Shown here in pieces: positions 1-41,805 of a stretch of DNA of 41,805 nucleotides. Within the stretch, counting starts at the first letter, position 1. The number at the start of each line of letters is the position of its first letter. Source of the stretch: Dirinaria sp. TL-2023a. Taxonomy: Eukaryota. Under the pieces are notes generated by a model. The model was given only the letters and a program-made list of their open reading frames with translations. It was not told where the DNA came from and did no database searches. The DNA lies in NCBI GenBank assembly GCA_051941275.1, contig JAVEBF010000037.1:1-41805 (forward strand), in the 5' to 3' direction. The position numbers and the translations under genes are program-made.

Positions 1-1210
1 GCATCGTGTCTGCATGTATATATATATATACTCAAATATTGATAGAGCTCATCATGGGCTCCACCCCGTCTTGTAGATAGATAGATGTACAGCATTTTCT
101 CCTCTTTACATTGGTGAAAACCTAAAAGCGCGCATATTTAATCTATAACATGCCATTACCTTCCCAAAATCCGCATGGAGCGGAGATTCAGAAAGCTGGG
201 GGGAAAAACGGCGTTGTTCCTCCTATTTCAGTGAACAGGAGTAATTTGACATCAATACACATGGTGTAAAGATGGAACTGTTCGGCATGAAAGAGAGATC
301 GGACTCGTGAGCTTTTATCTATTATTACTGATTGTTGAAGAAACCGTGGTAGGATAGTGATAAGGGGTAAGTAAGGTAGTTGAGCGGAGAGTGCATGGGG
401 TGTGGGGACAATGAATGCAGTGACGATGGGCACGAAATATGTCGTCCACCTTACTACTACATGGAGGTAAATGCATATAACCTTGGCCAAATAAGGCGGA
501 CCGTAAGGTAGGTAGCGGTTTTTGGTGCCTCATTCTAAGTAAGGTAGCCATGAATGGAAGGAAACAACGGTTCATATATCTCCGGCCATTTTTGATAATG
601 GTTGGATATTAGGTAGGTCTAATCCGTTTCATGCATGCATGCTACGAGCACTCTCTCGTTGGTATCTACCACCATTCTAGGATTATTTAACGCAAGGGTA
701 ACATGGTGAAACATGATGGGTGGGTTGCAAGGATTCTAATAAACGCTGGCTGATATCTAGGAGCCGACCCATACTCATTCAGATGCTTTGGTCGGTCAGG
801 GGAAACCCCCCCCCTCTCCCGCATCAATGTGCTAGTGGTGCTGCAAAGTGCTTAATCGTGCTTATTCGACAGGTGGCGTGGCGGTCGTGTGGGGGGGGGT
901 AATCGTTGGCTCGAGAGAGGAAGCTGGTGCTCGGTAGGGGGGGCTCGGTCGTGCTAAGTCTGCAATTGGGGGTTTCGCCATGGGTGGAGTGCCGCTTTCC
1001 GAGACGGGGTGTGGAATAGGGGGTTGGAGGCGACCTTGAAGAACCTGGTGATACGTCGTGCGTGGGGGGGTATGCGCCCGGTATTGCAGCAAGGTTCTGC
1101 GCGGTTTAGCAGACGCCAATCGTAGCTAGATCTGAACAGATCAACTTCAAGGCAAGTGGCGTATGCTTTACGTTGAAGAGGCGGTGCAGAACGTGGTCGC
1201 ACGAATAGTC

Positions 1211-4200
1211 TCATGACATCTGGACTCCTTGCCCACTGACCGATTGGCGCTTCACCTGTTCCCGAGCCCATCGAGCGGTTTCTATTGTTCGAGACTGGAA
1301 TTCGCGACTCGTTCGGACATCTTTGATCATTTGTGAGATCCAAGCCGCCTGGAATTGGGGTGCATAATCTCCTTGAGGGAAAGCATCGGCAAGGTCACTG
1401 GAAAGTTGTAAGCATTTGTAGACAAATCTTTGGGGCTTTGTTACCCAATGACGCCCATTGTCGCGCGTAACAGTGGTTCGCTCCTGTTGGTATTCTGGGC
1501 CACCGTATTCAGGTAGGCAAATATGACCGGTACGACTGGTTTCAATGATTGGGCTGCAAATCATCAGCATGCTCAGAATCTAGGTACAGCACCACCGACC
1601 GACCTTTCGTTTGCTTCAACGCAAGAATAATACCTCCCCAAGCATCCATAACACCCTCGCTCAAGGCAATTAGGTATTCATACATGTCATAGGTTGGTTC
1701 GCTTCGCGTGACATTCGCCGCGGCTTCCAAGACTTGCGCTGTAGTCTCCAAGTATTTCTCAAAATGAGCCCCAATGGCTTGAGCTATGTCGCCAAAGCAC
1801 TGTAGGACGGCGGGCTTCAGCTGGTTGGCAAAGATTGGGTTCTGTCGGCGGCATCAGCGTCAAGGCACTCATTGTCGATTCACAGGGCCTTCTTACCCGC
1901 AGATCACTGAGAAGATAGTTCATGAAGGTGTCGCAGTAAGGCTGGCAGTTCTCTCCGAGTGAACGTACGATATCGCTTACAAGCCCGATTGCCATTGCGC
2001 AAAGTCCAACCTCCTCGAGGTTGCCGAGGGCATTATACAGGAATGGTACAAACGAATCCATATATTTACCAAAGTCTTCTTCCAAGGCAGTGGCTAACGA
2101 GCCGACGGCAGCGAAGATGCTGTCCGGGACACTGGACTTTGGTCCTACGGTAGTCAACATCTGAAGTGACACCTGCATAGTCCGATCTGCTTGGGGTTTG
2201 ATTTCGCTTTCGAGACGCTGTATAATAGCCTATTCGATCCATTGAGCATGCTTCCTTTCCTCGCACTGGTGTACTTACAAGCAATACACTCGTCAAACTT
2301 GTCTGGATTTCCTCAAGCGTGTTTTTATCATCTGCGCTCACAATTTGCTGTTGCATAGGAATGGTGCCTTCTAAACGCTCCAAGATAATATCGGATAATT
2401 TAGCCACGATATGCAAGCTATTGATAGCAGCATTCATAACGAAGGTATTAAGGACTTCGTAAGCAGCCATACGAAGCTGACTGTCTGCTTGAGTGCTGAT
2501 GTGTACAGATTAATACGTTGGCAAATATTTGGCGTGCGGATGCAGCTTACCTCTCTGTTATACGGAGCAGATGTGTGACACTGTCCTGGAAGTGCGCCGA
2601 TAAATCATTTTCTTCACATCCAGGCTCACCCGCAAATTTCTCTGCAATACTCATCAAAGCCCAACAGCATGAGTTTGCCATTTTCGGATTGCTAGAGAGC
2701 CCAGCGAAAAGCGCCTGAATAAGTGAAGGCAGATTGACCTGAGGATTGATGGAGTCCGAAACATTTTCGCAGATACGGCCCAGAGCATACGCTACAGAAT
2801 CTTTAACCTGCACCACTGGATCATCCATCATAGCAATGAGGACTGGCAGGGCCTGTTTCACCAACGGATCTAGCGTCGGAATCTCTGGGCCCTCCATAAT
2901 CGCCCCAAAGGCAGACACAGCGGCGTCTCTACGATGCCAGTCATCATGTCGCAGATTTTGTTCCACGAAGCCTAGAACGAACTGAATCAGTTCGCTACCG
3001 ACTGTTTGCGCGAAAAGCTGCAGGCATTGATATGCAGCTCTTGAAACATTGTACTCGTCGTCTCCGGCATCTTCGTCTTGCTGCGCCAGCAATTCTAAAA
3101 TGACCGGGATAACCTCACGTGCTGCAACTCGTGCGAAATTGAAGTATGGCCTCATCTCTGTGGCGCCTTCCTGCTGAGCCTGTTGAAAAATCAGCAACCG
3201 GACGGAGCTAAAACCGTTAAATCGAGGGATACCAGAGTATTGTCGTCTTCAATAGCTATCTCTTCTTCGCAGACGGAGCTCCAGAACTCAACGGCTAGCT
3301 TAGCGACGTCTTCCTCTTGATGCTTCATTCCCATAATGGTAAGTCCAAACAGAGCCTTTTCCATGTAGAAACGCATTTTCTCGTAATAAAGACCCATTAT
3401 CCTGTTCAGACACCCGTATGAGGCCGCCTGAACGCGAGTGTCTTCGGCTTGGGTAGCTTCGCAGACAACCTGCATAATGTAGTTCCGCTCTCCTTCATTC
3501 TCAAAGTTGGTTCGAACGAATTCCAAAGAATCGGAAAGGGCCTGTATAGCAGAGTAGCGCACGTCTGTATTGGTCTCCTCTTTCCGCGCTCCTTGGACGA
3601 CAGCTGTTAGAATAGCGTTGGAGTGCTGAACAAGGCTATTTCTCAGTTCGATGTCATCGCTCTCGCAAATATAGCCGATCGTAGCCAGAGACGACTGCTT
3701 CAGATTGTCGGCGCCCTCTCCAACATTTGCCACCAGCGCAACCATGAGCTCAGGCCATTCACCTTGGGGAATTTCTGCGCCAGCTATAGCTGCAACGACT
3801 TGAGCAGCAGATGTACCTGCTCTCTTGTCGTTGGATCCAAGGCTCTTGAGTGCAAGCTCCTTGACTGAGGCTCTTGCATTTGGATTGACTTGGCGCCATC
3901 GATTCTGCATATACCGGAGCCGAGGGCCTTCACGAGCTGATAATGTGTTCTTCAGAGCTACACCGGCAGCCTGGCGAATATGAGGCTGCGCTTGCTCATT
4001 CGCAAGCTCTTGAGCCAATGTAGTAAGGTATGTTGCCTAAGTTTAGCATTAGCATATCGCATAGACAGAATACTACAGATGGATTTGTGTCGGACTTACG
4101 AAATCTGTCTCTGCAGCCTGAGTGAGCTGCTGCTCTGCATTTTGGCGCGTCGCGGCATCTGTGTCTTCGTGAGTACTGCGGTACTCATGTACTTTGACGC

Positions 4201-4259
4201 TCAACAACTTGTTAAATACCTGGTGAGAGCGTGCTCTCCAGCACCTGGTTTACATTCAT
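1211..4259 (-). CDS. KAP95: Importin subunit beta-1 (karyopherin beta 1), 9 exons
   Basis: Spliced model: 4259-4220, 4158-4100, 4036-3233, 3179-2551, 2495-2279, 2229-1897, 1841-1604, 1553-1445, 1397-1211. All introns are GT-AG and the frame is maintained. N-terminus MNVNQVLESTLSPDAATRQNAEQQL (IBN_N-like). Conserved segments NFENEGERNYIMQVVCEATQ, AVEFWSSVCEEE, WHRRDAAVSAFGAIMEGP. C-terminus ETARWAREQVKRQ. Confidence 0.96.
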
Positions 4260-5893
4260 TCTGTGCGAAAGATTGAAGACGCACGAATATCAGCACAGTA
4301 AACGAAATTCTGTATCCGAATAGCTGCAGTGTCCGAAGTCTGAGCGCAGTTGTGTCTCGCCGAAAGAGATGTCAGATAGCTCACATTGCCGAGGTGTGAT
4401 GTAAGCAGAATCGGGTTACTGAGCTTGCTTGAGTTGCTACCTTAATGTTGATGTTGATATTGATTGTTTCCAAAGATCCTGGATACATGTAAATTACACA
4501 ATTTCCCGTCTAATCGATGGGAAAGTATCTTATCTTACGTAAGTCATACCTGCTAACGGAGATAGCCGGACTTCTATCACTTCCGAGGTTCGCTAAACCA
4601 AACAGCAAACACATGAGCACATCTAAGGTAGCTTGAGCTTTTCACCATTTTATGTTGTTAAGTAGGTTGTTGAGCCCACAATGTAGGGCTTAGAAGTGTT
4701 ACAGTCCCTCAGTCGCTAAACTTTCATTGCTGAGCTCAGCTGATTGTCGGCTGCGTTATATGTCCCAGGCAGCGATCACGAAGAGTGGAATCCTTAGCTT
4801 GTCTACGATCCTACTTACTATCACACTCAGCTGCAGTCTCGTCACGAAGCACATTCTTCAAACGCATCCCACAAAGTGCGATTCAGAGCATGCGAACTGA
4901 GCTTGATGCAGAAGTGTCCGAAAGCTCAGGAAGTTTGATAATCTACAATTCCAAGATAAATATGAAATCCTGCTCCATCCACACGATCGATAATCATGAA
5001 TCAGTAAGGAAATCACCGATGACAGTCACTATTCGCGTACAAGGCTGCATATAGAGCCATGTTGGTCTTACTGAAAATGCGACATTATTATTGATCTAAT
5101 CTTGTATCAGGTTCAAAAACAGAGATCATTGTCCTTCGAGGATTCTGAGAAGGTGCCGTAAGGGTCTTCAAGGCTTCGGCAACCCCATCTGGATCTTCTT
5201 TACCATATCAACGCTAGACGTGGTCCACAGGATCCGCCATGGCTCCTTTCGTAATATGATGGGGCAGCTCAATTCTAAGATCCAGTGATTACAGCCTCAC
5301 TGCGTAATTTCCTTGTGATCAAGTCGATGTCTCGCCCAGGAATGCGCTTTCTGGCACCACCTACGCTTCCGTTTCTTCAGCCTTTTCGCGATAGTCTCGT
5401 AAACATCTGGTACTGAGCTGATATCTCTAATTCTATAATGACTACCACTCGCGCGTACTTCATCTCATGGTCTTTCTAGACAACTATTTGCCATGTCATT
5501 TCGTCATTGCTCTAGCTAGCGAGGGACAATTAAAGACCTATCGTGCTTCATCTCGCACGCTGTTGATCAAGAGCACAATCGCAATGATCCAGCCGTCCCT
5601 GTTTGTTTGGAACTCGTACTTCTGCTTAGAGCTCTACGTACCAAATAGCGCATCGCAGGCTAACCTCATAGCTCGCGTAGAGCATTTCCACAAACCTCTG
5701 GGCGTGTTACAATGTTCCTCATAAGAACACCAAATTGTACTTCTTCATAAGTAAAGCCTTTGATTGAAAGCCTTCTTCAAAGCCCGGTGGCTGATCTCGG
5801 ATTGTACAAGCAACGAACACTTGTCAGCACTCGTTGGTTGGCACTTGTGCATCGCCTGTTCGTGCCATCATTCTATAATTTCTCCAGAATACT

Positions 5894-8597
5894 TCATGTC
5901 ATAATTGCATCCTCGGAGCCTAAATCTGTGGGAAGAGCCTCCTCGCCACTGTCGGTGATGGAGCTATGAAGGTCATAAACTCGGTAACGAAGCTTGTCCT
6001 GCGCAAGGACACAAACGGCGCGTCTTCCTTTGCGGCCTCCAATTTGAAGGCGCTCTGGAGCCCAGGTGGCACCAGCAGGAAAAGTATGCTGCGAATATTG
6101 GCTAATGTCCCCAGCGTCGAATGGGTTAAGGGTCAAAACAGAGCTACTATCACCATGCTTATGCCTGGCATTGTCAAAGTCTTCATATATCAAGCCTTGA
6201 GCTCCATGCTCCATTCGACGGTAATTGATGCTAAGTAGCTTAGACGATGCTTGTAAAGGTTTAGCTTGCCTCAAAGTCTTCGAGAAAGGACCTAGAGCAG
6301 GACTTACACTCCCCCTTCACGGCCAACATGAGCTTCTCATCATCTTCGAATTTCGCGTCTTGGACAAACCCAGACAAGATATGCACAAGTGCTCGTTGAA
6401 CACTTACAGTGGTGCTTATGCCGTTCTCGATGACGATTTCTAGTTTGAAAAGGCTTACTATGGCCAGTCAAAGCAAACCCTTGAACAGATCCAGCATGAA
6501 TACCATATTTTGCTTCCTGACTAGGCCCTATCACCGTGTACAGGTTGGAACGACCCATTTCACTCACATCCTTCTGAGAACTTTCCTTAGCCATCAGGGA
6601 TGCAAGAGAGAATTGGTGCACATACCTCAAGTACCATTCTCATATCGATGCATTCAGTATTGCCTTTGCCAAGGCATATGTTGGATCCGAATCTGATATT
6701 CCTAGTCTGGGTCTCTGCAATTCCGTGGAAAACCGCACTGCACTGCATGTCAAGGTGTGCCAGCAGCGCGTCAAGACCTGGCAACTGCTTCTCTGGAAAG
6801 TTAGGCTTGCTTGGCCTGCGGAGCTCTCGCTTGTATAGGTCATACAATGACCGCCCTTCAGCTGCAATGTCCCATTGAGGTTGTCCATCCGCCGTTTCTG
6901 CGAGGTTGAAAAGATCAACAAGACGACTTTGCTTCATGGCACCTTGAATGTACTCGAGTGTACTAGCGTGGTCGATGTGGGGATCCCTTTCATTCATTTC
7001 CTGGGCAGTAGACGCACTCGTATCCGTGGACTGTGTTTCGATCTCTTGCCGAAGCCAAGCAGAAAAGGCAGAGAATTGGCTGAGCTCGGAGCTTGCCGTA
7101 ATCAATACATGATGCGTCAGAAGCTGCAAGCAACTGACAGTATCAAGAACATTATCCAGCTCTTGAGTAGAAAGGCCGAATGATGCTTTCGAGTTCTGAA
7201 ATTTAGAGAGACCCCTGAGTCGGCTCACAAGAATCGTAAATCTTTCCAAGGCCGGTAGAAGATTCTCGTGCGTAAGGCGCCGGATTGTCTCATATCCTGT
7301 AGTAGCTGCTTTTTCCCATCGTTTATGCCCCTATCATAGTATTTAGTAGCCTTCGTGGGCAAACTAGGTGACTGGCGCGAACCCTTTCACCCAGTTCCTC
7401 CACCAACCATTCCTTCACTTGTGGGAAGCAATGGCCAGTTACGACAGTATGGTAAGCGGCTTGCGTCCAAGTGCAGTCATGCGTCTCCTGGAGTGTTTCT
7501 TCCACATTCCGTACAAATCTACGAGGTAGATCTTGCGAGGCTTTGAACTCGCTGTAGATCTGCTTTTGCACCTGCTGCATATAACGCAGAAGATTATGAA
7601 GCCGAGTCGACTTCGACGCAAGCAAGGAGAGGTACCTACCGGTGCTCGAGATTAACCGAAGGTCTAGAGGTGTCATACAAAGAGTTTCACCGTCTGGCGT
7701 TGAATTAGCGACAAGCAGTGGATGTGTTGTCGAATATGGATGAGAACAGTGAGATACAAGCCTGTTATGCTGGGCAGGTCGTGTATCTGTCGGGAGACTG
7801 AAATGGCCTATCTCGAAGAAATCATATATGCTCAGATGAATAGTACCATCTTCGAAGCCAATAACCAGCAGATCTGCCGAGTCGTTGGCAACTTTGCTTT
7901 CTGGCTGAAACAGTGTGTCTAAGGACATTCGCGAGTCGAAAACCTCATCCCTTTGCGCGTCAGGTTAGTAATGATTGCGCAAAGAAACCCAGGAGTACTT
8001 ACTCCACTCCTCCGGAACTTAATGAGCTAAGTCTGGGTAGCAAAGCTTCAACATCCAAGAAGGCCAAATCTCGAGGCAAATCTGGGGGACTATCAGAAGC
8101 GCTACGCTTGGCGCCTGGACTGAAAAGGTCATCCAAGGAGGCTTCCCGTCCTAATTTGTCTCTCGGTATTTGAAGCGTATCCGCATCAACAAGGTTTATA
8201 CCCCAGCCTAAGCAGCATATGGCAGATTTCGATTCAACCGAACAGTCTATCTGATGTATTATCTTGCCCGTATGTGCACTAGTAAGGTATACATAGTTAT
8301 TTTCAAGTGCCACAGCAATGATCAGCCCTATGCAAATTGTTATCTCAGGCTTGAATGATGCCGTGTCTCCTTACCATTAGGCTTCCACACGATTCCTTTC
8401 ACCACTGCTGTTCCCATCTTGTTATTGACGCTAAATACCTTTTGGCCATTCAATCTATTCACGCTAACCTGTCCATCAACCGCTCCAGACGCGATCAGAT
8501 CCATTGTTGGACAGTAGGACAGATGCTTGGGATTGATTGCAGACTGCACCACTCTCTCAGCCAGCATGTCATAGGCATTGCACAAGTGGTGCTCCAT
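5894..8597 (-). CDS. APC4: Anaphase-promoting complex subunit 4, about 7 exons
   Basis: N-terminal WD40-like segment SYCPTMDLIA...VNRLNGQKV...WKPNG. Long domain with LLVIGFEDGTIHLSIYDFFEIG and VKEWLVEELGER/GHKRWEKA...HENLLPALER. C-terminus IGGRKGRRAVCVL. GT-AG introns include 8374-8328, 8002-7951, 7382-7331, 6625-6574 and 6307-6250, plus one near 6503-6457. Confidence 0.9.
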
Positions 8598-9047
8598 GCT
8601 GATCGACTACCTTGTGGTCTGTTATCAAATTTTCTTCTATCGGCTTTATCAAACCGTGTGCCTCGATGGCAGGAGCGTTACCTTAGCTAGCATGGAACTC
8701 CAGGGTTCAGCAAGGGTTTCTGGGGCCCCTACCTTGCCTAAAGTATTAATTACAATTTGTGCCGATGGAAGGCTTACTTCCAAGCCTCTCACAGATGCGT
8801 TTGAGGTTGCTACCAATGATTTAAGTACTGGATGTGAGTTTAGGGGCTGATTTGGTCGCTGAGCATATGCCAAAATTACTTAAATCGTATTGGAAATGGT
8901 TCCCTCGGATACAGGTATCCTTGTCATTGTGGTTACATGTAAGATACGTTTTCAAGAGTTGGCTACCGAGCAAATGCTCTGAGGTAGAAGTCAATTAAAT
9001 GTTGACCTTATCTCAAACAGATCTAAACACTAGGGCAATGTTATGCT

Positions 9048-10785
9048 TTACTCTATGAGATAGGAGTCCGCCCCTGAGTTGATGTCTTTGGTGAAAGACA
9101 AGTCCTGATCCATGTCTAATAAAGTGACAGAACGAACCTATGGACAAGTCAGCTAGGATACGGAGTTGGGTAGAGACATACATACATCAACGTCTATCAA
9201 TGGTTTACTCTTCGAGAACCGTACGCTCATTGGGAAAAATTCGCTTTCGTCTTTTGCTTGAGCCTCAAATTCGAAGGCCCCGGTACTGTTGGATTCGTCT
9301 ATGGTGCCTACGCTCCACTCTAGACTGTCCCCTGACACCTCGTATACAGCGTCGAAGCTAGACACGGCGGGCTCGCTGGTAACATAGGGGATAGTCACAG
9401 TGACATCCAGGAGACTGTCCGACCCTGACAATTCATATTCAACGGTGATCGTCCAGGACTCGTCCGAGCCTTGATTTGTCCATACTGTGAAAGTAATAGG
9501 CAGCGCGTCCCCGGTAGTAGCGCTTGCGGTCCACCGGAGGACTCCGACAGAATTATTGACAGGAAAGCCTTTCGAAGTGTCTCTTAGCTGTACGGCTTTC
9601 GAATTATTGAATAAGACTTTGTCTACATTAGGATGTGTTCGGAATTGGGCACCATGGGTGACATTAGCGACCAAATCGAGCTTGACTTTTGTGAGGCTGG
9701 GATCTGAAATACGAAGCTGAAGGTCGCCTTTGACATTGAATGATTTCAAAGTACCCTCTCTCGAAATTTTCGCTGAAATGCTCTCGGCAATGGTAGCATG
9801 GATGGCATCACGGTCGGCGGAGATTGAGGCTCGAGCTGAAGGTGTAGCCTCAGTTGCCGACATAGCCTGTGGTACAAGCGGAGTAGATTCTTCAATTTGT
9901 GAAGTACCAAGGTCTCCACGGACGCGCTCGAACATATCTGTCGTCTTCGATTTCTTACCCAATTGCATACCTTTTCCTTTTGGTGCGGTCGCTCTGCTAC
10001 AATTTAGTATAATACCCTAGCTAGATCGGTACCAGTGAAACCCACTTGTACGATCGATTCTTCTCAGCCTCATAGCTATCGTAATTGTCGTGTGTGGTGG
10101 GACGAGGTGGTGGAGTGTAGACTGGATACGAGGGCGTACGAGGAACAGCGCCACGACCGCTTCGAGCCATTTCCTTACGTTGAAGTTCAAGCTGCTTGGC
10201 TTTTCTTTTGCGTTCCTCAGTAGCTTCAAGCTCCTTGTTCTGTCGCGACAAATTAATCCCTTTCCAAGTGTTCGATGTGACAGCATCCATACCCGCGAGA
10301 TGATCTCCTGTATCCGCTCTTCATGACTTTCCATTTCCAGAAATGTCTTTATCTGGCCCAAAGACAGGTTTTCTCGATAACCCAAAGTAACAAGCTCGTC
10401 AAAGGCACTGAGCAGCTCGTAGGCATTACGGAGGATCTCTCGCTCATCCAAGCTCTTGCAGATACTACTTACAACTTGTGCAAACAAATGCAACGAGTCA
10501 ATGTCTTGAAGAATGTTCGATTGTCGATTAGTGATGAGAACCATATAAAGCTCGTCCAACGGCTGATACACGTATCGAACATTGTCCTGCTCCACTGTGG
10601 TATGTTGTGTGCCTGAGTCCGCTAGTTTCGGAAAAGAGGCCAATAAACCCTCAATTCGTGAGCGTGCTACTTCCCGAAATTGGCGTGACAGAACAGCCTT
10701 TCCTCCACGAGTACATATCGAAGCCGCAAGGACAACCTAAATAGAGTCAGCACAATCTTGCCATCTGTCGTCTCTGCAGTACCAT
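9048..10785 (-). CDS. RET2: Coatomer subunit delta (delta-COP), 5 exons
   Basis: ATG-only first exon (10785-10783), intron 10782-10737, then VVLAASICTRGGKAVLSRQF. Longin-like segment VRYVYQPLDELY...SNILQDIDSL...EMESHEERIQ. C-terminal mu-homology region QFRTHPNVDK...GVLRW. Final exon 9137-9048 ends YLIE-TAA. Confidence 0.95.
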
Positions 10786-10949
10786 TTTCGGCCTATTGTC
10801 CTAGGAGATTGAGTGCCAAACACGCCCAATATAAAAGGTTCGAAGATTCGAGTAGGAGAGAACTTGCGAGGAGTAGCGCTGAATCGAAGGCACCCTACCC
10901 ACCGCCTTAATGCTGTAGTGCTTGTTGTCGGGGTGGTAACGGATTGGAT

Positions 10950-11032
10950 GTAGGTACCTTAGGTACCGTATTTTACATTAAGAAGGTACCTTACCTTAAG
11001 GTACCTACTACCTACCTAGGTAAGGTTTAAGG
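10950..11032. promoter_or_regulatory. TACCTT/AAGGTA motif cluster in the delta-COP / Rmr1-like divergent promoter
   Basis: Dense overlapping GGTACC, TACCTTAAGGTA (10992-11003) and TACCTAGGTA palindromes. A regulatory role is inferred from position only. Confidence 0.45.
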
Positions 11033-11422
11033 CTGAACACGGACGGATAAACAAGGAGCCGATACAGCTGATGCCGAATTCAGAGACGCGCCGCATTACT
11101 CCCAGTTTACTCTAAAATACCAGACTTCATTTGCACTCATGTCTTCGCGTCATCTTCAGTGGTGCAGATACAGTCGTATCGCTCTCCCAACTCTTTCCAG
11201 CATACCATCATAACACATTTCAGTCTATCTTCTTCAACTGCACCTAGGAATTACATAAAACATAATGTGACGCCAGGTTTTATTAGTGTCCAATCCGTCA
11301 ACTGTCAAGATCATCACTACATGGTAGTTGGAGCTGCTGAAAACTTCTCCAGCTGTTTAGCATCAGCCTATTCAACGACCACATATCAGATTATGGTTCT
11401 GAATGCCCCTTAGATTGAAGCT

Positions 11423-14063
11423 ATGGACACACAGGAAAATGCAGATATCCCTCGACTCGGTCTGCCATCCAATGAAGATCCCATGCGACTCTCTCCAGAC
11501 ATGGACAGGCATCTATCTGCTGATGAGGACATCGATATCGACATCGACATTGAAAGCGAAATTACACATAACGACGACAATAGCATGGATCGACAAGATG
11601 GTGGTGGCCATGGATCCGACACAGGAAATGATGACGAGATGATCGACGATAAGGATATTCAGGGGGAATATGGCGATAACACATCACTCATTGACGAAGA
11701 TCTTGATGATGTAGAAGGTTCTGTGGCGGAAAATGCTGAAGCTCTTACGGGAGAGGAACACCAAGATAGTGGAATCAAGCAAGACGTGCCACGTGCTGAG
11801 AGTTTCCTGATTGGGAGTGCAGCAGAGACAAGCGACACTCAGGGACAAGACCAGTATAGAGAATTGAGGGAGGATTTTGGTGATGATGCGCTACAAGTCG
11901 ATTTGGAACAGCCATATTGGGACCAGAATGTTCAAAACACCGAAAATGCTGGCAAGGGCAGTAGCCAGGCTGGAGCTGAAAACTTGGCGCAGGAAACAAA
12001 CATTGAGGCTCACGACTTCGATGGTTCAACGAAAGGCCAGGCAGACTTTGCCTGGACGGAACCAGCTAGGAGGCAGGTGTCCGCGACAGGGGAACCAACA
12101 TCGGAAAACGAGGAAATTGCCTCTAGTACACCGCGGCGCGAAGCAGCAGAATTGCAACCTGAAAGTCCAAGTAGCGGACAGCAACCAGAGTATCAGTACT
12201 TACATCCTATCATTGTTGTCTACCAGGGCAACGAGATGTCATTGTTTCCTCCTTCGGATCAAGGTTCGGAGCAATCACAGACATACTTTTTGCACGATGA
12301 GGCTTTTGCTCGAGACAGTATCAGCAATCTACTGCAGCAATGCAGATTGGTTCTCGACGATAGCATAGAGGCGCACGATAAGCTGGAGCTCAAGATTCCA
12401 GATCTTGGGGTTAACATTGATGAGGTAGGGACTACATTCCATTTAGACTTCAAAAATTCACTAATAATGGTATTCCTATAGTCTACCGCATTGACTACCG
12501 ACACTACTTTAGCTCAGATCGTTGATATCTATCTACATCTGGCCCACAATGATAGACAGGACGATCCTGGTCCACTTTATACCGAGCTTTGCGTCAACAC
12601 TTCATGCTTGAACCGCTTGGAATATCTATTAACTGCTGTTGCTGATGGAAAGGGCCTGTCGCAATTAGAACCTCTCTTTGCATTCGAAGAGTCAAATCAA
12701 GATGATGGATTAAGCTACGGCGAGGAAGACACCAATCAAGAGCAAAGAACTACTTCGAAAGGATCTTCAGAGACATATAGCCCAGCAGGAGCAATCCCAG
12801 CTCACGCTGATCAGGGCGGTCTGAGCAACAAGATGCAGAAGAGCCCAATGCCATCACTAAGCGTCGAAGATGACGCTGTCAAGCATGTCTCCAAACCTAA
12901 TGATAGGCCTGTTGGAACTTCGTTAGAAGATACTGAAATTGAGAATCTTACCGAACTTGCTGACGAGAAAGTGACGAAAACTGAGTTGTTTGCAGCAGAT
13001 ATAAAAGAGGACGGGGGAGTGATCCTTAGAACAGAGGAACAGAAGGAGAACGCTACTGATGATATCATCGATTATCCCAATGATGATGATCTTGCTGGCG
13101 ACTCGTCAGCAGGATCATCCACACTTCAAGGGGATGTCAATGACCAGAAGGCATCAAACTTACCTCATTCAACCCAGGCATCAGCCCTTTCCACGCCCGA
13201 TGCTATCGATACCGATATACCGCCGTCAGAATACGAGTCCGCGAGCCTAGACGATATCCACCATAATCTCGAAGGGCTTCTGGATCAGCCTGCGCTCGAA
13301 GACCAGCGGACGTTTGGTACTGATAAGGAGTCTTCCTCAAACGAGCATACAGCGGGAATTGCAGCGCCTCTGTTGGAGGACGGCAATGATTACAGCCTAA
13401 TAGAGGAGTATGAAGAAGCCAACAGTATCCGCGATGATGTGCCAGTCGACGAGTCGTTTGTAGAAACCCGAACCCAGACTCATATGCTAACAAGCCATAC
13501 GGAAGACCAGATTGAGAACATTTACGAGGAGACGCAACGTAGTAGCCATGCAGGAGAGCCGGCTACGGAAGCACGGAGTGGATTTCCTGAATTTTACCAA
13601 CACCGTGACACAGGCTCGACCATCAATAACGGCCCAACCGTTTCACAGGAATTGGGTCCTGTTACAAACGATATCAGTTCCAGCGTTGGAGAGGCAAATA
13701 GCGGCTTTGGTCACGACCGCTTCCGTGATATGCCCGAAAAATTGACTGCTGGATCTAACGATAGTCCCACACACTTACCGCTTCAGAGCATGACAGCAAC
13801 TGAGAAAGTTGGGTCGGCCCTGGATGACGCCGATGAAATCACCTTTGACGATGACGAAGACGACATGACTATTGCTAGTAAGCCTTCGGGCTTGAATGCT
13901 ACGCCTAGTCTAAGTCCCCATACGTTAAAACGGATGCGCAGCAGTCAGGAAGATGACCTTGGAGCAAACGGTGACTCTTCTGGTAAGTCGGCATCCAAGA
14001 TCCTTCACGCTGAGCATTGGACTAATCATTTGGACAGAGTCCAAACGCGTCCGGTCAACTTGA
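11423..14063 (+). CDS. Acidic, largely low-complexity protein resembling the Rmr1/DUF2420 family, 3 exons
   Basis: Exons 11423-12424, 12482-13982, 14038-14063 (GT-AG with CTAAT branch sites). D/E-rich. Central block HPIIVVYQGNEMSLFPP...TYFL...TLAQIVDIYLHLAHND...PLYTEL. Basic C-terminus ESKRVRST* (NLS-like). Family assignment is from recall. Confidence 0.75.
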
Positions 14064-14912
14064 TTTTTCAATGCTCAGCAGTGCAAAGTAACCATATGTA
14101 CCCATTAGGCTTGCAGCTCATCCGGAGTCGAAGCCAATTCCCTCGCGTCGCTACCCACCTGAACACCATGTTCAGGGGCTCACGAACAACGCCGCGCAGC
14201 AATCTATTCTCAAAGCATGGCTTGACAGCGGGCTTGCTAGTTTGTGCTTGCTGGACCGCAGGGCCGTAGGAATTATGGGAGCGATCTCACCAGTAAGCAT
14301 GCACAATCACAGCAAATATCAGGTCAAGGTAGGTCCTCGGCGTAAGTAGATCTGGCGCTGTGTAGGGGCGCCCTTCCTCGATTCCCACCCTTTCGCCTTT
14401 GCTGTTCACTCGCACGATACCCCTATTTGCACCAGCGTTTGCATGCATCCTCAGTATCCCCTATTCGGTAAGCTGCCCAGAGCCACTAACATTAATATGA
14501 ATCGTTACAATCGCCAATATGGAGAGGTGCGTCTGCATGGAGATGATGCCTGTTGGGTGGCTCGGGTTTCTTATCATGAGTTTCAAGCCATGACACTCAA
14601 TGAAGTTGCATAGACGTCGTCGAAGCGGTTGATCATACGTAGCTAGCTGACTCCAAGCAAATCGTTGAAGCCTCACCGTGATGATTCCAACATATCTCAC
14701 TTTGCTCAATCGTCTGCCAACCCAATGCAGTATCTTGAGGTGCAGTGTGCCTGTACCCTGACCTATCTATTGCAATTTAAAGATATGTATTATCCCAGTT
14801 TTTGCTATATGTTCCCTTCGGTAGGTGCTCTATGTTTTCCAATTGTTGTGTGCTATCCAGAAGAACCTCACATATATTCATTCGCTTCAGCGTACGCTTG
14901 AAATCTACTTGG

Positions 14913-14953
14913 CCTACCTTACCTACCTTACCTACCTTACCTACCTTACCTTA
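14913..14953. repeat. Tandem repeat (CCTACCTTA)x4 + CCTTA
   Basis: Read directly: four perfect 9-bp units upstream of the NIPA gene. Confidence 0.9.
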
Positions 14954-15621
14954 AGATGACTAGTTTTTACTACATGTACTGTACTTAGCTTCCTTACTTC
15001 ATTCCCTTATTGAATTCTGGAGAGCAGCTTGGCACCTCGGGCGCTTAGGCAAGGCGCGGGTAGTTCCATTCCAGGTAAGGTACCGAATACTGTACAGTAC
15101 GGAGCGTTAACCGCATAAGGCACAGTGTCGAGGTACCGACGGAAAATAATTAATCCCTTGCTGCGACTTGTTCGTTTCCACCCCTAGTATCACGTTCCGT
15201 ACCGACAGTCCGTACTCGTACTCAACAGCGAACCCTCCAGACGCCAAAAGAGCCCGACCTATGAACCTGCAATTCCCCAACCAGAAGCCTCTACAGCCCA
15301 GCAAACCCCCCAAAGATAGATTGATATCTACGGTTTAGTTGTTTCCAACATACAGCATTGTAGTGATTGCGTTTTCCACTTGCTGTCCGTGGACTCGCCA
15401 GACTTAGGACCTGGCGCTAAGTCAGTCGCCAACATTGACCTCATTCGATTTGCGCTCTCTTAATATACTGTCCTGAGCAGCGGCAAACGGTCTGAGTGCT
15501 CAACGAAATTCCAGTCATCGCGGAGCTGGCGCAATTACTTGATTTACAACGGCGGATCTGTGGGAGGAGGTGATTGGCATCGTGAGCCTGTGGGGCTGGA
15601 CCCCCGCAGGAGAAATTGGCG

Positions 15622-16907
15622 ATGGTGGACGACAAATACATAGGACTGGCCTTGGCCATCCTCTCGACCATGGCCATCGGCACCAGCTTTGTCATCACGA
15701 AGAAAGGGTTGAATGAGACAAGCGAACGGCATGGGTTTGAAGGGGACGGTCACGCGTATCTGAAAAACCCTACGTGGTGGGCAGGGACTTTCACTTTGGT
15801 CATCGGAGAAGTTGCAAACTTCGCGGCCTATGCGTTTGCGCCAGCAATTCTAGTCACACCGCTCGGGGCATTGAGTGTTTTGATCGGTGCTGTCTTAGGG
15901 TCGTATTTCCTGAAAGAAGAACTAGGTACCTTGGGAAAACTCGGGTGTGCCATGTGCCTAATTGGTTCGGTCATAATTGTATTACATGCGCCTCCCGATA
16001 AGGAGATCACGACGGTGGAGGATCTATTGCAGTACGCAATACATCCAGGTACGGTCTGTGACCTTTGGCTGGGAAATGATGCTAACTACTTTAGGCTTCC
16101 TTCTATACTGCGCAGCAGTTGCGGTGTTTTCGTGCATTATGATATATCGAGTTGCTCCGAAGCACGGGAAGAAGAACCCTTTGATATACATCTCGATATG
16201 CTCCACCGTGGGGTCGGTGTCGGTTATGTCGGTTAAGGCCTTCGGTATTGCCCTCAAACTGACAATCGGGGGCGACAATCAATTCACACACCCATCAACC
16301 TATAGCTTCGCGATTGTTGTCGTTGTCTGCATCCTTACACAGATGAACTATTTCAACAAGGCTCTCAGTCAATTTTCCACAAATATGTATGCCCATTTTT
16401 CATCTTCATTTTCCGACAGAGAGCTAACAGCGAATTCCAAGCGTCAACCCTCTGTATTATGTAACATTTACAACCGCAACCTTGTGCGCGTCATTTATAC
16501 TTTTCCGAGGTTTCAATACCACTGATGCCGTTAACACCATCTCGCTTCTATGCGGCTTCCTGGTCATTTTCACTGGCGTGTACCTCCTCAATCTCTCTCG
16601 AGGAGACCCTGATGGCAGTCGCTTGCTGAACGGCCGCCTAGAGGACGGGGTACCAACGGACGCTATCGCGGGTCTCCAAACCAGACGGAGCATGCAAACG
16701 CGGCGGAGCGGAGACGGCCGTCGTCTCAGCTCCGGAAGTACGGGGTTCGGCTCACGCGGGGATCGTGAAGGCTTGATCCATTCGTATGACGAGGAGAATG
16801 GTGGCTTTGGCTTGACCGATCTTGCCGAGGACAGCGATGAGGAACGCACAACGCCACGGCCTAGTATGAACGGACGCTCGAGTAGTCATCCGCAGCTAAA
16901 GAAATGA
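15622..16907 (+). CDS. NIPA-family (DUF803) magnesium transporter, 3 exons
   Basis: MVDDKYIGLALA...GTSFVITKKGL, GEVANFAAYAFAPAILVTPLGALSV and QMNYFNKAL...VNPLYYVTFTT are NIPA signatures. Introns 16049-16094 and 16387-16441. Confidence 0.94.
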
Positions 16908-17517
16908 AGCCATATAGTTGTACAATCCTATTGTGAGAAGAGCTCAGCAAAAAAAAAACCACGAATGCGGAGGTCCTCTTTCAACTTTGTTCTTTTTCTA
17001 ACCACCTTTGTATAGTACGTATCGTTGGGAGCGATCTGATTTGGTATCCTCGCGCGCATTGTCCGGCGTTGAGGTGGAGAGCGCTCTGAAGCGTTTTACG
17101 ACCTTCAGGTCTCTTTGTAGACATTGAGTCCTACGGAAATACCCGGCGTGGCTATTGGATTGATCACAATTTTTTTTTTTGGAGCATTCTTCACGGGTGG
17201 CATAGAGCAACGAAATTTCGTGGAAGGACACCTAACTGCTGTCTCATACCTCTGCATCTCAGAGCACGAGTAGGGTGCAAACAAGCTCGCCCATGGGTAT
17301 TTCGACGCTTTCTCACACGTAGAAATAGCTACGAGGTCGGCATTGAAACAAAATAGTCTTAAAATTCGGGTAGGATTCTACAAGATTTCTACACGATTTC
17401 TACGACAATAAAGATGTTCGATGTGTTACACACAACTAAGATCAAAATTATCCACGAAATCTTCGTTCACGGATGGGAGGAAGTAAACCCTGTGTGAGGA
17501 AGCGCAATGCAGTCAAC

Positions 17518-20500
17518 CTAAGCCCATACGAACTTCTTCAACGAGTGACTCCATTGCTCCAGGTAGCCAGTGCTACGCTTGGCCTCATCTAATGATATGA
17601 TGTCTTGTTCCTCGACCAAGCGCGCGCCTTGGTTTTCGGGATGCTTTTCCCCCTCTAATTCAACGCGAACACCCAAAGCGGCTCTCTCAATGCTTTCGCC
17701 GATGGTTCGTACCAGTTCTCGGCCACTTACAAGTTGCGTATCTTGACCATCCGCGGAGGCGATGCTGGAGCGCGCGAGAAGCGCTTTGAAAGCCAAAAGC
17801 TTGATATCTGAACGATAATTCCATCCGCTGATACGGGACACTGCGCTTTCGATCCCAATTGTGGGCAGGTAACTCGGGCTTGCAGGCGCTTTTTCGAAAG
17901 CTGGACTTTCATCTTTACCCACGGCAGTGCTCAATGAACGGGTGTTCCTCTTCTGCACATCGCCTTGCCCAGGCTTGTACCTGATCACAATGCCCACGTT
18001 CTTCTGTTCGTCCATTTGGGAAACGGCAAGGGTAGAAGTCACATAAATACCGCATATTATGCTCGTAACGCTGCGAAGATCCACTCGCTCGTAGGACGAC
18101 ACTTTCTCTGTGTTCCAATCAAAGCGAACAGAGTACAGGGCAGCATCTGTGAGAAGCAGAATCACCTCTTCGAAGGGCCAAGTCCTGACTGTGTTGGGGA
18201 GTTGAGGGCTAAGCATGGTCCAACCGCTGATGAGATCCTCATGCTGGTCCGCGATGACAATTTTCGAACTGGTTTCGATAGCGTTAGCTCGAATCTTTCC
18301 CATTGAAATGCCCGGGTCACCGCTCATCATATCAGCTTCGAAATCGTCGAACACGGATGCATCGATGTTGCCCAGCAGATAGTCGATTGCAGCTTGAGAA
18401 AAAAAGTCGCTAACAATATTATTATAATAACGAGAAAGCGTCAGACCAAGGTCGTTGATCGCTCCTCTGTAGTTCCGCTTTCTCGTTCGTGTATAGTCGC
18501 CCTTCAGCGCTGCCGTCGATGAATATTGCTTCGATATGGCATCGCCATTATCAGCCCATAAGGTGTTGAACCATTGTGTTGTAGGATCTCGTGCGAAATC
18601 GACCTCTACTCCTTCATGTTGCAGCTGCTTCTCCAGAACCTTTGATGCACAGGCACTTTGTGCGACATTGGTCCGGTCCAAGCAATCCATGCAATTGGTT
18701 CGAACGACACCAACCTGCTTCGCAAGCAGCTTGCCGCCCCTCTCTATGGTATATCCAAATCTGTCAAGAGAGCTGTCGAGCGAATCCACCAGGAGCTTAA
18801 CATTTTCGAATTTCATACCTCGACAAATCGTGTGAAAATCAAACCACTGAAACCCGATCTGCGTGCCACTGATACCACCCTCCTCATTCAGCTGCTGTAT
18901 ATGCATCTTGTACTGCTCTCCAATGGCAGCCTCGCCGCCCGTTTTATCGACCAAAGACACCGCATACATAGCGCCATATCTTTTTATAGCATTGGCGAAA
19001 TGGCGTCGAAAAGCGTCATGGTTTACCGTCGAAGAGTGTTGCAAGAGAGGCACCGGCTTGAAGGCATATGGGGACTGCGAGAAGAACAATGGGATCGAGC
19101 CACGTATCGAAGTGAAAGAATAAAGGTTTTCTTGGTTGTTCCAAGAGGCTTTAGACAGGATCTGTTCTGTCTCGACACTGTTCGCGGTGTGGCCTTGGTC
19201 ATCTACCCCTCGTCGTAAGTATCTCAGCCCCGGCCTTGAAGTCGATCTACGAGATATTAGAGTAATTAGAAAATTAGTGGGCTCTGAGGACTCTTCCTGA
19301 GTCTTGAGCACGTCTTCAAAGGTTTCTTCAGCACCCGAAATGACTCCTCCGGCATCGTCAGCAGCGACGTTAATTGAAAAGGTGCGTTGACCGACAAAGC
19401 CTTGCATCAATGGCAATACGTAAGCATGGTGGGAACCAGCTATGAACGGCGTTGCCAAATGATGATTCCAAAAGAACTGCGAGATGTATCAGCTTGCTAT
19501 CAAAGGGCGAGAAGAAACACGGTGGTCACCTACTATGGGATCTACAGAACGATGCAGTGGGACATCCTTGCTCTTAGTCCCTTGACTGCCCATCCTTCGT
19601 GTAATGTCGTAGTCATAGGAAAAGAAGAAGCTCTGAGAAGCTAAGAGCACCCTCGTAGTCTTAATAAGCTTTGGCAATAGCGTGTTCGTAATGCTCTCCG
19701 TAACTGACGCATTCGAAGCCTCATCACGAGATGACCGTTCTGCTTGCGTTGGTATCCGCCTGGACATCCCATCGCCGACATTAGCAGTTCCCGTATCGCG
19801 TTTTTCAGCGCTCGCTGCCTCCGCCTTCTGGGACGGAGATGTTTCCCTCTCTGGTTTCGGAAGACTGTCAGTACTCATGCCTTGCGTTCTTCTTTTTTCG
19901 CTACTCCAACCCTTTCTCGAAAACCACCTTTCTGCAAATCTACCATATTGGCCCCGCTTCCCAATCACATCCTCTGCTACACTGCTGCTCTTCGTTGTCG
20001 GTGCCGACGTCTCAGGGGACTTAGGTTCCGTGGGCGATGTCAAGTGAGAGTCTTCATCCTCAGATGTATCACTGTCTGCAGATGCCTCCAGCGTCTGCTC
20101 ACGGGATTCCGCTTCCAGGCTCAATTTAGCCTGCGCAATGGCATTCTTGGCATCCTTCTGCGAGGTCAAAGGTATGAGAGCAACACCCGTCACGACGTAT
20201 ATTGGTGAGCCTCGGATTTGTGCGACTTGCTTCCGACGAGATATAGATATCAGGTATGAGCTTGAGGCGACGCTCAACAGCCCTGCAATAGGACACTGAT
20301 CAGCTCACGGTTCTGGTCGATATTTGACAGAGCGGATACCAACAATGCCGTGAGCGTCAATGGAGGGTATATTCGCATCTTCTTTGGAAAAAGAGGTCTG
20401 AGATGTAATTTTATGAGAGGCGTACGAGATACGCAAGCTCTGGGTTTCTCTTTGATTGCGCTGCGCTACTGGTTTCAAGACCAGTCCATCGACGGCTGCT

Positions 20501-20532
20501 AGAATGACCAGCTTGCGAACCAAGCCGGGCAT
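17518..20532 (-). CDS. SAC-domain phosphoinositide phosphatase with C-terminal hSac2-like domain (Sac2/INPP5F-like), 3 exons
   Basis: Catalytic CX5R motif RTNCMDCLDRTN. Also LISRRSTSRPGLRYLRRGVD, RGSIPLFFSQ and WADNGDAISKQYSSTAALKGD. C-terminal LLLTDAALYSVRFDWNTEKV. Introns 20339-20283 and 19533-19477. Start MPGLVRKLVI. Confidence 0.92.
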
Positions 20533-21230
20533 TTTCACTGAGGCCGGCGGTAGAGGGTATTGGACATGGATCCGAGACCCAACACTGAGGTGAATTGAAC
20601 ATACGTAGATGATGCAATGAAGGCTCTCAGACGACTGACTACCTTACCATGGGTTTGAGCTACGAAATCGTGTTTAGGTCCCATCAAGATGCTGGGGCTT
20701 ACACTACCTTAGGGTAGGTAGCTGATAAGACACCTTATCTTAGGTGTATCTTAGGGTAGAACCCTCTCCAGCCGGTAGCTCCTCAATCCCGATTCCTTTG
20801 TGCTTTAGCCACTACTCCTTCATCGCTATTTATTTTCGGATTAATGGCCTGATTCGATGTCAAACCCCTTCCCTCTCGAGCATAATTCAACTATATCTCG
20901 AAGCTCAAGCGGGATCAATGTCCCTTCAGCCGCAATCGGTCTTTGCCTCAAGCTGAATCGTCCTGCGCGCGGTCCGAAGGCTACTGGACCTAGAATCGCG
21001 GATACCTGCATCCCGTCTCAACTACGATCCCGGCCTCGGAGGAAACAACCAGGCACCAAGCATTCGGAAGCATTTGAGGCGAAAGGTTGTCATTAGCAAG
21101 GGTACGGAGCAAACAGCTGTCATCAGGCGCTCGGCGGGGCATTGGCATTATCGCTGACTGCATCCCCACAGGGCAGGTCGCCGTTGACCGCCTCTGAATC
21201 AGAGCCCACACTGCAGGAAAGGCAAGATCG

Positions 21231-23191
21231 ATGAGAGGGGGTGCGGATGGCTCGGCAGGTGCTGAGGCTCAGTCGTCGAACACGCCGGCATTCCAAATCA
21301 TAGTTCTGGTGAGTGTTTGTGCTGTCATGCAACTTAGACCTCAGCTGTTGGGTTGATGCACGTCTCATGCTGGAATGGAGAAATTCTTTCCTGTGGCTCC
21401 GTCAATCAATACTAGTTGCTGTTAGAGTGGCTGTCGCGTTCCTGTCTCATGTCTCGGCTATTTCCTGCAGTCTTCCTGCAGCTTAAACTCCGATTGATCT
21501 ACTTGTTTTGCTCTTCAGCTTACCGCCATCGCGTAGTCTATGTCTGCGCACTTGTTGCTGTATGCTAATTTCCCATCGTTAAGGGCGCTGGCGGGGGACC
21601 TTCGGAGGATGATGTGACGGGCCTCTTAGTAAGGTCGACCGCTACGCAGTGGGCAAAACGCTCCTTGCTAGCTGTTGACGCTGGCGTACACCTAGCCGCT
21701 ATCTTAAAGATAGTCAAGGAGCACTTGCCGAATGCTATTCAGAGATCGGATGTAGACGCCGATATTCTGTCTCCCGCGCTTGAGAAGAAGAGATCAAAGT
21801 CCCATGGCAATGGTGCAATCCCACCGCGGATAGCTTCGCACAGCTCGAACCTTTCACTGGGCGCGGCATCTCCAATAAGCAGGACGGACACCGGTAAAGA
21901 AAAACTAAGCCTCGAACTCACGACAGGGCCTTTTGCTGGCTACGTTCTTCACGCAAGGACAGCTGGGGCAAGTGCAGTCCAGATCCTTCGAGAACTGATC
22001 CCAACCTACCTCATCAGCCACCCTCATCTGGATCATGTCTCGGGTTTAGCAATTAATACTGCCTCATTCCAACATACGGCAAGCCGCAAGCAGATTGCAG
22101 GGTTGCCCTCGACAGTGGAAGCGATTAAAGAGCATATATTCAACGACATCATGTGGCCTAACCTCTCCGATGAGGACGGGGGTGTAGGCCTGGTGAGCTA
22201 CCAGCGGTTGCAGGAAGGTGGAAGTGTCGCAGTGGGATTCGGCGATAGCGAGGGTTACATTGAGGTCTGCGACGGATTAACGGTGAAGTGCCAGAGCATT
22301 AGTCACGGCAAATGCTCGCAGAATCATACTCATCGAGGGGGCTATCCGAACTCAGCCGACCATAGCCAGCACTATTCCACCTCACGGAGAGGCTCACGAG
22401 CATCCACTCCTCCGCCTATGTCACATGATCGCAAATATGGTTACCATGGGCAAAGGGGTTGCATCATCGACAGCACTGCTTTCTTCCTCCGCGACGAGCA
22501 CACAGGCAAAGAGGTCCTTATCTTTGGCGACGTGGAGCCCGATTCCATCTCACTGTCTCCCCGAACGGTCAATGTCTGGTCTGACGCCGCACCTAAAATT
22601 GCGAATGGGACCTTGACAGGTATTTTGATTGAATGTTCCTACGACGACTCCCAACCGGACAAAGCTCTTTTCGGCCACCTCAACCCCAAGCATTTGATTG
22701 CAGAACTCCAAGTGCTAGCGGAGAAAGTTGCAGCGCTGAAACCCTCCGAGGAACAGGCGGCTGCCCGCAAGCGTAAACGCCAAAGCAACGGCCTCGTCAT
22801 CCCTGAAGATAGTGTGCCGCCTCCATCGCCAGTCGGCCGCAGCCATGGAAACACCCATACCAGCCGCCGCCGAAAGCGTTCAAGTGTAAGCCCTGCCACC
22901 AGACCCTCCTCCGACATCCTCATGTCCCCCGGCCTAAGGGAAAACACCGTGGATGGAACAGATACTGGCCAAGCCGACGGCCATGAGCTGCAAGTACCTC
23001 AGGGGCGACGACCGTCCCTCGTCGGTGCCCTAAAGGGTCTGCGGGTAATTATCATACATGTCAAAGACAGTCTCAAAGATGAGCCGAACGTCCGGGACAC
23101 AATCATAGCGCAGTTGGCAGCGTACGAAAATGACAGGCAGCTGGGCTGTGTGTTTGAAATGTCCAGATCTTGTACATCTATATGGCTCTGA
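21231..23191 (+). CDS. PDE1: Low-affinity class II cAMP phosphodiesterase, 2 exons
   Basis: Exon 1 21231-21308 (MRGG...AFQIIVL|GTGAGT) joins exon 2 at 21584 (GAGGGPSEDDVTGLLVR). Motifs AVDAG, metal-binding ISHPHLDHVSG, FNDIMWPNL, FGDVEPD and IECSY...LFGHL. Confidence 0.92.
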
Positions 23192-23782
23192 AAATTTTCC
23201 CGGAACGGAATCCTCCATCTGGCTTGGGTGTTCGAAGGTGCTACAGGTATCAGAGGCTTGTGTGGTATGGCGGCATCGGCCGGAAGGCTTATTACCGAGG
23301 GGACTCGCCCTTGCAAGGCATGCGGAGGACGCGGTGAAATGGTTCAGCGCGAGCTCATGGAGCCGAGTTTGGTGCGGTAAGGCTTCGTCTCAAATATCAA
23401 AGCCTAAAGGCTACTTATTTCCCTCTGTGAAAGATACAGACGAATAAGTCACGGTTGTTATAGAGGGCCAACCTTTTATCGGCAAAGCCCAGAACAGAGC
23501 TCATTGCCCTGGAACCCAGCCGTACAGAATAGATATAGGCGGGTAAGCCGAGAGTATATGTGCATAGATCTACGTTATGAACATGGTATTTTTGGAAAGG
23601 GCAGCAAAAATATCATCCTAAGGTACTCCTGAATCTTTGCCGCATGCATTCCGAATTGGACCTAGCTGGATCACCAGGTCTGAACGCCAGTCGCTCACGA
23701 TGCGTAAAAAGTATCAATACTCCGTCCAAGGCTGCCACAAAATCCTCCACGCCACAGTGAGACATAATCCCTCATGAGTGAA

Positions 23783-25415
23783 TCAAGGGCCGGAATTCCG
23801 GAGATCATTGTTCCGTCTATCTGGCTCGTTGCCCACAGCGACATCGTAGCTCGGTACAGGCGGGCTTTGGTCTCCTCGCCGCAGAAGCGGCCTCCGATCA
23901 TCGTTTATGTCGCCACTATACCTCCTCAACGATCCTTCCGGGCTCGTGTATTCGGGTGGTGGCGCAGCGTAAATTTGGGTGGCCGTTGGGTGACTCGCTA
24001 ATGCGGACGGGTGGACGGGGGATCCGGGCGACTCAGCAGGCACTGCCACATTGCGACTTGTCCCCTCTCCCACATCTTCTTGAGAAGGGATATGTGCCAG
24101 TTGGGCGAGTGATATTTCCGTAGGCGATCGTACTGGGCCAGGGCTTTGAGGTGGCCCGATCCTGATTTGGCCACTGCGTGATCGGGCGTGAGATGTAGCA
24201 TTGTAGCCACCGTGATTTGTTTGCTGCGCGCCCTCTCTACCCGCTTCAAGCAAGATACTACCCTGCTCGCTACCATAAGGCGGCGGTGGTGCGAGGCTTC
24301 CTGTCATGGGAGCAAGGCCCCATTTCTTGACATTTGCTTCGATGAACACAAAGCCGCTTTGACCGAAGTTGACGTGCACGCTGCAGGGTCCATTGGCGCC
24401 GATCGTTGGGAAGAAGTTTTGGGACTTCAGACCGTGTGTGACATCGTCAAGCTTTTTGCCATTGCGTGTGAAGAACACAGTGCCGGTGCGGGGACGGTAG
24501 CCGACGCCAATAACATCACCTTGCACGTATTCTGGGCCGTAGTTTGTGGGAGTGAAGGGTTGGTTGTAGCGGCGGTGGCCGGTCGAGGTGTAGGCTATTG
24601 AAGATTTATGCCAGCCTGCCATTTGTTAAGACAATCAAGACGCAAAGCACGGACTGCACCAACCTGGTAGCCGGAAGAGGGGATATGGCTTTGTAGTAAG
24701 TCCAATACTTATCAATGACGACTCGGGCTTGTCGTAGATCTTGGCTTCCCAGTAATACACCTCGTTCTGCTTGGGTATAGGGAGATTGCTCTGGACACTG
24801 CATTCGGAATCGAAGAACTCAATCTCAGTACGGGCTTCGACAAAACAGTTCGCTATCTCCAGTTCTGGCTCAAATTCCCAAGCTGACACGCCTTTTTCTT
24901 GTATAGCGAGGAACTGGGATAAGGAGATGTCTGTTTGCATGGTCTCGGGTGGATTCGCTTGGATAAAGGCTATTTGCAGGATCCAAATCAGCCATCGGCT
25001 TTCATCGAACAGCTATGTTCCTTGTTTCCATACCTTTCGCCCTCATATATTCTAGCCGCTGTATGTCATCCATCCCTTCCAACGCCTCCGCCTCTTCTCG
25101 CGCCAATGCCTGCTCGTCATCATATTCCCCGGGTCCTCCTATCCTGTCCAAGAATATCCTTCCTCGGTTGGTATACCTGAAGAAATAGAAGGCGGCAAAG
25201 ACTAGAACCACCAGTGCTGCCGAGCCGAAAGCCGAAAGCATCCCAATAAGGATGCCCTTACCGGTGGAGTCATTGTTACTGCTGATGTTGATGACGATAT
25301 TAGTGCCTTCATGATGTGGCTCATGCCAGGCAGGATCGGGTCGTAATGAAGTTGGAGATAGCTGGCGGTATGACGTTGAGAGAGTATTTGTACCTTTGGA
25401 TCTGCCGGCTGCCAT
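23783..25415 (-). CDS. SSH4: SPRY-domain membrane protein Ssh4 (Rsp5 adaptor-like), 3 exons
   Basis: N-terminal transmembrane helix GILIGMLSAFGSAALVVLVFAAFYFF. SPRY domain VQSNLPIPKQNEVYYWEAK...TKPYPLFRLPG|WH...GDVIGVGY...FFTRNGKK. PY motifs PPPY, PPEY and VPSY. Introns 25033-24970 and 24663-24616. Confidence 0.93.
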
Positions 25416-25902
25416 CGCACGACTTTGCTATATAAGCATCAGGCTGCGCGGTTGAAGGTAAATTGGTGATCGCAATATTGCTGTGGTGTGCAGATGCAAA
25501 ATTGGTCCTATTGCGCACCAGTAGTTGGTAGTGTTGGGTGGCACTTTAAGGTATGGATGGAAGTAGTGACTACATGTACCTACGAATGGCAGTCCGCCTC
25601 GGTCACACTTTTTGCCGCGAGCGGTCGGCACATTTTAGGTTTAGAGTAGGGTCTTCTGTATGTCACCATAGATACCTCAAAGTAGCCCTAATATTGGTGT
25701 TTAACGTACACAATCAGACCAGTATCTGACTTCTCACTTTATGATGGCTAGAGGTAGAAGCTGACGAGAATCCTTTTGGTAGCAGAAAATAAAGGACGAA
25801 GACGTTCGATAGTCATCAGGATCTCAAAGAGGCTCAATACTATTTGGCAGCGTCGGGTAGTGCTCTCTACCTTTACAATAAGGCAGGGTACAGCAGTCCA
25901 AG

Positions 25903-27014
25903 TCACGCCTCAAGAGTCTCCTCACCACCACCGCGTTTACCTCGTTCTTCCATCCGTGCCTTGGTCTTTTTTTTGGCATTTTCGACCCACTTGTCGTATG
26001 CGCCGTGGCCTTTTCGAAGCTTTGATTCGACAACACCTCTCAGGACCTCACCCACAAAACCAACGAAGTTGTGCCTTCTCAGTGCATTGTCCCATTGCCA
26101 GCCATTCCGCTTCTGCTCCTCATTATATAACCATTCCTGATCTCCAGCCTCTTTTGCCCGCAAGCGCAGGTCTCGCACCATAGCTAGTAAATTAAATCGT
26201 ATCTCATGGGGGGGATAGCGTTCAATACGCCGTTGTAACACGGGAATCACCTTGTCCGGGAAGTCGTCAAACGAGCATTCGCCGTGGACGATCGGGGCAG
26301 GCTGAAGACCATCGAGTTCGTACAGTTTGTTATTCACCGAGGTGTAGGCGATAAAGTGGTATACATCGTCTTCTTCCGTAGCAAGGCGTTGTGCGTCGTT
26401 GATGAACGGGGAGGATCGGGCGAAGGAATTGTGCACATCTCGTATCAGTTCGGAATTCGAAAGAGCCTCTCCTCGCAGCTATTGTTTTTCCGCGATCAGC
26501 AATATGATATAGACCTGCCGCTAAGCAACTGCTTACATCTGCCGGAAACGCTTCCGTAAACTCTCTAAATTCCCGCAACCGGGGGCCAAGATCGACCTGG
26601 TCCTCCTTGTTCAAGAGCACCGAAAGTAAAGCCTGTGTACCGCAAGCATTCTGGATCGTCTGGGCGGCGAAGAACAGTTGGTCTGCCGCCTCATAGTCAA
26701 AGCTTCCGTCCTTGGGTTGCTGACTAGGCTTCTCCCCTGTGGGATATTTGAAGAGGAAGATGACGCCGTAGACGGGGCTATTGGGTTTCCAACTGTTGGT
26801 GCATAGCTCGTCTCCTGCTGATGTGAATGACACACCTTTGCTGCCGTAGATTTTCGGGATCCAGAGAAATGAGCTCTTCGAATTGAACGTCCTTAGCGCC
26901 TAGATTGTCGACGAGGTAGGTGAAGACTCCCTACATGATGATTAGCCCACTGCCGTGAGCATGAAGCGTGCCACGTACAGCATCCGACTCGATGGTATTC
27001 CAACCGCCCGACAT
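25903..27014 (-). CDS. UCH37: Proteasome-associated ubiquitin C-terminal hydrolase UCH37/UCHL5, 4 exons
   Basis: MSGGWNTIESDA|GVFT. Catalytic FFAAQTIQNACGTQA (Cys), YHFIAY (His) and LYELDGL (Asp). C-terminal ULD region NALRRHNFVGF. Confidence 0.94.
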
Positions 27015-27758
27015 TATTGATCACGAATTACGAGGGTTGGTGCGGGGCTCGACGATTTTGTCAAGAACTGGTGAGACAAGATAGAGTGCGATGGAGGGAC
27101 CCTTTCCGACTTGGTGATGTGATAAGATACATGTAGTCGATTTTCTGCGGGAGGAAGCAACTTTCTACATTTGGATCACCCTCCTCCTTTCACAATTTCA
27201 AGCATTGGGGATGACATCCGCCACCATTTGACAATATCATCAGAAGCCGACCGACTGCCACTGCCGATGCCATCCCAACGACACCCTCTTTTTGAAAACT
27301 AACAAAGTTACCATTAGTTGTCAAGTCAACCATGGACTCGCCATTTTGTAGTAGTGTTTTGTAGTCTAAAGCAACCCCATTCAATTTACAAAATTATACA
27401 CAAATATTCGGTAAACATCGTTTAGAAACAGATCAAAGTACATCGCTACAACCTACGCCACGCTCGGAACGCACAATTCAAAATTCAGGCCTCGCTATGC
27501 TTCCTAAAACACACTTTTCCCCTACTCAGCCCTCGCTCAATGCCAGTAAACGCGTAAACATGCTATTCTTACATCTCGGGTCCTCCAGCATTCGGTGCTG
27601 GCAACGTTAAAAAGGAAATCTCACGAAATTGTCAAAAAAGGCCATGCGCTCAATCTTCATAGCATCCGGCAGTGGGGAAGTTAGGTAGCAGATCTTTCCG
27701 GCATTAACTGCGTGCAAGCGTTCGGATTCTTTATGCTCGTGATAAATGCCGGCAGATG

Positions 27759-29635
27759 CTATTGCTGGTAGCCTCCGCCGTACCCGGGTGACTGACCACC
27801 ATACGAGAAAAATGGGTCATCTTCCGGATATCGAGGAGAATACGCCGGAGAGTCGCCTCCAAAGCTAAAAGCGGACAAGGATCGGTTTTCGAAGGTCATC
27901 TCCTCCGGTAACGGTGAGCCCTCGATTAACCCAGAGTGTCGACGGGAACTCGGCGCACTGTACTGAAGGAAAGGGGACGCTGGCAGACTAAGGTCGTCCA
28001 AACTGTGTGTGGGCATCATCGAGAAGCTGCCGGGGAGCCCTGAGGGGTAGCCAGCAGGAGTCCCCGGAGCGAATCCAGGCGTGCCAGGTTGTGACCCAAG
28101 TGACAGGTGTTGAAAGCCGTAGGGACTCTGGGCGCCAGAAAGCTGCACCTGAGGCCCGCTCTGGCTTGTTGCACCTTCAAGCCTGAACCTCGTCAGCATC
28201 AAGCGCGCACACTGCATCAGCTCGTCCAAGTCTGCAGGGTTTTGGTTCCGCATACTCCGAGATGATTGCCGATATCTGAGCTTGCCATCGATTTGTTCTA
28301 TAGCATCGGCGGTCAAAGACCCAAGGGCAGCTCCGCCTAGCTCCGGGAATGCTGAGTCGACCGCCAGAGCGACGGCATATAAGTCAGCGAGGAGGACCAG
28401 ATCCGTGTCATCAATTCGGTCTGCATGCACAAGCGTGACAGGTAACCAGAACAGCCAAGATCGAAAGGGCTGTAGCTTCTCAAAGACTTGCTCGCTTCGC
28501 ATAGTCGTTCCAAGTGTCTGTATCTCTTTAGCGAATTCGGATACCTCGGCCATACAGTGGCGGAGTTGGTTATTTCGCGGTGCCGAGACTGACAGACTTT
28601 GCAGAGCATCCGCGGCAAGAAGTAAAGCTTCGTGGTCAAGGGGAAGAGCTGACGGTTGCATCGATGCTCCAGACAGAAATTTTGGATGAGTGTCGATGTA
28701 CAGGGCAAAGCGAGACGCGTTCTTCCAAGGGGCCATGTAATTCACTACCTGAACAGAGTCAGCCAGAATCAAAATCGATGTAGATGCTATTACTGTAGAA
28801 ATTCCGCGCATCAAGGATGTCCAATCTCCCCTAACATTGAACAATCAGCCAAGAGATCCTTCAACGCTGCAAAGCACCTTACCAGTCTGCAGCTTGCCAG
28901 GACAAGAGGATAGAAGCGGCTAGGACAGCATCCGAATTTTCCCTAGAGAAGTTCCCAATCGCTCCGTGTAGTCCTTTAAGAGCGACTCCACGATGGTAGT
29001 AGGCAAGGTTCTTGGTTTCCGTGGAATTGGTCAGCCAGGCCAAGTGCGTGGCCGAAAATGCCAAAATCGAGCTCATCACGAAGTCGTGCCCTTGCGCGGC
29101 ATCCAGGAAGCTATTGGGCTTGTTAAATCGTCCCTAGCAAACGCACTGGGCTCAGTGGACCTACTTGGGGATCTCGTTGGCCCACAGCGTACAGTGAATG
29201 AAGTCGATGCGCTGCATATCCTGATAAATACCCGAAACGTGATGAATCAAGCGCAAATCAATTGATGAGAGCCTGGCAAATTGATCGGCGGATTGGAGGC
29301 CAAGCGCTGCGAAAGGAAACACTCCGCTCTGCTGCCATGTTTCGACTTCGCGCTCGATCTCAGGTGTCCAAAGCAGATTGGGGACTTTGGTCGAAGACGA
29401 AGAAGACTCTTCAACGGCCGAAGGATTGTCCATATAGTCACAGCGACAGTTATGCTTGGTGCAGTTGCGGCTAGCTTGAGGTTAGCCCGGGAATCAAGTT
29501 TCAGCAGTTTTCAAGCCACAAATACCACTGAGGATAGATCTCGTCGCATCGGATATGCCTTCGTTTGCATGTCTTGCATCCTTTCCGTGACTTGGTGTGG
29601 CTTTTGCGAGGGGGCCCGCCACCGGGCCCCGCCAT
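27759..29635 (-). CDS. Zn(II)2Cys6 transcription factor with fungal-specific (Upc2-like/DUF3468-type) middle region, about 5 exons
   Basis: Exon 1 (29635-29526) is missed by the ORF track and reads MAGPGGGPPRKSHTKSRKGCKTCKRRHIRCDEIYPQ. After intron 29525-29471 it continues CRNCTKHNCRCDY, completing six Cys. Further introns 29164-29111, 28882-28831 and probably 28793-28749. Middle motif FVMSSILAFSATHLAW...DAVLAASILLSWQ. Confidence 0.92.
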
Positions 29636-30077
29636 GCTCCTGGATTGAGGCACGATTGGAGAATGGCCTCACTGTTCCGGGAAAGGAGTCTTGAGGCGAA
29701 AAATAGCCTGTGTTGTCCAGTTGGGAGCTGACGGTATACCGCTTAACCAAATAGCACCGACGCTGTTCACAGTCGTTACAGAGTCAGGAGAATCAGGAAC
29801 GTGATTATTTGACTGAAAGTTGAAGGGAGTCAGGAATGTGATTTTCCGATAGAAAGCTGAAGGGGGAAGAGGTTTATTTCGGAGCGAGTGAGAGTTGCAA
29901 GACGCAGGGAGATGGTATAGGGAATCACTGAACGAAAGGATCAAGATCTGGTATACTTGGACGATGCCTGTTGGCATAAGGAGAAGGCAACCAGGATCCA
30001 CTGTTAAACGAGCGTGGTCATGAGAAACTTGGCGAACGGAGCTGAATAAGAAGTTGGAAGGGAAGGATGATAAGGAT

Positions 30078-30113
30078 GTTGATGATGGTGATGGTGATGG
30101 TGATGGTGATGAT
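30078..30113. repeat. (GATGGT)n / (GAT)n microsatellite
   Basis: Read directly, upstream of the Zn2Cys6 gene. Confidence 0.85.
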
Positions 30114-30289
30114 ATCAGATTGAGAAGCTGAGGTGATCCACGGTCCAATAAGTAATAATGTATGCGTTTAGGGAGCCCCAATCGGTTGGCGTACAGAAGT
30201 CCTGCAGCGCACCGAACGGGTTTCGTCTCCTGAGGTTCGGTTGTGCAGTAATGACGAGTGGCCTCTTGCCTTCTTACTTTTTTCTCTCT

Positions 30290-30343
30290 GCTTCTTCTCC
30301 TTCTACTACTACTACTACTACTTCTTCTTCTTCTACTTTCTTC
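30290..30343. repeat. Compound (CTA)n(CTT)n microsatellite
   Basis: Read directly. It accounts for the poly-L and poly-T/S spurious ORFs here. Confidence 0.85.
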
Positions 30344-30799
30344 TCAAGCGTCAAAAATAGAAATTGAATGCGAGGTTGTTCATGTTTGGCATGATTATTG
30401 TCTTAGCTCCCTTCCGTCGGCGTGGTTCTCGGACAAGGTAGAGTAGACAATTGGACTAGGGGCTGGGATTAGGCAGGACGTGGGGATGGTGAAAGGATGG
30501 CTTGCCGTAGGGGTCCCGGCAGCAATTGCACCAGCAGAGTTTAGCCATCTGGTAAGTATGACATATTGGGGCGGCATAGCCTGTGCAACGACCGTAAGAA
30601 TACCTAAGGTAGCCTCGATTCGATAAAAAGAATACCTTAAGGGTATGGTCAGTAAGGTAAGGTAAGGTAGCCTCGCTGCGACATGACTTGAATCCTGTAA
30701 GGCAAGGTGTTGTAGGTGAGCTAAGAAAGTTTCGGGTATCTTGCTTACTCGTAGTAAGGGCGGTGGCAGTAGTAAATCTTACCTCAGGAGTAAGGTACG

Positions 30800-30855
30800 G
30801 TAGGTAGTAGTCGTAGTAGTACTACCCTACTACTACTACTGCTACTACTACTACC
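30800..30855. repeat. Opposed (GTA)n/(CTA)n tracts forming an imperfect inverted repeat
   Basis: gtagtagtcgtagtagt followed by actaccctactactactactgctactactactac. Central palindrome GTAGTACTAC at 30816-30825. Confidence 0.75.
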
Positions 30856-33844
30856 GCCCGTCGGTAGAGTTCAAGCGCACGTGATGTCGCAGCCTGCCGG
30901 ACCGGCAGGTTGGACCTGGGCCACCCTGCCCTGGCACACTACCTTACCTCTCGTACCTTAGGTACTAACCCACCTGAAGGTAGTAAGGTACTGGGCCCGC
31001 TTGGCCGGTTGGTAATGTTGCATGCCTTAGTGCGCCCAGAGGTACCTTGGCACCTTGCCTTACCTTAAGAGATGGTTCGACCAACGTCCAGGGCAAGCAG
31101 CATCGAACAGACTATCCTAAGGAAGCAATTACTCAATAAAGTCCAGCCTCGTACAAGCAAAATGGAAAGCCAACCTGCCTCAGGTCAGGTCACTTACGGT
31201 AAGCATGAGATCACAAGCAGAGCAGCATAGCCCACGATGTAATCGGTTAAAGTGGTACAATGAAGCGGCTGACACTCGGTCTATTCGTATTCGACTCTTT
31301 TCGATCAGTATGTACAGTCGCAAGCGACCAATTACTGGTCATAGGTGGCTTCTTGTCCTCATCCACAATCCATCTCGATGCACAATGGCGCCTGTCTTGC
31401 ACGCAACACGGCATTAGGCACGTGGGATGACAGCTGTTGACACAGCAAACATGCTTTTGCCATGACAGATATAATTAACTCTCGGATTTTGATCGCTGTA
31501 CAATGCTCGAGCCAATATACTGCTGTCCGTACCACCACCATCGCGACTCGTATCGATATTATGTGACAATGATCACAGATCTTTCGAGAGACTAAGCTTC
31601 AATAACTCAAAGAATACGCCCTCTCCGGTCGCTGAACACTGAGGCAGACTGTGTTTCTTCGACCGTATTCACTGCGTCCGTCCCCCGTTGGTGTCGTCAC
31701 TAAGTAGTGTGCGTTGTGACACACGAGCAGAGAAATCCGAAGGTCGCGACAAGCCAGAAAAGCATATTTTTCATTGGCGATTCGTCCTCTCCAATCGCAA
31801 GCAAAATGTGTAAAATGTCCATGTACGGTACTTTAATCCAAGTAGAGACTAGCTTCAAGCCAGGCATGGGTCTTGGCGCCAGTGTCGGTCCTGTACAGCC
31901 TCAACGTCAACGCTACTGAGGTACTTTATTCTATTTATTATTCCAGCTCGAGCGCCGAGAAGAAAATCTAGGGAAATCGTTGATTCGGTACTACTGAACG
32001 TCATGCAGGTTACATTTCCCATTCGTCCACTACTGACGATTGCGAAAACCCATCCCTTGCACCCGCCAAAATCCAGATGGGGGTTCGCTAGGTATGCAAG
32101 TAGCAATGGAAAAGGAACACGAAGTGTAGTCAGATGCTCACCTTATCGATAACTTTGTCGGCAGGCGTTTTGCATTTGCCAGCATTCGGTCAGAGCCAAT
32201 TTATGGCTAAATTACTGGCGCGCCATCTGCTGTCATCCATTCTAAGGTAGAAACCATCCGACTGAGCGATACCTAAAAAAAGATTCGCGGGTTCCTTGTG
32301 CACCACATGCGGCTTGAAGACCGTGTCCTCGCATAGTCTTGAGCGCGAACACAGCGCTCATCGGGTCCAGCATCTCTGACGATTCTCATCATTGCACCGG
32401 ACTTTCCGCACCGTCCGATGGGTCGCGGGTTTTTACTGTGTTGCCGCCAAGCAACTACTTACATACCACGTGTTGCGGCTCTCGACCCAGGACAGGCCAG
32501 TGTAGTACTTTAAATGCCCTACCGACCTAAGCTGAAATGATACAGACTCGCAATGAGACCGTTAGACGTAAAGTAGAATATGTAGTGAAGACCAATTCGA
32601 TGATACGCATATCATCGTTGTAAGATTACTGTCCTGTGGAGCACGACCGAAGGGATCGAGGAGGGTAACCGCCCAGCCGCCCTGAGGTACCTTAGTCAAA
32701 TCAACGGTACATGTAATCAGACGGCTTTCTGTCATGAAAGCCATCATCGATTTCCATTGTCCGGGAAATTCCCAATGGTTTTGGAGTACCTACAGTAGCT
32801 CTGTTCTGCACTTTTCCGCGCTGCATGGTGGGGTAAAAATAGATGGAAAACGCCGTGACGCCATGGCGCGAACCGATGCATGATGAAGTCAAGTATCGAA
32901 GTGCAAATCCCGAGGGTCAATTAACCAGGCACTATCTTACTACCCATTACCGTAACGCTACGGCAAAACGCAAGCCAACCAAAGCACCTCAAGCGGTTCT
33001 ACTGCTGATCGTTTGGCGGTACACTAGTAATACTGCCTAAGTGAGATAAGCAGATACCTTAGGTGTACGAAAGTAATACTTCGCGTGTGCTGTGAAGTAC
33101 GAGTACCTAGTCATAAATTGTTCACGTGGTATTCTGCGTCTCGTCTGGGGGCATGTGCCTGTCTGACGAGCCCTGCCTCTCTCTCACTCCGCTGCAGTTC
33201 CTACTCTTATTATTCCAAGTCACGCCCGTGTAAGGAAACAAGGTCAACGCATGCTTCTTTGCTATCGAATAAGCGTGAGAATAGCTTTTCCGTCCTACGT
33301 AGAAGCACCCCCAAGCGAAGATGATTAAGGTACGTTCATCATCGCGTCAGTGGCGCTTGTTCTTCCCCTACTTAATTCCAACTCGTATACCATTCACGGC
33401 CTTCCGGATCGAACCGGCCTGTGATGGTCTTCAGAGATCGTGGGTGTGTCTGTTCCATCATTGATTACTCACTACAGCCGCCATTACTGTGCCTATCCAC
33501 TCCATCTTGCCCAAATAGATGTCTTAGTCACAACTAATCCGTGTTGTGTGCTCCGTCTCCGGAGGTGGACGCCAAGCTCTTAACGCTATGCACCAAAGCC
33601 TGAATTTGCTAAACAGGGCAATGCTCAGAGTTGGAATCTCCCGAATGCCATCCTTCCAGTTTCTGTCCTTCAAAAAGGTACCCATGTTTGTGCCACGCGC
33701 AGAGCGACCACGACCAAGCATTAAGACCTGATTTAATAAAGCAACAAGTGAGCGATGTCCCGTTCCTTCAGCTCACAGTACCGGGTTTCTGAATGCTGCA
33801 AGTACGGAACTCATCAATTTCCTTATTGATTTGTTTGAGCTCCT

Positions 33845-36804
33845 TCAAAGGTTGTATTTTGTCTGCAGCTTCTGTTGCTCCGATGAGGGTAGTTGGGCAA
33901 TGAAGGCTTCGAAGTTCGGGATGAGAGCCTTGTATCCGATGAGATTCTTCATGGTAATGATTAGCTAGCACTGAGAAGGTAGCTGTCGTTTATCGACTTA
34001 CCCTGCGGAAAGACTCCTCGATAATATGCTGGTCGACTTTGGCTTTGGACCCGGCTGCGCATGCCTTGAAATAGTCAAGTAAGCAAGTCTCCATTGCCCG
34101 CGGATTCTTTTCTACGGTTAGGTTGAACCCCAAAATAGCACCTCCCTTCTCGTCAGTATCGTCAATGGGCCTAGTGATACGCAAAAAAGGCTGCGCGAAT
34201 TCTCCCAAGCGAGGAGCCAACGCGTCAGAACAGCCTACACCAAGGCGGCCAAGAGCGATAGCTGCATTTTCATGCACGGAAATTGGTATCTCAGGGTTAG
34301 TGATAATGGCCATGAAGCGGTAGTAAAGCTGTTCTACATGTGGAGCCATCCCTGCCACTTCTTTCATGGCAATCTCACCACATGACCAACAAGCATTGTT
34401 AATAACACCAAAACCCGTGTCGATATCCTCATCTTGCACAGAATCCAGATCCAACTGCTTGATTAACATTGGGAACACGGACTCGAGGAAGGGCTGGAGC
34501 TCGGCGAAAACTTTGACGGCGCAGTCGCCAAGCAAGGCGTATGACGATTGTCGCACATCATTGCTTGGATCTTCCATACAGAACATGAGTAATTCGAAGA
34601 AGTTCGGCTGCGACGACGTTACAAGCTCTTTGCTTCTTCGTGCATCCAATGCTTGAATCACTGCACTGAGCAAGTCGAGACTTGTGACTAAAAAATCTTT
34701 GTTTGGTTTATCCATTCCCTCGTACTTGGCTGCTAGTACGTATGCTTCGAGGTTCTGGTGGATAATGCTGATGCATCGATTGAACACCGGGACCGCGAAC
34801 GGGTCGAAAAAGCCGCCCAATGCCGTAGCCACATAAGAGAGGCATTCTAGCATAGGGAATAGCTCCTGAGCCTGGTCGGAGACTTTGTTCCAACGTTCTA
34901 TGATTGCTGGCATTAAGAAATTAATCGTCTCAGGTCTTGCTAATGCAGGGCCCACGTGCTCCGCCAGTGTCTGTACGCAATCATAGAGGACGAGCATATT
35001 TCGATCTTTATAACGCTGGAAGCATTGTACAAACCTGTGTATAATTGGCGCGCAGTAGGGCGTGAGTTCGGAGGCGGCTTTCTCTTCCAGACTCGCGAAA
35101 GCGGATACAGCAGACTGCTGAACTCTCTTGTTCTTATCGAGCATGCGGTTGAGGATTCCTTCTATCATTGGCTCAAAGTAGCGCTTCTTCTCGTCGGAAT
35201 CTTGCAAATGGGAAGCCCAGTATGAGTACCGGCCAAGAGACCAACATGTAATTACTCTCACGACCGCTTCCTCGTCACTTAGCAAGGAAATGAGGTAGGG
35301 TATAAGCTCTGGCAGATGTGGCGTGACCGCCTCCATACATCCATCCGCCACAGCCCCTATTGCAAGTACAGCTGCTTCCCTGTAAGGCCAGTCATGATGT
35401 GGTAAGTTATCCTTGAGATATGGCAAAGTCATGGCAAAAACTGGCTGATGAAAATTCGAGGCTAGTACGTCGAGTGTCGCCGCTGAGCATTTGCGCAAGT
35501 TCCAGTTCTCTTCTACGTCAGCTCCGTCATCGTATTCATCAATTTCACCCTCGCTAAGGTCGTCATCGTCGTCCTCTGGCACCATTGCCTTCGGTTTTGA
35601 CGATTCTGAGGAATTGACCTCTGGATCAGCATGTTGACCATTTGTAGCCGCTCGTAAATTCTTAGCCTTTGCGAATTGTGGCTTTAAGTCTTCGGCTCTG
35701 TCCTCTTGGTTTGCGTCATCAGGGTCACCTTCCAGGCGTATTATGTCTTCTTCATCGTAAACCATACTTTCCAGAAGCACTGGAACGATTTTGTGCAAGT
35801 AAGGCCCTAGAGTGTGGCACATATGATTGTTTTCGCCAACGCAGAGCCAAAATTCTGCCGCCTCCAACGCCAGCTCGGGATCCTCAGCGTTACGTTGTTG
35901 TTGTAAGAGCATGTAGTCTACTAAACCTTCCATATGTGGCTGGAGTTTCTCGGGTATGACATCAACAAGTTGGACGAATGAATGGCATACATTCTTCCTC
36001 ACGTTGCTGCTTGCATCGTTCGCGAGCTGGAACAAATGTGCCAACAGTTTTTCCAGCGACATCATGATTGTCGGCGACTTCTCCGGAATGAAATAATTGA
36101 GACTGGCAATTGCAGAGGCTCGCACCCCAGGCAGCTGACTGGACATCATCCCGAGTAGTCTGGGGAAAATAAAATCCAAAGGCTGTTGCCCTTGATATTC
36201 TTTACCCAGGACCTTCTTGTTATCTTCGCAGACTTTCAGTAGAGCATTGCTTGCACCTTCCTGCGCCGCTGCAGAGGTGCGGCCGTTGTCGTTGCTGGCG
36301 AGCGAAAGAAGCTCGGGAAGCAGTGTCGGCCAGCCAAGGATACCTCCGCGTTGCACTACCTCTGTAACCACGCTTCCTGCGACATTTCTTATCGACACAC
36401 TAGGGTCCTGAAGACAAGTAAGCGCCGAAACTTGAATATAACTCCGAGCCGCCCCTGTCATTGATTTGTAGGAAGACCTGACGCAATTTTTTAGATTAAG
36501 ACCGGCCGATGTACGGATAAGGACAAGCTCATCAGACTTGATATCGAGCTTCTGGAGTTGATGGCCCGCTACGAAGATATGGGTCAAGTAACTGGAAAAA
36601 TCGGGAGAAGGTTTCGCTTGAGTCAGCATCTATGTCAGTATATGTCAGCCACTTTCGGTATTAATACCCGCTTGGCACTGATTCTGTGAGAGTTAGGCAT
36701 ACCAAGGTAGCTCTTTTCTGGGCATCGTTGTCCCGAGCGCTGAGTGCATCCCTAAGATAGCCTGCCAGCTGCCGTAAAGTCTCTTCGTCCGGCTGCCAAG
36801 CCAT
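33845..36804 (-). CDS. KAP104: Transportin / importin beta-2, 3 exons
   Basis: MAWQPDEETLRQL start. HEAT-repeat protein with ALEAAEFW, acidic H8 loop (DRAEDLKPQF...DDDDLSEGEIDE), WNLRKCSAATLD, REAAVLAIGAVADGC and NNACWSCGEIA. Exons 36804-36703, 36629-34002, 33946-33845 (ends LQTKYNL*). Confidence 0.95.
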
Positions 36805-37551
36805 GGTTCTAGACTGTGTACCGACGACCAGGTATGCCAAATTCTTTGAAGGATCTGTGCACGAACACGTTACGCCGAGAGTCGTAACTCGTTCGTTCGT
36901 TTACTCTCCTGACGTTGAAGGCACGCTTTACGTGTCTCTGCTCTTGTCTTCGTGCTGGTCCTCTCTGACGATTTAGATACCGATCTGGTAGCCGACTATA
37001 TCTTCAACAGAGTGCTACACCGTCCAGCAACAAGTAAGGCCTGTGGATGGATCATGAGTATGCCGATCGGCCAGGGATCTCCAAGGGCCGCCCGTGCTAA
37101 TTTTGAGCTCCAACAAGCGGTCTTTGATACTCCACGCAGGGAGCGATGAGCTGCGAATGCTAGATACTAGGGTCCTTGGAGTATGCGTAGAGAAATCGTC
37201 GTTATTTATGTCAGATATGATGCTTAGTGGACGAGGCGGAAAGACGAGGTCAGCTCCTCAACATAGCTCCCCAAGTACATATGTCGTTGCTGCATCAATA
37301 GAGCTGTGCCAATGATGTCGGATTCGGAATCATGGCCTTATCAACTTCATCCCATTGAAGGTATCGAAAGTAGAAGTAGAGATTTTCGTGTGCTTGATTG
37401 ATGCCTTAGACTCAACAAAAGGCTTATTAGATTGCATGTTGAGATTGTCAGTTGAAATTTCGCGAATGATACAGCCTCGGCACGGGCTTATACTGTAAAA
37501 TACAGCGTCCCATTCTAACCGGCGCACCCCCTAGTCGCTTTGCTCCTAAGA

Positions 37552-37612
37552 TACCTTAAGGTACCTTACCTGCATGTACCTTACCTACCTTACCTACATG
37601 TACCTTACCTAC
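37552..37612. repeat. TACCTT cluster with direct repeat CATGTACCTTACCTAC x2 and palindrome TACCTTAAGGTA
   Basis: Palindrome at 37552-37563. Direct repeats at 37573-37588 and 37597-37612. Lies upstream of transportin. Confidence 0.8.
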
Positions 37613-39450
37613 TTTGCCACACCATAAGGTTCAGGTGTGTAGGTAGGTAGCACAGGTAAGTACTGTAAATATCTCAAATTGCAGTTTGCTTTCTAAGGTA
37701 AGTTAACGACAAGAAATCAATGTCGGCATGTACAGTGAACACGGAGAGAATGCTCCATCTATGTTGCCAAATACCCACTTAGCGCAGCCCTCAAATTTCA
37801 TGACTAACATTGAGTCACTACCTTACCTAATCCTGTGCCACATCTTTGCCGCGCTCATAAAGCCGTTTGTCAATGGCCAGAACGACATCCGCTGAGCGAC
37901 AATCCTTCATACTTCCTATGGTTTCATGTATCAGCTGAAATTTCCATTCGCAAGCAATCCTACTTGCTCTTGGTTGAGATGGAGTCTTGCCGATCACAGA
38001 ATTTAGTATGATACCCCCCGAAGGCTTGAAGTGACCGTGCTAGTAGGCTCAGTAGCAGGATCATTTAAAGTCTGTCACACCTCTCCTTGAACATGGCACA
38101 CTTGCCCACGCAGTCGTTGAGCGAGGAATTGATTGCGTCTTGGGTATCCACTAGCACTGTTGAGGTGGACTCAAGTAAAGGTTTCTTTGAAATTTAAGGG
38201 TCTTCGGCCTCCTTCGCCCTTCATGTGTGGGTCTTCCTTTCCTGTCTCTTCCGTTAATTCTGTTCTTTTCCCTCATTCTTCCTTCCCTTCCCTACTTGTT
38301 TCGCTTCTTTTACATATCTCCTGGTTTCTGTTGTGTTCACATAGTTTAGAATCTCTTCATCTCTTCCTTCGATAAAATAAGATTGAGGGTCTGCGAAGCG
38401 AGTAGTCTTTCAAAAGCTCGAGATGATATTGGATTGTCTATGCCTAGCCTGCCGGAACGGCTGCGAACCCATCGCAAGCTCTACTCCTGAGGGCTGGCAG
38501 GTAATATACCGTCCGGCTCGCTGATCCCTCACGAGTGTCCGTGACTAGATTGTCATCGAGTCGTTGAATAGTGTCGGCAGCTTCGAGGTCATCATTGTTA
38601 CTGTAGAGCCCCACGAGTACATGATAGTTATGAGTCCCCAGTGGCAAGAGTGAGCAGATCTATCCTGCGGAAAGCCTAGTGACCTAGTGCTTTGGGAATC
38701 TCCGATCGACGTGTGCCAGAAGCCACTTTTTTAGCTTATGCGGCGTGGTTCGAATCAAATTACATGCGTCTTAGGACTAGCCTAAACCAAGTTTCATTTT
38801 CCGCCGCAAAAGGATCCCCACTGCCGCTATTATGGACCAAATGGTCATGCAAGTCGCCTCTCCTGAACGGCGTATAGGCCAGTCCCAAGCGCCTGAAATG
38901 ACCGCTGCTGCATGTCTGAAAACCTTCATGCAGTCGGTTCAGGATCCTTGACGCGCATTTACGAAAGCTATCCGCGTCTAGGCCCTGGTTTTATGCAAGC
39001 AGTATCCTTTGTTCTCCGATATTTCCTGTGTTGAACTGATTGAGGATGCTCAACCTGCACGGCATAGTCGCTCCATGCTGAGAGTAGAGGACTTACTGAT
39101 ACGAAACCGGCTAGCATGACCGGCTTCGATTGCAGGTGGAGAGTTTACAGCTCCGACTACGCGTGGAGGTTTTGTGGGCCCTACACTTCAGCTCCGTGAA
39201 GCTCGGCTCCTACCAGTTGGCTGTGTTACATACAACAGGAGCTCGCAGCTAGGGCCACTTCTCTCAAATTATTCTTAACCCCGATCTAGTTATTCACTAA
39301 ATCCGACTTCAAAGCTACTTAAAGTCTCGAGTCCACAGTTGTTTCTAAATCATTATTCTTATTATCTGTCCCTCCTAGCGATCAACTGGGTTTTCTTCTT
39401 ATCGTAATCTATACCATATATCATAGAATCACACTGCTGGTTATCCGCAA

Positions 39451-40497
39451 ATGAAGCCCTCACATTTGGTCCACTTGGCTATTTCCTGTCTTCTATCAAC
39501 GGCGTCTCTTATCAAAGAACTACCCTCAACTGGTCAAGAACTCGCACTATTGGAACGGTCTACTCACACTTCAGTCGCGGTCATACACCAGTTTCCCCAC
39601 AATACCTGGATTGAAAACCTAGCCATTCGGCCCAATGGTCAAGTTCTTGTGACGACTCTGACGTCTCCTGACCTTTACCTCATTGATCCATTCCGTGCTG
39701 GACGCTCAGTTCTCGTACACAGCTTCTCGGACCATCTCTGTCTACTGGGAATCGCGGAGCTCCAGCCAGACGTCTTCTATGTAATAACCGGTAATTACTC
39801 TCAGCGGACCAATGCCAATCCTTCAGGCGCGTGGGATGTTTACAGCGTTGACATGAGGGCTCCGCAGCCTAAAATCGGCCTTTCAGGGCACTTTCCAGAT
39901 GCAATTCTTCTGAACGGCATGGCAGTTCTGAATTCCCGCGCCGGCTTTTTGCTTATTGGAGATGCTGGAGCAGGTATTGTCTACCGTCTAAATGTACATA
40001 CTGGCGCCATCGCAGTCGTCTTGGACGATCCCCTTATGAAGCCTCCGAGGGGTGGTCCTGTCGGCATAGACGGGCTTCAAATTCGCCACAGCCAGCTCTA
40101 TTGGACTAATGCTGGACAAGGTCTTCTAATCAAGACTCCGCTTTACGCAGATGGAAGAGCAGCCGGACCATCCACGATGCTCATGAAAGGCTTAGAAATG
40201 GACGACCTTGCGCTAGATACTACAGGCGATGCGTTTCTAGCTGTGACCTATCGCAACGAGATTGTCAAATGGTCGAGTGGTGGTGATCTTGGAGGTACGA
40301 ATACAGTGATTAGAACGTCACAGGGCAATTTGGTCGGACCTACGGCGTGTAAATTTGGTAGGACATTGCGAGATAGCCAGATGCTGTATGTTTCTACAAA
40401 TGGCGGCTTAAAAGCCGGCAACGGTTCACGGACGCCTGGCGGGACTTTATCAAGGGTTGATCTTGGATATTTGATGAATCTTCCGCGTACGTCATGA
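39451..40497 (+). CDS. Secreted six-bladed beta-propeller protein (SMP-30/gluconolactonase-like fold)
   Basis: Intronless 348 aa ORF with a hydrophobic N-terminal signal peptide. Blade motifs WIENLAIRPNG, LLNGMA, GIDGLQIR, DDLALD and GPTACKFGR...LYVSTNGG. Confidence 0.82.
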   Translation: MKPSHLVHLAISCLLSTASLIKELPSTGQELALLERSTHTSVAVIHQFPHNTWIENLAIRPNGQVLVTTLTSPDLYLIDPFRAGRSVLVHSFSDHLCLLGIAELQPDVFYVITGNYSQRTNANPSGAWDVYSVDMRAPQPKIGLSGHFPDAILLNGMAVLNSRAGFLLIGDAGAGIVYRLNVHTGAIAVVLDDPLMKPPRGGPVGIDGLQIRHSQLYWTNAGQGLLIKTPLYADGRAAGPSTMLMKGLEMDDLALDTTGDAFLAVTYRNEIVKWSSGGDLGGTNTVIRTSQGNLVGPTACKFGRTLRDSQMLYVSTNGGLKAGNGSRTPGGTLSRVDLGYLMNLPRTS

Positions 40498-40795
40498 GAG
40501 GAAAGGTACGCCGCAGCAGAATAGGGCGGGATGTATAGGCGGGTTCGTAAGTGAGACTTAGACATATGTTATAAAATTGATCGCATTTGATACTCGGCAT
40601 TTGCACCCTATTATTCGTATGGATTGCTCACATCTGCGTGACAATACTACAATGATGTAATATTTTGCTGAGATCGTATAACAATATCACAACAACGCCA
40701 CGTTATAGAATCTGTCACAAAAAAAGTGGGGGGTGAGAGACGTGTATGGACTTCGACATATAAGCAATCACTTTTGTCTTTATTTAATCGTCTGA

Positions 40796-40815
40796 TTTTT
40801 TTTTTTTTTTTTTTT
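40796..40815. repeat. Poly-T tract (~20 nt)
   Basis: Read directly. Confidence 0.9.
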
Positions 40816-41314
40816 GGATGATGCGATCAGAATAGCAAAGACAGTGTTCCTGGCTGTAAATCAGCCAGTCAAAGGTAACAGTGTTTGCTAGCTTACCTGG
40901 GTGAAAAGACGACGGCCAACTGAAATAAGTAATTAGAATCTTGCCTATGCGCCCGCAGGTGTAAGAACAGACGTCGTCAAGGCCAGGAGACGTTGTATGG
41001 ATAGCTAGTAAGTGTTAATTGTTTGCTAAGGAAGATAACTTAGCTATGAGAGCGAGAATACTTAAGTATAACATCTTGCTCTCTCTTGATAAACTGTTGC
41101 GTAGCAACGTCCAAAAGGTGGGAGAACGAATGCGTAGAAGTCTGGACTGCTAAAGTCCAAAAGGACTGCCTATTAAATACCATGGTACTAACTAGTCTAC
41201 ATACAGCATAGTGCTAGACGGTTTAAAAGGGCAGTCGTCAAAAGAGAAGTCACCGCAGTTCTACGATTTTCTAACATGATAGATCTTCTATTAATATGCT
41301 ATCATACTCTGCTA

Positions 41315-41805
41315 TGTCGTAACAATCTGCTCGAAACAAAAAAAATAAAATGTCGTTCTCGACATCAATTTCGAAATCTGAAAAATCGACGAGAAAATAC
41401 AACGATGATGTCAGAACCTCAACTCTAGTCATTAGATAGATTTTATTCAGAGAAAATCTTGACAACAATGATAACTATCAAAAAAATAACTAATCAAGTC
41501 AGCGACTTAATTGTTTATTTTACGACTTATGTTTAGAGTCGTAACACTTCCTCTCTTTATGAAAATCGCGTTTCGCGATAAGCTAATTAGAGCGAGTTAT
41601 GACGCACATTTCAAAAAAGAATCTCAATATTGTTGACAGAGAATAGTAATCGTCTCGAGTTTATTTAAATAAACTCTCAGTCGCAGATTCTCGTCGAAAA
41701 ACAACTCTTTAAGCGTTTGAGCTAAGAATCGAATTCAGAATTTTGCGATCGTGTTGACTTAATTTAATATCGAAATCTCAACTTTAGATTATATAAATTT
41801 TACTC
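41315..41805 (-). mobile_element. Degenerate LTR retrotransposon (probably Gypsy-like): 3' LTR, PPT and end of the internal region, running off the window edge
   Basis: On the minus strand a purine tract AAAGAGAGGAAG (41558-41547) directly abuts TGTTACGAC (41546-41538), the PPT/LTR junction layout. It is preceded by the small hairpin TCGCGAAACGCGA. The putative far LTR end is ...GTTACGACA at 41315, but this boundary is uncertain. The region is AT-rich with no long ORF. Confidence 0.62.

Follow-up and report, generated by a model that had tools for sequence, protein, structure and literature searches.

The last 550 bases of the window, which is the whole stretch of 41,805 nucleotides analysed here and makes up an entire contig, probably represent the border of an AT-rich compartment made in a lichen-forming ascomycete of the class Lecanoromycetes by RIP-like, repeat-associated C-to-T hypermutation with a preference for CpC. 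By composition, an AT-rich, CC/GG-free block, a putative hypermutated repeat relic, has its edge at 41256..41805 and continues past the end of the contig. The proposed mutator would act on double-stranded genomic DNA and would take as its preferred target a cytosine with another cytosine 3′ of it, converting CpC to TpC and thereby, as read on the other strand, GpG to GpA. At saturation all CC and GG would be gone and the GC content lowered, C-runs would be left as T...TC and G-runs as GA...A, and in coding repeats all proline and glycine codons would be erased and TGG would become TGA. CpG would be spared in the window's lineage and, being left untouched, would appear two-fold enriched.

The composition of the block departs strongly from that of the surrounding DNA. 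From base composition, 16.8 CC and 11.1 GG are expected in 41256-41805, or about 28 in all, and the block holds 2 CC and no GG; the counts for 41271-41805, 2 CC, 0 GG and 27 CG, match those given in the original prediction. Mononucleotide shuffling of the block, repeated 20,000 times, gave 27.5 CC+GG on average and never fewer than 12, so that no shuffle came down to 2, and every 550-base window in the rest of the contig has at least 30 of them (median 60). Chance is excluded as the source of this scarcity. TC (51, o/e 1.64) and GA (42, o/e 1.50) are in excess, so that the two strands are alike with respect to both pairs of dinucleotides, and the ratio of CpC+GpG to TpC+GpA is 0.022 in the block against 0.815 in the rest of the contig. 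CG is found 28 times where 13.6 are expected (o/e 2.06), while CA (28, o/e 0.81), TG (21, o/e 0.83) and TA (47, o/e 0.73) lie below expectation. With densities in the rest of the contig taken as 1, CpC stands at 0.03, CpA at 0.65, CpT at 0.90 and CpG at 0.93, and the GC content is 31.6% in the block against 49.0% in the rest of the window. The abundance of TCG, CGA and TCGA words that had been remarked on is likewise real, with 17, 16 and 8 occurrences, respectively; TCG and CGA together reach 60 per kb in the block, compared with 33.6 per kb elsewhere in the window. Runs of A in the block are far more often preceded than followed by G, with eight GAAA against one AAAG.

The switch in composition is abrupt, as had been claimed in placing it at about 41255 with ordinary CC and GG elsewhere. 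The last CC ahead of the block lies at 41253-41254, and the flank at 40600..41255 has 43 CC+GG, an o/e of 0.80; for the window the median is 0.91 and the 5th percentile 0.75. Within the block, position listing places the two surviving CC on the forward strand at 41417..41418 and 41550..41551; after the second, neither CC nor GG occurs up to the contig end, and the CC count of the final 255 bases is 0. Two stretches of 164 and 133 bases in the block that lack CC and GG are the longest of this kind in the window, the next longest measuring 93. Leakage of mutations into the window's own flank before 41256 was not detectable. This flank includes an intergenic run of 20 T on the forward strand (40796..40815, from Tandem Repeats Finder), and the last long ORF before the block (39427..40497, forward strand) encodes 356 amino acids without a Pfam family; no orthologue of it was found in the loci fetched from relatives. 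An importin-beta-type gene on the reverse strand (33990..36629), with Pfam matches to HEAT_EZ, IPO5-like and IBN_N, served both as the anchor for the lineage and as the query for fetching related loci. No Rfam family or tRNA was found by scanning the window.

Several known sources of AT-rich DNA predict other patterns. UV-type dipyrimidine damage would remove TC, and TC is enriched in the block, not depleted. Decay of methylated CpG is marked by CpG loss with an excess of TpG and CpA, and here CpG, with an o/e of 2.06, still has 0.93 of its density in the flank, and TG has an o/e of 0.83. Classical CpA-type RIP would suit an AT-rich sequence with a sharp border in a fungal class for which RIP is reported (PMC12542154; 10.1101/2025.11.25.690456), but CpA and TpG persist at 0.65 of their density in the flank, and the o/e of TpA is 0.73. 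The combination that defines CpA preference, TpA/ApT above 0.89 with (CpA+TpG)/(ApC+GpT) below 1.03, is absent from the block, where the two indices are 0.80 and 0.94 and the product index falls short of the threshold of 0.89 (PMC3897900). The claim that neither classical RIP nor CpG decay accounts for the block is upheld by this retention of CpA and CpG and by the failed indices. All three processes were rejected as contradicted by the counts and retain next to no probability. A further process with a context other than CpA, known from Pucciniomycotina and smuts, reportedly has TpCpG as its hypermutation motif. This hypermutation (Horns et al. 2012, cited in the OcculterCut paper, PMC4943192) is also RIP-like and was found in silico in transposons, but it destroys TCG, and the expected loss of TCG and CGA is not seen in the block, where TCG stands at 1.78 times baseline; the phylum differs as well.

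The description of the block as a transposon relic fared unevenly, since repeat association is found in relatives, whereas the window's own 550 bases show no homology, repeat or ORF. Repeats within 40700-41805 consist of short pairs at chance level and the T-run, and no LTR, repeat or coding homology of the block was found. Each frame has 8-18 stops and the longest ORF is at most 78 amino acids; a read-through of the best frame gave no match in the protein database at E ≤0.01, LINE proteins gave no match to the block, an exact 26-base word from it had 0 matches among metagenome contigs, and no public sequencing runs are listed for 39800-41805. A polypurine tract and a GGGA loop that had been read into the block come down to short strings without supporting structure. 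The repeat origin and ancestral composition of the window's block rest on analogy, by which the block may have arisen through the same process as the blocks of relatives and may be repeat-derived.

Exhaustive conversion of CpC to TpC, simulated on ordinary contig DNA, yields 39.1% GC (sd 2.1) against the 31.6% observed, and predicts 38 TG, 23 GC, 45 AA and 28 TA where the block has 21, 13, 81 and 47. A model with CpC as its only target is incomplete and does not by itself reproduce the composition of the block. This surplus of AT over the CpC model, the lack of any homologue, repeat or ancestor of the 550 bases in the searches run, and the position of the block at the end of a contig in a metagenome-assembled genome favour the view that the window underwent no hypermutation and ends in a naturally CC/GG-poor spacer, a satellite, a foreign fragment or a mis-joined contig end. 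Such an origin is very unlikely, given that the same extreme signature recurs within long contigs (107-673 kb) of the closest available relatives (L001-L003), in which CpG is also retained, that the signature in relatives demonstrably comes from transposon genes of normal composition, and that shuffles exclude chance.

For the comparison with relatives, 80 loci were fetched around importin relatives and are designated by L numbers. AT-rich blocks of 1.7-8.7 kb that are free of CC and GG are present in L001-L004, L006-L011 and L024, with a CC+GG o/e of 0.01-0.48, and three Lecanoromycete lineages other than the window's carry such multi-kb blocks resembling that of the window. Within them the density of CpC is 0.00-0.07 of that in the flank (0.27 in L011) and that of CpA is 0.39-1.19. 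CC and GG counts are similar to each other in every block, the genic flanks have a normal composition, and repeat families are common to different blocks. CpG varies by lineage: its block-to-flank density is 0.93 for the window but falls to about 0.5 for L001 and L003 and to 0.00 for L024, where the block retains 4 CpG in 6,160 bases; loss of CpG is an added feature of L024 only. The Lecanorales-like loci L014 and L018-L022 are the mirror image of this pattern, with CpA at 0.02-0.07 of flank density and CpC at 0.28-0.66, L019 and L022 being typed by block composition only. Their CpA type indicates that classical RIP, where it occurs in sister lineages, is picked up by the method.

Degenerate LINE retrotransposons lie inside the CC/GG-free blocks of relatives and allow the direction of change to be read from their codons. 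A read-through of L010:1-1500, comprising 500 codons with no Gly, Pro or Trp, retrieved 8,747 protein matches (E up to 0.001), the intact proteins among which carry Exo_endo_phos_2 and RVT_1, and ORF2 relics were placed by tblastn in L007, L009, L010 and L024. Pfam gave sub-threshold matches only for 60 stop-free ORFs from these blocks (best RVT_1, E 0.0096, under the family cut-off) and no match for an 860-codon read-through of L010. Codon fates, pooled over L010, L024 and L007, were scored at positions conserved in 89 intact homologues. Conserved Pro codons now read TCN (18), TTN (21), CTN (5) or other (4), with no CCN, and conserved Gly codons read GAN (14), AAN (9), AGN (10), GGN (1) or other (1); 8 of the 10 AGN are preceded by g, as a change of GGG to GAG predicts. 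Conserved Trp codons have become TGA in 11 cases, TAA in two and TAG in none, with one other. CAY is retained at 16 of 19 conserved His positions, a further argument against classical RIP. The fates of Pro, Gly and Trp codons therefore identify the changed base as a C with a C 3′ of it, on both strands, and the scar in relatives derives from transposon genes of normal composition. The original prediction of a C before another C as the target thus finds its support in the relatives and not in the window itself, through the CC/GG-free blocks, the LINE codon fates and a CpC-rich leakage of C>T changes into orthologous flanks, in which the direction of change can be read.

A similar picture is seen in 35 Gly/Pro-free database proteins, an ORF-based sample biased toward frames without TAA or TAG, in which 330 conserved Pro positions are now occupied by S (188), L (55) and F (48), and 228 conserved Gly positions by D (55), E (50), K (48), N (34), S (19) and R (17), among others. 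Other contexts are also altered in these proteins at substantial, if lower, rates, including Asp to Asn at 77 of 176 positions, Glu to Lys at 48 of 94 and changes of Ala at 169 of 285, so that the CpC specificity is a strong preference and not an absolute rule.

Comparisons between copies in relatives point in the same direction. Among pairs 76-91% identical, the ratios of transitions to transversions are 66:9, 56:8, 25:1, 38:3, 33:6, 21:1 and 41:5, and collapsing purines and pyrimidines lifts the identity of copies from 78-91% to 95-99%. CC in one copy is aligned with TC (50), CT (24) or TT (15) in the other, and the excess of 3′ C in pairwise copies is modest (0.40 against 0.23-0.28). Leakage of mutations into adjoining unique DNA is seen in the relatives. 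Across seven haplotypes 98-99.7% identical, sites up to 1 kb from the block show 24 C>T and 5 T>C changes, 11 of these C>T being in CpC context; at sites farther away than 3 kb the corresponding counts are 59 and 67, and 11 of the 59 C>T are in CpC context. Locus L024 corresponds to L023 with a LINE insert of 5.95 kb; the first 500 bases of the right flank of this insert have 14 C>T against 3 T>C, and the left flank shows no leakage, with 0 C>T in 1,051 bases. Taken together, the relatives display the scar, its direction, action on both strands, transposon targets and leakage into flanks.

APOBEC3G recognizes CC and acts ahead of integration on a single strand, where it alters the 3′ C. An APOBEC3G-like deaminase working on retroelement cDNA would share both the CC motif and the kind of victim, the affected elements identified being retrotransposons (LINEs), but in the relatives one and the same strand of an element is saturated with both C-to-T and G-to-A changes, with Pro and Gly both lost and CC and GG alike. 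In addition, it is the 5′ C of CC that is altered (TCN 18 against CTN 5; TGA 11 against TAG 0), and the changes spill over into host flanks. The strand-asymmetric, element-confined G-to-A changes with 5′-neighbour specificity by which APOBEC/AID editing is recognized are not seen in the relatives. This type of editing was rejected on the involvement of both strands, the 5′ C and the flanks, and is scarcely credible as the source of the blocks.

The order of preference of RIP in Neurospora is CpA, CpT, CpG and CpC. As CpC is the context that classical RIP favours least, a cytosine mutator other than RIP deserves consideration, in the form of a heterochromatin-directed DNA deaminase, or of a DIM-2-like enzyme that methylates CpC, with slow deamination to follow; either would act on silenced AT-rich compartments, be their DNA duplicated or not. 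The lineage-variable CpG, from 0.93 in the window through about 0.5 in L001 and L003 to 0.00 in L024, would fit two overlapping processes. The flanks of L023 and L024 are 98.6-99.7% identical, yet the insert is wholly free of CC, GG and CG, which argues for fast hypermutation and not slow decay, and sharp borders, short leakage, action on both strands and transposon targets are typical of RIP. RID and DIM-2 homologues are moreover reported in a Lecanoromycete genome paper (PMC12542154). A mutator of this other kind is accordingly regarded as rather unlikely.

The preferred reading, RIP-like hypermutation directed at CpC, has much in common with the RID- and DIM-2-dependent RIP of Pezizomycotina such as Neurospora crassa and Leptosphaeria maculans, including sharp-bordered AT-rich blocks, action on both strands and, in the relatives, C:G to T:A transitions, transposons and repeats as targets, and leakage, all within the same subphylum. 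It differs from classical RIP in that the 3′ neighbour is C and not A, CpA and TpG survive without any enrichment of TpA, and the stops in the relics of relatives are TGA rather than TAA or TAG. A candidate agent is machinery of the RID/DIM-2 type with an altered 3′-neighbour preference, much as the original prediction had proposed a divergent RID or DNMT.

A literature search found no report of such CpC-preferring repeat hypermutation. RIP-affected AT-rich regions have been described in the lichen fungi Cladonia rangiformis (PMC12542154), Xanthoria (10.1101/2025.11.25.690456) and Endocarpon pusillum (PMC3897900), and are like the present blocks in kind of organism, compartment architecture, LINE/Tad1 and LTR relics, and sharp borders; in passages of these papers that deal with RIP, the regions are defined by GC content or classical indices (RIPper), without dinucleotide context. 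A 2025 survey of 1,239 fungal genomes describes a CpA preference as shared by RIP-like defences (PMC12543289). The CpA type is found here in the Lecanorales-like L014 and L018-L022, and the CpC type in the window's lineage and three others. The chances seem about even that the RIP machinery of Lecanoromycetes has switched its dinucleotide target, with the clades of the window, L004-L011 and L024 directed at CpC (CpG spared to erased) and a Lecanora/Letharia-type clade at CpA, which would constitute a natural series of RID/DIM-2-type specificity variants. If the CpC type is truly confined to clades, the target context of RIP would be evolvable, against the view of a CpA-directed process, and closely related lineages with different contexts would provide a route to the part of the enzyme that reads the 3′ base.

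RIP in these fungi would be underestimated by the usual indices and tools, such as TpA/ApT and RIPper-type scans, and in lichen metagenomes AT-rich CC/GG-free contigs are readily lost or mis-binned. Should the target switch be true, relics would lack Gly and Pro, would be interrupted mainly by TGA and would be missed by RIP indices, with gene callers reading TGA as Trp. Long frames stay open under this reading because TGG becomes TGA while TAA and TAG seldom arise. The Gly/Pro-free proteins had no exact matches to the fetched loci under table 1 or table 4, and their reading with TGA as Trp is therefore presumptive. Such 'proteins' reach 1,062 residues in public sets and can mislead surveys of genetic codes and protein families.

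The window is a whole contig, and the loss of CC and GG at its extreme end is real. It lies at 41256-41805, where the dinucleotide counts of the original prediction proved exact on recount. Within this segment CC occurs twice against 16.8 expected from base composition, GG is absent against 11.1 expected, and GC content is 31.6% versus 49.0% in the remaining window. The CC at 41253 is followed by just two more, at 41417 and 41550, leaving zero in the final 255 bases. In 20,000 shuffled versions of the segment the combined CC+GG count never fell to 2 or below (minimum 12), and every other 550-base window of the contig holds at least 30. The border of the block is sharp, as the 650 bases preceding it are normal (CC+GG observed/expected ratio, o/e, 0.80). 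TC (51, o/e 1.64) and GA (42, o/e 1.50) are in excess, CG stands at 28 versus 13.6 expected, and CA (28), TG (21) and TA (47) each lie slightly under expectation. The indices of classical repeat-induced point mutation (RIP), which prefers CpA, do not flag the segment (TpA/ApT 0.80; (CpA+TpG)/(ApC+GpT) 0.94), and a CpC index, (CpC+GpG)/(TpC+GpA), is 0.022 there versus 0.815 in the remaining contig. A simulation mutating CpC only agrees with several observed counts (predicted/observed: CG 30/28, TC 57/51, CT 40/37, AC 28/29) and fails for others (GC content 39.1%/31.6%, TG 38/21, GC 23/13, AA 45/81, TA 28/47), a misfit indicating either that further contexts were also mutated or that the ancestor was A-rich. 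The segment had also been read as a transposon relic with a PPT and a GGGA loop. It contains no repeat structure, no open reading frame longer than 78 codons (8-18 stops in each frame), no protein relatives and no LINE protein matches, an exact 26-base word from it is absent from the metagenome collection searched, and no public sequencing run is listed for it; these labels are therefore unsupported in the segment.

The importin gene of the window (33990-36629, minus strand), whose best named relatives all come from lichen-forming Lecanoromycetes, served as the anchor for comparison. Importins were aligned (n=22) and 80 loci with 10-kb flanks were fetched from metagenome contigs, 25 of them Lecanoromycete-like by importin identity (L001-L024 and L067). 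A scan of the fetched loci separates the AT-rich blocks beside the importin gene into two classes, A and B. In class B (L001-L003, L004, L006-L011 and L024) the blocks have a CC+GG o/e of 0.01-0.48 across 1.7-8.7 kb, with CpC at 0.00-0.07 of its density in the genic flank (0.27 in L011), CpA at 0.39-1.19, CpT at 0.67-1.12, and TpA without enrichment. In class A (L014 and L018-L022, grouping with Lecanora and Letharia) the pattern is inverted, as in textbook RIP, with CpA at 0.02-0.07 of flank, TpA o/e of 1.4-1.9 and CpC at 0.28-0.66 of flank. The segment, at 0.65 of flank for CpA, 0.03 for CpC, 0.93 for CpG and 0.90 for CpT, is therefore placed in class B. Loci L001-L003, with importins 74-76% identical to that of the window, group as its sister clade in a single-gene tree (support 100/100), and the closest relatives, L001 and L003, retain CpG as the window does (o/e 2.3-2.6). 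Handling of CpG varies by lineage, falling to ~0.2-0.6 of flank in L004-L011 and to zero in L024, where 4 CpG remain in a block of 6,160 bases and CpG was erased along with CC and GG.

Most Lecanoromycete-like loci of both classes carry an AT-rich block 0.6-5.6 kb upstream of the importin (4.6 kb in the window). These upstream blocks lie within locus coordinates 1 to ~9400 in L001-L004, L006-L011, L014, L017-L022 and L024, and their position suggests an old compartment border or graveyard of transposons with conserved synteny. At the contig end of L017 (1-760), GC content is only 4-14%, yet CC and GG are not depleted by o/e.

The class B blocks hold dead transposons whose ancestors were of normal composition. 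A 500-codon read-through of the L010 block, with stops written as X, matched 8,747 proteins at E <=0.001, and the long intact matches are ORF2 proteins of non-LTR retrotransposons with Exo_endo_phos_2 and RVT_1 domains. Relics of ORF2 were found by tblastn in L007, L009, L010 and L024, with a weak match in L001. The L010 frame contains 0 Gly, 0 Pro and 0 Trp in 500 codons; its intact homologues contain ~5%, ~5% and ~2%, respectively. Locus L024 corresponds to L023 with an added 5.95-kb insert bearing a nearly full-length LINE ORF2, a presence/absence polymorphism (L024:1052-7001 versus L023:7012-7019) with flanks 99.7% and 98.6% identical. That this insert is still polymorphic within a species yet stripped of CC, GG and CG argues for a fast process. 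A separate 1.2-kb insertion relative to other haplotypes (L004:13742-14966, also L005:6221-7080) has a core rich in AT/TA and poor in AA/TT that is not CC/GG-free, and may be a short element escaping the mutator.

The fate of conserved codons in the relics identifies the base that changes. In the pooled L007, L010 and L024 relics, read where at least 60% of 89 intact homologues agree, 48 conserved Pro (CCN) positions have become TCN (18), TTN (21), CTN (5) or other codons (4) and never remain CCN, and 35 conserved Gly (GGN) positions have become GAN (14), AAN (9), AGN (10) or another codon (1), with a single GGN left. Conserved Trp (TGG, 14 positions) is now TGA in 11 cases, TAA in 2, TAG in none and otherwise altered in 1. 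Where a single base has changed, it is therefore the first C of CC or the second G of GG; the two are one event on opposite strands, namely a change of C with a 3′ C. A g precedes 8 of the 10 AGN codons at conserved Gly, the expected product where the middle G of a GGG run has changed. CAY persists at 16 of the 19 conserved His positions, and CpA is therefore not a preferred target. In-frame stops are mostly TGA; the TGA/TAA/TAG counts are 23/6/0 in L007, 15/5/1 in L010 and 34/18/11 in L024.

A second, larger and independent sample comprises 35 Gly/Pro-free proteins among the best 150 database matches, a set biased to frames without TAA or TAG. As translated sequences, these agree with the relic codon fates, with conserved Pro (330 positions) replaced mainly by S (188), L (55) and F (48), conserved Gly (228) by D (55), E (50), K (48), N (34), S (19) and R (17), and conserved His (117) kept as H in 94 and changed to Y in 17. 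Conserved Trp is still W at 104 of 109 positions, which we infer to reflect gene callers reading TGA as Trp, because GGN codons are absent. Changes beyond CpC also occur in these saturated copies (Asp to Asn 77/176, Glu to Lys 48/94, Ala codons changed 169/285), and the CpC preference is strong, not exclusive. Public protein sets contain many such Gly/Pro-free "proteins" (matches P0121-P0322) of up to 1,062 residues with ~2% Trp, and a further family, that of P0175, behaves likewise: all 54 listed proteins, of at most 1,062 residues, have no more than 6 Gly and 6 Pro. Their probable origin is in LINE relics mutated at CpC, with TGA translated as Trp; to metagenome pipelines, such relics could look like genetic code 4.

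Between related copies, transitions far outnumber transversions (66:9, 56:8, 25:1, 38:3, 33:6, 21:1 and 41:5), and identity rises from 78-91% to 95-99% once purines and pyrimidines are collapsed. CC in one copy faces TC 50 times, CT 24 times and TT 15 times in the other. C/T mismatches make up a fraction of 0.40 where the 3′ neighbor is C and of 0.23-0.28 where it is another base; this excess is modest, as most copies have run out of CC. A genic flank 98-99.7% identical over 18 kb is common to seven haplotypes (L004 and L006-L011). The AT-rich blocks beside this same border (coordinates 1 to ~4400) are mostly non-homologous, only L009/L010 and L007/L008 pairing. With direction inferred from the majority state, the shared flank less than 1 kb from the block has 24 C>T against 5 T>C, with 11 of the 24 in CpC and 5 of the non-CpC changes lying in a misaligned microsatellite, versus 59 C>T and 67 T>C, with 11 of the 59 in CpC, beyond 3 kb. 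Examples in the flank alignment include GGG to GAA, GG to GA and TCC to TTC. Across 500 bases to the right of the L024 insert there are 14 C>T versus 3 T>C; the left flank has no C>T.

In the relatives the process acts on both strands of integrated DNA, appears to target transposons, leaving sharp-edged AT-rich blocks, spreads mutations over a few hundred bases of the adjoining host DNA, and takes its specificity from the 3′ neighbor; such behavior is that of RIP and not of cDNA editing. APOBEC3G-type editing alters the 3′ C and affects one strand, and the involvement of both strands, integrated DNA, host spill-over and 3′-neighbor specificity argue against it. CpG decay and UV damage were likewise rejected as sources of the scar. 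Hypermutation of C before C in repeats, the core of the original prediction, is well supported in the relatives by blocks, codon fates and flanks, and would extend to the segment itself by analogy. That CpC-directed hypermutation exists in these lineages is very likely; a RIP-like hypermutation with its context preference shifted from CpA to CpC is the probable overall explanation, and involvement of the RIP machinery itself is somewhat favored. The enzyme would be of RID/DIM-2 type, and homologues of both are reported from another Lecanoromycete (PMC12542154).

The CpC type appears to be an undescribed RIP variant spanning several lichen-fungus lineages. No report of CpC-dominant RIP was found in the main-text passages of open-access papers searched. 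Within those passages, RIPCAL lists CpC to TpC merely as a formal possibility (PMC2621366), OcculterCut describes TpA bias in AT-rich regions (PMC4943192), a 2025 kingdom-wide survey gives CpA preference as common to RIP-like defenses (PMC12543289), lichen genome papers define RIP via GC content or classical indices (PMC12542154, PMC3897900, 10.1101/2025.11.25.690456), and a 2026 review gives the preference of DIM-2 as CpT (PMC13297926).

The genes of the window are ordinary eukaryotic ones (importin-beta type, SacI/hSac2 phosphatase, class II cAMP phosphodiesterase, adaptor medium subunit), split by short introns, some in frame, and GC content is 45-55% along the window. Three long reading frames contain one in-frame stop each (12479-12481, 19489-19491 and 10017-10019), which look like short introns with a length that is a multiple of three; such introns are favored over a variant genetic code. 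The intergenic stretch at 30600-31060 has abundant GGTAAGGTA words and an inverted (GTA)n/(TAC)n run, with a TpA o/e of 1.83 and a TC+GA o/e of 0.54.
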